From contig CAWIOS010000014.1 of NCBI GenBank assembly GCA_963837815.1, positions 19,426-83,425 on the forward strand: a DNA stretch of 64,000 nt, in the 5' to 3' direction. Every line of letters starts with the position of its first letter. Within the stretch, counting starts at the first letter, position 1. This stretch comes from Ignavibacteriota bacterium (lineage in GTDB: Bacteria; Bacteroidota; Ignavibacteria; UBA10030; UBA6906). Position numbers and translations under genes: made by a program. Positions 1 through 64,000 of this stretch are shown here, piece by piece. The notes beneath the pieces were generated by a model that saw only the letters and a list, made by a program, of their open reading frames with translations, was not told where the DNA came from and did not search any database.

Positions 1-26
1 TATTCACGCCGATCCTTCGGATTGTT

Positions 27-1022
<996 letters not shown>

Positions 1023-1715
1023 TCACTGTTGGTATTGCTTTTTCGCCTCGTATCGAATCCAAAGTATACCGTTCTTCCGTTCTTCGAAGGATTTGAGTTT
1101 GAGAGGAACCGCGACCTTCCTGGAAGGGCTCACGCCATCGAACACTGCAGGGATATCATGGCGGCCGTCGATGCCGGGTACAAGCAGAATGCTCACCTCA
1201 TCAACAAGACCGGCCTCGAGGAACGCCCCGTTGATGTGGCCTCCTCCTTCGAGCAGCAGCGTCTTTATCCCAAAATGCTCGCCAAGCAGGCTCATTGCTT
1301 GATTGAGATCAACCCGATTCGCACCTGTGACAATGTAAGAGATTCCTTTCTTCTCCAGCGTCGAAAGGTAGTCGCCGGGGGTGCGTTCACTTACCACGCA
1401 GATCAGGTGATCCCCGTCGATGTCACCGCCGGACCAGCGGAGTTTGCCAAGCGTGTCAACAGAGACTGCATAGGATTTGGACTTCCGGGCCACATGCACG
1501 TCCCGCGGTCCCGCCCGCCTGTTCGATTGTGAAGTGAAGGGCCTTTTTTCCGCGAAATGTCGCTGCATCGTAACGCGGCCACATATCCATGCATCACCCT
1601 TCAGCAATGCGCCGGTGGCCTCGTATTCGCCGCCGCCTGTCATCGCTTTGAGCGCTGTGCCTTCGATCTTGCCGTCAACAGACGATAGCATATGACAGAT
1701 AATATAGGGTCGCAT
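1023..1715 (-). CDS. RibD C-terminal/dihydrofolate reductase-like protein
   Basis: CHMLSSVDGKI, LLLEGGGHING, GLVDE motifs; 12 bp gap to the AKR gene. Confidence 0.85.
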   Translation of the reverse strand: MRPYIICHMLSSVDGKIEGTALKAMTGGGEYEATGALLKGDAWICGRVTMQRHFAEKRPFTSQSNRRAGPRDVHVARKSKSYAVSVDTLGKLRWSGGDIDGDHLICVVSERTPGDYLSTLEKKGISYIVTGANRVDLNQAMSLLGEHFGIKTLLLEGGGHINGAFLEAGLVDEVSILLVPGIDGRHDIPAVFDGVSPSRKVAVPLKLKSFEERKNGILWIRYEAKKQYQQ

Positions 1716-1873
1716 GTCACGTTCCTTTTATGCGCCGGGATTCATTGATGATAAATATATGAATTCCGAAATGAGTCCTATATCCCATTGTTACGTGAAG
1801 ATTGCCTAATCCTCCAGAAGTCTGGAGTCTCAGGGCTGGATTGACTATCTTATGCGAAACATTGGAGCGGGCA

Positions 1874-2794
1874 ATGACGAAGACATCTGAAGCGGCGTTG
1901 GCCGGGCGCTTGCTTTCCACAGCATTGAAATACTGCAAAGACGAGGGGCACAATCCGACACCCCTGCCGGGGCTGACGGTGATCAGGCGGGAGAGGACCA
2001 TGCAGGCCACGCCTGGCATGTATACCCCGGCGGTCTGCTTCGTCCTGCAGGGGGAAAAGGCGGTATGGACCGGTAACCAGGTCTACCGCTATAACCCCAC
2101 GAACTATCTTGTGACGTGCGTCGATATCCCGGCGATTGCCGAAGTCGTCGCGGCTTCGGCGATGCATCCCTTCATTTGCCTCAAGCTTGACCTCCAGGCT
2201 TCACTTGTTTACGAGATATTACAGGAGACGTCCCCGTTCGGAATGCGCACCGGCGAAGATGAGGGAGGATTTTACGTGGAGAAGGTGACGCCGGATCTTG
2301 CGGGGGCCTTTGCCCGCCTGATGGCGGCGCTGGAAAACAGGAATGATCTCAGGGTGCTCGCCCCTTCCATTGTCCGTGAGATCCATTACCGGTTAATGAA
2401 CTCCCGGTTCGGCGCAAAGATACGCCAGCTTGGTGTGGTCGGAAGCAAGACCCAGAGGATAGGAAAAGTCGTGGAACACCTGCAAAAGGACTATGCAACT
2501 CCCCTGCGGGTTGCCGACCTTGCGCGTATGGCAAACATGAGTCCATCTGCTTTTCACCTGCATTTTCGGCAGGTGACGAGCATGAGTCCTCTCCAGTACC
2601 AGAAACATATAAGGCTCCAGGAAGCCCGGCGGCTCCTGAGCGTCGAGACCACGGACGCGGCGAGCGTTGCGTACCGGGTGGGCTATGAAAGCCCGTCACA
2701 GTTCAGCAGGGAGTACAGAAGGCTGTTCGGCCAACCGCCGATGCGTGACATGGAATATCTCTCTCATGCAGCACAACGGCAGGCAGGAGGATGA
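1874..2794 (+). CDS. AraC-family regulator (YqhC-like, AraC_N + HTH)
   Basis: MSPLQYQKHIRLQEARRLL and VGYESPSQFSREYRRLFG; ATG at 1874 preceded by GGAG; divergent from the reductases. Confidence 0.93.
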   Translation: MTKTSEAALAGRLLSTALKYCKDEGHNPTPLPGLTVIRRERTMQATPGMYTPAVCFVLQGEKAVWTGNQVYRYNPTNYLVTCVDIPAIAEVVAASAMHPFICLKLDLQASLVYEILQETSPFGMRTGEDEGGFYVEKVTPDLAGAFARLMAALENRNDLRVLAPSIVREIHYRLMNSRFGAKIRQLGVVGSKTQRIGKVVEHLQKDYATPLRVADLARMANMSPSAFHLHFRQVTSMSPLQYQKHIRLQEARRLLSVETTDAASVAYRVGYESPSQFSREYRRLFGQPPMRDMEYLSHAAQRQAGG

Positions 2795-2855
2795 ACCGTC
2801 CGTCGCAGGCCTCAATTTGTCCTGAGAAGTGGGATACGAGCTGCCGGTTGCTCCT

Positions 2856-5249
2856 TTATCCTTCTTTCGTTCCCTCCGTGTCTGACATGCCCAACCCCAT
2901 CGAGCGCAGAACCTCGAGATATCGGGGGTCGTGATGGACAATCCGGAATTCCCGCCAGGCCCTGGAATTCGGCAGCAAGACCGACTTCTGTTCTCGTGCC
3001 CTCCGGATCCATGCGATTGTGCTGTCCGCATCACCCAACCCCGCATAGACCATCGCAATCGCAACCGGTTCAGGGGAAGCGCTCCCGTTGCCGGTCAGTA
3101 ATCCCTGAAGAATCACCCGTGCGCGGGACTTCTCGCCCAGCGCCGCATACCGGTGGGCGACAAATCCCAGGTTGTTGCTTGAGAGTCCGGCAAGAGGCAG
3201 CCCGTCAAGAACCTCGAGGGCTTCCTTCGATTTTCCCTGTTCCTGCAGAATTTCACACCGAAGGGTCTTCCCGAAGAAGAACCGGGGATCGATGTCATGA
3301 ATCTTCTGGACAACTGCATCGGCGCTGGCATAGTCTCCTCTGTCCAGGTACGCTTCGGCAAGATTCGTCAATACGATCGGGGAATATGGGTCCAGCTCCG
3401 CTCCTTTCTTCATTATCGTGAATGCCTGATCGTCTTTCCCCATTTCGCTCAGGAAAATGAAGTACCAGTGATACGCGGTGGCATACCCGGGGGCCTTCTC
3501 GATCGCCAGTTTGAATTCCCGTTCGGCATCTTCCCAGTCCCAGGTGTATTCCCGTATCAACCCGAGCACGGCATGCGCTTCGCCGAGGGAGTTATCAAGT
3601 TCAAGGGAACGCACCGCTTCGTCGGACGCGAGCTTCATCATGCCCTCGGATCCCTTATCCGCATACTGTACCATAAGAGCATAGGTCTCTGCAGTCCCGA
3701 GATGAGCCAGCGCGAAATTGCGGTCGAGTGCGATGGCCTGGTGAAAATAGTCCAGCGCGCGTTCGAGGTCCGGGGCGGTCCTTTTGTTCCAGCAGTACTT
3801 TCCCTGGAGGTAGAGCCGGTACGCGGCAGGATTGGTGGTCAGGGCCCGTTCGGGTCCGGCCGATGATGCAGTGGCGTCGGGGTCGATCCTTCGTAAGACC
3901 TCCCCGACGATCTCGTCCTGCACGGTGACGAGATCATCCATGGTACGCTTGTAATTGTCCCCCCACACCTGTGAGAATTCCCTGACGTCCACAAGCTCAA
4001 GGCTGAGGTCGAGCCGGTTTCCCCGTTGGACGATCCGTCCGCTGAGCACCGCATCGACACCGAGGTCTTTGCCGATGCTCCCCGGGTCCTTTGCCGAGCC
4101 CTTGAAACGGAACGAGGCGCTCCGGGGAATCACGCGCAGCCGTGGAATCTTCGAAAACTTGTTGATGATCCCCTCGGTCACCCCGTCGCTGAGATACTCC
4201 AGGTCGGGGTTTGCTCCGACGTTTTCGAACGGGAGCACAACGAGCGAGCTGATCTGTCCCGTGTGCCGCCCGAGATATATCCACGCGGCTGCGAGGCAGA
4301 GCACGAACGCGAGCGACCCGAGGCCGATCATGATCGCCCTGCGTCTCCCCCCACCCCCGTTCCCCGGCAGGGGAGCCGATTCCCCGGTCGCACTGATCCC
4401 CGGGATTGCCGGTGCGGGTGTGCTGCGGCCTGTCAGGCGCTTCCCCGAATCCCGCTTGCAGCGTCTCAGATCTACGGAGACCTGTTTCGCGGACTGCATC
4501 CGCTCATTGGGATCTTTTGCCAGGCACTGACCCACAATCCGATCCAGCTCCGGGTCGATGCCGGGCTTGATCGCCGACATCGGTGGAGCGTCGACATTCA
4601 CGATCTCATACGCCATCGCGGTCTCGTGCGTCCCGTGGAAGGGGAGATGCCCCGTAAAGAGCTCAAAAAGCACAACACCGAGCGAGAATATGTCCGAACG
4701 ATGGTCTGCGTCGATACCCTGCACCTGTTCCGGTGACATGTAGCCAGCCGTGCCGATGGTGCTGCCGTTGTGCGTCAGCCTGGAAACCCCCTGGAGTTTG
4801 GCGACTCCAAAGTCCATGATCTGGACAATCCCGTCCTTCCTGACCATGATGTTGTCCGGCTTGATGTCGCGATGAACTATCCCCTTTTCATGCGCGGCAG
4901 CAAGGCCATCGGCGATCTGGATCCCGATATCGAGTGATTGACTCAGAGAAACGGCCCTGTGCTCGCGGAGCGTCTCGCCGTCGATGTACTCCATGACGAT
5001 AAAAATCTGGCCGTCATGTTCCTGTATATCAATGACAGAGCAGACATTCGGATGGTTCAGGGCCGCGGCCGCCTTTGCCTCCTGCATGAATCGAGCCTTG
5101 TCCTGGTCAGACGCCCTCAGGTGAGGCGGGAGGAATTTCAACGCGACCGGCCGGTCAAGTTTCGTGTCCTCGGCCTTATAAACAACACCCATGCCGCCCT
5201 CGCCGAGTTTTTCGAGGATTCTGTAGTGAGAAATGACTGTGGGGACCAA
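2856..5249 (-). CDS. Hanks-type Ser/Thr kinase with a hydrophobic helix, TolB-N-like domain and TPR repeats
   Basis: GEGGMG, VALK, HRDIKPDN, DFG, MSPE; hydrophobic IMIGLGSLAFVLCLAAAWIYL; VVLPFEN; helical TPR-like repeats; TTG start. Confidence 0.92.
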   Translation of the reverse strand: MVPTVISHYRILEKLGEGGMGVVYKAEDTKLDRPVALKFLPPHLRASDQDKARFMQEAKAAAALNHPNVCSVIDIQEHDGQIFIVMEYIDGETLREHRAVSLSQSLDIGIQIADGLAAAHEKGIVHRDIKPDNIMVRKDGIVQIMDFGVAKLQGVSRLTHNGSTIGTAGYMSPEQVQGIDADHRSDIFSLGVVLFELFTGHLPFHGTHETAMAYEIVNVDAPPMSAIKPGIDPELDRIVGQCLAKDPNERMQSAKQVSVDLRRCKRDSGKRLTGRSTPAPAIPGISATGESAPLPGNGGGGRRRAIMIGLGSLAFVLCLAAAWIYLGRHTGQISSLVVLPFENVGANPDLEYLSDGVTEGIINKFSKIPRLRVIPRSASFRFKGSAKDPGSIGKDLGVDAVLSGRIVQRGNRLDLSLELVDVREFSQVWGDNYKRTMDDLVTVQDEIVGEVLRRIDPDATASSAGPERALTTNPAAYRLYLQGKYCWNKRTAPDLERALDYFHQAIALDRNFALAHLGTAETYALMVQYADKGSEGMMKLASDEAVRSLELDNSLGEAHAVLGLIREYTWDWEDAEREFKLAIEKAPGYATAYHWYFIFLSEMGKDDQAFTIMKKGAELDPYSPIVLTNLAEAYLDRGDYASADAVVQKIHDIDPRFFFGKTLRCEILQEQGKSKEALEVLDGLPLAGLSSNNLGFVAHRYAALGEKSRARVILQGLLTGNGSASPEPVAIAMVYAGLGDADSTIAWIRRAREQKSVLLPNSRAWREFRIVHHDPRYLEVLRSMGLGMSDTEGTKEG

Positions 5250-5367
5250 GGGAGCCTTCTTTGTTGGTGACCGGAGAAGCGTTCAGCCTACTGGCAGAAC
5301 ACCCCTTAAGGAGACTTCCGTGGCAGGGCTGCGGAAAAGAGATGTTTGCAAGGAACGTGGCTGTAAC

Positions 5368-5396
5368 AAGTTAAGGCGATGGGGGGATAATTGCAA
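5368..5396 (-). promoter_or_regulatory. Sigma70-type promoter of the kinase gene
   Basis: Minus strand TTGCAA-17 bp-TAACTT. Confidence 0.5.
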
Positions 5397-5480
5397 CCGT
5401 CTGAGTACTCGCCTGTGACGACGATCATTTCAATTTGGGATAGCTCCTAATTGGAATAAGGACGACAAGAATCCCTGCGC

Positions 5481-7772
5481 TCAGTTTCCGCGCATCCCTG
5501 AGACCGGCGTCAACTCCTCAAGCCCCATGTCGATGTACTGTCCACCTTCTGTCTGCTTGCAGTGGATCGCGAATGTGTTCCGTCCCGGCTTCAGGAGCTG
5601 CTCTGCCTCGATGGAGAGGGGGATGTCCTCGTACTCGGTTGAGTACCCTGCGTATGTGCCGGCGAGCGAACCGTTAATATAGAGTTCCGCGTCCTCGTCG
5701 TGGTGTATCCGCACGTTGAGTCCCGCCAGTTCCCCCTTCGGGATGGATACGTCGCGGCGAATCCAGATATCCGGAGTTTTCCATTCCGTCCTTACGACCG
5801 CGCTGGGTGTTCCGGCCGTACCGAACCCGCCGGGACCTGTTTTCCAGTCCGAGAAATCGAAATCGGGCTCAAACCATCCGGCCTGCGGCTTCTCGAACGT
5901 GTAGCGCCATTCCTGTCCGTTCAGCTCCGACGTCGGGACGACCACGTATACCGTCGGGGGAGGAGGGACCATCCTGAAATCACCCTGGTTGACTGCCGCG
6001 ATCCGCTCCTCTTCAGGTTTAACCACGCTCCTGTCATATGTCATCAGCCCGTTGCACTCGACCTCCACGTCTGTGAGCTGAGTATACACGGCGGCCGAAA
6101 GGCCGGGGTCATCTTTCAGGGCATAAACCGTGCGCATGAACGTCTCATACTTTGACGTGAGTTCCACTCTGTTCCCCATTCCCTGGTATCCCCAGTGCTC
6201 CTTTTTCCAGGTATGCCCGGGGATGGCCAGACCGAGCCCGCCGAATTCGCCGAGAACTATCGCCCTTGACTGTTCGGCTGCCGGAGCCTTCGGTTTCGGA
6301 TACGAGTGTATGTCGTGTACGTCTCCTGCCATCTTGTCGTCCCATCCGCTTGCGTCATTCACGAGACGCGTCGGATCCACGCTCTTCACCCACGCGGTGA
6401 GCCTCTCCGTGTCAAATTCTCCCCACCCTTCGTTGAACACGACCCACATGAGTATCGAGGGATGATTGATGTGCGTCGCGACGAGCCGTGCGAGCTCGGC
6501 TTCGAATTCCTTCTTTCCTTCCGGCGTCTTGTTGTTTGCGCTGGGCATGTCCTGCCATACAATGAGTCCGAGCCGGTCAGCCCAGTAATACCACCGTTCC
6601 GGCTCCACCTTCACGTGCTTGCGCGCCATGTTGAACCCGAGCTTCTTCATCATCACGATATCGTTCTTCAGCGCCTCGTCCGACGGGGCCGCGTAGAGCC
6701 CGTCAGGCCAGAAGCCCTGGTCGAGCGGACCCACCTGCATGACGAACGATCCGTTGAGGAGTATCCGCGTTATCCCGCGCGCGTCTTTCCCGATGCTCAC
6801 GCTCCTCATCCCGAAATAGCTCCCCGCCTCATCTAGGGTCTTCCCTCCGCGCTCCACCGAGACGTGAATGTCGTAGAGGAAGGGATCCGAAGGGGACCAG
6901 GTATGGGCGCCGGGGATGGCGATGGAGATTGGTTCACCAGGGTTTCCCGAGCCTGTGCCGGAAGTCTTCCCTCCTGAACTGACGGTCACGCGCACGCTCT
7001 CCCCGGCTCGTTTCTCCCCCGCAACGTGGACGGTGACGCCGACAGATGACGTGCCCGGATCGGGCGTGATACGTATGTCCGTAATGTGTATTTCGGGGAG
7101 AGGCTCGATCCAGACTGTTTGCCAGATGCCCGTTGTTGACGTATACCAGATGCTGCCGGGTGCCCTGACCTGTTTGCCGCGTGGCTGGTCTCCGCTGTCA
7201 GAGGGATCATACACGCCGACGATCAATTCCTGCGACTTCCCCGGCTTAAGCTGATCGGTGATGTCAAATCCAAACGGGTCGTATCCTCCCCTGTGCGTGC
7301 CGGCGGGTAAACCGTTCACGTACACCGAGGCCTCCCAGTCGACCGCCCCGAAATTAAGAAACACGCGTTTCCCCCGCCACGCCTCGGGGAGATCAAACGT
7401 CCTGCGGTACCAGAGGCGCTCGGCGCTTTTCATGACACCGCTCAGCGCGGATTCGATCGGGAACGGAACGAGAATCTCCCCGCCGAGTTCCTTTCCCGCG
7501 GGGGGTTTTTCCCCTGCTCCGGCCATTGCGTACTGCCACAGCCCGTTCAGGTTCAGCCACTCTTTCCTCGTGAGTTGCGGCCGGGGATATTCCCTGTGCG
7601 CGTTTTCCGGTGTCACAAGCCGACCCCACGAGGTGATCATACGCGCCCCCCTGGCGATGTGCCAGGTGGAGGCCGTAACGGATTTCGCAGAGGTCCCGGA
7701 AGCGAACGTGCAGGTCGTCACAAAAAGAATCGCAAGAAATGCTGTCAGGGTTGGTTTCATTCTATTGTCCAT
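5481..7772 (-). CDS. Secreted GH2 glycoside hydrolase with C-terminal beta-sandwich domain
   Basis: Signal peptide; LNLNGLW, FGAVD, RKHVKVEP, VVFNEGWG (acid/base) and GEFGG (nucleophile); start may be ATG 7760. Confidence 0.9.
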   Translation of the reverse strand: MDNRMKPTLTAFLAILFVTTCTFASGTSAKSVTASTWHIARGARMITSWGRLVTPENAHREYPRPQLTRKEWLNLNGLWQYAMAGAGEKPPAGKELGGEILVPFPIESALSGVMKSAERLWYRRTFDLPEAWRGKRVFLNFGAVDWEASVYVNGLPAGTHRGGYDPFGFDITDQLKPGKSQELIVGVYDPSDSGDQPRGKQVRAPGSIWYTSTTGIWQTVWIEPLPEIHITDIRITPDPGTSSVGVTVHVAGEKRAGESVRVTVSSGGKTSGTGSGNPGEPISIAIPGAHTWSPSDPFLYDIHVSVERGGKTLDEAGSYFGMRSVSIGKDARGITRILLNGSFVMQVGPLDQGFWPDGLYAAPSDEALKNDIVMMKKLGFNMARKHVKVEPERWYYWADRLGLIVWQDMPSANNKTPEGKKEFEAELARLVATHINHPSILMWVVFNEGWGEFDTERLTAWVKSVDPTRLVNDASGWDDKMAGDVHDIHSYPKPKAPAAEQSRAIVLGEFGGLGLAIPGHTWKKEHWGYQGMGNRVELTSKYETFMRTVYALKDDPGLSAAVYTQLTDVEVECNGLMTYDRSVVKPEEERIAAVNQGDFRMVPPPPTVYVVVPTSELNGQEWRYTFEKPQAGWFEPDFDFSDWKTGPGGFGTAGTPSAVVRTEWKTPDIWIRRDVSIPKGELAGLNVRIHHDEDAELYINGSLAGTYAGYSTEYEDIPLSIEAEQLLKPGRNTFAIHCKQTEGGQYIDMGLEELTPVSGMRGN

Positions 7773-10183
7773 TCAAAAATCCCCGCCGAGAAACCGTCTT
7801 GAAGCTGCACCTCGATGCGGAGTGATTCTGTGTTCACCGGTTCGAATGAGACTGGGATCAGCCGGTCCCTTTCGACAACATAGGGGCTCGTGTTCTGCAC
7901 GGGGATCCAGTCCGCCCCGTTTTTGTACAGTATGCGCCATGACGCCGGCACGCGGCATTCTCCTTCGCCCGTGTCGTCAAACCAGTACACATGCGCACGG
8001 GTAACGCTCTGCCCTGCCGGGAAATCGTACTGAACCCACTCTGTCGTCCCCTTGTGCGGCCACCAGTGCATGTACGGGACAGATTCGTCGTGAGAACTTT
8101 TCGGGAGAAGCTGATCGTTGAGCGCGTCGGCCGCCACCCCGCGGGAGGCGGTTGCGGTGCTTCTCCGGGCGAGCGTCTGCGCGGCAAGCGGCAGCGCCCG
8201 GCCGATCGTGCGCGCTTCCCAGACGGTCATCTCGCATTTCCCCCTGTGCGCCCACGCATAGTACGGAATTGCGCGGAATTCCCGGAGGGGGCCCGCAACG
8301 ACTTTTCCATCGATGGTTCGCTCGGCGGTGTATCCCCGCCCGCGAAGGAGGGTAATGCCGTTCAGCAGGTCGGCCCTGAACTCGTTCGTGATCGCGGCGG
8401 TATCCGGGATAACGATGTCTGTGACGTGGCCGTCAGGCGCATCGACCCCTTCGAGGCAATAGACGAGCGGACCCCGCTCGAGCGCCGTGAGCCCCCGGTC
8501 ATCCTCGAGGCTGTCGCATGCGACGATCCGCTGGACGGGCATCGGGAGGACCAATCTGATGCTGTCCCCTTTCTTCCACGTGCGCCGGATCGGGACGTAT
8601 CCGTTCACCCTCCGGAATTCCGCCGGGGTTCCGTTGACGCTGATCGTCACGCCCCCGGCGGCGGGCTGCATCACGCTGTACAACGTTCCCGGGACCGGCA
8701 TACCGGTTGCCCACCCCGGGATCCTGACATTGACCGTAAATTCTTCCGCGCGTGCCGGGTCGAGCGATATGAGCACTTCCCCCTCCCACGGGTACCGTGT
8801 CTCCTGCGTGATCGTCAGGTCCCCGCCGGGACGCGCAATTGTTCCCTTCCCCGACGCGAAAAGGTTGACGTAGACGTCGTTGCCGCGCCTGGCGTAGACG
8901 TAGCCGCCCATCCCGGCAATGAACCGGAGCACATTCGGGGGACAACAGGCGCATCCGAACCAGGGCGAGCGTTCCGCGCCGTGGAACGACCCGAGAGGAT
9001 TGGGATAAAAGAACGTATCGCCGTTCATCGAAACGCCGGAGAGTATCGCGTTAGAGACGACCCGCTCGAGGACGTCGACGTACTGAGCGTCCCCCTCCAG
9101 GAGGAACATCCTCTGGCTCCAGAGCGCCAGCGCAATCGATGCGCATGTCTCGCAGTAGGCGGAAAAATTGGGGAGCCTGTACGCCCCGCTGAACCCCTCA
9201 TTCCTGCCTGCCGCCCCTATCCCACCCGTGATATAGAGCTTCCTGTTGACGACGTCCCGCCAGATCCTGTCGAGAGCCGGAATGTACGTATCGTCTCCGC
9301 CGAGCGCCGTGACGTCCGCCATCCCGGAATACATGTACGCGGCGCGGACTGCATGCCCTTCCGCCCCCTCCTGTTCCAGTATCGGCTTGTCGTCCTGCGC
9401 GTATTCCCCGAGGAGCTCATGTCCCTTTGCGTTCCCCCTCTGATCCAGGAACCACTTCGCGGTGCGGAGGTATTTCTCATCCCCCGTCACCCGGTAGAGC
9501 CTGCAGAGTCCGATTTCGATCTCCTGGTGATCGGGTACTTCGCCTCTCCTTCCGGGACCGAACGTTGCACAGACAAGATCCGCGCTCCTGAGTGCGACAT
9601 TGAGAAGCGATCGCTTCCCCGTCGCCGCGTAATGGGCGGCGGCTGCCTCGTACAGGTGTCCCACTGTGTAGAGCTCGTGGCTTCCGTCTTTCATCCCTAC
9701 CCACCGCTGTTTCCCCCCGGGCGGAGCGTAGTCCGGCCTGATGAGCCTGCGCGGCGTGTAGAGATATCCGTCGGAGTCCTGCGCCGCGGCGATGAACACG
9801 ATGATGGAATCTATCGTCCGCACGATCGCGCTGTCCGGGTGCGCAAGCAGGGAATAGGATGCCCCTTCGATCACCTTGTAGATGTCCGAATCGTTGAACT
9901 GGTACCCCCGGTATTTCCCCTGCTTCAGCCCGGCGGCGAATACGAAGTTGTCGATCCGTCCCGTGTTCTCGCACTCGACGAAGTTATGGGGGAGCGTGAC
10001 GCGCCGGTTCACGTCGACCCTGCGCGACCAGAATCCGTCCGTAAACTGAACGGCGGTAAACGGAATGGGCGTGATCGGGTAATCCCTGCGCGGGACGGCG
10101 GGAGTACCGCCCCGCGATGTGAAGGGAAGGAGGGAAGCCGCGACGGCGGCAGCGATAAGCGGAAGACGCATTGTCATTGTCAC
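7757..10183 (-). CDS. GH127 beta-L-arabinofuranosidase-like enzyme with C-terminal F5/8-like domain
   Basis: FNDSDIYK, HELY, GHAVRA, YCETC and CACCPPN cysteine motifs; signal peptide. Confidence 0.92.
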   Translation of the reverse strand: MTMTMRLPLIAAAVAASLLPFTSRGGTPAVPRRDYPITPIPFTAVQFTDGFWSRRVDVNRRVTLPHNFVECENTGRIDNFVFAAGLKQGKYRGYQFNDSDIYKVIEGASYSLLAHPDSAIVRTIDSIIVFIAAAQDSDGYLYTPRRLIRPDYAPPGGKQRWVGMKDGSHELYTVGHLYEAAAAHYAATGKRSLLNVALRSADLVCATFGPGRRGEVPDHQEIEIGLCRLYRVTGDEKYLRTAKWFLDQRGNAKGHELLGEYAQDDKPILEQEGAEGHAVRAAYMYSGMADVTALGGDDTYIPALDRIWRDVVNRKLYITGGIGAAGRNEGFSGAYRLPNFSAYCETCASIALALWSQRMFLLEGDAQYVDVLERVVSNAILSGVSMNGDTFFYPNPLGSFHGAERSPWFGCACCPPNVLRFIAGMGGYVYARRGNDVYVNLFASGKGTIARPGGDLTITQETRYPWEGEVLISLDPARAEEFTVNVRIPGWATGMPVPGTLYSVMQPAAGGVTISVNGTPAEFRRVNGYVPIRRTWKKGDSIRLVLPMPVQRIVACDSLEDDRGLTALERGPLVYCLEGVDAPDGHVTDIVIPDTAAITNEFRADLLNGITLLRGRGYTAERTIDGKVVAGPLREFRAIPYYAWAHRGKCEMTVWEARTIGRALPLAAQTLARRSTATASRGVAADALNDQLLPKSSHDESVPYMHWWPHKGTTEWVQYDFPAGQSVTRAHVYWFDDTGEGECRVPASWRILYKNGADWIPVQNTSPYVVERDRLIPVSFEPVNTESLRIEVQLQDGFSAGIFEWTIE

Positions 10184-10189
10184 CGGCGC

Positions 10190-11332
10190 CTATTGCGTGG
10201 AGAATCTGTACACTGTCGTGGAGGAGAACTTCTCCCCGGGGCGGAGCACCGTTGTCGGAAACGACGGCTTGTTCGGAGAATCGGGGAAGTGCTGCGTCTC
10301 AAGGCAGAGGCCAGTCCTGTACGCGTACGGTTTCCCCCCCTTGCCGATTGCCGTCCCGTCAAGGAAGTTTCCCGTGTAGAACTGCACCCCGGGCTGTGTC
10401 GTCCACACTTCCATTACGCGTCCCGACGTGCTCTCGGTGACACGCGCCGCGAGTGAGAGCCCAACGCCCGTCCGGTTCAGGACCCAGTTGTGATCGTATC
10501 CCCTGCCGAGCCTGAGCTGTTCGTCGTTCGCGCCGATGCGGGCTCCCACGGCGGTGGGCGTCCGGAAATCCATCGGCGTCCCCTCGACCGGCCGTATCTC
10601 TCCCGTCGTGATAAGCCCCGAATCGACAGGTGTAAACGCGTTGGCGTTCAGCATCACCTGGTGCGAAAGTATGTCGCCGTTTCCCGCTCCGGCGAGGTTG
10701 AAGTACGAATGATGCGTGAGGTTCAGTACCGTAGGCTTGTCCGTCGTTGCGGCGTAGTCGATCCGCAGCTCGTTCGAATCGGTGAGCGTGTACACAACGT
10801 TCACCTTCAGATTCCCCGGATACCCTTCCTCCCCCTCCTTGCTCAGGTAGGAGAGCGAGAGAACGGGCTGTGTCGCGGGGGTGGTTTCATCGACCTCCCA
10901 GACCACCCTGTCGAACCCTTTCAGCCCCCCGTGGAGCGTGTTTGCGCCGTCGTTCACGTTGAGCGTGTACTCTTTTCCGTCAAGCGTGAACCGGGCCTTT
11001 CCGATCCTGTTCCCGTACCGCCCCACGATCGCTCCGAAATACGATTTTCCCGTCATGTATGACGCGAGCGAATCGTATCCGAGGACGACGTCGGCAGGTT
11101 TCTTCGATCTGTCGGGGACCGTGAGGGAAACGACGGTGCCGCCGTAGTTCGTGATGCGCGCCTCCATTCCCGACGCATTCCTGAGCGTGTAGAGGAAAAC
11201 GTCCTTCCCGTCGGCATTGCCGAACGGTGCGCGTGCTCTCCGCGGCGACTCCGGGGTTGATGTCGAGCAGCCCGCAACCGCGAGTGATGCAGCCGCAACG
11301 AGCGTGAGCATGCAGGGGAAAAATTGTGTCAT
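10190..11332 (-). CDS. galM: Aldose 1-epimerase (mutarotase), probable lipoprotein
   Basis: GRYGNRI, LHGG, GYPGNL, HSYFNL, GYDHN, CLETQHFPD; start at ATG 11332 (ATGA overlap with the symporter stop); lipobox LAVAGC. Confidence 0.93.
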   Translation of the reverse strand: MTQFFPCMLTLVAAASLAVAGCSTSTPESPRRARAPFGNADGKDVFLYTLRNASGMEARITNYGGTVVSLTVPDRSKKPADVVLGYDSLASYMTGKSYFGAIVGRYGNRIGKARFTLDGKEYTLNVNDGANTLHGGLKGFDRVVWEVDETTPATQPVLSLSYLSKEGEEGYPGNLKVNVVYTLTDSNELRIDYAATTDKPTVLNLTHHSYFNLAGAGNGDILSHQVMLNANAFTPVDSGLITTGEIRPVEGTPMDFRTPTAVGARIGANDEQLRLGRGYDHNWVLNRTGVGLSLAARVTESTSGRVMEVWTTQPGVQFYTGNFLDGTAIGKGGKPYAYRTGLCLETQHFPDSPNKPSFPTTVLRPGEKFSSTTVYRFSTQ

Positions 11333-13155
11333 TGTTCTGTTCCTTTCACATAGGTGCCGTCGTTTGTCCAGAGCCGGTTGAACACGTAGAAAAGTCCTCC
11401 CGCGCTTGCGATGAAGAACCCGAGAAGTATGTATGCGTATTCCATTCTTCCGTACAGGAAGTTTCCCACCGAGAAGAGTGCGGACCAGATTGCCGTGCAT
11501 CCGGCAAACCAGCCGAGGAGGGCGAGAGGGATGTTTTCCCCCGGACCGGCGGCGCCGGCCGGGAGCCCCGCCTCGTTCCGGACCTCGTTCCACCCGGGGC
11601 CGAACGGGCGGACCTTTTTGTAGAATGCAATGAGCGTGCTCCGCTCGGTTTTCGGAGCGAGGAACGCCGTGAGGATCCAGCAGATCGTCGTGAAGGCGAT
11701 CGTGATGAGGAGCCCGATATGCGCGCTGACGTGCGTTCCCGTCTTGTTCAGGATAAGGAGGGCGAGGGAAACCACAAACGAGCTCACCATCGCGGCAACC
11801 TCGCTCCATGCGTTTACCCGCCACCAGAACCAACGCACGAGGTAAAGGAGCCCGGTCCCCGCGCCGACCTGCAGTATGATGTCGAACGCGTCCTTTGCGC
11901 TGTCAAGGAGGTAGACGGTCCCCGATGCCGCGAAGAAAAGCCCGAGCGTCACAAACCGCCCGACCATGACGTAGTGTTTCTCGGTCTCCGTTTTCCGGAT
12001 GAACCTTCTGTAGAAATCATGAACCAGGTACGATGCTCCCCAGTTCAGGTGCGTCAGTATCGTCGAAGAGTTTGCGGCGATCAGTCCTCCCACCATCAGC
12101 CCGATGAACCCGACGGGGAGGAACTTGAGCATCGCGGGGTAGGCGATGTCGTGCCCGAGGAGGTGAGGATCAAGCGCGGGGAACGCCGCCTGTATGTCGG
12201 AAAGCTGCGGGTAGATGATGAGCGAGCAGAGTCCCACGAGTATCCACGGCCAGGGACGGAGCACGTAATGCGCGATATTGAAAAAGAGGACCGCGGCGAG
12301 TGAATCGCGTTCCGATTTGGACGCCAGCATCCGCTGCGCGATGTAGCTTCCGCCTCCGGGCTCCGCGCCCGGGTACCAGACCGCCCACCACTGGACAGCC
12401 ACCGGCATGATAAACACCGCGACGGCGATGTCCCAGTTGTTCGTGAAATCGGGGAGTATGTTGAGGTAGTTGATTCCCCCGGGGCCTTTCAGTGCGGAAA
12501 GCTTCTGGACGAGTCCCGAGAGTCCGCCGATCTGGGGGAGCGTGACCGCAAAATACGCGGCGGCGATCACCGCGGTCATCTTGATGAAGAACTGCACCAT
12601 GTCGATGACAAGAACGCCCCAGAGTCCCGAGTACGTCGCGAAAACGGCGTTCAGGCATCCGATGAACAGGAGCGTCTGCCATCTCTCAAACCCGAAGAGT
12701 ATCCCGGCGATTTTGCATGCCGCCAGGTTGACGGACGCCATGATCATGCAGTTGAAAAAGAGGCCGAGGTAAACAGACCGGAAGCCGCGCACGAAGCTTG
12801 CCGCTTTTCCCGAATACCGGATTTCGTAGAATTCCAGGTCCGTCATCACCCCCGAGCGCCGCCAGAGTCGCGCATAAAAAAACACTGTCGATACGCCGGT
12901 CAATACGAACGCCCACCAGACCCAGTTCCCCGCGACGCCGTTCCTCCGGACGATGTCCGTGACGAGGTTCGGCGTGTCGCTGCTGAACGTCGTGGCGACC
13001 ATGGAAAGCCCCGCGAGCCACCAGGGGACGGCGCGGCCCGATGCGAAGAACTCCGACGTGCTCTTTCCCGCGCGCTTTCCGAAGAACAGCGACGGGAAGA
13101 AACAGATGATGAGCGAAATCAGGACGATAACCCAGTCCAGCAATTGAAGGTGCAC
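11329..13155 (-). CDS. Sodium:solute symporter family protein
   Basis: FFASGRAVPWWLAGLSMVATTFSSDTP, AQRML, many TM helices. Confidence 0.92.
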   Translation of the reverse strand: MHLQLLDWVIVLISLIICFFPSLFFGKRAGKSTSEFFASGRAVPWWLAGLSMVATTFSSDTPNLVTDIVRRNGVAGNWVWWAFVLTGVSTVFFYARLWRRSGVMTDLEFYEIRYSGKAASFVRGFRSVYLGLFFNCMIMASVNLAACKIAGILFGFERWQTLLFIGCLNAVFATYSGLWGVLVIDMVQFFIKMTAVIAAAYFAVTLPQIGGLSGLVQKLSALKGPGGINYLNILPDFTNNWDIAVAVFIMPVAVQWWAVWYPGAEPGGGSYIAQRMLASKSERDSLAAVLFFNIAHYVLRPWPWILVGLCSLIIYPQLSDIQAAFPALDPHLLGHDIAYPAMLKFLPVGFIGLMVGGLIAANSSTILTHLNWGASYLVHDFYRRFIRKTETEKHYVMVGRFVTLGLFFAASGTVYLLDSAKDAFDIILQVGAGTGLLYLVRWFWWRVNAWSEVAAMVSSFVVSLALLILNKTGTHVSAHIGLLITIAFTTICWILTAFLAPKTERSTLIAFYKKVRPFGPGWNEVRNEAGLPAGAAGPGENIPLALLGWFAGCTAIWSALFSVGNFLYGRMEYAYILLGFFIASAGGLFYVFNRLWTNDGTYVKGTEQ

Positions 13156-13266
13156 GGGTGGATCCTTTCGGGGGGGTGTGGAAGCCTTCGTTCCATTCGC
13201 CGGTGGACCCCAATTTGGCCAGACTTTTCCCGAGAATCAAGCCGTCCCCCGTGTGCGGGAATCACG

Positions 13267-13317
13267 TCGCGCTCGAGCGCGAACGAACTTGAAACTTCGA
13301 TCTCGAATCACGATATT
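13267..13317 (+). promoter_or_regulatory. Perfect 16-bp palindrome followed by a putative sigma70 promoter for the PAP2 pair
   Basis: TCGCGCTCGAGCGCGA at 13267-13282; TTGAAA(13289)-17 bp-GATATT(13312). Confidence 0.35.
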
Positions 13318-13407
13318 GATACACTTCCGGGTCAGTCTCCCGGGATTTTCCGGACCCTGTTTTTAAATCCGCGATCCGGGAAACCCCATCCTCAGGCAAG
13401 TGAGTGA

Positions 13408-14337
13408 ATGTGTTCTTTCAGTTCTGCACGCGGTGCGGGACGGGTTCTGTGCCTCGGCCTTGCTCTCGTCGCGCTCATTTCCGTGCAGGTGCGTTCTCAG
13501 AATGAATCAGGTCCGTCGGCGCAGGTCCGGGGTGATTCGTCGCGTGCTGAGGGGAATGCCGAGTTCCTCCCCTCGTGGCATGCGGCGATAACGAATATCC
13601 CTGCGGACTGGCTCCGTTTTGCCGGCATCGCCTTTGCGCCGCGCTATGCTCCGATAATGGCGGGGACGGCCGGGCTTACGGCTGTTCTCGTCGCAACGGA
13701 CAACGCGACGTGGATACAGTCCCACAAGTGGTACACGCAATCGCATGCGGTCAAAGTCTTGAGCGACGACGTGGAGTGGGTCGGAGACGGCCGGCCGCAG
13801 TTCGGTCTGGCCGCCGCATTCGTGCTCTACGGGTTCGCCGAACAGGATTCGCGGGCGCTCCGCACGGGGAGCCAGATCGTCGAAACGATACTCGCAAGCG
13901 GCACGGTCGTCCAGGTTCTGAAGCACATCACGGGACGCGAGAGCCCGTTCGTGTCGTCGGTCGCGGGGGGACGATGGGATCTGTTCCCGAACCAGATCGA
14001 GTATTCAAAACATGTCCCGCACTACGACGCGTTTCCGTCGGGTCATGTGACGACCGCGCTGGCCACGGTTACCGTGGTCATTGAGAACTACCCGGAATGG
14101 TGGTGGGCGCGTCCGGTAAGCTATACCGCCGTCTCGCTCCTTGCCGTGAGCATGGGGAATACGGGAATTCACTGGTACAGCGACTACCCGCTCGCCGTGG
14201 CTCTCGGGTATTCATTCGGCATGATCGCCTCCCACCCGATGGCGACAGGGGGGCTGGCGCCGGGAGAAACGCAATTCTCCGTGGCCCCGCTCCTGGAGCC
14301 GGACGGGGTGGGGATCGCCGTACGATTCTCATTTTAG
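13408..14337 (+). CDS. PAP2-superfamily protein, divergent, paralog 1
   Basis: KHITGRESP, FPSGH, HWYSD; signal peptide; C-terminal ...GIAVRFSF. Confidence 0.85.
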   Translation: MCSFSSARGAGRVLCLGLALVALISVQVRSQNESGPSAQVRGDSSRAEGNAEFLPSWHAAITNIPADWLRFAGIAFAPRYAPIMAGTAGLTAVLVATDNATWIQSHKWYTQSHAVKVLSDDVEWVGDGRPQFGLAAAFVLYGFAEQDSRALRTGSQIVETILASGTVVQVLKHITGRESPFVSSVAGGRWDLFPNQIEYSKHVPHYDAFPSGHVTTALATVTVVIENYPEWWWARPVSYTAVSLLAVSMGNTGIHWYSDYPLAVALGYSFGMIASHPMATGGLAPGETQFSVAPLLEPDGVGIAVRFSF

Positions 14338-14373
14338 ATGACGACTTTAATTCACTCGCACCCTGGAAATCGA

Positions 14374-15336
14374 ATGAAGTATTTCCATCTCATCATGGCA
14401 GTCTCTCTCGCGGGCGCCGCGCCGGGTGCGCGCCTCCTCGCGCAGGAGGAAGAGTCCAGCCCTCCCGGGACCGTCTCCGAGATCCAGCCCGATATGCACC
14501 TTGACGACGCTGACACGCTCGCCGCGGGGCAGGAAGTCTCCCCGGCGCAATCGGGTCCCGCCTGGTACTCCATGATTACGAATATTCCGGGAGACTGGGT
14601 CACGACGGGAAAACTGGCGTTCGGGTCCGAGGGGCTCAAGGTGCTGGGTGGAGTTGCCGTTGCCACGGGGATCCTATTTGTGAGCGACCACCAATTATAC
14701 GCTGTGTCCCACAATGCGTACATCCGATCCGCAAACGTGCAGTTTGCGAGCGACCAGATGATCCGCGCCGGGGATGGGAGGACGACGATCGGCATCGCGG
14801 CGGCGTTCGGTCTCTACGGGTTTGCGGCGGACGATTCGCGGGCGTTCCGGACCGCGAGCGGATTGGTCGAGGCCTTCGTGGCCTCGGGCATCACAGTCCA
14901 GCTTCTGAAGCATATCTCGGGGCGCGAGAGTCCGCAGGTCGCGACGGAACTGGCGGGGGAATGGCGGCCGTTCCCCGGACTCCGGGCATATAATAGTAAT
15001 CAACCCAGGTACTACGCATTCCCCTCCGGGCACCTCACGACGGCGATGGCGACGGTGACCGTTATCGCGGAAAACTACCCCGATGCCGGCTGGATACGAC
15101 CCGTTGGCTACAGCATCGTCGGGCTGACGGGCGTCAGTCTCGTCAACAAGGGGTGGCACTGGTACAGTGACTTCCCGCTTGCAATTGCGCTCGGCTACAC
15201 GTTCGGCAATACCGCCGCGCACCACGACGACAGTCCGGGAAGTGACATGAGTGCGGGACCTGCGGGGGCGAAATTGGACGTTTCGCCGAAAATCGGCCCG
15301 ACGGGCCCCGGCGTGATGTTCGCGCTCCAATTCTAA
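14374..15336 (+). CDS. PAP2-superfamily protein, divergent, paralog 2
   Basis: KHISGRESP, FPSGH, HWYSD; signal peptide from MKYFH (alternative start 14338); C-terminal ...GVMFALQF. Confidence 0.85.
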   Translation: MKYFHLIMAVSLAGAAPGARLLAQEEESSPPGTVSEIQPDMHLDDADTLAAGQEVSPAQSGPAWYSMITNIPGDWVTTGKLAFGSEGLKVLGGVAVATGILFVSDHQLYAVSHNAYIRSANVQFASDQMIRAGDGRTTIGIAAAFGLYGFAADDSRAFRTASGLVEAFVASGITVQLLKHISGRESPQVATELAGEWRPFPGLRAYNSNQPRYYAFPSGHLTTAMATVTVIAENYPDAGWIRPVGYSIVGLTGVSLVNKGWHWYSDFPLAIALGYTFGNTAAHHDDSPGSDMSAGPAGAKLDVSPKIGPTGPGVMFALQF

Positions 15337-15387
15337 TCCTCGATTCTCAATCAATCTTCAATCCTCCATTGTCAATCTTTCTCTTTA

Positions 15388-15418
15388 TTGCATGTTTCTC
15401 CGCCCTGACGTATGTTTG
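15388..15418 (+). promoter_or_regulatory. Sigma70-type promoter of the lipoprotein gene
   Basis: TTGCAT-17 bp-TATGTT(TG). Confidence 0.5.
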
Positions 15419-15461
15419 TGGCCGGATTCGTGAGTCTCATCACTATGAAAGGAACTGAAGG

Positions 15462-16040
15462 ATGAAGCGCTGGACAGTGGCTCTCCTCCTGGCGGCGACG
15501 ATCCTGCCTTTGGCCGGCTGCACGAAGCAGCAGCAGTCATCCCAGGCGGGAGTCGACATGACATTGCTGGGGAGCAACACGGGATTGGTGGCGGGTATGA
15601 AGTGGTCGGTTCCGAAAAGGTGGACGGAGCAGGGGCAGCGCCCGATGCGTGTCGCCACGTACAGCGTTCCGGCAGCGCAGGGAGATCCCGAACCGGGAGA
15701 ATGCGCTGTGTTCTATTTCGGACCCAACCAGGGAGGGACCGTCGATCAGAACATCGAGCGGTGGGTATCCCAGTTCGAAACGACCGGCGTTCCCGCGAAA
15801 TCAACAAAGGATGTGAACGGGCTGAAGGTGAGCCTGGTCCAGGTCTTCGGCTCCTATCTCGCCCCCGCCGGTCCGCAGATGGAATCGACAGGGAAGAAGG
15901 AGAATTACAGGCTTCTCGGTGCCATCGTAGAGGGTCCCGAAGGGATGGTGTTCTATAAATTCGTCGGGCCCGCCAAAACCATCGGGGATTCAGAAGCGGA
16001 ATTCAACTCGATGGTCGCGTCAATGGCAAAGGCCGGATGA
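15462..16040 (+). CDS. Hypothetical lipoprotein
   Basis: Lipobox LPLAGC; conserved-looking GGTVDQNIERWVSQF and FYKFVGP segments; SD upstream. Confidence 0.8.
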   Translation: MKRWTVALLLAATILPLAGCTKQQQSSQAGVDMTLLGSNTGLVAGMKWSVPKRWTEQGQRPMRVATYSVPAAQGDPEPGECAVFYFGPNQGGTVDQNIERWVSQFETTGVPAKSTKDVNGLKVSLVQVFGSYLAPAGPQMESTGKKENYRLLGAIVEGPEGMVFYKFVGPAKTIGDSEAEFNSMVASMAKAG

Positions 16041-16074
16041 CGACCTGAAGAGTGTCTTAGGTATAGAGTTGCCT

Positions 16075-16108
16075 GCGCCCGCCGTCCTCGTGACGGCGGA
16101 CGCTTTTT
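16075..16108 (+). terminator. Rho-independent terminator
   Basis: GCG-CCCGCCGTC / GACGGCGGA-CGC stem followed by TTTTT. Confidence 0.7.
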
Positions 16109-16124
16109 AGGTACTATAAGAGGT

Positions 16125-16440
16125 TCATTCCAGCAGACGCTGTACCTCGTCTTCGAATTGGCGCGGCGACTCGGGAACTGAGTAGATGCTCACGATCGTG
16201 CCGCATTTGTCGATCACGAATGTCCTCGGGACCCCGCTGATCCCGCCGAAAAGTTAGGCGACCTCGTTCGTCCCGGGGACCACTTCGTAATTCATTCCGG
16301 TCTTTCCCGCGTATTCCCGCAGCGCATCGGGCTCGTCGAGTCCGATTCCGATTACCCGCAACCCCTTCATTTCGTATCGTGCCTGGAGCGCCACGAATTC
16401 CGGGATTTCTTGATTGCATGGGTAGCACGACGTGGAGCCC
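16125..16440 (-). pseudogene. TlpA-like thioredoxin remnant
   Basis: STSCYPCNQEIPEF...VIGIGLD...NYEV then TAA at 16254-16256; the same frame resumes LFGGISGVPRTFVIDKCG...QRLLE-TGA; N-terminus missing. Confidence 0.8.
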
Positions 16441-16579
16441 GGTGATCCCCCGCTCGCTGTATGTCGAGGTGTCCACAGGCGCCATGTAGAACGCAAGATC
16501 CGAAAGAGTTTCGTCGTCATAGATCACCCGTGCCGGGTCCGCCAGATCGACTATTTTGTAGATGTAACAACAATGCGCG

Positions 16580-16743
16580 CCGCCGGCAATTGCCGTTGAG
16601 GGGGGCTCGATCCTGGACTGAAGGAATTCAGGTCTCCTGGCCAGACATCTGACATCATGCCCGGTCGACTGAAGGGTCGTCAGAAGCCTCCCGCCGACGT
16701 ATCCGGTTGCCCCCACGATGAGGATTCTATGCTGCTTTTCAAT
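16580..16743 (-). pseudogene. N-terminal remnant of an NAD(P)-binding SDR/epimerase (YbjT-like)
   Basis: HRILIVGATGYVGGRLL...GHDVRCLARRPEFL; no canonical start before the first beta strand; similarity lost after about 50 aa. Confidence 0.75.
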
Positions 16744-16840
16744 GTCTTTCGCAGGGTTCGATCAGGTTCGAGGGATCAGAGCATCCTGTACGAGAACAAT
16801 ACTCATCAATACCCGAAGCGTGTTCAACGAAAGAAAGAAC

Positions 16841-16887
16841 TTGACAATCGTCCTTCCTCGCCGTATATTAAATCGTTCAAAACGATT
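16841..16887 (+). promoter_or_regulatory. Near-consensus sigma70 promoter plus palindromic operator
   Basis: TTGACA(16841)-17 bp-TATATT(16864); AATCGTT-caa-AACGATT at 16871-16887 over the expected start site. Confidence 0.75.
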
Positions 16888-16916
16888 ATATCATTTAATT
16901 CGGTCTTCGGGGTTCC

Positions 16917-17822
16917 ATGACATACCTCTCGACACACGAGGTAGCGGCTCTGATCAACGTTACGGAATCGACAATCAAGAGGTGGGCGGATGAGAAGCTC
17001 ATCCCCTGCCACAGGACCCTCGGCGGGCACCGCAAGTTCCTGCTCCAGGACGTTCTTCGCTTTGCCGACGAGAACGCATATCCGGTGAGCGGCACGATAG
17101 CGCCGCCGGGAAATCAGCGAGGCGGTCACGGGCTGGATATCGCGGTCCAGACCCGCAACTACGCCAGGATTGCAGATCACTTCTACGACGGGGCGTTGAA
17201 GGCCGATAAACAGGGTCTGTACGAACTGCTGTCCTATCTCTGCAAACATCATATCCCCCTCACGGCGCTTGCTGACCAGGTAATCCGACCGGCAATGACG
17301 CGTATCGGCCAGGAGTGGATGGATGGCCGACTCGAAATCAACCGGGAGCACCTCGCGTCGAACGCGGTGCTCGATGGGCTGATCCATCTTGCTCCGGAAC
17401 TATACAGGAAACCGTCTCACGGCAGATCCGCCGTCTGTGCGTGCCTCGAGGGGAATTATCACGAGCTGGGGCTTCGCGCGCTGTCGTTTTCCCTGGAAAG
17501 CGAAGGGTGGAAGGTTCATTATCTCGGCGCAAATACGCCCGTGGAGACTCTTCGCTCATTTATAAAGACCGAGCGGCCCGACGTCGTCTGCGTCTCCACG
17601 AAGATCATGAACGGAACTCATCGGGTCCTCCGCGACGTCCAGTCGATCGGCAGAGCAGTCCACAGGCTGAAGACGACATATCTCGTCGGCGGCATATCGA
17701 ACGGAGACCTGTCCGCCGCCGAACTCAAGTGCGACTATGCTTCGAATTCAACAGACGGGGCGATGGCCTTTCTCAAAGATCGCTTCCAGCTGAAACCCGG
17801 TCCGAAGAAGCGCGAACAATAA
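16917..17822 (+). CDS. CarH/LitR-like cobalamin-binding transcriptional regulator
   Basis: N-terminal MerR/excisionase-type HTH (STIKRWAD...RTLGGHRKF); W-x9-EH (WMDGRLEINREH); B12 His motif NYHELG; YLGANTP Rossmann domain. Confidence 0.88.
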   Translation: MTYLSTHEVAALINVTESTIKRWADEKLIPCHRTLGGHRKFLLQDVLRFADENAYPVSGTIAPPGNQRGGHGLDIAVQTRNYARIADHFYDGALKADKQGLYELLSYLCKHHIPLTALADQVIRPAMTRIGQEWMDGRLEINREHLASNAVLDGLIHLAPELYRKPSHGRSAVCACLEGNYHELGLRALSFSLESEGWKVHYLGANTPVETLRSFIKTERPDVVCVSTKIMNGTHRVLRDVQSIGRAVHRLKTTYLVGGISNGDLSAAELKCDYASNSTDGAMAFLKDRFQLKPGPKKREQ

Positions 17823-17899
17823 CGCTCAACCTCTGCCTTGGTGACCGGGTGAGGCCGGATCCATTGACACCGAATAATCGTATTTCTGGAAACATAAGA

Positions 17900-18487
17900 A
17901 TGACACGATATACGTTCCGACGGCAAATGTTCATCACCCGGCCTCTCGAAGAGGTGTTCCCGTTCTTCGCAAGGCCGGAGAATCTGGAGCTCCTGACGCC
18001 GCGCAGTCTCCGGTTCCAGATGCTTACCCCTGGTCCGATCCCGATGAAGGAAGGAACCCTTATCGATTATGCAATACGGTTGTTTGGCGTCCCCTTCCGC
18101 TGGACGACGTACATTGCCGGGTTCACTCCCCCCCGATCGTTTGTGGATATTCAACTCCGCGGGCCCTACTCCTTCTGGCATCACACGCACACATTCCAGG
18201 CAGACGGGGACGGCACCCTCATGACCGATGAGGTCAGGTACGCCATGCCCTGCGGTTACCTTGGCAGAGCGGTCCGCAGGATGCTCGTTAAACGTCAATT
18301 GGACATGATCTTCACGTATCGGGAAGGCAAAATAAGAGCATTTTTCGACGACAATGATCGGACAACTCTCCGGCAGCCGGTCCATACGACAGGGCAGGGT
18401 ATCCCGGCACGGCCGTTCGCCGTCCACCGCCAGGCCGGTCCATCCTTGCGGGGGAATATTCGTGACGCCGAAGGAATGACTCTATGA
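17900..18487 (+). CDS. SRPBCC (START-like) ligand-binding protein
   Basis: FFARPENLELLTP, FVDIQLRGPYSFWHHTHTF, MTDEVRY; ATG at 17900; about 40 aa C-terminal tail. Confidence 0.85.
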   Translation: MTRYTFRRQMFITRPLEEVFPFFARPENLELLTPRSLRFQMLTPGPIPMKEGTLIDYAIRLFGVPFRWTTYIAGFTPPRSFVDIQLRGPYSFWHHTHTFQADGDGTLMTDEVRYAMPCGYLGRAVRRMLVKRQLDMIFTYREGKIRAFFDDNDRTTLRQPVHTTGQGIPARPFAVHRQAGPSLRGNIRDAEGMTL

Positions 18488-18978
18488 GGAGATTGCGAGA
18501 GAAGGTGATCGGATTCCTGAAGCAGGGGATGACGCCCCGCGACCTGGCGCTCGCCTTCACTCTGGGCGTAGTGCTTGGAACGTTCCCGGTACTCGGTGCC
18601 ACGTCCCTGCTTTGCCTGATCGCAAGTGTGGTGCTTAAAATCAACATGCCGGCAATCCAGTTCGTGAACTGGATCGTATCGCCGCTGCAGCTGATGCTCA
18701 TCATCACGTTGTTCAAACTTGGCTCGGTGCTTTTCGGAGCCGGCGCTGTCACGGTTACTCTCGCCGGCATCACCGGGATGATGAGAACGGACCTGCTCGG
18801 AACCATCGGCCAGTTCCTTGTTGTCACAGTGCATGCAATCTTCGCCTGGCTTCTCATGGCTCCCCTGGCGGCAACGCTCCTCTTCGCCGTCTTCCTGCGG
18901 CTCTTCACCCGGGTGCAGATCCAGTACGTCCGCATCCGCGCGGACGCCGGATCGCACGTGAACAATCAGTCCGCATAA
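18484..18978 (+). CDS. DUF2062-family membrane protein
   Basis: TPRDLALAFTLGVVLGTFPVLG pattern; ATGA overlap with the SRPBCC gene. Confidence 0.75.
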   Translation: MRRLREKVIGFLKQGMTPRDLALAFTLGVVLGTFPVLGATSLLCLIASVVLKINMPAIQFVNWIVSPLQLMLIITLFKLGSVLFGAGAVTVTLAGITGMMRTDLLGTIGQFLVVTVHAIFAWLLMAPLAATLLFAVFLRLFTRVQIQYVRIRADAGSHVNNQSA

Positions 18979-18988
18979 GGAGCCCATC

Positions 18989-19732
18989 ATGGCTATCGCG
19001 GTCTTCTTCCTCGGGCACTGGTTCCTTTCCCTCTTCTCGCAGACTTTTTTTCTGCACCGCTATGCCGCACACGGAATGTTCAGGATGTCAAGGAGATGGG
19101 AACGGTTCTTCTTCGTATTCACGTACCTTGTTCAGGGATCATCGTTTCTGAACCCTCGGGCGTACGCGGTGATGCACCGCATGCATCACGCGTTCAGCGA
19201 TACGGAAAAGGACCCCCATTCCCCGAACTTTTTCAGGGACGTGTTCCGTTTCATGTGGCACACGAAAAAGGTCTATATGGGTTTGCTGACGGGCACGCTC
19301 AGGCCCGAAAGGCGGTTCACCGGAAACTACCCCGTCTGGGAGCGATTTGGAAGATTCTCGGATCAATGGGCGCCACGCATTCTCTGGGGCCTTCTGGTCG
19401 GACTGTTCTACTGGCAGTGTGCGACCGCCTGGTGGATGTTTCTGCTCCTCCCGGTTCACTTCCTGATGGGCCCTCTTCACGGCGCCATCGTGAACTGGTG
19501 CGGACACAAATACGGATATGTTAATTTCAACACACGCGACAGGTCGCGCAATACGCTTAACATCGACATCCTTCTGATGGGGGAATTGTTCCAGAACAAT
19601 CATCACAGATTTCCGGGAAGACCGAATTTTGCGGTCAGGTGGTTCGAGGTTGACCCGACGTATTATCTGATCCTCCTGCTTCAGCGCGTCGGCATCATAC
19701 GCCTTGTCAGGCGGCCTGGTTCGGCGACCTGA
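18989..19732 (+). CDS. Membrane fatty-acid (acyl-CoA/acyl-lipid) desaturase
   Basis: His boxes HRYAAH, HRMHH, QNNHH; DPHSP. Confidence 0.92.
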   Translation: MAIAVFFLGHWFLSLFSQTFFLHRYAAHGMFRMSRRWERFFFVFTYLVQGSSFLNPRAYAVMHRMHHAFSDTEKDPHSPNFFRDVFRFMWHTKKVYMGLLTGTLRPERRFTGNYPVWERFGRFSDQWAPRILWGLLVGLFYWQCATAWWMFLLLPVHFLMGPLHGAIVNWCGHKYGYVNFNTRDRSRNTLNIDILLMGELFQNNHHRFPGRPNFAVRWFEVDPTYYLILLLQRVGIIRLVRRPGSAT

Positions 19733-19770
19733 CGCATCAACTATCGGTCAAGTGACCTCCGGAGAACCTC

Positions 19771-20103
19771 ATGATAACAACGTTACGTGTCCTGTTCATT
19801 CTGATCTTTGTGTATATGACGTATACCGTCATAGCAACAAGCCTCGAAAGCAATCTTGTTGCGGATTGGTCAGGTCTTGCAACAATTCCATGGATGACCG
19901 CCACGCTCAAAGACTTCTATGCGAACATTGTAATAATCGCTCTCTGGATGGTGTACAAGGAACGCGGCTGGGTTTCACGGCTCGTCTGGGTCGTTCTCTT
20001 CGTCTGCCTGGGAAGCATAGCAACATCAGCCTATGTCCTGATCCAGCTCTTTCGCGTTTCGACAGGAGATTCTGTCGAAAGGGTTCTGGTAAATCACCTG
20101 TGA
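19771..20103 (+). CDS. DUF1475-family membrane protein
   Basis: PWMTATLKDFY, WMVYKE, LGSIAT pattern; about 3 TM helices. Confidence 0.75.
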   Translation: MITTLRVLFILIFVYMTYTVIATSLESNLVADWSGLATIPWMTATLKDFYANIVIIALWMVYKERGWVSRLVWVVLFVCLGSIATSAYVLIQLFRVSTGDSVERVLVNHL

Positions 20104-20200
20104 CATTCGATGAATCATAATCGGCATCCTGCCGTCCATCGGCGTCAGCGCCGAATTTTAGAGCGATTCACCGTATTCCGACGAGTATGAAGAGAGGTGG

Positions 20201-21004
20201 ATGATGATAGCATTGATGCTTGAAGGGTATGCGATTCTGGTGATCATGATGGCAACAGTCTGGTTGATTTACCGCCGGATCGACAACGCGGCCATCGTGG
20301 ATGTCGGGTGGGGGGGCGGGTTCGCGATTCTGGGCCTCGTCTTCTTCCTCCTCGGCCAGGGCCTCCCGGAGCGGAGAGTCCTCATAAGCGTACTCATGGT
20401 CCTGTGGGGCGGGCGCCTTGCATGGCATCTGTTGAAGGACCGCATCCTCTCCGGCAGGCCCGAGGACGGCCGCTATCAGGATTTCCGCGCAAAGTGGAGA
20501 GATCGCATTGATCTGAAGTTCTTTCTGTTCTTCCAGGCTCAGGCCGCGCTCGTCATTCTCTTTTCAACCCCGATGGCGCTTCTCTCATCGGCAACTGCTC
20601 CTCCGGTTACGCCGGTTGAATGGATCGGCGTCGCGGTGTGGCTCGTCGGCTTTTCAGGTGAAGCGGCGGCAGATTCTCAACTCAAGCGGTTTAAGGACGA
20701 TCCGGTCAACAGGGGGAGAACGTGTCAATCGGGCCTCTGGAAATATTCGCGTCACCCGAACTACTTCTTTGAGTGGGTGATTTGGGTGTCGTATTCCCTG
20801 ATGGCGCTCGCCGTGCCATACGGCTGGATCGGGATCCTCGCCCCGCTGGGCATGCTCTATATTCTCCTCCGGATCACGGGGGTATCGTTGACTGAGGAGC
20901 ACGCCCTGCGGACGCGGGGCGCGGAATATAGAGAATACCAGGGAACAACGAGTCCCTTTGTGCCTCTTCCACGCCGGGCGCCGCGAAAGGTGGTTGCGCG
21001 ATGA
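20201..21004 (+). CDS. DUF1295 steroid-5-alpha-reductase-like membrane protein
   Basis: [36 protein letters not shown]. Confidence 0.9.
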
Positions 21005-22119
21005 ATATCGATAGACTGCTGGAGAAAAATATTCTTCCCGATCTGGCGATCCGGTTCGGCATCCGGCGCCTCCTGCGTTCTCGGCTCCGATTGGAAACGA
21101 TGCAATCACCCGAGGCCCGGCAGCGGCGTCTCATGGATCTGATACGAGAGATGAAAAGGAGCCCGATTGCGGTACGGACGGAGGACGCCAACGGGCAGCA
21201 CTATGAGGTGCCGACGGACTTCTTCCGCCACGTCCTCGGTCCACACATGAAGTACAGCTGCTGCTATTGGCCGGACGGTCATATGAGCCTCGGTGCTGCG
21301 GAAGAAACAATGCTTGAGATGACGTGCGAAAGGGCGGAACTTCGTGACGGCTACGAGATCCTCGAACTGGGCTGCGGCTGGGGATCTCTCACGCTCTTCA
21401 TGGCAGAACGCTATCCTGCGTGCCGGATTACCGCGGTCTCCAATTCCAGGACCCAGAAAGTCTGGATTGACGGCGAGGCCGCCAGGCGAGGGCTGCATAA
21501 CGTTACCGTGATAACCGCCGATATGAACACATTCGACATTGATTGTGCATTTGACAGGATCGTCTCGGTCGAGATGTTTGAGCACATGCGAAACTATAAG
21601 CGCTTGCTGGGATCGGTGGCGCGCTGGCTGAAAGACGACGGCAAACTGTTTGTGCACATCTTCTCGCACACGGAGCTTGCGTACCTGTTTGAGGACCGAG
21701 ACTCCACGGACTGGATGGCTAAGTACTTTTTCTCCGGCGGCATCATGCCCAGCGATAATCTGCTCCTGTACTTCAATGATGACGTGAAAGTGGAGAACCA
21801 CTGGCGGGTGAGCGGAATCCACTACCGGCGCACCGCAGAGGCATGGCTTGCCAATATGGACGCCGCAAAAGCCGAAATCATGCCATTGCTTGCTTCGACG
21901 TACGGCGTGGACCAGGCGACAAAATGGTGGGTATACTGGAGAGTGTTCTTCATGGCATGCGCAGAGCTCTGGGCGTTCCGCAACGGCGGGGAATGGATCG
22001 TCAGTCACTACCTGTGTACGAGAACGAACGCGGCATTGCCGCGTGAGAAGTGCGCCACGGGCTTCCCTCTGCAGGCATCCCGGGGATGCCCTCCGGAGAA
22101 TTACGAGAGGATTTCATGA
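21001..22119 (+). CDS. SAM-dependent methyltransferase, Cfa-like family
   Basis: [45 protein letters not shown]. Confidence 0.9.
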
Positions 22120-23378
22120 CATCGATCGCGATAATCGGCACCGGTATCGCCGGCATGGGGTGCGGACACTTCCTTCACCGGAAATTCGACATCACGATGT
22201 TCGAACAGAACGACTACGCCGGGGGGCACACAAATACCGTGACGGTCGACGAAGATGGTATCGCAATCCCGATCGACACGGGTTTTATAGTGTACAACGA
22301 GGTGACCTATCCGAACCTGACCCGGTTGTTCCGTGAGCTCGACGTCCGGACAACGGAGACATCCATGTCGTTCAGCAGTCAGCACGTGCCGTCCCGGCTT
22401 GAATTCTCGGGTTCTGGTTTGAGCGGGTTGTTCGGACAACGGAAGAACCTGTTTTGCCCCTCCTTCTGGCGGCTTCTTCTCGCGATCAACCGCTTCAACA
22501 GGGAAGCGCCGGAAATTATTGACGATGCGCGCTATGCCGGTCACACGCTCAGCCGGTATGTCGCCGAGAAGAATTACAGCGAAGACTTCCTCAATAAATA
22601 TCTGATCCCGATGAGTTCCGCCGTCTGGTCAACGCCTGCGGAGAAGATGCTGAATTTCCCGGCAATGACCCTGGTCCGGTTCTTCAAGAACCACGGTTTC
22701 CTCGGACTCGACACTCAGCATCAATGGCGTACTGTCGTGGGCGGCAGCAGGTCGTACCGAGACAGGCTGATCGCCCCATTCCGGGAACGCATCCGCCTCA
22801 ACTCCCGGGTCCGAAGCGTTGCACGGCAGAACGGGGGAGTTGTGCTTGAAACGGCCGATGGTTCACGCCAGGCGTTTGATAAAGTCATCTTTGCGTCCCA
22901 TGCCGATCAAACGCTGGACATGCTCGCGGATGCAGGCGCAGATGAGCGGCGCCTCCTTGGTGAATTCAAGTATCAGAGAAATACTGCAACACTCCACACA
23001 GACAGTCGGGTGATGCCCGGGCACAGGCGAAACTGGTCGTCTTGGAACTACCGGATCGAAGCAAATGCAGACGGCGTCCTGATCCCGTCGATCGTCTATT
23101 ACATGAACAGTCTGCAGAGGGTGTCACAAAAGAAGGACTATTTCATCTCCATCGGTGATCCCGGCAGCGTACAACCCGGCCGGATCCTGAAAACAATTGT
23201 GTACGAGCATCCTCTCTACACGGCCGGCGCAGTGGCGGCCCAGAAGGAACTCCGTTCGTTGAACAAACCGGGACCCGTCTATTATTGCGGCAGCTACTTC
23301 CGCTACGGGTTCCACGAGGATGCCCTCACGTCGGCGATCGAGGTGTCCGAAGACGTGAGAGGAGGGAAAGTCTGGTGA
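22116..23378 (+). CDS. FAD-dependent oxidoreductase (UfaD/RSP1091-like)
   Basis: [23 protein letters not shown]...YPNL, WSSWNY, YGFHEDA; ATG at 22116. Confidence 0.9.
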
Positions 23379-24154
23379 TGCAATCCTCCCTGTACCGATC
23401 GACGGTCATGCATCACCGGCTCGCCCCGGCGAAACACTGCTTCGTGTACGGCATCTTTCTGTTCTGTCTCGATCTTGACGAGATCCTGATGCTCGACCGG
23501 AACCTCTGGCTCTTCGGGCACAACCGGAAAAACGTGTTTGAGTTCAGGGATGCCGACCACCTGTCCGCGGGCAGGGACTCTGTCAAGGACAGCGTCATTG
23601 CCTATGTGCGGTCGCAAGGAGTCCGGGATCCCGTCGCCAGAGTGCTCCTCATCACACACCTGCGGACGCTGGGTTACGTCTTCAATCCGGTTTCCTTTTA
23701 CTACTGTTTCGGACCCGGCGACGAGCCCGTGTGCTGCGTTGCGGAGGTCATGAACACGTACCGGGAGATGAAACTCTTTTTGATCCGGCGGGAGCAATTT
23801 GCCGGGGGGATGTTCCGGATGGTAAGGCCGAAGCATTTTTATGTCTCCCCGTTCGTAGATCTCGACGATATGTTCGAGTTTCGCCTGGCACTCCCCCGCG
23901 ACAGTCTCCGGATCCATATCAATGACATCGACAAGAGGGGGAACACGTTTCTTGTCACGTCACTGACCGGGAAGCGACGGGAGCTGACAAATTCCAGGCT
24001 CCTGGGGTACCTCTTTCGGTTCCCCCTCATCACCGTCAGAATAATCTGGTCCATTCATTGGCAGGCGCTGCACCTGTATGTGAAAGGTCTCCCCTACCAC
24101 AAGAAAGCATCTGATCCACATTTGCAACGAGAGGTTCACTATGCACGACACTGA
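23378..24154 (+). CDS. DUF1365-family protein (UfaO/RSP1090-like)
   Basis: VMHHRLAP, GYVFNPVSFYYC, AEVMNT, KHFYVSPF, IHWQALHL; TGATG coupling. Confidence 0.9.
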   Translation: MQSSLYRSTVMHHRLAPAKHCFVYGIFLFCLDLDEILMLDRNLWLFGHNRKNVFEFRDADHLSAGRDSVKDSVIAYVRSQGVRDPVARVLLITHLRTLGYVFNPVSFYYCFGPGDEPVCCVAEVMNTYREMKLFLIRREQFAGGMFRMVRPKHFYVSPFVDLDDMFEFRLALPRDSLRIHINDIDKRGNTFLVTSLTGKRRELTNSRLLGYLFRFPLITVRIIWSIHWQALHLYVKGLPYHKKASDPHLQREVHYARH

Positions 24155-25415
24155 AATCCTAACGTATCCACATTCCCTTCCCGCATCCCGTCCATTGTCC
24201 GAACGGATTGTTCTCGGGACGCTCGAAGGAATGAGCAAGGGAATGATCACGGTCACGCTCCCCGGTGGTGAAGTACTTCGCTTTGGCACGAACGACGCCA
24301 CGCTGCGCGCAGCGATGAACATCATTCGTCCTGCCTTCTTCATGAAATGCATTCTCTACGGCGACGTCGGATTCAGCGAGGCGTATGTTGACGGCGACTG
24401 GGAAACGGACGACATTACAAGCGTCATTTCCTGGTTCCTGCTCAACGTCGAGAACGCTCCGACAGTATCGGGCAGCCGGCGGAAGACGCGGGTGTTCAAC
24501 CTCCTGAAAACGGTCAACACGATCGCCCACCGTCTCCGCGACAACTCACTGCGGGGAAGCAGCCGCAACATCAGGGCGCATTACGACCTCAGCAATGAGT
24601 TCTTCAGCCGGTTTCTCGATCCGGGAATGACATACTCTTCGGCGTATTTTTCAAAGCCCGGCCTCACGCTGCAGGAAGCCCAGACCGAAAAGTACGACCG
24701 ACTCTGCCGTCAGCTTCGCCTGCAGCAAACGGACAATGTACTCGAAATCGGGAGCGGCTGGGGCGGCTTCGCAATCCACGCAGCAACGACGTACGGCTGC
24801 CGCGTAACAACAATAACGGTCTCCGAAGAGCAATTCCACTATACACGGGATCGGATTCGTCGCGAAGGTCTGGAGGATCGCATTGAAGTTCGTCTCCAGG
24901 ATTACCGGACAATCACCGGATCGTTCGACAAGGTCGTTTCGATTGAAATGCTGGAGGCAGTGGGTCACCGGTATATGGAGACGTTCTTCGGCAAGTGTCA
25001 CGAGGTCCTGAAGAAGGACGGTCTGCTGGGGATGCAGGTGATCGTTTCGCCGGACTCACGGTACGATTCGTTACGGAAAGGAGTCGATTGGATTCAGAAG
25101 CACATCTTCCCGGGCTCACTCCTCCCGTCGATCGCCCGCATCAATCAGGCGATCAATTCCACGGGCGACCTGTTCCTCCACGACCTCAAGAACCTCGGAC
25201 TGCATTACGCAACAACGCTTCGTCTCTGGCGCGAGACCTTCAACACGAACATCAAGGGAGTCCGTGACCTGGGGTTCGACGATCGTTTTGTCAGAACGTG
25301 GAACTACTACCTCAGCTATTGTGAGGCAGCATTCGCCATGCGCAACATCAATGTGGTGCAGATGGTGTACACGCGGCCCAACAATGCGTTGCTAATGCGG
25401 GACGGTTGTCGGTAG
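24141..25415 (+). CDS. cfa: Cyclopropane-fatty-acyl-phospholipid synthase family methyltransferase (UfaM-like)
   Basis: NIRAHYDLSNEFF, MTYSSA, LEIGSGWG, SIEMLEAVG, IFPG, YYLSYCEAAF. Confidence 0.92.
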   Translation: MHDTEILTYPHSLPASRPLSERIVLGTLEGMSKGMITVTLPGGEVLRFGTNDATLRAAMNIIRPAFFMKCILYGDVGFSEAYVDGDWETDDITSVISWFLLNVENAPTVSGSRRKTRVFNLLKTVNTIAHRLRDNSLRGSSRNIRAHYDLSNEFFSRFLDPGMTYSSAYFSKPGLTLQEAQTEKYDRLCRQLRLQQTDNVLEIGSGWGGFAIHAATTYGCRVTTITVSEEQFHYTRDRIRREGLEDRIEVRLQDYRTITGSFDKVVSIEMLEAVGHRYMETFFGKCHEVLKKDGLLGMQVIVSPDSRYDSLRKGVDWIQKHIFPGSLLPSIARINQAINSTGDLFLHDLKNLGLHYATTLRLWRETFNTNIKGVRDLGFDDRFVRTWNYYLSYCEAAFAMRNINVVQMVYTRPNNALLMRDGCR

Positions 25416-25507
25416 TTCTTCGTTCACGTGACCCGACGCTGGAATGGGCAAACGGGCTTTACGTTCGTCACTGTTCTCAGTATTGTAGAATGACACCGGA
25501 TCGTGAA

Positions 25508-26143
25508 ATGATCGATAAACTTACGCACACAATCGGTAGATTACTGGCAGCGATGCCTTTCATTCTTCCATTCATCCCAACGGTCGCCATGGCAATCGAA
25601 GAACCCAAATACACGGTCGTCAAGAAAGATGATGACGTCGAAGTCCGTCTGTACCTGCCCTTCATTGTGGCGGAAACGGTCGTCGACACGTCTGATTTTG
25701 ATATAGCCTCAAATGAGGGCTTCCGAAGACTCGCCGGCTATATCTTTGGAGGGAACAGCGTCCAGCAAAAACTCTCAATGACATCTCCGGTGTTGACTGA
25801 AAAGTCCCGGAAGATTGCGATGACGGCTCCCGTGCAAACCGAACGACGGGGAACTGTTCTGCGAATGACATTCATGATGCCGTCCGAGTTTACCCTGGAT
25901 TCGTTGCCGGTTCCCGATGATCCGAGAGTGAAGCTTCGCCGGGTACCGGCCGGGAAATTCGCCGCAATCACTTTCTCCGGTCGATGGACAGAGGAGAATT
26001 TCAACGAACACACGGAAGACTTGAAGAAGTGGATAGAAAAAGAGGGGCTGAAAGCCGCCGGGGAACCTGTCGTTGCGCGATACAATCCCCCCTTTGTTCC
26101 GTTCTTTTTCCGTCGGAACGAAGTCATGATACCCCTGGAATAG
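25508..26143 (+). CDS. SOUL heme-binding protein
   Basis: IEEPKYTV, GFRRLAGYIFGGN, IAMTAPV, FMMPS, ARYNPPF...RRNEV; start uncertain. Confidence 0.9.
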   Translation: MIDKLTHTIGRLLAAMPFILPFIPTVAMAIEEPKYTVVKKDDDVEVRLYLPFIVAETVVDTSDFDIASNEGFRRLAGYIFGGNSVQQKLSMTSPVLTEKSRKIAMTAPVQTERRGTVLRMTFMMPSEFTLDSLPVPDDPRVKLRRVPAGKFAAITFSGRWTEENFNEHTEDLKKWIEKEGLKAAGEPVVARYNPPFVPFFFRRNEVMIPLE

Positions 26144-26199
26144 GCTCTCCGCCGGCTTCAGGGCGGGTATTCGTCGAACATCAGAGGAGACATTGAAGC

Positions 26200-26595
26200 A
26201 TGGAATACTCAGAATACGTCCCCGGCGTCTGCAACATCGGCCCGGCAGAAATCGCAATGCGAAAGCGTACGGGTTGGATTGGATTCGCTTTGATCGTTTT
26301 CCTCTGGGGAGTCCTGACCTCTCTCGGATCATCGGTGATGTGGTTTTCCCTCCTCTTCATCCCATCCGCGATATCGGGAGTTGGATTCATCCAGGCGAAA
26401 ATGCATTTCTGTGCGGCTTTTGGAATGAGGGGACTTTTCAACTTCGGACCGAAGGTGGGAAAGACTGACACCGCACTGCAGGCTGAATTCAGGGCTCAGG
26501 ACAAAAAAAAGTCAATGCAAATACTCCTGTATTCTGCTCTCGTCGGAATCGCGGTCGCATTCGCCGCCTGCATTGTACGGCAAATCAGTTCGTGA
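26200..26595 (+). CDS. Small membrane protein, possibly YgaP/DUF2892-like
   Basis: AGGAG SD; CNIGPAE...R and HFC motifs; about 3 TM helices. Confidence 0.7.
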   Translation: MEYSEYVPGVCNIGPAEIAMRKRTGWIGFALIVFLWGVLTSLGSSVMWFSLLFIPSAISGVGFIQAKMHFCAAFGMRGLFNFGPKVGKTDTALQAEFRAQDKKKSMQILLYSALVGIAVAFAACIVRQISS

Positions 26596-26677
26596 GATGG
26601 GACCAATGCGCCGGCCTTCTGGTTCGATGATCGATGGGGTCAACAGCGTTGCTGTCGGAACAATGCAATGCGTTCGT

Positions 26678-28246
26678 TCAGTTCGCGCCGCTGATTCTAA
26701 AAACATACGCATAGCGGCAAGGAGGCACTTCCGGCGTGTGGATCGTGAGTCCTTCCTCGTTCTGTTCCCATTGCAGCTTCGCCTGCACACCAACAAGTTC
26801 CACCTTCCTGATATTGCCAAACCACAATCTCTCGGCCTTCGCCAGTGAACGGACGGTGATTGTGCCGTTGTGCGGCCAGCCGAGCGCGATTGCGTACAGG
26901 GTGTTCCCTTTGGTTGTGAACCGGATATCTTCAGAAGTGAGCGGAGTCTTGTTCTGTTTGAAGTCGCCTCCCTGCACACCTGTTTTTCCTTCACCAGAGA
27001 TTTTCCAGGGTCGCGTGCCGTAGATCGCTTCTCCATTCAGATCGAGCCACTTACCCACATTGAGCAGTATCGATCGTTGGTCATCGGGCAATGTGCCGTC
27101 TGACCGAAGACCGACGTTCAGCAGCAGGTTCCCATTTTTGCTCACGATGTCGCAGAGGTTGTGGATGATGACCGTGTCGCTCAACTCGGGCTTCCCGGAA
27201 TCAAAATACCAATTCTCCGGTATGGACGTATCAGTTTGCCATGGGTGAGGGAGTATAGTGTTCGTTTGACCTTTCTCGATATCCAGAACGATTGCTCCGG
27301 AATCCGGAACTGAACCGGGCTCCCACGATTTGATATTGAGCACCGCGTCAAGTCTTCCCTGGTGCCACCGCTGGCTGCTGTTGTAGAAATGGGAGGCGAT
27401 TTCGAGACCATAGTGTTCCATCCACGCCCGGGCTTTCTTGCAGCCATCCGAAGGGCATATCATCGGCATGGGGCCATCGAACCAGAGGAGATCGGGTTGA
27501 TACTTGTCAATAAGTTCCTTTGTCCGGGAAAACCATTTCTCACAATATGCCGTGTCGGGCGGTTCCGTGCATTGATGGGGGCGCGAATAGAGGTCCTGTG
27601 GGTCATATCCTTCCCACCAGAGGCCCTTCCCCTCCTCCTTCGTGAGATTCCCGTCGTAGGGGACTCCGTGTTTTTCCCCCGTCCCATCGCTGCCGTGGGA
27701 GGTGGAGAACCAGTCCCACGAACGGTCGGAATGTGAGGACACACCAAAACGGAGGCCGTACTTCCCGGCGGCCCGCTTCCATTCCCCGACAATATCGCGA
27801 TGAGGACCCATGTTCACGGAATTCCACGGTTGGAATGTGGATGCATAGTTGTCGAAATTGTCATGATGGACGGCCACGGGGACGATGTACTTCGCGCCAA
27901 TTGACCGGTAAAACCTCACAAGCGAATCCGGATCCCATTTCTCCGCCCGCCACAGAGGGATGAGGTCTTTGTACCCGAATTCAGACGGATGTCCGTAGTG
28001 GGCGGTATGGTACTTGTAGGTCGTTCCCCATTCAGCGCCGTGCTGCATGTACATCTGACGGGCGTACCATCCGTTTTCATGTGCAGGCACGCTTTGCACT
28101 CCCCAGTGCATGAAGATGCCGAATTTTGCATCGCGGTACCAGGCGGGAGCGACGTACTGATGAAGGGATTCCCAGTTTGGCTCAAATGTCTGCGAAAAGG
28201 CCGACGAGCCGAATCCGAGCAGAGAAATCAGGAAGATCGCTTTCAT
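26678..28246 (-). CDS. GH29 alpha-L-fucosidase
   Basis: WYRDAKFGIFMHWG, HHDNF, LWFDG, DIVSKNGNLLLN, GEAIYGTRPW; signal peptide from ATG 28246. Confidence 0.93.
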   Translation of the reverse strand: MKAIFLISLLGFGSSAFSQTFEPNWESLHQYVAPAWYRDAKFGIFMHWGVQSVPAHENGWYARQMYMQHGAEWGTTYKYHTAHYGHPSEFGYKDLIPLWRAEKWDPDSLVRFYRSIGAKYIVPVAVHHDNFDNYASTFQPWNSVNMGPHRDIVGEWKRAAGKYGLRFGVSSHSDRSWDWFSTSHGSDGTGEKHGVPYDGNLTKEEGKGLWWEGYDPQDLYSRPHQCTEPPDTAYCEKWFSRTKELIDKYQPDLLWFDGPMPMICPSDGCKKARAWMEHYGLEIASHFYNSSQRWHQGRLDAVLNIKSWEPGSVPDSGAIVLDIEKGQTNTILPHPWQTDTSIPENWYFDSGKPELSDTVIIHNLCDIVSKNGNLLLNVGLRSDGTLPDDQRSILLNVGKWLDLNGEAIYGTRPWKISGEGKTGVQGGDFKQNKTPLTSEDIRFTTKGNTLYAIALGWPHNGTITVRSLAKAERLWFGNIRKVELVGVQAKLQWEQNEEGLTIHTPEVPPCRYAYVFRISGAN

Positions 28247-28522
28247 TGGTCGTGTGAGAAGGTGCGTGGTGGTGGGCGTAACGGTTCCCCCCGCAGAGTT
28301 TTCCGTCTCAGCGCCGTTCCGGGACAATTAACGTAACCAGCTGCTATGTAAAAAAGCAAGCCCCGGGAGTATTTGTTTTGAACCTGTATGATATTTTCCT
28401 CACGCGAGAGCGGCTGATCATTCTGCTATTATATAGACGTGACCCGCCGGGGCGGGTCTCGAGCCCGGGGCTTCCCGCGTGAGCCTGCGTGGTCCCGCCT
28501 GTCACGGGCGGCAGGGACAATA

Positions 28523-28819
28523 CTATCCCTGTGGTCCGATCTTCTCCAGTTTTCCCGCGAGTTCGACGTCGAGCCCGGTGATTCCCCCCTCGCTGTGCGT
28601 CGAGAGGTCGATCACGACCTTGTTGTAGACATTCGACCACTCGGGGTGATGGTTCATTCCCTCTGCGATAAGCGCGGCGCTCGTCATGAATCCGAACGCG
28701 CCGACAAAGTCCACGAATTTGAATTCTTTGTGCAGCTTCCCCTCGACGACCTTCCAACCCTTGAGCTTCTTGACTGCGGTGGCAATCTCGGCGCCCGACA
28801 GCTTGCGACGTTCCGGCAT
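28523..28819 (-). CDS. phhB: Pterin-4a-carbinolamine dehydratase
   Basis: [22 protein letters not shown]; AAGGAG SD before ATG 28819. Confidence 0.92.
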
Positions 28820-28977
28820 GATATCTCCTTCCATGGTTGTGAGTCAACCCGACCTAGGAAGAACCACTGGTTCGCCCCCGTTGTTCCCTTCATATGCGGG
28901 CTGTTTCTCCGCGGCACGATCGGTGAATTTGTGCGTGTGGAAGCGTATATTGTGAAATGCCGGATGTGGAATCCCCT

Positions 28978-29226
28978 ATGCGAAGCGTTACCGCCGTCTG
29001 TTTCGGACCGGTGCGCGAACTTGTCGGCGCCGGTTCATTGACGCTCGAGGTGAACCCCCCGTTTACGGGGGATGCCGCCTTCGAAGCACTGGCGGCGCGT
29101 TTCCCTCCGCTCCGCGCGTGGCGTGGAAGCCTCCGGCTTGCCGTTAACAGGGAATACGTTTCGTTTGAACGGGTTCTCGATGCGGGGGATGAGATCAGCT
29201 TCCTCCCCCCAGTGAGCGGGGGCTGA
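28978..29226 (+). CDS. moaD: Molybdopterin synthase sulfur carrier subunit
   Basis: LAVNREY...GDEISFLPPVSGG with C-terminal GG; alternative start 28957. Confidence 0.9.
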   Translation: MRSVTAVCFGPVRELVGAGSLTLEVNPPFTGDAAFEALAARFPPLRAWRGSLRLAVNREYVSFERVLDAGDEISFLPPVSGG

Positions 29227-29230
29227 GGCC

Positions 29231-29620
29231 ATGGTTGCGCTCACAGAAGACCCGATCGACGTTGATCTCATACTCCGCGGACTGGGGACGGCGCGGACCG
29301 GAGGGATCGACATATTCATCGGAACGGTGCGCGACACAAACGAAGGGAAATCCGTCGGTTCAATCGAGTACACGGCATACGTGCCGATGGCCGAAGAGGT
29401 GATGCGGAGGATCGAATCGGAAATCCGTGTGCGCTGGCCGGTTGAGAACGTAACGATAATTCACCGGATCGGGCTCCTGCGCGTGGGAGAGATCTCCGTC
29501 GTGACCGCGGCCGGCGCGCTGCACCGTGCCGAGGCGTTCGAGGCGACCCGGTACGCAATCGAACGGGTGAAAGCGGACGTCCCGATCTGGAAAAAGGAAT
29601 TCGCTCCCCTGCCCGGCTGA
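29231..29620 (+). CDS. moaE: Molybdopterin synthase catalytic subunit
   Basis: FIGTVR, HRIG, HRAEAF, KADVPIWKKE. Confidence 0.93.
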   Translation: MVALTEDPIDVDLILRGLGTARTGGIDIFIGTVRDTNEGKSVGSIEYTAYVPMAEEVMRRIESEIRVRWPVENVTIIHRIGLLRVGEISVVTAAGALHRAEAFEATRYAIERVKADVPIWKKEFAPLPG

Positions 29621-29660
29621 ACCGGGCGCCGGGAGAAGTTGCATCTTACCTGCTCTTTCA

Positions 29661-30665
29661 ATGGACATTCTCTCAGATATGTTCGGACGGGTGGCGAACA
29701 ACCTGCGGATCTCCGTGACCGACAGGTGCAATTTTCGCTGCCGCTACTGCATGCCCGAGGAGGGGATGGAGTGGCTGAAGAAAAATATGCTTCTCTCGTT
29801 CGAAGAGATCGGCCGCCTTGTCGGAATATTCGCCTCTCTTGGCGTCTCGAAGATCCGCCTGACCGGCGGCGAACCCCTCATGCGGAAAGAGCTATGGAAA
29901 CTCGTTGCCCTTGTCAGGGGCGTCCGCGGCATACGGGACATTGCGCTCACGACGAACGGCTACTTCCTCGCGGAGCAGGCCCGGCTCCTCCGCGACGCCG
30001 GGCTTGACAGGATCAACGTCAGTCTTGATTCGCTCGATCCAGCGACGTTCACAGTCATGGCGCGGCGAGCGTATTTCGAGAGGACGTGGGAGGGGATTGA
30101 AGAAGCCCTCCGGTGCGGCCTCTCGCCGGTCAAGGTCAACGTCGTGCTCATCAGGGGGGTAAACGACGGGGAAATCGAAGCGTTCGCCAATCTCGCACGC
30201 ACCCGGCCGATCGTCGTCAGGTTCATCGAGTTCATGCCGATAGGCATGGAGGACGGGTGGTCGATCGGGAGCGTCGTCCCCACCCGCGAGGTCGTCGAGC
30301 GGATAAACGCAGTGGCGCCTCTTGTCCCGGTGGGAGGGGAATCTGCGGCCCCTGGCGGCATGAAGGCCCCTGCCGAACGGTACAGGTTCGCCGACGGTGC
30401 GGGGGAGATCGGCGTCATAAGTTCCGTCACCCAGCCGTTCTGCGGCGACTGCAACAGGGTGCGGATCACCTCGGACGGTAAATTCAGGACGTGCCTCTTC
30501 TCGCTGAAGGAGACCGACCTCCGCGCCCTTGTGCGCGGGGGCGCTCCGGATGAGGAGATCGCCGCGACGATCGTCGCCGCGGTAAGGGGGAAAGAGGAAG
30601 GCCACCTCATCAACAGGCCCGGGTTCGTACGGCCGGAACGGACAATGAGCAGCATCGGCGGATAA
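29661..30665 (+). CDS. moaA: GTP 3',8-cyclase (radical SAM)
   Basis: LRISVTDRCNFRCRYCMP, FCGDCNR...TCLF, terminal GG. Confidence 0.96.
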   Translation: MDILSDMFGRVANNLRISVTDRCNFRCRYCMPEEGMEWLKKNMLLSFEEIGRLVGIFASLGVSKIRLTGGEPLMRKELWKLVALVRGVRGIRDIALTTNGYFLAEQARLLRDAGLDRINVSLDSLDPATFTVMARRAYFERTWEGIEEALRCGLSPVKVNVVLIRGVNDGEIEAFANLARTRPIVVRFIEFMPIGMEDGWSIGSVVPTREVVERINAVAPLVPVGGESAAPGGMKAPAERYRFADGAGEIGVISSVTQPFCGDCNRVRITSDGKFRTCLFSLKETDLRALVRGGAPDEEIAATIVAAVRGKEEGHLINRPGFVRPERTMSSIGG

Positions 30666-30676
30666 CGGGATTCTGA

Positions 30677-32188
30677 ATGCCAACATTTGCAGCGATCGAC
30701 GTAGGTTCAAACGCAATGCGGCTCGCGATAGGGACCGTCGACGGGGACAGGAAACTCTCCGTCGTCGATAACCTGCGGGAACCGGTGCGTCTGGGGCAGG
30801 ACGTCTTTACGACGGGCGCCATCGCCGAGCAGACGATAGAAAGCGCCGTCGAGGCGTTCATGAAATTCCGGAACGCGGTCGACGCGCGTGCTGCAAAATG
30901 GACGAAGGCCGTGGCGACAAGCGCCACGCGCGAGGCGACGAACAGGGACATGTTCATCGACCGCATCGCGCAGGCGAGCGGCATCGAGGTTGCTGTCATC
31001 GGCGCGGAAGAAGAGGCCCGGCTCATCCACCTCGCGGTGGAGGAACGGGTGAATCTCCGGAACAAGCTCGCCATGCTTATCGACATCGGGGGCGGCAGCA
31101 CGGAGATCACGCTTGTGGCTGACGGGAACATCCTCTCCACGGAGAGCTTCCGGATGGGCGCGGTGCGTCTCCTCCAGGTCCTCGAGGAGAAGAAGCACGG
31201 CGAAAAGCACTTCAACCAGCTCGTCCGCGAATACGTGGACGCCACGCAGCGGCGCCTGAAGAAGGAGATCGGGAGCCAGAAGATCGAGCTGTGTGTCGGG
31301 ACGGGGGGGAACATCGAGACGCTCGGGGACCTGCGTCGCGAAGTGCTCGGGAAGGAGAAGGACACCGTCCTGGAAGAAGGGGAGCTCGACCAGCTCGTGC
31401 GCAAGCTCCTCGGCATGTCGTTCGAGGAACGTGTCTCGCAGCTCCGCCTCCGGCCCGACCGCGCGGACGTCATTGTCCCCGCGTCGATCGTTCTCCACAA
31501 GATCCTCAAGCTCGCGGGAGTCGAGGAGATCATCATCCCGAAGATCGGGCTGAAGGACGGGCTTCTCATCGACATGGCACAGGAGCTCTACGGCGAGAAG
31601 CGCCACCCGCTCCGCGAGCAGGTCATGGCGTCCGCGCTCCAGCTCGGGAAGAAGTACCTTTTCGACGAACAGCACGGGACGACCGTGGCCCGGTTCGCCG
31701 TCCAGCTCTTCGATGAGACGCGCACGCTCCACAACCTGACGCTCGAATACCGTCTTCTCCTCGAGGTCGCGGCGCTCCTTCACGATATCGGGGGGTTCAT
31801 CAACATGGCGGAGCACCACAAGCACACGCTCTACCTGTTGACGGCAACGCCGGTGATCGGGCTGTCGAAGGAGCAGATGGCGATCGTGGCCAATACCGCC
31901 CGGTATCACAGGAAATCGCAGCCCAAGATACAGCACGACGGCTTCCGCGTCCTCCCGTCAAAAGACCGCGTCATCGTCTCGAAGCTGGCCGCACTCCTGC
32001 GCGTGGCGGATGCGATGGACAACGAACACGCGGCGAAGGTGAGCGAGTTCAGCGTGGAGTACCGCAAGCCGAAATTCTTTATCCGGCTCAAAGGGGAGGG
32101 AGACCTCCTTCTTGAAAAATGGGCCCTGCTGAAGAAGGCGCAGATGTTCGAGGAGACGTTCAGCGTGAAAGTGGCGGTTGAAGACTAG
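30677..32188 (+). CDS. ppx: Ppx/GppA exopolyphosphatase with HD domain
   Basis: AAIDVGSN, ATSATREA, EEEARL, DIGGGSTE, LLHDIG. Confidence 0.93.
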   Translation: MPTFAAIDVGSNAMRLAIGTVDGDRKLSVVDNLREPVRLGQDVFTTGAIAEQTIESAVEAFMKFRNAVDARAAKWTKAVATSATREATNRDMFIDRIAQASGIEVAVIGAEEEARLIHLAVEERVNLRNKLAMLIDIGGGSTEITLVADGNILSTESFRMGAVRLLQVLEEKKHGEKHFNQLVREYVDATQRRLKKEIGSQKIELCVGTGGNIETLGDLRREVLGKEKDTVLEEGELDQLVRKLLGMSFEERVSQLRLRPDRADVIVPASIVLHKILKLAGVEEIIIPKIGLKDGLLIDMAQELYGEKRHPLREQVMASALQLGKKYLFDEQHGTTVARFAVQLFDETRTLHNLTLEYRLLLEVAALLHDIGGFINMAEHHKHTLYLLTATPVIGLSKEQMAIVANTARYHRKSQPKIQHDGFRVLPSKDRVIVSKLAALLRVADAMDNEHAAKVSEFSVEYRKPKFFIRLKGEGDLLLEKWALLKKAQMFEETFSVKVAVED

Positions 32189-33107
32189 GCTGAAAACCAG
32201 ATCCGCCTTTCCCTCCCCCGGCGTCGCGGGATCCCTCATGCGCGCGGTGGAGGAACGCTGGCAGCGCCTTGCCGCGGAGCTCGCGCGGAACAGGCGCCGC
32301 TGCTCGGAAGGGGGGATCCATGATCTCCGCGTGGCGACCCGCCGGCTCCTTGCGGTGCTCGAGCTTGCCGGCGCGGTCCTCCCGGGCGAGGTCAGCCCCC
32401 GCACCCGCCGTGCCCTCCGCAGGAGCCTCAGGTCCTTTTCCCCTCTCCGTGATTGCCACGTCCGGATACTTGCTCTGCGCGCGCTCACCCGCCGGTTCAC
32501 GGTTTCGCGTCCGCTTCTACGCGAAGCTCAGGCGCTCGAGAAGGAGCTCGTCCGGGGGGCGGCGCGGACGATCGCCCGGTTGGACGCCGCGGCGCTCGAA
32601 CGCGAGGTCTCCGCAATCGCTGTCTCCCTGGCGTCGCTCGACGGCACGCCGGACCGGTCGTCGGCCGCCGCCACTGTCCTTGCGGGAGTGGCCGCGAAGA
32701 AATACCTCCGCATCGCCTCGCGAGGGATGCATCTCAGCGCCGGGGACACGAAGACGATACACCGGCTGCGGGTCGCGTTCAAGGAGTTCCGCTACGCCAT
32801 GGAGGCGCTCCTCCCGGTGTTTCACGACGCGGGGAAGTCGCGGCTGAGGGCGATGAACGCATTTCAGGACAGGATGGGAGAGATACAGGATGTCGAAGTG
32901 CTTATCGCATCGGTCGGCAGGTTTGCGGTTCGGCGGGGCACCGCGTTTCCGGTTTCCGTGCAGAATCTGCAGCGCCACCTGGCGCAGCGCAGGACCGCGC
33001 TCGTGAGTGCCTTTATGAATAATGCCGCCGTGCTCCCTCATTTCTGGCCGTACGGGTCGTTCCCCGCCGCGGCCGTTCATCTTCCTCGGGGGGTGCAAAG
33101 ACCATGA
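32178..33107 (+). CDS. CHAD-domain (polyphosphate-binding) protein
   Basis: IHDLRVATRRL, IHRLRVAFKEFRYAME, QDRMGEIQD; start may be ATG 32238. Confidence 0.88.
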   Translation: MKTRLKTRSAFPSPGVAGSLMRAVEERWQRLAAELARNRRRCSEGGIHDLRVATRRLLAVLELAGAVLPGEVSPRTRRALRRSLRSFSPLRDCHVRILALRALTRRFTVSRPLLREAQALEKELVRGAARTIARLDAAALEREVSAIAVSLASLDGTPDRSSAAATVLAGVAAKKYLRIASRGMHLSAGDTKTIHRLRVAFKEFRYAMEALLPVFHDAGKSRLRAMNAFQDRMGEIQDVEVLIASVGRFAVRRGTAFPVSVQNLQRHLAQRRTALVSAFMNNAAVLPHFWPYGSFPAAAVHLPRGVQRP

Positions 33108-33607
33108 ATCTCTTCCTCCTCAGGCACGCGATTGCGGTCGAGCCCGGGTCCCCCGGCGTGGGTTCGGACGCTGAACGCCCGCTCTCCCCGGAGGGGAAAA
33201 AGAAAATGAAGAGCATCGCGCGCGGGATGAAAGCGCTCGAACTCTCGTTCGATCTCGTCCTGTCGAGCCCGTATACGCGGGCGCGCGAGACGGCGGAGAT
33301 TGTCGTGCGCGAATTCGGCATCGAACGCCTTCTCGAATTCACGCCGCACCTGGCCGTGGGGGGAGATCCCGTCGAGCTCCTTGCCGGGATCGCCGCCCGG
33401 GGCGGAGATCTGAACGACGTCCTCCTTGTGGGACACGAGCCCCAGTTGAGCAAGCTGATCTCGCAGCTTCTCTCGGGGAATTCCGGGCTCTCCGTGACGA
33501 TGAAAAAGGCGGGGCTCTGCAAGCTCGACGTGGCGCGCCTTCGCCACTCGCGCTCCGCATCCCTCGAGTGGCTCCTCACGCCGTCACAGCTCGCACGACT
33601 CTCGTGA
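33104..33607 (+). CDS. sixA: Phosphohistidine phosphatase SixA
   Basis: LLRHAIA, DAERPLS, SSPYTRARETA, LVGHEP. Confidence 0.92.
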   Translation: MNLFLLRHAIAVEPGSPGVGSDAERPLSPEGKKKMKSIARGMKALELSFDLVLSSPYTRARETAEIVVREFGIERLLEFTPHLAVGGDPVELLAGIAARGGDLNDVLLVGHEPQLSKLISQLLSGNSGLSVTMKKAGLCKLDVARLRHSRSASLEWLLTPSQLARLS

Positions 33608-33942
33608 GCGAGGATGCCTCTCTCCGCCCGCCTGTCGTGCGTGCGTTGCGCATTCCCCGTCTCTGGCTGATAGTTCTCCTTGCCGCACTTCACTTCGGCC
33701 TTCTTGCGGTTGCGCTCTATAACGGGCTCGTCATCTGGACCGGACCGACGACGGCGTGGGAAATATTCTGGTCGCACGCGCTCGAGGTGTTGCTTTGCCC
33801 TCTGGATCTCTTCCCGTGGCCTCCCGTGAGCACGTGGGTCCAGACGGTCTTCTTCATCCTTAACAGTCTCGTCTGGGGGACAGCCCTCGCTTTTCTCTTC
33901 GTCTGGTTGCGGAATTTCAGCCGCGGGAGCCGCAAGAAATGA
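33604..33942 (+). CDS. Hypothetical membrane protein
   Basis: GTGA overlap with sixA and ATGA overlap with the next gene; two or more hydrophobic helices. Confidence 0.6.
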   Translation: MSEDASLRPPVVRALRIPRLWLIVLLAALHFGLLAVALYNGLVIWTGPTTAWEIFWSHALEVLLCPLDLFPWPPVSTWVQTVFFILNSLVWGTALAFLFVWLRNFSRGSRKK

Positions 33943-34340
33943 GCACGCTCAGCGTCAAATATGAAGAGCCCACGATCCGGGCCTTCTTTCCGCCGGACAA
34001 AAGGGAAAAATACGTCCAGCTCCTCGGTAAATCGAACCGGAGACCCGACGGCCTGAAGAAACTCCATCATGAGATCGTATTCGACCCGAAATGGTCTGCA
34101 CGTATTGAACCGGGAGCCGACATTGTGGCGCTCCTGAACGCCCGGGGCGCTCCGCCCGGGGCATATCTCATCGGAACCTCAAAGGACCGGTCAATCGTTC
34201 CGCTCGAAGAAGCAGTCGCGCGCGTGGAAAAAGAATCGGGCATTCTCGTGTGCATCCCCGGCCGGCTTGCCTGCTGCTGCGGCCCGGGGAGAGGCCGCCG
34301 CTTCATTCTCGAGAGAGGAACCTCGCACACTCCTCTGTAA
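33939..34340 (+). CDS. Hypothetical protein
   Basis: Coupled ORF with plausible codon use; no recognised motif. Confidence 0.6.
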   Translation: MSTLSVKYEEPTIRAFFPPDKREKYVQLLGKSNRRPDGLKKLHHEIVFDPKWSARIEPGADIVALLNARGAPPGAYLIGTSKDRSIVPLEEAVARVEKESGILVCIPGRLACCCGPGRGRRFILERGTSHTPL

Positions 34341-34365
34341 TGAGGGCAATTCCCGCCGCGCTTCG

Positions 34366-34394
34366 TTGATTTTCCTTTTAAACTTTCATAGATT
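34366..34394 (+). promoter_or_regulatory. Sigma70-type promoter of the moxR-bat operon
   Basis: TTGATT-17 bp-TAGATT in an AT-rich gap. Confidence 0.55.
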
Positions 34395-34450
34395 ACAGAC
34401 CGTCCAATTTTGTATACCCCGAGATCATTTCTGCAACCGGAGGAAGTCCA

Positions 34451-35440
34451 ATGGCGTATGACATAAAGGCGATTAACGAAAAAATCCACCGCGAAAGTGC
34501 GTTCATCGACATCCTGCAGATGGAAATCGGGAAGGTGATCGTCGGGCAGAAGAACATGGTGGAACGCCTTATGATAGGGCTTCTGGCGAACGGTCACATC
34601 CTTCTCGAAGGGGTCCCGGGCCTGGCAAAGACGCTCGCCGTCAAGACGCTCGCCGCCGCCATCAAGGCGAAATTCCAGCGGATTCAGTTCACGCCCGATC
34701 TTCTTCCCGCGGACCTCGTCGGGACGATGATCTACAACCAGAAGGAAGGTTCGTTTCAGACGAAGAAGGGCCCGGTCTTCGCAAACTTCATACTCGCCGA
34801 TGAAATCAACCGTTCCCCCGCCAAGGTGCAGAGCGCGCTCCTCGAGGCGATGCAGGAACGCCAGGTGACGATCGGCGAGCAGACGTTCAAGCTCCCGGAG
34901 CCCTTCCTGGTGCTGGCGACGCAGAACCCGATCGAGCAGGAGGGGACGTACCCGCTTCCCGAAGCTCAGGTTGACCGGTTCATGCTGAAGGTGAAGATCG
35001 GCTACCCGACGAAGGAAGAGGAGCTCCTGATCATGCGTGCCAACGTGAGCGGCGCGTCCGTTGAGCTGAACAACGTGATCACGCCGGACGATATCATCAA
35101 GGCCCGCGGCGTGATCGGCGAAATTTACATGGACGAGAAGATCGAGAAGTACATTCTCGACATCGTGTTTGCGACGCGCAACCCGAAGCAGTACAACATG
35201 GCGAACCTCGCGCAACTCATCTCGTACGGCGCCTCACCCCGCGCCTCGATCAACCTCGCGCTGGGCGCCAAGGCGTACGCCTTCATCAAGCGGAGAGGGT
35301 ACGTGATCCCCGAGGACGTGCGCGCCGTCAGCCTCGACGTTCTGCGGCACCGTGTGGCGGTGACGTACGAAGCGGAGGCGGAGGAAGTCACGCCGGAACA
35401 GGTCGTCCAGGAAGTCCTGAATAAGATCGAGGTTCCCTGA
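34451..35440 (+). CDS. moxR: MoxR-family AAA+ ATPase
   Basis: EGVPGLAKT, RIQFTPDLLP, LADEINR, ATQNPIEQEGTYPLPEAQVDRF. Confidence 0.96.
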   Translation: MAYDIKAINEKIHRESAFIDILQMEIGKVIVGQKNMVERLMIGLLANGHILLEGVPGLAKTLAVKTLAAAIKAKFQRIQFTPDLLPADLVGTMIYNQKEGSFQTKKGPVFANFILADEINRSPAKVQSALLEAMQERQVTIGEQTFKLPEPFLVLATQNPIEQEGTYPLPEAQVDRFMLKVKIGYPTKEEELLIMRANVSGASVELNNVITPDDIIKARGVIGEIYMDEKIEKYILDIVFATRNPKQYNMANLAQLISYGASPRASINLALGAKAYAFIKRRGYVIPEDVRAVSLDVLRHRVAVTYEAEAEEVTPEQVVQEVLNKIEVP

Positions 35441-35465
35441 CACTTGGCCGGAAACTGAGGTCGCC

Positions 35466-36341
35466 ATGGACACCCGAGAGCTTCTGAAGAAAGTCCGCCG
35501 GATCGAGATCAAGACCCGCGGCGTCGTCAACCAGGTCTTTTCCGGGGAGTACCACAGCGTCTTCAAGGGACGCGGGATGGAATTCTCCGAGGTGCGCGAA
35601 TATCAGTTCGGCGACGACATCAGGACGATCGACTGGAACGTTTCGGCGCGGTTCAACCGGCCGTTTGTGAAGGTGTTCGAGGAGGAGCGCGAGCTGACGG
35701 TGATGCTTGTCGTCGACTTCAGCCGCTCGGGGAATTTCGGCTCGGCCCTCCAGACGAAGAACGAGATCGCCGCCGAGATCTGCGCGGTCCTCGCCTTTTC
35801 CGCGATAAAGAACAATGACAAGGTCGGGCTGATCCTGTTCACAGACAGGATCGAGAAGTTCCTTCCCCCGAAGAAGGGGCGTGCGCATATACTCCGGATC
35901 GTCCGCGAGCTCGTTTCATTCGAGCCCGAGGGGACGGGGACGAACATCCGCCAGGCGCTCGAGTATTTCAACCACGTGACGAAGAAGCGGTCGATCGCCT
36001 TCCTGATCTCCGATTTCATCGACGAGGGGTACGACAGCATTCTCCGCATCATCAGCCGCCGTCACGACGTCATCGCCGTGGAGCTCTCCGACCCCCGCGA
36101 AGAGCGGCTGCCGGACGCAGGCCTCATCAAGCTGCGCGACGCGGAAACGGGTGCGGAGCGCTGGATCGACACGGGCGTCCCCCGCGTCCGCAGGGAGTTC
36201 GAGAAATACTGGCAGGCCCGCCGCGCGGCCCGTCGGACGCTGTTTGTCCGCAGCAAGGTGGACGCGATCCCGATACGCATCGACAGACCGTACGTCGCCC
36301 CGATCGTTGATTTCTTCCAGTTGAGGGCGCGAAGGTGGTGA
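35466..36341 (+). CDS. DUF58 protein
   Basis: GRGMEFSEVREYQFGDDIRTIDWNVSAR, ISDF. Confidence 0.94.
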   Translation: MDTRELLKKVRRIEIKTRGVVNQVFSGEYHSVFKGRGMEFSEVREYQFGDDIRTIDWNVSARFNRPFVKVFEEERELTVMLVVDFSRSGNFGSALQTKNEIAAEICAVLAFSAIKNNDKVGLILFTDRIEKFLPPKKGRAHILRIVRELVSFEPEGTGTNIRQALEYFNHVTKKRSIAFLISDFIDEGYDSILRIISRRHDVIAVELSDPREERLPDAGLIKLRDAETGAERWIDTGVPRVRREFEKYWQARRAARRTLFVRSKVDAIPIRIDRPYVAPIVDFFQLRARRW

Positions 36342-37315
36342 ACATGATCCGGACGGCCTTCTTCGCGGTCCTCGCCGCGCTCTTCATCTCCGCCGGCGCG
36401 CAGGCTCAGGTGCCGCATCTCTCCGCCCACGCGCGCGCTGATTCGTCGTCGTACCTTGTCGGCGACTGGATCACGATGCACGTCGATCTTGTGCATCCGA
36501 AAGGGGCGGTCATTCACCCCGTCCTCGGGGATTCGGCCGGGGGATTCATCGTCCTTGACCGGCGACCCGTCGTCCCGACGTCGGACACGACCAGCTCCAC
36601 GGCCTTTATCGTGTCGAAGTACGACTCCGGTTCCGCGACGTTTCCCTCCGTTCCCTTTTCCGTCATCGTCCCGGGCGACTCGGTGCCCCGCACTGTCAGC
36701 ACGAACCCGGTCGTTCTCACGGTTGTCACGGTGCCGGTCGACACGAGCAAGGACATCCGCGACCTGAAGCCCCCGATGGCGATCCCGCTTTCCCTTGCGG
36801 AGATACTCGAGTTCGGTGGGGGGGGACTGCTGGGGCTGGTCCTCCTCATCTTCGGTTGGCGGTACTGGAAGCGGTGGAAGGCGCGCAGGGGAGGGAAAGA
36901 CGGCGCATACGTTCCCCCTTCGCGACCGGCACACGAAGTGGCGTTTGAGCAGCTCGCGCTCCTGAAGGAAAAGAAGCTCTGGCAGCAGGGGCTCATCAAG
37001 CAGTATTATTCCGAAGCGACGGAGATATTCCGCCGGTACCTGGAGAACCGCTACACGCTCCAGGCGATGGAGGAAACGACCGACGAGATTCTCGCGGGAC
37101 TGAAAAAGCTCCGGTTCCCCGATCCGATGCTGGGCACTGCGGAGCGGATACTCCGGCGCGCCGACCTCGTGAAGTTTGCCAAGTTCGAGCCCGGACCAGC
37201 GGACCACGAAGAGATGATCACGGTGATACACGATTTTGTTGACAGGACGAAGATCGTCCAGATGGCTCCCGTCGCACCGGTGGAAGAAAAGGCGGCCGCG
37301 CATGCCGTGGACTAA
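36338..37315 (+). CDS. Bat-operon membrane-anchored protein
   Basis: Signal peptide, DIRDLK followed by a TM helix, RRYLE...TTDE, ADLVKFAK; position between DUF58 and batA. Confidence 0.8.
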   Translation: MNMIRTAFFAVLAALFISAGAQAQVPHLSAHARADSSSYLVGDWITMHVDLVHPKGAVIHPVLGDSAGGFIVLDRRPVVPTSDTTSSTAFIVSKYDSGSATFPSVPFSVIVPGDSVPRTVSTNPVVLTVVTVPVDTSKDIRDLKPPMAIPLSLAEILEFGGGGLLGLVLLIFGWRYWKRWKARRGGKDGAYVPPSRPAHEVAFEQLALLKEKKLWQQGLIKQYYSEATEIFRRYLENRYTLQAMEETTDEILAGLKKLRFPDPMLGTAERILRRADLVKFAKFEPGPADHEEMITVIHDFVDRTKIVQMAPVAPVEEKAAAHAVD

Positions 37316-38300
37316 TGTGACATTCGCCGACCCCGGGTACCTCGCGGCGCTCGCGCTGGTGCCGGTCCTTGTCGTATGGTATCTGCGCAGGGGGCGTGAG
37401 GCGGCCAGCCATTACCGGTTCTCGACGCTCCTCCCCTTCGCGAAGCTTAAACCGACGCTGCGTGAGCGCCTCCGGCATCTTCCGTTCGTATTCCGGATGG
37501 TCGTTCTCACCGTCCTCATCGTCGCCCTGGCGCGCCCGCAGACGTCGGCGAGCGGTGAAAACGTGTACTCCGAGGGGATCGACATCGTCCTCCTCCTCGA
37601 CATCTCCGGGAGCATGCTTGCGGAAGACCTGCAGCCCAACCGGGTCGAGGCGGCAAAAGAAGTTGCGCAGAATTTCATCGACGGGCGGAAGAACGACAGG
37701 ATCGGACTGGTGATTTTCTCCGGCCAGAGCTTCACGCAGTGCCCCATGACGCTCGACTACAGGGTCCTGAAGAATCTCCTCCGCCAGGTGAAGCCCGGGA
37801 TGGTCGAGGACGGGACCGCGATCGGCATGGCGATCGCGCAGGGGGTCAACCGCCTCAAGGACAGCAAGACGAAGTCCAAGGTGATGATCCTCCTGACAGA
37901 CGGCGTCAACAACAGGGGGGAGATCGATCCCATCACCGCTGCGCAGATCGCGCAGACGTTCGGCATCCGGATTTACACGATCGGTGTCGGCACCCAGGGA
38001 GAGGCTCCGTACCCGATCATGACCCCCTTCGGGAAGCGGTACCAGAACATTCCGGCCGACGTGGACGAAAAGGCCCTTCAGCAGATTGCGGACATCTCAA
38101 ACGGCCAGTATTTCCGGGCGACGAACAACAGGACGCTCAAGCAGGTGTACGTCGAAATCGACAGGCTGGAGAAGTCGCGCATCGAGGTCAAGGCATACCG
38201 GTCGTACACGGAGCTCTTCTACGGCTGGGCCCTTGCCGGCGCCATCGCGCTCCTGCTCGAATTCGCGCTGAGCGGTTCACTTCTCCGGAAGCTCCCGTGA
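37302..38300 (+). CDS. batA: BatA VWA-domain protein
   Basis: ALARPQ, MIDAS DISGSM, GTAIG, LLTDG. Confidence 0.9.
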   Translation: MPWTNVTFADPGYLAALALVPVLVVWYLRRGREAASHYRFSTLLPFAKLKPTLRERLRHLPFVFRMVVLTVLIVALARPQTSASGENVYSEGIDIVLLLDISGSMLAEDLQPNRVEAAKEVAQNFIDGRKNDRIGLVIFSGQSFTQCPMTLDYRVLKNLLRQVKPGMVEDGTAIGMAIAQGVNRLKDSKTKSKVMILLTDGVNNRGEIDPITAAQIAQTFGIRIYTIGVGTQGEAPYPIMTPFGKRYQNIPADVDEKALQQIADISNGQYFRATNNRTLKQVYVEIDRLEKSRIEVKAYRSYTELFYGWALAGAIALLLEFALSGSLLRKLP

Positions 38301-38301
38301 T

Positions 38302-39354
38302 ATGATACGGTTTGCCCATATCGAGTACCTGTATGCGATGGCGGTCATCCCCGTGATGATCGTCGCGTACATCCTGTTCGCGCGCCTGCGGTCGAAGGCC
38401 GCCGCGCGGTTCGGCAACCCGCAGATCCTTGAGCGGCTTGCCGCGGAGGCAAGCAGGAGCAAGCGGGTCGCGAAGCTCGTCGTTCTCCTGGGGGCCGTGG
38501 CGTGTCTCTGCGTTGCGCTCTCGGGTCCCCGTATCGGGACGCGCCTCGAGGAGGTGAAGCAGGAGGGGGTCGACATATTCATCGCGCTTGACGTCTCCCT
38601 GAGCATGAAATCGGAGGACATCAAGCCCAACCGGCTTGAGAAAGCGAAATTCGAGATCCGCAATCTCATCGAGAGGCTCGCCGGCGACAGGATCGGTCTC
38701 ATCCTGTTCGCGGGGGAGGCGTTCACGCAGTTTCCGCTCACAACGGACTACAGCGCTGCCTCGATGTTCCTCGATATCGTTGACGTGGACGCCGTCCCGG
38801 TCCCGGGGACCGACATCGGGTCCGCAATCGAGCGCGCGTCGGAGTCGTTCGATTTCGAGGAATCGACGACGAAGGTCCTGATCATCATTACGGACGGGGA
38901 GAGCACCGAGGGGGACGCATTTGACGCCGCGGAGGAAGCTGCGAAAAAGGGTGTGCTGATCTACACGATCGGGCTTGGATCGCCTACGGGGGCCCCCATT
39001 CCGGTGTACAATGCCGGCGGACAGCAGGTGGATTTCAAGCGGGACAAGGCCGGTGCGGTCGTCATAAGCAAGCTCGATGAACCGTCCCTGGAGAAGATCG
39101 CCTCCATCGGGAGCGGGAAGTACTTCCGCGGGACCAACGCCCAGGACGAGCTCGACGAGATCTACAAGAACATCAATGGGCTCCAGAAGAGGGAATTCGG
39201 CGTTAAGCAGTTCACGGACTTCGAGGACCGGTTCCAGTTCTTCCTCGTCCCGGCCCTTCTTCTCCTTCTGGTGGAAGTCCTGATGACGGAAAACAGGCTC
39301 CGGTGGCTCGCGAAATGGAATCCGCTCAGGAAGCCCGGAGAGGTGGAATCATGA
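38302..39354 (+). CDS. batB: BatB VWA-domain protein
   Basis: DVSLSM, PNRLEKAK, PLTTD, IITDGE. Confidence 0.88.
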   Translation: MIRFAHIEYLYAMAVIPVMIVAYILFARLRSKAAARFGNPQILERLAAEASRSKRVAKLVVLLGAVACLCVALSGPRIGTRLEEVKQEGVDIFIALDVSLSMKSEDIKPNRLEKAKFEIRNLIERLAGDRIGLILFAGEAFTQFPLTTDYSAASMFLDIVDVDAVPVPGTDIGSAIERASESFDFEESTTKVLIIITDGESTEGDAFDAAEEAAKKGVLIYTIGLGSPTGAPIPVYNAGGQQVDFKRDKAGAVVISKLDEPSLEKIASIGSGKYFRGTNAQDELDEIYKNINGLQKREFGVKQFTDFEDRFQFFLVPALLLLLVEVLMTENRLRWLAKWNPLRKPGEVES

Positions 39355-40064
39355 CCGAGGGACGAATAGTTACCTGTCCGTCCGTGAGGCGGGTGTGCGC
39401 CGCCGGACTCTTTCTCCTTCTGCCGCTTGCGGCTGCGACGGGCCAGTCCACCCGCTCTCTCGTCAACGGGGGGAATGACCTCTATAAGGACAGGAAATAC
39501 AGCGACGCGGAAGTCAACTACCGGAAGGCGCTCGAAAAGGAAAAGGGGCTCGTGCAGGGGCACTTCAACCTGGGAGACGCCCTGACACAGCAGGGGAAAT
39601 ACGACGAAGCGGTGAAGGAATACCAGGACGCGCTCGCGAAGGCGGAAGGGAAAGAGACGAAGGCCTACGCGAACTACAACATCGGCAACTCGATGATGAA
39701 GCAGCAGAAGTACAAAGACGCGGTGGGCTCTTACGTCGACGCGCTCAAGCTCGACCCGAAGGATGACGATGCCCGGTACAACCTCTCCTATGCGCTGGAG
39801 AAGCTGAAGGTGCCGCCGCCCAAGCCCCAGAAGAACCAGGACAAGAAGGACCAGCAGAAGAAGGACCAGGACAAGAAGAACCAGGACCAGAAAAACAAGC
39901 AGGACAATCAGAAACAGCAGCAATCCCCTCAACAGCAGCAGAAACAGATGTCACGGGCCGACGCGCAGAGGATACTCGATGTTCTGAAGAACAGCGAGAA
40001 GGATGTGCAGAAGAAGCTGCATACGCGGCAGGCGGTGCGGCCGAAAACGGACAAAGACTGGTGA
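39351..40064 (+). CDS. batC: BatC TPR protein
   Basis: TPRs (AEVNYRKALE, YNIGN, ARYNL), Q/K/D-rich linker, terminal KDW. Confidence 0.88.
   Translation: MTEGRIVTCPSVRRVCAAGLFLLLPLAAATGQSTRSLVNGGNDLYKDRKYSDAEVNYRKALEKEKGLVQGHFNLGDALTQQGKYDEAVKEYQDALAKAEGKETKAYANYNIGNSMMKQQKYKDAVGSYVDALKLDPKDDDARYNLSYALEKLKVPPPKPQKNQDKKDQQKKDQDKKNQDQKNKQDNQKQQQSPQQQQKQMSRADAQRILDVLKNSEKDVQKKLHTRQAVRPKTDKDW
39831..39920 (+). repeat. Degenerate 15-nt coding tandem repeat (KNQDK/KDQQK) in batC
   Basis: aagaaccaggacaag / aaggaccagcagaag / aaggaccaggacaag / aagaaccaggaccag. Confidence 0.75.
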
Positions 40065-41914
40065 AAGGCGGGATGCATACTGTGAATGGGATGGTACGGA
40101 CGCTGTGCGCGATCGCGCTCTTCTGTGCGGCGGCGGCGGCGCAGAACGCGACGTTTCAGGCCGGAGTCGACAGGACCCAGGTGGGGATCGGCGAACAGTT
40201 CACGCTCCAGTTTACGCTGACGAACGCCGGCACGGGGGGAGGGACGAACCTGCAGCTCCCCGATCTCGGGAAATTCCACATCATGTCGGGCCCGAACGAA
40301 TCGTCCGCCATGCAGATCGTGAACGGTGCGGTCTCCTCCTCCGTCACGTACAGCTATGTTCTCCAGCCGAAGGAGGTGGGGAAATTCACGATCGGTGCCG
40401 CGGCGATAGAGGCGGGCGGCGTGACGCTGAAAAGCGCTCCCGTCGCAATCGAGGTTGTCAAAGGCTCCACCCGACCCAAACAGCAGGCGGCGGGGCAGGA
40501 CGATGCGGCAGCGCAGATCGGCGAGAACCTCTTTCTCAAAGCGACGGTGGACAGGACGCACGTTGTGCAGGGTGAACAGGTCAATCTGACATTCAAGATC
40601 TACACACGGGTCTCGATCGCAAGCTACGCGGTGGAGAAGAACCCCACGATGACCGGTTTCTGGGGAGAGGACGTCGAAACGCCGAAGAACATCCAGACGA
40701 ACCCCGAAACGTTGAACGGGAAACAGTTCCGCGTCGGCATCATCAAGCGGATGGCCCTCTTTCCCACGCAGTCGGGGGAGCTCGAGATCGGCCCCATGGA
40801 AGTGCAGGCCGCCGTCCAGATCCAGGACCGCCGCTCGGTGGACCCGTTTGAATCATTCTTCCGGGATCCGTTCGGCCGTCAGGTCAACTACGTCGTCAAG
40901 AGCGATCCCGTCAAGATCAGGGTCGACGCGCTCCCCGCGGATCCCCCGGCTGACTTCAAGGGGGCGGTTGGTCAGTTCGCCATGAGCACGACCGTCGACA
41001 AGAAGTCGACGAGGACGAACGAGCCGATCGATCTGAAGGTGACGGTTTCCGGCACCGGGAACATCAAGCTCATCGAATCCCCCGCGGTGGAGCTCCCCTC
41101 CGATTTTGAGAAATACACGCCGAAGGTCTCCGACAACATCAACAGGACGGGGGACAGGATATCCGGCAGCAAGACGTTCGAGTACCTTCTGATCCCCCGC
41201 TACCCGGGGATGAAGGTCATAAAGCCGGTGACGTTTTCGTACTATGATCCCTCGAAGCGTGAATACGAGCGCCTTCACTCCCCGCAGATCGAGCTGAACG
41301 TCGAGCAGGGGGCGGCCGCCGTCACGCCGCTGATCTCCGGGGGCTCGCAGGAGGACGTGCGTCTCCTCAGCCAGGACATCAGGTTTATCAAGCTGGGAGA
41401 GCCTGATCTCTCCCCGCGCGGCGAGCACCTCCGCATGAACGGCGTGTTCATTGCGATGCTCCTTCTCCCGCTTGCGTGCGTTGGCGGCGCGTTCGTCTAC
41501 GCCCGCCAGCGGAAGGCTGAAATGCTGGACCAGGCCGGGTACAGGAACCGCCGCGCAATCAAGGTGGCGCGGAAGGGGCTGAAGCAGGCCGAGTATCTCC
41601 TGAATGAGAAAGGCTCCTCCGGCTCGCCGGCGAGCAACCAGCGGCTCAGATTTTACGGCGAGATCTCGAAGGCGCTCTGGAAATACCTGGGGGACAAGCT
41701 GAACATCCCCCAGTCGGCATTCTCCATCGAGGGAGCAGTCGCTGAGCTCGGGCGCCGCGCCGTCCCGGAGGACATCGTCACGTCGTTGAAGGCCCTTCTC
41801 GAAACATGCGACCTCGCGCGCTTCGCCCCCACGAGTCTTGATCTTGCCGTCATGCAACGGACGTACGACGAGGCGCAGCGCATCATCGTGGCACTGGAGC
41901 GAACACTCCGATGA
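40061..41914 (+). CDS. batD: BatD-family protein
   Basis: Signal peptide, Ig-like repeats, GAVGQF, GTGNIK, C-terminal TM helix and ARFAP. Confidence 0.88.
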   Translation: MKGGMHTVNGMVRTLCAIALFCAAAAAQNATFQAGVDRTQVGIGEQFTLQFTLTNAGTGGGTNLQLPDLGKFHIMSGPNESSAMQIVNGAVSSSVTYSYVLQPKEVGKFTIGAAAIEAGGVTLKSAPVAIEVVKGSTRPKQQAAGQDDAAAQIGENLFLKATVDRTHVVQGEQVNLTFKIYTRVSIASYAVEKNPTMTGFWGEDVETPKNIQTNPETLNGKQFRVGIIKRMALFPTQSGELEIGPMEVQAAVQIQDRRSVDPFESFFRDPFGRQVNYVVKSDPVKIRVDALPADPPADFKGAVGQFAMSTTVDKKSTRTNEPIDLKVTVSGTGNIKLIESPAVELPSDFEKYTPKVSDNINRTGDRISGSKTFEYLLIPRYPGMKVIKPVTFSYYDPSKREYERLHSPQIELNVEQGAAAVTPLISGGSQEDVRLLSQDIRFIKLGEPDLSPRGEHLRMNGVFIAMLLLPLACVGGAFVYARQRKAEMLDQAGYRNRRAIKVARKGLKQAEYLLNEKGSSGSPASNQRLRFYGEISKALWKYLGDKLNIPQSAFSIEGAVAELGRRAVPEDIVTSLKALLETCDLARFAPTSLDLAVMQRTYDEAQRIIVALERTLR

Positions 41915-42672
41915 GACTGCGCACAATCCCGGTTCTCCTCCTGATACTCGCCGCGTCGAACGGGCTCCGCGCCCAGTCGCCGGACGAGCAGTTCCGCCGT
42001 GCGAACCAGCTCTACCAGCAGGGGAAGTTCGCCGAGGCGCGGGACGCGTACGGCGCGATACTGAGCGGCGGCTATGAAAGCCCCGACCTCTTGTACAATC
42101 TCGGAAACGCCTGTTACAAGAGCGGCTCGATACCCGGGGCGATCCTGAACTACGAAAGGGCGAGGCGGCTCCTCCCCGGGGACGATGATCTCCGCCATAA
42201 CCTGCAGGTCGCGAACATGATGATCACGGACCGGATCGAGCCGACGCCGCGGCTTTTCGTGTGGGACTACTGGGATGGGATCAAGAACTTCTTCACGCTT
42301 CCCGGCCTGACGCTGACAGTCTATTTCTTCTACCTGCTCGTTGCGGTGATGATTGCCGTGTTCTTCCTGGCGCGCACGTATGCACTCAGGAAAATCGCGG
42401 TGCTGACGGGTTCGGGATTTCTTCTTGTCTTCCTCTTCCTCCTTGTCGTCCTCATTGCCCGGTTCGGCGATGCCACGCGGACGGACGAGGCGGTCGTGAT
42501 GTCGCCGATCGTCACCGTCAAGAACTCTCCCGACCCGAAGAGTTCTGACGCTTTCGTGCTTCACGGGGGCGTCAAGGTGCAGCTTGTCGACAGGGTGGGG
42601 AGCTGGTCAAAAGTGCGGCTGGCGGACGGGAAGGTGGGCTGGCTTGAAGGATCCTCTGTCGAAGTGATCTAG
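41911..42672 (+). CDS. batE: BatE TPR/SH3 protein
   Basis: YNLGNACYK...AILNYERA; C-terminal SH3-like WSKVRLADGKVGW. Confidence 0.88.
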   Translation: MRLRTIPVLLLILAASNGLRAQSPDEQFRRANQLYQQGKFAEARDAYGAILSGGYESPDLLYNLGNACYKSGSIPGAILNYERARRLLPGDDDLRHNLQVANMMITDRIEPTPRLFVWDYWDGIKNFFTLPGLTLTVYFFYLLVAVMIAVFFLARTYALRKIAVLTGSGFLLVFLFLLVVLIARFGDATRTDEAVVMSPIVTVKNSPDPKSSDAFVLHGGVKVQLVDRVGSWSKVRLADGKVGWLEGSSVEVI

Positions 42673-42730
42673 GCGGCCTTACCATGTCTCGATCTCGGCC
42701 GCGCGTGGATAGCGCGGCAAGAGGCGCCTT

Positions 42731-42760
42731 TTGATTCCCGGTGGTTTTTTCATATATTTG
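42731..42760 (+). promoter_or_regulatory. Orphan sigma70-type promoter
   Basis: TTGATT-16 bp-TATATT(TG); no plus-strand gene follows. Confidence 0.5.
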
Positions 42761-42785
42761 AGGCGATTTACCCGGAGGGCCTTGC

Positions 42786-42824
42786 GTGAATTCTTCCGCC
42801 CCCCCCGGTGTTCTTTACTGGTGA
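42786..42824 (+). other. Candidate leader peptide MNSSAPPGVLYW
   Basis: GGAGG at 42774-42778, GTG at 42786, ...TAC TGG TGA. Confidence 0.35.
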
Positions 42825-42846
42825 CGCAGACAACGCTGGAAGAGAG

Positions 42847-42876
42847 GCCTCCGGGATTTGCGGGGGCTTTTTATTT
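42847..42876 (+). terminator. Rho-independent terminator
   Basis: GCCTCCG-ggatttg-CGGGGGC followed by TTTTTATTT. Confidence 0.75.
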
Positions 42877-43586
42877 GTACGTCCATGCGGGATTCAGGTA
42901 CTTTTCCCTGGCAAGTCGCGCGGTTTCTTCGACGGGGATGTCGGCGGCCGTTACCTGGGCCCCCCATGATGCCCTGAGGGCGTCTTTCAGCTCATCCGCG
43001 CTGATCCGGAGGTTCCGGAGGAATTCGCTGTGGCTCCGCCCCTCCCTGTAATCCGGCGCCCGGGAGGGGAGCGGGAGAAGGTCTTCGATGAGCGCGAAGT
43101 CGAGATCGAGAAGTATGCAGCCGTGGTAGAGTACCGAACGGATGCGCCTCCGCTGGGCGTTCCCTGAGATCTTCCGGCCGCCTATCGTGAGGTCGCTCAA
43201 TCCCCTCACGGTGACCTTTTCTCCCGCAAGGGAGCTGATAACCCCGGCGGTCCGGTCGAGGACGAAGTCGTTCGTTGAGGCCGCGTGTGCAAGCCGCGGA
43301 TCGTCCCCGGTGTTCAGCACAAGCGTGAAGTTGAGGCACCCGGGACCCTGGACGACGGCTCCCCCTCCGCTGGAACGGCGGAACACGGGGATCCCGCGCT
43401 CACGGCACCTGTCAAGCCTGACTTCGCGGTCGGCGAGGTTCGTCCTCCCGAGAACGACGCACGGCTCGGACGGCTCCCAGAATCGGAGGAAGCCCTCGCC
43501 GCTTTCGTTCTCCCTCAGGTTGAGAAGGGCTTCATCGAGAGCGATCTGGGAGGCGGCTGTGGGGGGGAGAATTTGACGAATTGCAC
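42871..43586 (-). pseudogene. Lipoate-protein ligase/octanoyltransferase family protein (catalytic domain only), frameshifted in a homopolymer
   Basis: IALDEALL, LRFWE, VVLGR, RRSSGGGAV, KISGNAQ, LYHG; GTG 43586 is in frame only if the G7 run at 43561-43567 were G8; may be a sequencing error. Confidence 0.8.
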
Positions 43587-43599
43587 GTGCGAACCTGAT

Positions 43600-43628
43600 T
43601 TGAATAGGGTGCGGGAAAAAAGTACATT
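43600..43628 (+). promoter_or_regulatory. Sigma70-type promoter of aceE
   Basis: TTGAAT-17 bp-TACATT. Confidence 0.55.
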
Positions 43629-43676
43629 ACGCGTCACTGGTGGCGCTGTTCCCGACAAACAACAATCGACACCGAG

Positions 43677-46373
43677 ATGGAAACTGAAAATAAGGAACCT
43701 GACTCTCTCGCGCAAGGAAAGAACGGCAGGGGAGACAACGGGTGGCTGGCGTCGCTTGAGTTCATACTCCAGACCGCGCTGAAGGACAAGGAGCCGGGAA
43801 GCGTCGCACTCGCGCTCGAGAAGTTGAATGAGCACCTGAGGAATTCCGGCCTTACGCTCCCCCCGCTTGTCCGCACCCCCTACACGAACACGATCGCACC
43901 GGAGAACGAACCCGCCTATCCGGGAAACAGGGAGATAGAGCGGCGTATCAAGAGCTACATCCGCTGGAACGCAATGGCGATGGTCGTGAAGTCGAACCGG
44001 ATGTACGCGGGACTCGGCGGGCATATCTCGACGTACGCATCATCCGCCACGCTCTACGAGGTCGGGTTCAATCACTTTTTCCGCGGCGGCGAAGGGGAAC
44101 GCCCCGCCGACATGATTTACTTCCAGGGGCACGGCGCGCCCGGCATGTACGCGCGCGCGTTTGTCGAGGGTCGCATCGACGCCGAACAGCTTCATAACTT
44201 CCGCCGCGAGCTCGCCCCGGGGGGCGGACTCTCCTCGTATCCCCATCCCTACCTGATGCCTGAGTTCTGGCAGTTCCCGACCGTGTCGATGGGGCTCGCT
44301 CCCATACTGTCGATCTACCAGGCCCGGTTTAACCGGTATCTCAAATCGCGCGGGTTCATCAAAGGTGAAGAGCCGCGCGTCTGGTGCTTCGTCGGCGACG
44401 GCGAATCGGATGAGCCCGAAACGCTTGGCGCGCTCACTCTGGCCTCGCGTGAAAAACTTGACAACCTCGTCTGGGTTGTAAACTGCAACCTCCAGCGGCT
44501 CGACGGCCCGGTTCGCGGGAACGGAAAGATCATACAGGATCTTGAGGCCGCATTCCGCGGCGCGGGCTGGAACGTCATCAAGGTGATCTGGGGATCGGAC
44601 TGGGATCCGCTCCTGGCCGCCGACAGGAAAGGTCTTCTCCTGAAGAGGATGGAGGAGGCGGTCGACGGGGACTTTCAGAAATATTCGGTCGAGCCCGGGA
44701 GCTACACGCGGCGTCACTTCTTCGGAAAGTATCCCGAGCTCGCGGAGATGGTGAACCATCTTTCGGACGAGCAGATCCGGAAGCTCCTCCGCGGGGGACA
44801 TGATCCGAAGAAAGTCCACGCGGCGTACCGCGCCGCTGTGGATTTCAGGGGTGGCCCCACGGTTGTGCTTGCAAAGACCGTCAAGGGATACGGCCTCGGG
44901 GAGGCCGGGGAAGGCCGGAACGTCACCCACCAGCAGAAGAAGCTGAACGAAAAAGAGCTCAGGGAATTCAGAACGAGGTTCAACATCCCGATTGCTGACG
45001 AGGAAGTTGCGGAGACCCCGTTTTACAGGCCCCCCGCAGCGAGCCCGGAGATGGTCTATCTCCAGGAACGCCGGAAGACCCTCGGGGGGTACCTCCCGGC
45101 ACGGAACGTCCGGAGGCACCCGCTGGAGATCCCTCCCATAGAGCAGTTTGCGGAATTCCTCAAGGGGTCGGAGAGGTTCGAGGTCTCGACAACGATGGCG
45201 TTCGTCAGGCTTCTCGGCATGCTCCTCAGAAACAAAAACGTCGGCAGAAGGATCGTTCCCATCATCCCCGACGAGGCGCGGACGTTCGGCATGGACCCCC
45301 TCTTCCGCGAGATCGGCATCTACTCCTCGAAGGGACAACTCTACGAGCCGGTGGACAGCGAGTCGCTTCTCTATTACCATGAGGCGAAGGACGGTCAGAT
45401 ACTCGAAGAGGGAATCACGGAGGCCGGTGCGATGGCCTCGTTCATCGCCGCGGGAACCGCATACGCGAGTGTCGGCGAGCCGATGATCCCTTTTTATATT
45501 TACTACTCGATGTTCGGGTTCCAGCGGATCGGCGACCTTGCCTGGGCCGCCGGCGACATCCGTGCGAAGGGTTTCATGCTCGGCGGGACGGCCGGGAGGA
45601 CGACGCTCAATGGCGAAGGGCTCCAGCACGAGGACGGCCACAGCCATATACTCGCGAGCACGGTGCCGAACCTCGTCACGTACGATCCGGCGTTTGCCTA
45701 TGAAACCGCCGTCATTATACAGGACGGGCTCCGGCGCATGTACGGAGAGGGAGAAGAAGTCTTCTACTATCTGACGCTCTACAACGAGAACTACCTCATG
45801 CCCCCGATGCCGGAAGGATCGCGCGAGGGGATACTGAAGGGGCTGTACAGGTTCCGCCGCGGGAACCCCGCCCGGAATCACAGGGCGCACATATTCGGAA
45901 GCGGGCCGATCATGAACCAGGCCCTCCGGGCGCAGGAGATACTCGCGGAGCGGTACGACGTGAACGCGGATGTCTGGAGCGCGACGAGCTACAAGCTTCT
46001 CCGGAACGATGCGCTCCGTGCGAAACGGTGGAGTATGCTTCACCCCGGTGAGGCTCCCCGGATCTCCTATCTTGAAAATCTTCTGGAGCACGAGGAAGGA
46101 GTCTTTGTCGCGGTGTCTGACTACATGAAGATCGTTCCGGATCAGATCGCGCCGTGGGTCCCCGGGGGCCTGACGACGCTCGGGACGGACGGCTTCGGCC
46201 GGAGCGACACGCGCCCCGCGCTGCGACGGTTTTTTGAGATCGACGCCGAAATGACTGTCGTTGCAACGCTGTACGCCCTTGCCACGGAGGGTGAGATCAG
46301 GATGGAGACCGTGGAGAAGGCAATCAGGGACCTGAACATCGATCCGGAGAAGCCGTTTCCGCTTCTTGTCTAG
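43677..46373 (+). CDS. aceE: Pyruvate dehydrogenase E1, homodimeric type
   Basis: GGHISTYAS, YPHP, GDGESDEPE ThDP motif, NGEGLQH, GTDGFGRSDTR. Confidence 0.96.
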   Translation: METENKEPDSLAQGKNGRGDNGWLASLEFILQTALKDKEPGSVALALEKLNEHLRNSGLTLPPLVRTPYTNTIAPENEPAYPGNREIERRIKSYIRWNAMAMVVKSNRMYAGLGGHISTYASSATLYEVGFNHFFRGGEGERPADMIYFQGHGAPGMYARAFVEGRIDAEQLHNFRRELAPGGGLSSYPHPYLMPEFWQFPTVSMGLAPILSIYQARFNRYLKSRGFIKGEEPRVWCFVGDGESDEPETLGALTLASREKLDNLVWVVNCNLQRLDGPVRGNGKIIQDLEAAFRGAGWNVIKVIWGSDWDPLLAADRKGLLLKRMEEAVDGDFQKYSVEPGSYTRRHFFGKYPELAEMVNHLSDEQIRKLLRGGHDPKKVHAAYRAAVDFRGGPTVVLAKTVKGYGLGEAGEGRNVTHQQKKLNEKELREFRTRFNIPIADEEVAETPFYRPPAASPEMVYLQERRKTLGGYLPARNVRRHPLEIPPIEQFAEFLKGSERFEVSTTMAFVRLLGMLLRNKNVGRRIVPIIPDEARTFGMDPLFREIGIYSSKGQLYEPVDSESLLYYHEAKDGQILEEGITEAGAMASFIAAGTAYASVGEPMIPFYIYYSMFGFQRIGDLAWAAGDIRAKGFMLGGTAGRTTLNGEGLQHEDGHSHILASTVPNLVTYDPAFAYETAVIIQDGLRRMYGEGEEVFYYLTLYNENYLMPPMPEGSREGILKGLYRFRRGNPARNHRAHIFGSGPIMNQALRAQEILAERYDVNADVWSATSYKLLRNDALRAKRWSMLHPGEAPRISYLENLLEHEEGVFVAVSDYMKIVPDQIAPWVPGGLTTLGTDGFGRSDTRPALRRFFEIDAEMTVVATLYALATEGEIRMETVEKAIRDLNIDPEKPFPLLV

Positions 46374-46405
46374 GCGTTCCGGAAGTCTTTCAAAGGAGAT
46401 CATCC

Positions 46406-47764
46406 ATGGATGTCCGTCTGCCACGCCTCGGTGAAGGCGCGGATTCAGGTGTCATTGCGACTGTGTTTGTGAAAGTAGGGGATCTTGTCAAAAAGGATCA
46501 GCCGGTCCTTGAGATTGAGAGCGAAAAGGCGGTCGCGACTATTCCCGCCCCCGTGGCGGGGACCGTTACAAAAATCCTCGTCAAGGAGGGAGAGGAGATC
46601 AAAGTCGGGGGGCTGATACTCGTTCTCTCCGACAACGGCGCAGGGATCGCCGCAGCTCCCGCCGCGCCGCCGCGTGCGATAGATGCTTCGGTCGGTGATG
46701 ATGCCGATGAGCATCCTTCAATCGACGTGCAGGTTCCGCCTCCCGCGGCTCCGGCTGTGCCTGCCGCCCCCGTTCCTGCAGGCGCGCCGCTCGCCGGAGG
46801 GCAGAGCGGATTCCCCGTCGTCCACCCGTCGTCGGCGCCGCCGCCGGCGTCCCCTTCTCTCCGGAAGATCGCGCGGGAACTCGGGATCGACCTCTACCGC
46901 GTCCACGGAAGCGAGCGGGGAGGGCGGATCGTCATGTCCGACCTTCGCGCGTACGTCCAGAAGATTCAAAAAACTGCGCTCGAAGGGCGCCCCGCAGCTC
47001 CGGCCCCGGCTCCCGCTCAGGTCGCGAAGCCAGCCCCGGTCAGCATCGATTTTGCGCAGTGGGGTCCCGTCACGAAGCAGAAGATGACGATACTCCGGAA
47101 ATCGATAAGCCGGAAGATGGTCGAATCGTGGACCACCGTTCCCCACATTGCGCAGTTCGAGGAAGTGGACGTCACGGAGCTTCTTGCGCTCAGGAAGAAA
47201 TACGCCGCGAAGTACAAGTCGAAGAATGCGCACCTGACGCTCACATCGTTTGCCCTCCGTGCCGTCGTCGCCGCGCTCAGGAAGAATCCGTCGTTTAATG
47301 CGAGCATCGACGAGGCCGCCGGGGAAATCGTGCTCAAGAACTACTATAACGTTGGCATCGCCGTCGACACGGAGCAGGGACTCATCGTCCCCGTGCTCCG
47401 GGACGTGGACAAAAAGAGCATATTCCAGCTCTCCGCGGAGCTCGCGGCACTTGCCGAACGGACCCGCGTGCGGAAGGTCGCGCTGGAGGAGATGCAGGGA
47501 GGGACGTTCACGATCTCCAACCAGGGGGGGATCGGCGGCGCTCACTTTACCCCTATCGTCAACACCCCTGAGGTGGCGATCCTCGGGATGGGGCGCGGCG
47601 TCGTGAAGCCGGTCGTCGAAGAGGGGAAAATTGTACAGCGGACGATGATGCCCATCGTCCTCTCGTACGACCACCGGGTGAACGACGGCGCGAATGCCGC
47701 CCGGTTCATCGTCGATCTCGTGCAGGAATTCGGAAACATCAAAGACGCGGACGTCAAAATCTGA
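46406..47764 (+). CDS. aceF: Dihydrolipoamide acetyltransferase E2 (single lipoyl domain)
   Basis: IESEKA lipoyl Lys, Ala/Pro linkers, ASPSLRKIARELG, DHRVNDG. Confidence 0.93.
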   Translation: MDVRLPRLGEGADSGVIATVFVKVGDLVKKDQPVLEIESEKAVATIPAPVAGTVTKILVKEGEEIKVGGLILVLSDNGAGIAAAPAAPPRAIDASVGDDADEHPSIDVQVPPPAAPAVPAAPVPAGAPLAGGQSGFPVVHPSSAPPPASPSLRKIARELGIDLYRVHGSERGGRIVMSDLRAYVQKIQKTALEGRPAAPAPAPAQVAKPAPVSIDFAQWGPVTKQKMTILRKSISRKMVESWTTVPHIAQFEEVDVTELLALRKKYAAKYKSKNAHLTLTSFALRAVVAALRKNPSFNASIDEAAGEIVLKNYYNVGIAVDTEQGLIVPVLRDVDKKSIFQLSAELAALAERTRVRKVALEEMQGGTFTISNQGGIGGAHFTPIVNTPEVAILGMGRGVVKPVVEEGKIVQRTMMPIVLSYDHRVNDGANAARFIVDLVQEFGNIKDADVKI

Positions 47765-47818
47765 GCGCCGGCCGCACGTCGCTGACGCCAATTCCAGGAT
47801 ACGGAGGACAGGGATAAC

Positions 47819-49246
47819 GTGAAATCCATCAAGACGGAAATCGTGGTTCTCGGTGCGGGTCCCGGCGGTTACGCCGCGGCGTTTTATGCGGCGGACAAGG
47901 GGAAGAAAGTCATCATGGTCGAACAGGAGAAGCGCCTGGGGGGCGTCTGCCTGAACAGGGGATGCATCCCGTCCAAGGCGTACCTTCACGCGGCAAAGCT
48001 CGTCGCCGAGGCGGAGGAATCCGCATTCCGGGGAATTCACTTCGCGAAGCCGCGGATCGACCTGAACGAAATGCGGGCGTGGAAAGAATCGATACTCGAC
48101 AGGCTCGCAGGGGGGATCACCTCTCTTGCAAAGCGGAGAAACGTCGAGGTGATGCAGGGACGGGGATATTTCGAGGACTCCTCGACGCTCCGCGTGGAGA
48201 CATCCGGCGGGCAGCAGTTCGTCACGTTCGATCAGGCGATCATCGCCGTGGGGTCGAAAGCGGCAATGCCGGCCGCGTTCGACCTGGGGAACCCGCGCGT
48301 CATGACGTCGACGGAGGCGCTCGAGCTCGAGGAGATCCCGAAAGATCTCCTTGTTGTCGGCGGCGGATACATAGGCATGGAGCTGGGGACCGTCTACGCG
48401 ACGCTGGGGAGCAGCACCGTCGTCGTCGAGGCGCTTGACTCGATACTAACCGGGGCCGACCCGGACCTTGCGCGGCCTGTCGCGCAGCGGGCGGCGAAGC
48501 TCTTCCGGGAGATCCGCGTCAAGACGAAAGTCGTCAAGATGGCGACTGCCGGAAAACACATCAGGGTGAACCTGGAAGTCAACGGGGAGAAGAAAGAAGA
48601 GCTGTATGACCGCGTCCTGGTTTCCGTCGGGCGCGTTCCGAACTGCGCCGACCTGGGACTCGAGAACACACACGTGCAGCGGGATGAAAAGGGCTTCATC
48701 ACCGTCGACGACCACCAGCGGACCGCGGACCCGGCGATATTTGCAATCGGCGACGTCGCCGGGGGGGTCCTTCTCGCGCACAAGGCGTCAAAAGAGGCGC
48801 GGGTTGCGGTCGAGGTCATCGCGGGAGAAATGAGCACCTTCGAGGATATCATCATCCCCGCTGTCGTATTCACGGATCCCGAGCTTGCCTGGTGCGGGCT
48901 CACGGAGTCGGAAGCAAAACAGAAGGGGATGAACGTTGAAGTGGCGAAGTTCCCCTGGTCCGCCTCCGGCCGCGCACTCAGCTTCGACAGAACAGACGGG
49001 ATGACGAAGCTCGTCATCGACCCGGAATCGGAGAGAATACTCGGTGTCGGAATCGTCGGCGCGGGTGCTGGAGAGCTCATCGGCGAAGGGGTTCTTGCGA
49101 TCGAAATGGGCGCCACGGCGAAGGATCTGGCGGAATCGGTTCACCCGCATCCGACCCTATCGGAGACCCTGTCAGAGTGCGCCGAAGCGTTTTACGGGTA
49201 CGCGACGCACACGTTTTCGCGGAAGAAAACGCCTGCGGAGCAGTAG
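47819..49246 (+). CDS. lpdA: Dihydrolipoyl dehydrogenase E3
   Basis: GAGPGG, GGVCLNRGCIPSK, GGGYIG, HPHPTLSE. Confidence 0.96.
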   Translation: MKSIKTEIVVLGAGPGGYAAAFYAADKGKKVIMVEQEKRLGGVCLNRGCIPSKAYLHAAKLVAEAEESAFRGIHFAKPRIDLNEMRAWKESILDRLAGGITSLAKRRNVEVMQGRGYFEDSSTLRVETSGGQQFVTFDQAIIAVGSKAAMPAAFDLGNPRVMTSTEALELEEIPKDLLVVGGGYIGMELGTVYATLGSSTVVVEALDSILTGADPDLARPVAQRAAKLFREIRVKTKVVKMATAGKHIRVNLEVNGEKKEELYDRVLVSVGRVPNCADLGLENTHVQRDEKGFITVDDHQRTADPAIFAIGDVAGGVLLAHKASKEARVAVEVIAGEMSTFEDIIIPAVVFTDPELAWCGLTESEAKQKGMNVEVAKFPWSASGRALSFDRTDGMTKLVIDPESERILGVGIVGAGAGELIGEGVLAIEMGATAKDLAESVHPHPTLSETLSECAEAFYGYATHTFSRKKTPAEQ

Positions 49247-49254
49247 AGGAGTGT

Positions 49255-51534
49255 ATGCATCGCATTCCTGTGCTGCTTTCAGCCGCAGTGTCATGTGTTT
49301 TGCTTTCGTATCACGTCAATGCGGGATCGATTCACGGGAAGGTCACAGGGGCGAGCGGCCCGATCGCGGGTGCCGCCGTGCGCGTGCTTGAACTCGACCG
49401 GACAGCCCGGACCGGACCCGACGGCGGATTTCTCTTCCCCGGCATCCGTAACGGGTCGTATTCGGTTTTTGTCCGCGTGATCGGGTATGCCTCCCGGACA
49501 GTACCGGTGCGTGTCGACGATGAATCACCTGACCTCGCCATCAAACTCCCTGAGACGGCAATCGATGCTGAGGAGATCGTCGTCTCCGGATCTCCGTACC
49601 CGCGCACGGCGGACGATCAGTATCAGTCCGCGGAATCGAAATCTCTCCTTGAGCTCCATGAAAGCCCCGGCTCCGGCTTTTCAGAGAAGATTTCCGACAT
49701 CCCGGGAGTGGCTGTCAGATCAAACGGCCCGGCCCCCACGCGCCCCATACTGCGGGGGCTGTCGGACAACAGGGTTCTCGTTCTCGAAAACGGTCTCCGC
49801 ACGGGGGACATCTCCACGTACGACCCTGCGCACGCCGTGCCAATCGAATCTGCGGAGATCACGCAAATAGACGTTGTGCGCGGCCCGGCAACAATCCTCT
49901 ATGGCCCGAGCACGATCGGGGGTCTCGTCAACGTATTCACGAACACCATTCCTGCCGCGTCGTCCAACCCGTTCACAGGAAATGTTTCCCTCACGGGGAA
50001 TTCCGTCAGCGACGAGTACGCAGGATATTTCGACGGCGTCCTGAGCTCCGGGGGACATGCACTCGGAATTTCGGCAGGCGGTCTTCATGCGCAGGACGTC
50101 CGGATCCCCGAAGGGACCTACGTCGATCCCGGGAGCGGTCAGCCCTTCTCGCTGAACCGGATGCCGCAGTCGTTCGATCACGTACAGGAGGCGGGGATCG
50201 GCTATTCCTGCCAGGGCGACTTCGGGTTTATCGGCATCGGGGGGAAACACTATGAAATGAACTACGGAATTCCGGGCGTCCCCCCCAACCCCCTCTGGGC
50301 GACCGTCCCGCCGACGACCTCGCGCATAGCGCAAAAGAAGAACTCGGTCGAGTTCCGCGCCATACTTGACGGGGACGGACCTCTCGTGCAGCAGGTCAGG
50401 TTCAATGCCGCCTACGTTGACTACAATCATTCGGAGTATCCCACGGCGGAGGACTCCACCGGCGTATCCGACCCCCAGGCGAACCACTTCCACAAGCAGG
50501 AATTCAACGCGACCCTCCAGTTCCAGCACCGGCCGTTCGGCGGCTTTCAGGGGGTGGCGGGTCTCTGGACGAACGTTGATAACCTGGCGATCGACGGCGA
50601 CATGCCCCTCGGCCCCAACTCGCTCACGACGGGGATTGCCGGATATCTGTACGAAGAATATCTTCTCACGGAGGTGACGCGCATCCAGGCGGGGCTCAGG
50701 TTCGACTACAACAGGATACGTACTTCCCCGTCTGCGGATTCTCCGGACTCCGTATTCCGGACGCTTGATGTCTCCCGACTCTCCAATGCTCTCACGGCTT
50801 CGCTCGGCGGTGTAACGCGTCTTTCCCCCGTGATGATAATTTCGCTCAGCCTCGCCCGCTCGTTCCGGGCTCCGACGGTGCAGGAGCTGTTTGCGAACGG
50901 CCTTGACGCCGCAAGCGCAACCTATTCAAAGGGGGAAGCGGACCTTTCGCCCGAGACCGGATACGGGGTCGACCTCTCATTCAGGGCGCGCACCTCCTCC
51001 GCCACCGTCGAGGTCTCGCCCTATATCAATGCCATAAGGAACTATATATATGCATTTCTCACGGGGGATACGCTGCAGAATTTTCCGGTCCGCCAATTCT
51101 CCGCAACCGATGCGCGGCTGATGGGATTTGAAGCGAGCGTCTCCGTCCAGCCCGCCGCGAATTTCGCCATCCGCGCCAGCGTCGATTACGTGAGCGCCGA
51201 AGACACTAAACATGACGTCCCGCTCCCTTTCACGCCCCCGCTCCGGGGGATTCTCTCTCTCAGGTACCAGGGAAGGGTGATCTGGGGGCTCGTGGAATGG
51301 CGCTTGGCCGCCCGCCAATCAAGACTCGGCGACGGGGACACGCCGACACCGGGATACGGTATCCTTAACTGCGGTTTTGGGGTGCGGATCGTCTCCGGGG
51401 GAGAGGTCCACGCGCTCAGCGTCCACTGTGACAACCTGTTCGACAGGGCGTACAGGGACAATCTCTCCGTGATCAAAGACTTCCTCCCGCAGCCGGCGCG
51501 GGGGTTCCGGCTGGCCTATGATCTTCTGTTTTGA
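49255..51534 (+). CDS. TonB-dependent receptor (ZnuD-like), N-terminal carboxypeptidase-regulatory-like domain
   Basis: Plug RPILRGL...DPAHAV, IDVVRGPATILYG; RAPTVQELFANG; C-terminal F; AGGAG SD. Confidence 0.9.
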   Translation: MHRIPVLLSAAVSCVLLSYHVNAGSIHGKVTGASGPIAGAAVRVLELDRTARTGPDGGFLFPGIRNGSYSVFVRVIGYASRTVPVRVDDESPDLAIKLPETAIDAEEIVVSGSPYPRTADDQYQSAESKSLLELHESPGSGFSEKISDIPGVAVRSNGPAPTRPILRGLSDNRVLVLENGLRTGDISTYDPAHAVPIESAEITQIDVVRGPATILYGPSTIGGLVNVFTNTIPAASSNPFTGNVSLTGNSVSDEYAGYFDGVLSSGGHALGISAGGLHAQDVRIPEGTYVDPGSGQPFSLNRMPQSFDHVQEAGIGYSCQGDFGFIGIGGKHYEMNYGIPGVPPNPLWATVPPTTSRIAQKKNSVEFRAILDGDGPLVQQVRFNAAYVDYNHSEYPTAEDSTGVSDPQANHFHKQEFNATLQFQHRPFGGFQGVAGLWTNVDNLAIDGDMPLGPNSLTTGIAGYLYEEYLLTEVTRIQAGLRFDYNRIRTSPSADSPDSVFRTLDVSRLSNALTASLGGVTRLSPVMIISLSLARSFRAPTVQELFANGLDAASATYSKGEADLSPETGYGVDLSFRARTSSATVEVSPYINAIRNYIYAFLTGDTLQNFPVRQFSATDARLMGFEASVSVQPAANFAIRASVDYVSAEDTKHDVPLPFTPPLRGILSLRYQGRVIWGLVEWRLAARQSRLGDGDTPTPGYGILNCGFGVRIVSGGEVHALSVHCDNLFDRAYRDNLSVIKDFLPQPARGFRLAYDLLF

Positions 51535-51635
51535 GAGAATCCGAGCCGGAAATGCGGGAACTTGGAAGCATCCGGTGTCGTTATAAAGAAGTTACCTCCC
51601 CGGGTTTCCTCTGTACCACACTGTAAGGCTGGTGA

Positions 51636-52958
51636 ATGAAGATCATGTCGTGCGTTCTTTGTGCGGCGCTCGTCTGCGGAGATCTGGCTTCCGGCCAGAC
51701 CACGGCCGGCGATGACTCGCTGCTGCATGAGGGGACGCTTAATGAGTGTGTCCGCTACGCGCTGGCGCATCAGCCGTCCGTGCGGCAGTCGCTCCTTGAT
51801 GAGGAGATCACGAACAGGATTATTGGCGGCAGGCTTGCCGACTGGTTTCCGCAGATCTATCTGGGTCTCAGCGCGCAGCATTATTACCAGATCCCTGTCA
51901 CGATCGTCGGGGGATCCCCCCTGAACGTGAGCCTGACGAACGCCTCCACGGGCTCGCTGAACGTCACGCAGACGCTGTTTGACAGGGATGTCCTCCTTGC
52001 GGCGTCGACCGCGGGAGATCTCCGGGACGAGAGCAGGCACAGGACGGTCAGCACGTCGATCGACGTCGTTGTGAACGTCAGCAAGGCATTTTATGCCTCG
52101 CTTCTTACGCGCCAGGAAATCAGGGTGCTTGACGACGACATCCTCCGGCTCGAGCAGAGCCTGAAGGACGCGTTCGCGCAGTATCAGGGCGGGGTCGTCG
52201 ACAAGACTGATTATAAAAGGGCGACGGTCTCGTTGAACAACGCGAAGGCGGAGCGGCGGCAGAACATCGAGCTGCTGAAAGCGCGTGACGCATACCTGAA
52301 GGCGCAGATGGGATATCCCGCATCGGGACCCCTTGAGCTTTCGTTCGACAGCTCGAAAACGGAAACCGAGATCCTGATCGACACCACGCAGACGATCCGG
52401 TACGAGAACAGGGTGGAATACCAGATTCTCCTGCTCCAGAAAAGCCTTGCGGAGGCCAACGTCCACTACAACAGCTGGGGGTTCCTCCCGTCCATTTCCG
52501 CGTTCGGCAGCTATGCGATGAATTACCAGAGCCCGCAGATCCCGTCGCTCTATACGCACGATTATCCGAGCTCGTTCGTCGGCATTCAGGTCTCCCTTCC
52601 GATCTTCCTTGGAGGGAAGCGCCTGCAGGAGATCAGCCAGGCGAACCTCGAGGTCCGGCGCGCAGAGTACGACATCGACCAGTTCACGAACACCGTCAGC
52701 GCGCAGTACGCGCAGGCGATTGCGGACTACAGGAGCAATCTGAATACGTACAACGTCCTGAAGGAGAATCTCGCCCTTGCGGACGACGTCTACCGGACCA
52801 TCCAGCTCCAGTACAGGGCGGGCACGAAGACGTACCTGGAGCTGATTTCAGCGGAGACCGATCTCAGGACCGCGGAGCTCAACAGGACCGATGCGCTCTA
52901 TCAGGTCCTGAGCAGTAAACTCGACGTGCAGAAAGCACTCGGGACCGTTCAATACTAA
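51636..52958 (+). CDS. TolC-family outer membrane efflux protein
   Basis: Signal peptide; two OEP repeats (WFPQI / FLPSI; QYQGG / QYRAG...LEL). Confidence 0.9.
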   Translation: MKIMSCVLCAALVCGDLASGQTTAGDDSLLHEGTLNECVRYALAHQPSVRQSLLDEEITNRIIGGRLADWFPQIYLGLSAQHYYQIPVTIVGGSPLNVSLTNASTGSLNVTQTLFDRDVLLAASTAGDLRDESRHRTVSTSIDVVVNVSKAFYASLLTRQEIRVLDDDILRLEQSLKDAFAQYQGGVVDKTDYKRATVSLNNAKAERRQNIELLKARDAYLKAQMGYPASGPLELSFDSSKTETEILIDTTQTIRYENRVEYQILLLQKSLAEANVHYNSWGFLPSISAFGSYAMNYQSPQIPSLYTHDYPSSFVGIQVSLPIFLGGKRLQEISQANLEVRRAEYDIDQFTNTVSAQYAQAIADYRSNLNTYNVLKENLALADDVYRTIQLQYRAGTKTYLELISAETDLRTAELNRTDALYQVLSSKLDVQKALGTVQY

Positions 52959-52975
52959 CTTTCAGCGGTATCTCA

Positions 52976-54127
52976 ATGCGGACACACACGATGATAACCG
53001 GGGCGGCTGCAATCGCCTCTCTCTCCATTGCCCTTACGGGATGCGGCGGGCGTTCGGGCGCGGAGGGTAAACCGCCGTCCGGCGTTCCCGTTGCCGTGTA
53101 CCAGATCGACACGGGGAGCGCTTCCTACTACGACGTCTACCCGGCGACGGTCTTTGCCCTCAACCAGGTCGATCTGCGCCCCCAGGTATCGGGGTACATC
53201 GTGGGCATCTATTTCAAAGACGGGCAGCGGGTAAAGAAGGGAATGAAACTGTACGCCATCGACCGGCAGCATTACCAGGCGGCGTACGATCAGGCGGTCG
53301 CAAACCTGAATACCGCACGTTCCAACCTCGCAAAGATGCAGCAGGACGTCGACAGGTACAACGAACTTGCAAAGAATGACGCCATCGCCCGTCAGACTCT
53401 GGATCACGCCGTGGCAGACCTCGAGTCCGCAAAAATGCAGGTGGCCGCACTCGAGGCGAATGTCAAGAACGTGCAGACAGACCTGCGCTATTCCGTGATC
53501 GAGGCGCCGTTCGACGGGACGATTTCCTTCTCCCAGGTGAAAGTGGGTTCCTCGGTCACGGCGGGACAGACACTGCTGAACACGATCTCCTCCGACGACC
53601 CCATGGCCGTCGACTGCAACGTGGATCAGAAGCAGATCCCCCGGTTCGCCGGCATGCTCGGGGAGAAAGCCGTCGCGCACGACACGGCGTTCACGATCGT
53701 CCTCCCCGACGGATCCGTGTATCCGGACGCGGGACGCCTGAGCGTCATCGACAGGGCGGTCGATCCGCAGACGGGCACGATCCGCGTCCGCGTCGTGTTC
53801 CCGAATCCGAAAGAGGTTCTGAAGGCCGGGATCACATGTAACCTCCGCATACGGAGCACGAGCCCCGTAAGCTCCGTCCTTCTGCCGTACAAGGCGGTTG
53901 TCGAGCAGATGGGGGAATATTTCGTGTTCGTGCTGAACGGCGACAGGGTCGTTCAGCGGAGGGTGACTCTTGGTGCGCGCATTAACGACATGGTCGTCTC
54001 GAAAGGGGGCATCGCTCCGGGCGATCAGATCGTTGTGGACGGCGTGCAGAAGCTGAGGGACAACGCCGTGGTCGCGGTCGTGCCGCCGCAGGCGACAGCG
54101 ACAACCGAAACCGCATCGGCGAAATAA
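52976..54127 (+). CDS. RND periplasmic adaptor (MFP) lipoprotein
   Basis: Lipobox LTGC, LRPQVSGYI, IEAPFDG, VDPQTGT. Confidence 0.93.
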   Translation: MRTHTMITGAAAIASLSIALTGCGGRSGAEGKPPSGVPVAVYQIDTGSASYYDVYPATVFALNQVDLRPQVSGYIVGIYFKDGQRVKKGMKLYAIDRQHYQAAYDQAVANLNTARSNLAKMQQDVDRYNELAKNDAIARQTLDHAVADLESAKMQVAALEANVKNVQTDLRYSVIEAPFDGTISFSQVKVGSSVTAGQTLLNTISSDDPMAVDCNVDQKQIPRFAGMLGEKAVAHDTAFTIVLPDGSVYPDAGRLSVIDRAVDPQTGTIRVRVVFPNPKEVLKAGITCNLRIRSTSPVSSVLLPYKAVVEQMGEYFVFVLNGDRVVQRRVTLGARINDMVVSKGGIAPGDQIVVDGVQKLRDNAVVAVVPPQATATTETASAK

Positions 54128-54131
54128 GACG

Positions 54132-57100
54132 ATGATTGCAAACACGTTTCTTGAGCGTCCGGTAACGGCGATCGTCATCTCGATCGTCATCGTCCTCGTC
54201 GGCGTGATCGCGCTCTACAATCTTCCGATAAGCCAGTACCCGGATATCACGCCGCCGACGGTACAGATCACGGGAGTGTTTAACGGGGCGGATGCGCAGA
54301 CCGTCGAGCAGACCGTGACGACTCCCATCGAGTCCCAGGTGAACGGGACCCCGGGGATGGCGTACATGGTGGGGAACAGCACGAACGACGGCCGGACGAC
54401 GATAAACGTCACGCTGAACGTCGGAACGAACCCGGACATCGCCGCGCTCGATATTCAGAACAGGGTGGGGATCGCCACGCCCCAGCTCCCGGACGACGTG
54501 AAGCGGCTGGGCCTTACAACCCGGAAGCGGAATCCCAGTATTCTTCTCCTGGTCGCGATTTACTCCCCCGCAGGGACGCACAGCGTTCCGTTCCTTGACA
54601 ACTACACGAACATATTCGTCCGCGACGCCCTGCTGCGCGTCCCCGGCGTCGGCGACGTGTTCACACGGGCGGACGATTTCAGCATGCGGATCTGGCTGGA
54701 TCCGGACAAGATGGCCCAGCTCGGCCTCACCACAGGTGACGTCGTCAATGCGCTCGCGGAGCAAAACGTGCAGATTGCGGCCGGTTCCGTGGGTGCTCCC
54801 CCGCAGAGGAACACCCAGGCGTTTGAGTACACGGTTTTCACGAACAGCCGCCTGAGCAGCGAAGATGCGTTCCGGAACATCATCGTCCGCTCGAACCCGC
54901 GCGAGGGATCCGAAGTGCGCCTGAAGGACGTCGCAAGGATCCAGCTCGGGAAGTTCTCCTATGCGAGCAACTCGTTTGTCGATGGCAAGAGCGCGTCCTA
55001 TCTTCTCGTCTACCAGGCCCCGGGGAGCAACGCGCTTGATGTCGCCAACGGCATCTATACGACGATGGACCACCTGAAGCAGGGCTTCCCCAAGGACGTG
55101 GACTACGTCGTCCCGTTCGAATCGGTCTCCGTCGTTAAGGTATCCATCAACGAGGTGGTTCTCACACTTGTCGAGGCACTCGGGCTTGTCGTCCTTGTGG
55201 TCTTCCTCTTCCTCCAGAGCTGGCGCGCCACGATAATCCCGGTTCTCGCGATCCCGGTCTCCATTATCGGCACGTTTGCGCTCTTCCTGCCGCTCGGATT
55301 CACGATAAACACGCTCACGATGTTCGGGTTCGTTCTCGCCATCGGGATCGTCGTGGACGATGCGATTATCGTCGTGGAGGCGGTGCAGCATTACATCGAC
55401 CGCGAGGGGCTCAGTCCGGCGGAGGCCTCCCGGAAGGCCATGGCGGACATTTCGGGCCCCGTCGTGGCGATCGCCCTGATCCTGGCGGCGGTCTTCATCC
55501 CCGTCGGGTTCATTCCCGGGATCGTGGGGAAACTCTACCAGCAGTTTGCGATAACAATTGCGATCTCCGTTCTCATCTCCGCGTTTGTCGCCCTGTCGCT
55601 GACTCCCGCTCTCTGCTCCCTCTTTCTGAAGCCGTCGGTGGTCGGGAAAAACGCGAAGGGAATCGGCAATTTCTTCGGCAAATTCAACGCCTGGCTCGAA
55701 AGGACGACGGGAACATATGCCGGGTGGGTCCGCGTATGCGTCAAGTACTCCCGGTACGCCCTCATCATACTGGTCTGCATGTACGCGGCGACTGCATTCA
55801 TGTTCAAGACTAAGCCCACCGGGTTCATCCCCACGGAGGACGAAGGGCGTCTCTACGTCACGTTTGAGCTCCCCGAGTCGTCCTCCACGACGAGGAGCCT
55901 CGAAGTCCTGGACTCCATGATGGACATACTCAAAACGACCCCCGGGATCGGGCATTTCGCGGCCCTCGGAGGCCTGAACGTCATCACGTTTGCCACGAAA
56001 TCCAATAGCGGCACGATCTTCGTCCAGCTCAAGCCGTGGGACGAGAGGACGGACAAGTCGCTGCAGCTCAACGGCCTGATTGCCACGCTCCAGAGGAAGT
56101 TTGCCGCGCTGAGGGACGCGAATGTCGTCGTGATATCCCCGCCGGCCATTCCGGGACTCGGGCAGACGGGCGGATTCTCGTTCGAGCTGGAGCAGCACGA
56201 AAGCACCGATGACATCAAGCAGTTCGAGAACGTCGTACGTGCGTTCCTCGCGGAAGCCAACTCCCGCCCGGAGCTCTCCCGCGTCTTCTCATTCTTCACC
56301 GCGCGGACTCCGGGATACCAGGTGGACGTTGACAGAGAGGAGTGCAAGAAGCTCGGTCTCTCGATCGCCGACGTCTTCAACACACTCCAGACGTACCTGG
56401 GAAGCCGGTACGTGAACGACTTTACGATCTACGGCAGGAATTTCCACGTTGTCGCGCAGGCGGACACCGAATACCGCGCGGATATCGAGAACCTGTCGAA
56501 GTATTACGTCAGGAACGACAGGGGGAACATGATCCCTCTCAGCACATTGATCCATTCGAAAGTCGTGGAAAACGCCCCGCTGATCACGCATTTCAACCTC
56601 TTCCGCACTGCGGAAATCAACGGCTCCGCCGCGCCCGGGTACTCCAGCGGCGAGGCGATTGTCGCGCTCCGCGACGTGGCAGCAAAGGTTCTCCCCTCGG
56701 GATACGGGTATGAGTTCTCCGGCCTGACGAGGGAGGAGATCAACGCCGGAAACAGCACCGCAACGATATTCACGCTCTCCATCGTCTTTGTGTTCCTCTT
56801 CCTGACGGCGCTCTATGAGAGCTGGTCCGTTCCCTTCGCTGTCCTCCTTGCCGTTCCCATCGGGGCGTTCGGCGCCATCCTGACGCTGACGCTCATCCCC
56901 GGTCTGAGCGACAACGTGTATGCGCAGATCGGTCTCGTGGCCCTTATCGGTCTTGCCGCGAAAAACGCGATCCTCATCGTGGAGTTCGCCAAGGTGCGCG
57001 TGGACAGGGGAGTCTCCATTCTCTCCTCCACGATCGAAGCCGTGACGCTCCGGCTCCGCCCGATCCTCATGACGTCGCTCGCCTTCATATTCGGCGTTTC

Positions 57101-57257
57101 TCCGCTCGCGTTCGCGACGGGCGCCGGGGCGCAGGCGCGCTCCACGATCGGATGGACGGTGCTCGGGGGGATGCTCTCGGCGACGATGCTCGCGATATTT
57201 GCCGTGCCGGTTCTGTTTGTGACGATATCCCGTATAGCCCTCAAGAAACACGATTAG
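54132..57257 (+). CDS. RND (HAE1/AcrB-like) efflux transporter
   Basis: LPISQYPDITPP, GIVVDDAIIVVE, AAKNAILIVEFA, RLRPILMTS. Confidence 0.96.
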   Translation: MIANTFLERPVTAIVISIVIVLVGVIALYNLPISQYPDITPPTVQITGVFNGADAQTVEQTVTTPIESQVNGTPGMAYMVGNSTNDGRTTINVTLNVGTNPDIAALDIQNRVGIATPQLPDDVKRLGLTTRKRNPSILLLVAIYSPAGTHSVPFLDNYTNIFVRDALLRVPGVGDVFTRADDFSMRIWLDPDKMAQLGLTTGDVVNALAEQNVQIAAGSVGAPPQRNTQAFEYTVFTNSRLSSEDAFRNIIVRSNPREGSEVRLKDVARIQLGKFSYASNSFVDGKSASYLLVYQAPGSNALDVANGIYTTMDHLKQGFPKDVDYVVPFESVSVVKVSINEVVLTLVEALGLVVLVVFLFLQSWRATIIPVLAIPVSIIGTFALFLPLGFTINTLTMFGFVLAIGIVVDDAIIVVEAVQHYIDREGLSPAEASRKAMADISGPVVAIALILAAVFIPVGFIPGIVGKLYQQFAITIAISVLISAFVALSLTPALCSLFLKPSVVGKNAKGIGNFFGKFNAWLERTTGTYAGWVRVCVKYSRYALIILVCMYAATAFMFKTKPTGFIPTEDEGRLYVTFELPESSSTTRSLEVLDSMMDILKTTPGIGHFAALGGLNVITFATKSNSGTIFVQLKPWDERTDKSLQLNGLIATLQRKFAALRDANVVVISPPAIPGLGQTGGFSFELEQHESTDDIKQFENVVRAFLAEANSRPELSRVFSFFTARTPGYQVDVDREECKKLGLSIADVFNTLQTYLGSRYVNDFTIYGRNFHVVAQADTEYRADIENLSKYYVRNDRGNMIPLSTLIHSKVVENAPLITHFNLFRTAEINGSAAPGYSSGEAIVALRDVAAKVLPSGYGYEFSGLTREEINAGNSTATIFTLSIVFVFLFLTALYESWSVPFAVLLAVPIGAFGAILTLTLIPGLSDNVYAQIGLVALIGLAAKNAILIVEFAKVRVDRGVSILSSTIEAVTLRLRPILMTSLAFIFGVSPLAFATGAGAQARSTIGWTVLGGMLSATMLAIFAVPVLFVTISRIALKKHD

Positions 57258-57264
57258 TTCTTCC

Positions 57265-57309
57265 GGCGGAATTCCAGCCGGCTGATCCCCGCCTGACTGG
57301 AATTCTGCC
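57265..57309. repeat. 13-bp inverted repeat after the RND gene (terminator or stabilising hairpin)
   Basis: GGCGGAATTCCAG ... CTGGAATTCTGCC; no clear U tract. Confidence 0.55.
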
Positions 57310-57496
57310 CTAATCCCTCCTTGTGGATATTAGCGCCGGGTTTCGTGTCGACCGGTCACCCCTCGCCGGACTCCTCCTAAGCGTATCGCGTCTCATCGAA
57401 GTTCTTCTCCACGGATCATCCCTCTGCAGACTTCCCCTCCGCGGGTCTCTCGCCAAACGGGTCGACGCACGGATCTCTCCCCAAAAACTGGAGCAA

Positions 57497-57525
57497 TTGA
57501 CTCTCGGGCAAATCCGAGTTACATT
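57497..57525 (+). promoter_or_regulatory. Sigma70-type promoter of the DUF3078 gene
   Basis: TTGACT-17 bp-TACATT; the spacer holds the dyad CTCGG-N6-CCGAG. Confidence 0.6.
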
Positions 57526-57618
57526 CAACCCGCGTTTTTTCCCGAAACGACCCCTCGTGCCATATTCGGAGAGGTTGTTTCATATTTGAAACAAACCTAT
57601 TCAGGGGAGGCCCGGCAC

Positions 57619-58527
57619 GTGAAGACAACCGCAGTCATGATGGCTCTGGCAGTGTTTTCTGCAAGCGCCTGCGGACAGATTGTGACGAAGGAGGAACTCG
57701 ATCAGGAAAAGAAATACCAGGAGAGTGCGGAAAAGGCGAGGCTGGATTCGGTGAAGAACTACGGCTGGACGCATAATGTTGTGACAGGGGTGAACCTCAC
57801 CGAGGTGGCGTTCAGCGACTGGGCGCAGGGTGGGACAAACGTGTTTGCATACACCCCCTGGCTCAACGGCAGCTCGCGGCAGGATCTCCAGGTGACCGAC
57901 TGGTCCACAACGTACAAGTTTGCGTTCGGGCAGGCCCGGCTCGGCTCGCAGGGAGTCCGGAAAACAGACGACGAAATCTACACGGAAACGCTCCTCATCG
58001 TGAAGCTCGACAGGTATGTCAACCCGTATGTCGCGGCGACGCTCAGGACCCAGTTTGCGCCGGGGTATAAGTACGATAACCTGGGCAATGCCACGGAAAT
58101 ATCGAGGTTCTTCGATCCGGGGTATCTCACGCAGAGCGCCGGAGTAGCATACCAGCCCATGGCGGAGATTAAAACTGGGCTGGGGTTGGCCGTCCGGGAA
58201 ACCTTCACCTCCCGGTTCAACCAGTACGCTGACGATCCGAAGACCGCCGCGATCGAAAAGACGAAAGTGGAGGGGGGATTCAGGGCGGTTGTCCACGTCG
58301 ACTGGAAATTCGGTTCGAGCGCTCAACTTCTGCTTAACCAGGAGCTCTTCGCGCCTTTCACGAAGCTTGATCAGGCGTTTGTCCGGAGCGACAATGCGGT
58401 TGTCATGAAGATGAGCAAATACATCTCCATGAACTTCGATGTGCTGCTTGTGCAGGATGTCGCCGTTTCGCCCCGTACGCAAATCAAGCAGGTACTGGCT
58501 GTGGGAATCAGCTACGTGCTCGTGTGA
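57619..58527 (+). CDS. DUF3078 outer-membrane beta-barrel protein
   Basis: FSDWAQGG, RKTDD, RTQFAPGY, FFDPGYL, QIKQVLAVGISY; GGAGG SD before GTG 57619. Confidence 0.85.
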   Translation: MKTTAVMMALAVFSASACGQIVTKEELDQEKKYQESAEKARLDSVKNYGWTHNVVTGVNLTEVAFSDWAQGGTNVFAYTPWLNGSSRQDLQVTDWSTTYKFAFGQARLGSQGVRKTDDEIYTETLLIVKLDRYVNPYVAATLRTQFAPGYKYDNLGNATEISRFFDPGYLTQSAGVAYQPMAEIKTGLGLAVRETFTSRFNQYADDPKTAAIEKTKVEGGFRAVVHVDWKFGSSAQLLLNQELFAPFTKLDQAFVRSDNAVVMKMSKYISMNFDVLLVQDVAVSPRTQIKQVLAVGISYVLV

Positions 58528-58546
58528 GCGGGTCCTCTGCGCGCAT

Positions 58547-58888
58547 ATGGGCGCACACCTGGTTAATAATAGCCACCTCCGCCGCTCAGGAGGTGGGATT
58601 TGGCCATTTTCCTTGCCGTATACGGTCACTGCACATCGTTCTCCCGCTGGCACAGCGATTGCAGTTAGAGAACCCGGATTCTCAGTGCACTCGCAAACCC
58701 GGGAGCAGATCATGTCGCTACACGATGAATTCTGGGGGATACCCTCACCGACGGAAGAAATGTACACGTTCCACCTCGCGGGAGAAGGTCTCGGCGATGG
58801 CAACACCCCCGGCAACAGCCGCATGTTTGTTCTGAACATCGAGTGTGACGAGGAAGACGCGGACTTCATCCCTGAGTCGTTTGAGTAA
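58547..58888 (+). other. Possible hypothetical protein or gene remnant
   Basis: Protein-like acidic C-terminal half (HDEFWGIPSP...ECDEEDADFIPESFE); N-terminal half and start unconvincing. Confidence 0.3.
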
Positions 58889-59067
58889 TCCGCCTTGGGC
58901 ACTGCGTTCTCCGTGACTTCCGGGAATTGAAACTTGCGCCGGACAAATTCCGGCACGTTTCCATTCCATCAACATCCTGTCTCTGCCTCGGGTGAGATCC
59001 CCCCGTTCTCGTCCTGCCTCCTCCCCATAGCGCAACATGTGCGCCTTTGCGATCTAAACCCGGTCTC

Positions 59068-59104
59068 TTGATCTGGATCAATGCAAGATACTGGCCCGGA
59101 TCAA
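59068..59104 (+). promoter_or_regulatory. Tandem FNR/Crp-type boxes upstream of yceI
   Basis: TTGAT-CTGG-ATCAA (59068-59081, perfect) and CTGGC-CCGG-ATCAA (59091-59104); candidate -10 TACCTT at 59128. Confidence 0.75.
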
Positions 59105-59181
59105 TGTTTCTCCCCCTGCCTCTGCCGTACCTTGTATACAATAAATCAAACACTCACAAATATACTCAACGAGGTCAGGTT

Positions 59182-59727
59182 ATGGCACAGTGGACAATCG
59201 ATCCGGCGCACTCGGAAATTAAGTTCAAGGTTAAGCACCTTGTCATTTCCACCGTCACGGGGCGGTTCAACAATTTCAGCGGCACGGTTCAGGCGAACAG
59301 GCCTGATTTCAGCGATGCACGCATCCAGTTCAAAGCCGACGTGAACAGCATCAGCACGAACAACGAGCAGCGTGACGGGCACCTGAAATCACCCGATTTC
59401 TTCGATGCGGGGAACTACCCGGCGCTCAAGTTCCAGTCCGCCTCGATTGCGCGAAAGGGCGAAGGGGAGTACGCACTCGCAGGCAATATGACGATCCGCG
59501 GTACGAGCCGTCCGGTCATACTGAACGTTGTGTACAATGGCACCGTGAAGGGGTTCGAAGGCGACGTTGCCGCGTTCGAGATCACGGGGACATTGAACAG
59601 GCAGGACTTTGGCCTTCGGTGGAACGCGATGACGGAGACCGGCGGAGTCGTCGTGAGCGACGATGTGAAGCTGGACATTGTTGTCGAGCTCAAGAAGGTG
59701 GAAGTGGAAGTACCTGTCTCAGCCTGA
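59182..59727 (+). CDS. yceI: YceI-family (polyisoprenoid-binding) protein without signal peptide
   Basis: WTIDPAHSEIKFKVKHL, RDGHLKSPDFFD, NRQDFGL. Confidence 0.93.
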   Translation: MAQWTIDPAHSEIKFKVKHLVISTVTGRFNNFSGTVQANRPDFSDARIQFKADVNSISTNNEQRDGHLKSPDFFDAGNYPALKFQSASIARKGEGEYALAGNMTIRGTSRPVILNVVYNGTVKGFEGDVAAFEITGTLNRQDFGLRWNAMTETGGVVVSDDVKLDIVVELKKVEVEVPVSA

Positions 59728-59878
59728 CGACGGGACAACCCCCGCGGTTTTCTGGCGGGGCACAACGCGTCCCGCCCTCGGGCGGGAGTCGCATACTGGA
59801 CAGGATTGGGAATATTTCCGATATTGGGACGGCACTTGTACTCGTCATGCTGCCGTCCCACTATTTTGAAGGCTGAAT

Positions 59879-60484
59879 GTGCAGGACGTACGGGTCATGT
59901 TCGACCGTTTGCGGGAACACATCAGGCAACGGATACCGCTTACGGATGAGGAATTTCCATCATGCACTTCCCTCATGGTGCCAAAGAGGGTCAGGAAGGA
60001 TGCTTACCTTGTTCAGGAAGGCGAACGTTCGAAATATCTCGCGTTTGTCACGAAGGGTTGCCTCCGCTCTTACACAATCGATAAGAAGGGGGAAGAACAT
60101 ATTGTCCAGTTCGCCGTCGAAGGATGGTGGATAACTGATCTCTACAGCTTTCTGACAGGCAAGGAATCGGAATATTTCATCGACGCTCTGGAGGACTCGG
60201 ATGTTCTCCTCATTGACGCTCCGTCCTATGAAAAGCTCTGTGAAACGGTGCCGAAGTTCGAGCGGTATTTCAGGATTCTTCTGCAGAACAACTACATTGC
60301 TACCCACCGCAGGGTGGTCGCGTCCATAAGCCTTTCCGCCGAAGAACAATACCTCCAGCTGCTCCAGGAATCCCCTGCACTCGTTCAGCGCGTGGCGCAG
60401 CGCCATATCGCGTCATATCTCGGCATCACTCCGGAAGCCCTGAGCCGGATCCGGAATCGGATGGCCAGACACCAGAAGACGTAA
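59879..60484 (+). CDS. Crp/Fnr-family transcriptional regulator
   Basis: cNMP-like barrel (FVTKGCLRSY...QFAVEGWWI); HTH IASYLGITPEALSRIR. Confidence 0.93.
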   Translation: MQDVRVMFDRLREHIRQRIPLTDEEFPSCTSLMVPKRVRKDAYLVQEGERSKYLAFVTKGCLRSYTIDKKGEEHIVQFAVEGWWITDLYSFLTGKESEYFIDALEDSDVLLIDAPSYEKLCETVPKFERYFRILLQNNYIATHRRVVASISLSAEEQYLQLLQESPALVQRVAQRHIASYLGITPEALSRIRNRMARHQKT

Positions 60485-60503
60485 CCTGCATCATCGCTGC
60501 TTC

Positions 60504-60517
60504 TTACCCCGGGTCAA
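60504..60517 (+). promoter_or_regulatory. Degenerate FNR/Crp-type box downstream of the regulator gene
   Basis: TTACC-CCGG-GTCAA followed by TG, as in both yceI boxes. Confidence 0.45.
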
Positions 60518-60618
60518 TGTCGTCTCGTCTCCGTAGTAGCCCGGTGTATTCAAGAGCCGGGCGCGGTTAGAACCGCCGCCACAGGGGCCCCGTTCACCCT
60601 GAGTCCCGCGCGAGCCTC

Positions 60619-63264
60619 CTAGTGGGTAGTTATCTCGAACGTCCCCTTTTGCCGGATATCTCCGGATGAGCTTCCGACGAAAACCTCGACCTCTCCGGGT
60701 TTGACGACGTTGTTGAGGCGCTCATCAAGCAGCGACAGGTCGGCCGCGCTGAGTGAGAACGACACGGTCTTCTTTTCATTCGGCGCCAGTGCGATTCTCC
60801 GGAAGCCTTTCAATTCCTTCACCGGCCGTGTGACGATGCGGGGGCCGTCGTGCAGGTAGAGCTGGACGACCTCGTCCCCTTTCCTCGCTCCGGCGTTCCT
60901 GACATCAACCTCGATCGTGAGGTTTCCGCCTGGGCCGATCGTAGACGGGGTGATCTTGAGATTGCTGTATTCGAACCGGGTGTAGCTGAGGCCGAATCCG
61001 AACGGGAACTGCGGGGAGCCGGAAAGATCAACATAATCGTCCCCCCGCCCGGTCGGTTTGTGGTCATAATACAGCGGAACCTGTCCGATGGACTGGGGGA
61101 ACGTGATGGGGAGCTTCGCGCCGGGGTTATAATCGCCAAAGAGCATGTCCGCGATCGCATTCCCCTCCTCCTCCCCTCCGTACCATTCTTCGACGATCCC
61201 GGATACCTTGTTTATCCACCGGCTCATCGTGACAGCACTGCCGTTCACGAGGACGACAATTGTCGGGACGCCCGTCTCCGCAACTGCGTTGATGAGATCC
61301 TCCTGCGCTCCGGGGAGGTCGAGAAATGCCCGGTCCTGCCCTTCTCCTTCGATGATTCCCGCGAATATGACGGCCGCACCCGAAGTCCGGGCTGCTTCCA
61401 CCGCGGCTTTGAATTGATTGTCATTTTCCGGTTTGAACTCCCAGCCGAGACTCGCGGAGGCTCCGCCTGAATTCTGGAAATATTCCATGCGGATGTCGTA
61501 TTCCTTCCCCGCCTGCATTTTCAGCGTTATGATGTCCGATCCCGGGGATCTGTCATGCCAGCTGTCTACCACAAGCTTCCCGTCGATGTACAGCCGGACG
61601 CCGTCGTCGGTTGTCACGCTGACCTGGAAATTGCGCGATGCCGGGGGGATCAGTTTCCCCGTCCAGCGGACAGAGAAACGCGTGGGGTTGACCTTCTTGT
61701 CAGGGGAGCTGGAATTCCAGTCGAAATCGACCTGCCTGTCGATCCGCACGAGAGCGGGCTCCCCCTTGAGGTCCATGTTGTTGAAATACTCTCCCCGCAA
61801 TCCGTGTTCGCCGGGCTTTGCATCCGGTGGTACAAGGTACTCGCCTGGAATTGCCGGAAGTGCGGCGGGGTTAAGCTCGCACCCTTTCTGGAACACGACA
61901 TTCGTTCCCTTTGACACCTTGTTCCTGATTCCTTCAAGGGGAGTGATGACCTTCATGTCGAGCCCGCTGTATCCGCCGAGACTGACAACGTCGGCCCTCG
62001 GACCGATCACGGCGATGGTCTTCAGATCTTTCTTCAGCGGGAGCACGTCACCGTCGTTCTTCAGGAGAACAATCGCTTCCTGCGCCGCCGCACGTGCAAG
62101 CGTGCGGTGCTCATCCGATCCGTTGATCTTCCCGGCAGCGTGCGGGTCAACATCCGGATGTTCAAACAGCCCCAGCCGGAATTTTGCCGCGAGCACCCTG
62201 GACACCGCGATATCGATCGTCGATTCCGCGACCGATCCTTCCCTGACAGCCTTCAGGAGCGGTTCGCCGTACAGGTAGATTCCCGGAAGCTCCACGTCAA
62301 GACCCGCATTGATCGCCTGCGTGGCCCCCTCTTCTTTCGTCGCCGCGGTGTGGTGAGCGTCCATTATGCCACCCACGGAGCCGTAATCGGACACGACGAA
62401 CCCCTGGAAACCCCATTCGCCTCTCAGGAGATCCGTGAGAAGCCAGTGGTTCGCGGAACACGGAACGCCGTCAAGCGCATTGTATGCCGCCATGACGGAA
62501 GTGGCATGACCCTCCTGGAAACAGGCTTTGAACGGCGGGAGGTAGACTTCACGAAGGAGCCGCTGGTTGAATTCAATCGGGTAGCTGTCGCGCCCGCCGT
62601 CTCCTACGTTCGCGACGTAGTGTTTTGGCGTAGAGATGACGCCTTCGCTCTCGAGGCTCCTGCAGAAAGCAACCCCCATGCGCGATGTCAGAAGCGGATC
62701 TTCGCCGTACGTTTCCTCGACCCTTCCCCAGCGGGCGTCTCTCGCGATATTGATGACGGGGGAAAGGAGCTGGCGGATTCCCCTGCTCCTGGCCTCCCGC
62801 GCTATGGCTGTCGCGACTTTCGCCATGAGTGTCGTATCGAACGTGCTTGCGAGGCCGATTGCCTGCGGAAAGCTCGTCGCTCCTTTGGCCACAACGCCAT
62901 GAAGCCCCTCGTCGTGTATGATCGTCGGTATTTTCAGCCGTGTTTTGTCGGCAATGAGTTTCTGAATCCTGTTTGCCTTCTCCGCCCCTTCCGACGGGGA
63001 GTAGTATCTCAACACGGTTGCCAGTTCCCCGATCCCGTTCGCCGTTATCAGATTGTTCGTCTCAACATCCTGACTTATGCACTGAAGTTGCGCGATCTTT
63101 TCCTCCAGCGTCATCCTCCCCAGAAGATCCTTGACGCGGTCGGCGACGGGGGCTCCGGGGTCAAGATACACCGGTTTCTGGCTGCTCACCTGTCCGATCA
63201 CACCGTGATGGGACGGGGCAAAAAGAAAGCATGCAACGATTGCAGTTAGAGTTTTCGCATTCAT
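60619..63264 (-). CDS. GH3 beta-glucosidase/xylosidase with PA14 insert and Fn3-like domain
   Basis: RDARWGRVEETYGEDP, PKHY, VVSDYG nucleophile, GEYFNN...FSVRWTG...DDGVRL (PA14), PFGFGLSY. Confidence 0.94.
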   Translation of the reverse strand: MNAKTLTAIVACFLFAPSHHGVIGQVSSQKPVYLDPGAPVADRVKDLLGRMTLEEKIAQLQCISQDVETNNLITANGIGELATVLRYYSPSEGAEKANRIQKLIADKTRLKIPTIIHDEGLHGVVAKGATSFPQAIGLASTFDTTLMAKVATAIAREARSRGIRQLLSPVINIARDARWGRVEETYGEDPLLTSRMGVAFCRSLESEGVISTPKHYVANVGDGGRDSYPIEFNQRLLREVYLPPFKACFQEGHATSVMAAYNALDGVPCSANHWLLTDLLRGEWGFQGFVVSDYGSVGGIMDAHHTAATKEEGATQAINAGLDVELPGIYLYGEPLLKAVREGSVAESTIDIAVSRVLAAKFRLGLFEHPDVDPHAAGKINGSDEHRTLARAAAQEAIVLLKNDGDVLPLKKDLKTIAVIGPRADVVSLGGYSGLDMKVITPLEGIRNKVSKGTNVVFQKGCELNPAALPAIPGEYLVPPDAKPGEHGLRGEYFNNMDLKGEPALVRIDRQVDFDWNSSSPDKKVNPTRFSVRWTGKLIPPASRNFQVSVTTDDGVRLYIDGKLVVDSWHDRSPGSDIITLKMQAGKEYDIRMEYFQNSGGASASLGWEFKPENDNQFKAAVEAARTSGAAVIFAGIIEGEGQDRAFLDLPGAQEDLINAVAETGVPTIVVLVNGSAVTMSRWINKVSGIVEEWYGGEEEGNAIADMLFGDYNPGAKLPITFPQSIGQVPLYYDHKPTGRGDDYVDLSGSPQFPFGFGLSYTRFEYSNLKITPSTIGPGGNLTIEVDVRNAGARKGDEVVQLYLHDGPRIVTRPVKELKGFRRIALAPNEKKTVSFSLSAADLSLLDERLNNVVKPGEVEVFVGSSSGDIRQKGTFEITTH

Positions 63265-63552
63265 CAGTCGTTCTCCTTTGGCGCAGGTGAATATCCCTCG
63301 GTGGCGTTCAACCGGCGGGTACGATCAGTATCGACTCAGGTTGGTCAGGATCTCCCTGATCAAGATAGATATCTTGTCCGTCCTTCTCAAGCATCAACGC
63401 CCACGTTGTCTCCTGGTGCGTTTTTCGCATCAAATGAGCTTCCGTTCAAGGCGGCGATCGCTTTCCCGTCTATTCCGCACGATTGACCCTGGAAACAAAT
63501 CACCGGTTTCGTACATTAGTGATACAGAACAAAAGACACATTCGGAGGGTGC

Positions 63553-63990
63553 ATGAGTACGAATTCACAAGTTCCAGATACTGCTGAGCAATCCGGTGCC
63601 GGCGCGTTCCAGGCCCGGGGCCTGACACTTTCGCTGACGGTGAAAGACCTCCAGAAGAGCATAGCCTGGTACACCGAGGTCGTGGGGTTTGCCATCGACA
63701 GGAAGCTCGAGCGCGATGGAAAGCTCCGTGGATGTGTTCTGAAGGCGGGGGACATGCAGATTTCAATCAACCAGGATGACGGGGCAAAGGGTTGGACAAG
63801 AATCAAAGGGGAGGGATTCTCGGTCCGGATTTCGACGGACCAGAACATCGACATGATCGCAAAACGGATTAAGGAACACGGCGGCACGCTGGAATCGGAG
63901 CCCGCGGACATGCCGTGGGGGGCGCGCATATTCCGTCTGCGTGACCTGGACGGATACAAGTTCACGATCTCGTCGGTTCCGCCCGCCTGA
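63553..63990 (+). CDS. VOC/glyoxalase-family protein
   Basis: LTVKDLQKSIAWYTEVVGF, DMPWGARIFRLRDLDG; GGAGG SD. Confidence 0.88.
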   Translation: MSTNSQVPDTAEQSGAGAFQARGLTLSLTVKDLQKSIAWYTEVVGFAIDRKLERDGKLRGCVLKAGDMQISINQDDGAKGWTRIKGEGFSVRISTDQNIDMIAKRIKEHGGTLESEPADMPWGARIFRLRDLDGYKFTISSVPPA

Positions 63991-64000
63991 TCAGAACACT

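Follow-up and report, generated by a model that had tools for sequence, protein, structure and literature searches.

The window, a stretch of 64,000 nt from an Ignavibacteriota bacterium (assembly GCA_963837815.1, contig CAWIOS010000014.1, positions 19,426-83,425, forward strand), carries twelve co-oriented genes at positions 16917-26595 of the + strand, which were delimited by gene calls and assigned by a Pfam search (Table 1). The genes, domains and overlaps are as described in a first-pass annotation of this DNA. Five of the gene junctions overlap, by 4 nt (ATGA) at 18484, 21001 and 22116, by one base common to TGA and ATG at 23376-23380, and by 14 nt at 24141-24154, and the remaining gaps are 10-97 nt long. 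The promoter before the first gene matches 11 of 12 consensus positions and is the best and only strong one in the region 16000-27500, where no other candidate exceeds 9/12; the start coordinate 16841 of the first-pass annotation is the first base of its -35 hexamer. The promoter is sigma-70-like, whereas many Bacteroidota have a promoter consensus of another kind. Terminator-like sites in the same region are not more frequent than in shuffled sequences. The twelve genes are likely to form one co-transcribed operon.

Table 1. Features of the light-sensor and lipid gene cluster (positions in the window).
Feature	Position	Strand	Evidence
Promoter	16841-16869	+	-35 TTGACA 16841-16846, 17-nt spacer, -10 TATATT 16864-16869
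Putative CarH operator TATATTAAATCGTTCAAAACGATTATATCA	16864-16893	+	Overlaps -10 and transcription start; kept in 6/6 orthologous promoters
carH-A, CarH/LitR (CtMerR-like) predicted light-sensing repressor, 301 aa	16917-17822	+	HTH_17/MerR + B12-binding_2 + B12-binding (Pfam)
SRPBCC/polyketide-cyclase-like lipid-binding protein, 195 aa	17900-18487	+	Polyketide_cyc2 E 1e-4, 23.1 bits, below the 27.4-bit cut-off
DUF2062 membrane protein	18484-18978	+	Pfam 44.6 bits; 4-nt overlap with the gene before
Membrane fatty-acid desaturase, 247 aa	18989-19732	+	FA_desaturase 61.8 bits; NCBIfam DesA family 101 bits, below cut-off
DUF1475 small membrane protein	19771-20103	+	Pfam 76.3 bits
DUF1295 membrane protein, steroid-reductase/ICMT-like superfamily	20201-21004	+	Pfam 233.6 bits
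Second CMAS-family SAM methyltransferase (MT2), candidate FufM analogue	21001-22119	+	Pfam CMAS 147 bits
UfaD-like NAD/FAD-binding amine-oxidase/phytoene-desaturase-type oxidoreductase	22116-23378	+	Pfam Amino_oxidase + NAD_binding_8
UfaO-like DUF1365 protein	23378-24154	+	Pfam DUF1365 237 bits
UfaM-like CMAS-family methyltransferase (Cfa-like), 424 aa	24141-25415	+	Pfam CMAS 293.5 bits
SOUL heme-binding-family protein	25490-26143 (start 25490 or 25508)	+	Pfam SOUL 179.9 bits
131-aa membrane protein, three Cys	26200-26595	+	Final co-oriented gene; convergent fucosidase gene next

An SRPBCC homologue is also the first gene of the L005 cluster and of the cluster in G004, a genome of the same genus. 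Of the SOUL gene, the L005 cluster has just a fragment, and in G004 none was seen in the corresponding place behind the Cfa-like gene. The terminal 131-aa protein belongs to no Pfam family, found unnamed clusters only in an Atlas search, and shares no similarity with the 167-aa ORF that takes its place in G004. The window had been reported to lack carotenoid, photolyase and ChrR genes, and neither ChrR nor a photolyase or phytoene/squalene synthase is encoded there. The single photolyase gene of the genome lies on contig C22 and the SQS_PSY genes on C5, C6 and C17; the genome as a whole, rated 100% complete, yielded no ChrR.

The regulator had been called CarH-like, and an AdoCbl sensor, from a W-x9-EH and an NYHELG motif. 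Both can be read in its sequence, as W-MDGRLEINR-EH and as EGNYHELG in the lower-ligand motif, and in the 3whp alignment both the W-x9-EH and the His of the lower ligand coincide with those of TtCarH. Its best PDB match is CtMerR (8jbs/8jbt; E 2.7e-45, 158 bits, residues 3-288), compared to an E value of only 5e-9 for TtCarH. The signature of AdoCbl light sensors, given in the available text of PMC11796333 as GxxW, EH, GxxH and GxxxP, is present in all four parts (GQEW, EH, GNYH, and GANTP). According to the same text, CtMerR binds AdoCbl and responds to 530-nm light by conversion from tetramer to monomer. In the NCBIfam CarH equivalog model, the regulator reaches 58 bits against a cut-off of 400, and it has Met in place of TtCarH His132. 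PMC11796333 describes this His as needed by TtCarH for monomerisation and bis-His ligation, and CtMerR as light-responsive with Arg at that position. The domains, the signature motifs, and the close homology to a validated photoreceptor support the assignment to the class I CarH/LitR-like proteins, for which AdoCbl binding, light response, and repression would be expected. A PduO-type adenosyltransferase, which forms AdoCbl, is encoded in the host genome.

The lipid enzymes were assigned at the family level, and their likeness to UfaM, UfaD, UfaO and FufM is one of family, description, and gene order. The pairing of UfaD with the FAD protein, UfaO with the DUF1365 protein and UfaM with the Cfa-like protein, already proposed at first pass, agrees with PMC7380195, in which UfaD is of the NAD/FAD-binding amine-oxidase/phytoene-desaturase type and UfaO is a DUF1365 protein. 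The Cfa-like gene follows the DUF1365 gene, as ufaM does in R. palustris and Halomonas, and the in-cluster Halomonas methylase produces 11-methyloctadec-12-enoate in E. coli (PMC12089945). MT2 is 26% identical to the Cfa-like protein and belongs to a large family of ~345-aa proteins with generic names only; the DUF1295 gene adjoins it also in G004 and in a Puia sp. MAG. The desaturase carries HRYAAH, HRMHH, and QNNHH, which we take to be its His boxes. It is part of a conserved six-gene module that is also found in the Puia sp. MAG, which fits the earlier suggestion that it supplies substrate to the pathway but does not prove that role.

Protective furan fatty acids (FuFAs) appear to be the most likely product of the cluster. 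A possible but rather unlikely alternative is that the same light and AdoCbl control serves the synthesis of acyl chains with a cyclopropane ring, a mid-chain methyl group, a conjugated diene or some other oxidation, the end product being set by the desaturase, the DUF1295 protein, and the second methylase. This would be compatible with the family-level assignments and with the presence of these three proteins in the conserved module, outside the proven three-enzyme pathway. Furthermore, RSP1089 (402 aa), a gene of comparable size within the R. sphaeroides operon, is not needed to make FuFAs (PMC7380195), and the organisms for which PMC7380195 and PMC12089945 give demonstrated FuFAs do not include the host phylum. 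However, wherever it was tested (R. palustris fully; Halomonas for UfaM), a DUF1365 gene next to those of an FAD desaturase and a CMAS methylase, in the order seen here, has so far meant the FuFA pathway, and the Cfa-like protein scores only 278.6 and 295.9 in NCBIfam equivalog models of true Cfa, which have cut-offs of 400 and 600.

The promoter-operator block at 16841-16893 consists of TTGACA-17-TATATT and then AAATCGnnCAAAACG. Its putative operator includes AATCGTT-N3-AACGATT, which can alternatively be read as a repeat AAAnCG-N3-AAAnCG. TTGAC(A/T)-17-TATATT and AAATCGnnCAAAnC are kept before all six orthologous regulator genes (six genomes, five genera), with -35 and -10 hexamers that are invariant or nearly so. 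Searches with the block pattern gave 16 matches in 11 genomes compared to one for the reversed control, divided into two against none in the 5.3-Mb genome of the host, 10 against one in five genomes, and four against none in five further genomes; in 12 of the 16, a carH-A or carH-B gene follows directly.

Control of the lipid genes by the regulator, as first proposed, is now indicated by more than adjacency. The same block stands 28 nt before the first gene of the homologous lipid cluster in G004, which has no adjacent carH, the orthologous regulator being located on another contig; because the block is found there with the regulator unlinked, the lipid cluster would belong to its regulon, and the regulator very probably switches the lipid operon. 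The promoter and 5′ leader in the window are closer to those of the G004 cluster than to the G004 carH-A promoter. In the genome G028, the orthologous regulator heads photolyase, glutathione peroxidase, SRPBCC, lipocalin, and RudS genes, which is a typical light-stress set, and the paralogue carH-B heads the photolyase gene of the host. The 15 other genomes of the phylum with a DUF1365 gene and 13 genomes from the collection scan all lacked a CarH-like gene beside the cluster, and carH thus heads the lipid cluster only in this genome among those surveyed.

It is improbable that the regulator acts on its own gene only, or reports cobalamin supply instead of light, with the lipid genes transcribed from a promoter of their own in 17823-17899 or in response to another signal such as singlet oxygen. 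The 77-nt gap after carH contains TTGACA at 17865-17870, but no matching -10 follows and the site is absent from the promoter scan list. The orthologous regulator in G004 heads a TonB-dependent receptor gene, which is also compatible with a role in B12 economy, and a second lipid cluster, paralogous to the first and located on its contig (G000:C14:360-6827), is without the full promoter-operator pattern, showing only a weak 15-nt core match. However, the operator directly before the G004 cluster implies that the cluster itself is a target, and the complete light-sensor signature, the photolyase operons headed by both orthologue and paralogue, and the failure to find ChrR in the genome likewise argue for light control. 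An assembly or binning artefact, with related strains mixed in the bin and a chimeric carH-cluster junction, is very improbable: contamination is 4.62%, the genome exceeds the 3.4-4.9 Mb of its relatives, the two lipid clusters are ~79% identical in protein and three near-identical tandem SQS_PSY loci occur, but both lipid clusters lie on a single 84.8-kb contig, promoter, leader, carH, and cluster are continuous, and the leader matches that of the G004 cluster, as would follow from a genuine rearrangement at a working promoter.

We therefore favour, with a probability of roughly 60%, an operon derepressed by light whose enzymes modify membrane acyl chains, with furan fatty acids as the product. 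Without light, the regulator would carry AdoCbl and occupy the operator over its own -10 and start site, probably in tetrameric form like CtMerR and TtCarH, and carH and the eleven genes behind it would not be transcribed. Green, blue, or UV light would photolyse AdoCbl, leading to dissociation of the oligomer and transcription of the operon. The substrates would be phospholipid acyl chains, and each chemical step is proposed from sequence. The desaturase would produce a cis-monoene, which the UfaM-type methylase would convert to a methyl-branched trans-ene; the UfaD-type FAD protein would then form a conjugated diene, and the UfaO-type DUF1365 protein would close the furan ring with O2-derived oxygen. 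The second methylase, with the DUF1295 protein, may attach a further methyl group or complete the chain in some other way. The resulting furan fatty acids could scavenge singlet oxygen and radicals generated by light.

Among known regulators, CtMerR, a class I protein of the CarH/LitR type that senses green light through AdoCbl, has the same domain order as the window regulator and matches it over its full length, and both are without His at the TtCarH His132 position. The available text of PMC11796333 does not name the target genes of CtMerR, whereas a putative operator and regulon can be named here. TtCarH, Myxococcus CarH, and the class I LitR of Streptomyces and Bacillus likewise combine a MerR-type HTH with an AdoCbl-binding module in a dark repressor released by light, but they control carotenoid genes, whereas the predicted targets in the window are lipid-modifying genes. 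TtCarH and CarH are also distant from the window regulator by the E value, equivalog score, and His132 replacement given above, and the TtCarH operator presumably differs in sequence from the putative one described here. As for the enzymes, ufaD-ufaO-ufaM of R. palustris (RPA2569-2571; PMC7380195) represent the same three families in the same order, and FufM and UfaM share 26% identity (PMC7380195), the figure also obtained for MT2 and the Cfa-like protein. R. sphaeroides exerts singlet-oxygen control through an ECF sigma/anti-sigma pair, sigmaE-ChrR, of which ChrR was not found in the host. Compared to both organisms, the module in the window adds desaturase, DUF1295, DUF1475, DUF2062, SRPBCC, and SOUL genes. 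The LitR-type precedent suspected at first pass does exist: in Pseudomonas, class II LitR (PplR1/PmlR) and a short LOV photoreceptor govern a light-induced cluster with ufaM, FAD oxidoreductase, short-chain dehydrogenase, and hypothetical genes, plus phrB (PMC9758184). Class II LitR keeps the four-helix bundle alone, is said not to bind B12, and receives light through the separate LOV protein (PMC9758184). The two systems share control of a ufaM-type cluster by a LitR-family repressor, but the window regulator, unlike class II LitR, has the full B12 module and would need no partner. Light control of such lipid genes is therefore already known elsewhere, and the Bacteroidota system is not a new kind.

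The first-pass annotation had described a co-oriented lipid gene cluster with overlapping genes behind a B12-type regulator, and each observed element of this layout, including its domains and overlaps, was borne out by gene calling and Pfam searches. The cluster comprises twelve genes on the forward strand between 16917 and 26595, 11 of which could be named by Pfam. Five junctions overlap (at 18484, 21001, 22116, 23378, and 24141), the remaining gaps are 10-97 nt, and a fucosidase gene at 26678-28327 is convergent with the end of the cluster. The sole strong sigma-70-like promoter found by scanning 16000-27500 consists of TTGACA and TATATT separated by 17 nt (16841-16869), and terminator-like sites inside the cluster show no excess over shuffled sequence.

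Genes of the regulator-headed lipid cluster in the window
Feature	Position	Strand	Basis
MerR/HTH_17 + B12-binding_2 + B12-binding regulator (carH-A)	16917-17822	+	Pfam
SRPBCC-like protein	17900-18487	+	Pfam, below cut-off
DUF2062	18484-18978	+	Pfam
Membrane fatty-acid desaturase	18989-19732	+	Pfam
DUF1475	19771-20103	+	Pfam
DUF1295	20201-21004	+	Pfam
MT2, CMAS-type methyltransferase	21001-22119	+	Pfam
FAD amine-oxidase-type protein	22116-23378	+	Pfam
DUF1365	23378-24154	+	Pfam
Cfa-like, second and stronger CMAS protein	24141-25415	+	Pfam
SOUL	25490-26143	+	Pfam
131-aa membrane protein, without family	26200-26595	+	no Pfam family

Several features surround the head of the cluster. The 77-nt gap between the regulator and SRPBCC genes contains a TTGACA hexamer followed by AATAATCGT (17865-17890) with no matching -10 found there, which may be the leftover of an older promoter-operator. 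Two PAP2-family phosphatase genes in tandem occupy 13408-15336, ahead of the regulator, and a PAP2 gene is likewise located upstream of the orthologous regulator in a genome of the same genus, G004, on the opposite strand (L028, 6978-7778). Immediately before the promoter, an ORF on the reverse strand at 16114-16716 matches NAD-binding epimerase families over its first 35 residues only, with the remainder resembling low-complexity read-through, and might represent an SDR gene that has been truncated or frameshifted.

The regulator, carH-A, has an N-terminal MerR-type HTH at residues 3-53 (Pfam HTH_17, 41 bits; MerR, 32.3; MerR_1, 28.8) and a B12 module composed of B12-binding_2 (residues 87-158) and B12-binding (171-261), both above cut-off. 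Its closest solved structure is CtMerR (8jbs/8jbt; E 2.7e-45 over residues 3-288), and the Thermus CarH/LitR structures (3whp, 5c8d) are matched at E 5e-9 only. As described in PMC11796333, CtMerR (8jbs) binds AdoCbl, undergoes a spectral change under 530-nm pulses, and converts from tetramer to monomer in light, the light state being attained without bis-His ligation; the same text defines a light-sensor signature of GxxW, EH, GxxH, and GxxxP. All four motifs are present in carH-A as GQEW, EH, GNYH (containing the lower axial His), and GANTP, and they line up with both CtMerR and TtCarH in the PDB alignments. At the position of TtCarH His132, which serves the bis-His light state, carH-A has no His; the residue following the Trp is Met in carH-A and Arg in CtMerR, and since the latter is still light-responsive, this residue does not define the wider kind. 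The score against the NCBIfam CarH equivalog NF052513 is 58 bits for a cut-off of 400, indicating that carH-A is not an equivalog of the named CarH. It does not belong to LitR class II either, which is characterized by a four-helix bundle alone and a LOV partner, because the full B12-binding domain is retained. On the basis of the CtMerR homology, the four signature motifs, and the sub-cut-off CarH score, carH-A is assigned to the CtMerR branch as a predicted AdoCbl-type sensor of class I, CarH/LitR-like but distinct from CarH proper. The source genome (G000) carries a gene for a PduO-type adenosyltransferase, which allows AdoCbl formation from cobalamin; a CobA-type enzyme was not found in this genome.

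Two such regulators are held by the source genome, carH-A and a 39%-identical paralogue, carH-B, on contig C22, and carH-A orthologues with 47-55% identity are present in G004, G028, G036, G020, and G013. When the six orthologous upstream regions were aligned, with L030 and L031 among the loci used, TTGAC and TATATT were invariant and 17 nt apart, and a conserved AAATCGnnCAAAnC(G/A)nnTAT block was found directly after TATATT. This block overlaps the -10 in all six carH-A promoters and points to a putative operator at the regulator's own promoter, which would allow autoregulation. Genomes were searched with the pattern TATATTAWATCGNNNAAANCRNNNAT, allowing up to two mismatches, and with the reversed pattern as a control. 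The own genome (5.3 Mb) gave 2 matches (control 0), G004, G020, G013, G028, and G036 together gave 10 (control 1), and G008, G001, G002, G003, and G005 gave 4 (control 0). The two matches of the source genome coincide with its carH-A and carH-B promoters; among all 16, six lie ahead of carH-A genes and six ahead of carH-B genes, and three others comprise one before an ECF sigma factor gene in G020, one before a DUF4397 gene in G036, and one with two mismatches. The pattern is thus almost restricted to carH promoters.

The one other match (G004:C7:77649-77674) is located 28 nt before the first gene of the homologous lipid cluster in G004. That cluster comes after PALP, JAB, and ThiF genes with no regulator adjoining, and the carH-A orthologue of G004 lies on another contig, where it heads a TonB-dependent receptor gene. 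Therefore, in this genus the lipid cluster bears the operator whether or not a regulator is adjacent, and the earlier proposal that the regulator controls the lipid genes is supported at the level of regulation by an operator shared with a cluster lacking an adjacent regulator. Moreover, because the promoter and leader in the window are nearer to those of the G004 cluster than to the G004 carH-A promoter, the comparison suggests that carH was inserted behind the cluster's own light-regulated promoter in the source genome. A shorter core, AAANCGNNNAAANCG, gave 16 matches in this genome versus 9 for its control; a 15-nt core match, AAAACGTATAAAACG, at C14:266-280, 80 nt before a second lipid cluster, is suggestive only.

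The gene order desaturase-DUF1295-MT2-FAD-DUF1365-Cfa-like is found again in G004 and a Puia sp. MAG, and the second cluster on the same contig has the same order without DUF1295, so that these genes form a conserved module instead of a local accretion. The six-gene module was observed in Bacteroidota genomes, and the DUF1365 gene alone was followed into Verrucomicrobiota-labelled MAGs. Comparison with the second cluster and G004 showed that the conservation of the module does not extend to SOUL and the 131-aa protein; the latter has no similarity to a 167-aa ORF of G004 and matched unnamed clusters only in an Atlas search.

The second cluster (L005, G000:C14:360-6827), upstream of the window, is arranged as SRPBCC-desaturase-MT2-FAD-DUF1365-Cfa-like-SOUL fragment followed by an OMP beta-barrel gene. 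The Cfa-like proteins of this cluster and of the window share 79% identity, and DUF2062, DUF1475, and DUF1295 are absent from L005, as is the full promoter-operator pattern, the contig beginning 360 nt ahead of the cluster. The genome also has tandem SQS_PSY gene pairs of nearly equal scores at three loci (C5:12366-13951, C6:8425-10010, and C17:143631-145216). Taken with the lipid cluster duplication, a genome size of 5.3 Mb, and 4.62% contamination, these pairs may reflect either real paralogy or some strain mixing in the assembly.

Counting the source genome each time, DUF1365 occurs in 3 genomes of a related set of 41 and in 16 of 401 sampled across the phylum. Among the other 15 DUF1365 genomes, seven have a CarH-like match (E <= 1e-10), and in none of the 15 is it near DUF1365: the two are separated by 240 kb in G401 and otherwise lie on different contigs. 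A collection scan yielded 18 loci, the closest outside the genus being 42-50% identical, and these closest loci are mostly from Verrucomicrobiota-labelled MAGs, in addition to a Bacteroidia MAG and the Puia MAG. The regulator check covered 13 of the 18 (L037, L039, L042, L043, and L053, on contigs of up to 5.1 kb, were omitted), and B12-domain-only matches occurred in five of these 13 genomes, with a full-length regulator beside the cluster in none; both surveys (15 and 13 genomes) detect B12-domain regulators only, so that LitR classes without B12 escape them. One B12-domain match (G433:C16:65018-65500) falls inside the coordinate range of L038 by numeric coincidence, and the ORF there has no similarity to the regulator. 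Since the surveyed DUF1365 genomes had no regulator alongside, a regulator at the head of the cluster is seen in the source genome only, and the link between operator and cluster extends to two genomes, G000 and G004.

Beyond the lipid genes, carH-B (G000:C22:30074-33500; L032, 8053-11460) stands at the head of the single photolyase gene of the genome and of an NAD-epimerase/DUF1731 gene, and cross-regulation between carH-A and carH-B is possible because their operators are similar. No photolyase or phytoene/squalene synthase gene was found within the 64-kb window, and the anti-sigma factor ChrR (TIGR02451) had no match in the source genome, which is rated 100% complete, with a positive Caulobacter control; the absence of photolyase, carotenoid, and ChrR genes from the window, as initially claimed, therefore holds, and for ChrR it extends to the genome. 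The operator copy in G020 precedes the ECF sigma factor gene at L062 (G020:C124), 1501-2177, an arrangement resembling LitR-LitS of Streptomyces, and the copy in G036 precedes the DUF4397 gene at L060 (G036:C8), 711-1526. In G004, the carH-A orthologue (L028, G004:C6, 8524-14729) heads the TonB-dependent receptor gene and three ORFs without a Pfam family, which could couple cobalamin uptake to a sensor that breaks down its own cofactor when illuminated. The orthologue in G028 (L029, G028:C75, 2157-7176) heads photolyase, glutathione peroxidase, SRPBCC, lipocalin, and TudS-DUF1722 genes and is part of a compact light-stress operon; TudS-DUF1722 is a RudS-type tRNA 4-thiouridine desulfidase gene, and RudS genes are frequent in light-responsive operons (PMC11417400).

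The furan-pathway reading agrees with the families and order of the FAD, DUF1365, and CMAS genes, which follow one another as ufaD-ufaO-ufaM with overlaps throughout; its chemistry is plausible but unproven. The UfaO-like DUF1365 protein scores 237.2 bits over profile positions 1-233 of 235, and the UfaD-like protein matches Amino_oxidase (70.9 bits) and NAD_binding_8 (46.9 bits), with weak matches to HpnE, CrtD, and phytoene desaturase models. The Cfa-like protein, a candidate UfaM-type methylase, belongs to the CMAS family at 293.5 bits and falls under the equivalog cut-offs for true cyclopropane synthases. MT2, a candidate FufM counterpart, matches CMAS at 147 bits, is 26% identical to the Cfa-like protein, and has homologues in a large family of ~345-aa proteins with generic names only. 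According to PMC7380195, UfaD (RSP1091) binds NAD/FAD and resembles phytoene desaturases, the DUF1365 protein UfaO (RSP1090) introduces oxygen derived from O2, and UfaM methylates with SAM; a further methylase, FufM, shares 26% identity with UfaM and yields the dimethyl form, and RSP1087-1089 are dispensable. The three ufa genes follow directly on one another in Halomonas, and in E. coli the methylase from that cluster produces 11-methyloctadec-12-enoate (PMC12089945). A furan product is accordingly a predicted output of the window cluster, judged from its protein families.

The finding itself is real, and its interpretation is supported for regulation and only plausible for chemistry. In the fullest reading, to which we would tentatively give a probability of about 0.3, the light promoter of a target cluster has acquired, behind it, the CtMerR-type AdoCbl sensor that controls it, and together they act as a self-contained green-light switch that drives the six-gene module toward an undescribed furan lipid; one example would be a furan acid with two methyl groups or a shorter chain, made from a double bond that the module itself introduces. 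If true, an AdoCbl sensor would for the first time be linked to a lipid circuit, and the phylum would have its first furan fatty acid (FuFA) pathway. A predicted photoreceptor of the little-studied CtMerR branch, with its full B12 module, gains a nameable operator and regulon, and CtMerR-type sensors get a testable DNA site and a physiological role. In addition, the three extra genes of the module (desaturase, DUF1295, and MT2) may explain furan lipids in bacteria without vaccenate-rich membranes, and the compact green-light switch with its operator could be of use in synthetic biology.

Established knowledge is not overturned by these observations: light-induced FuFA genes, AdoCbl-dependent CarH/LitR repressors, and the formation of FuFAs by UfaM, UfaD, and UfaO are already known. 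What is new is the direct combination of an AdoCbl-type repressor with lipid-modifying genes, not carotenoid genes, as its target; a literature search, with subscription papers and supplements outside its scope, found no report linking an AdoCbl-type CarH/LitR to FuFA genes. The FAD-DUF1365-CMAS trio of the window has the same families and order as RPA2571-2569 of R. palustris. The Rhodobacter ufa genes are under sigmaE-ChrR control according to PMC7380195, whereas no ChrR was found in the source genome. The blue-light response of Vibrio runs through a MerR-like protein as well as ChrR, and blue light induces a CFA synthase gene (PMC5241685). The suspected LitR-type precedent in other phyla does exist, in that light induction of ufaM-type clusters through a LitR-family repressor has been published for Pseudomonas (PMC9758184). 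As described there, the Pseudomonas LitR is a class II protein without a B12 Rossmann domain that relies on a LOV partner, whereas carH-A of the window retains the full B12 module.
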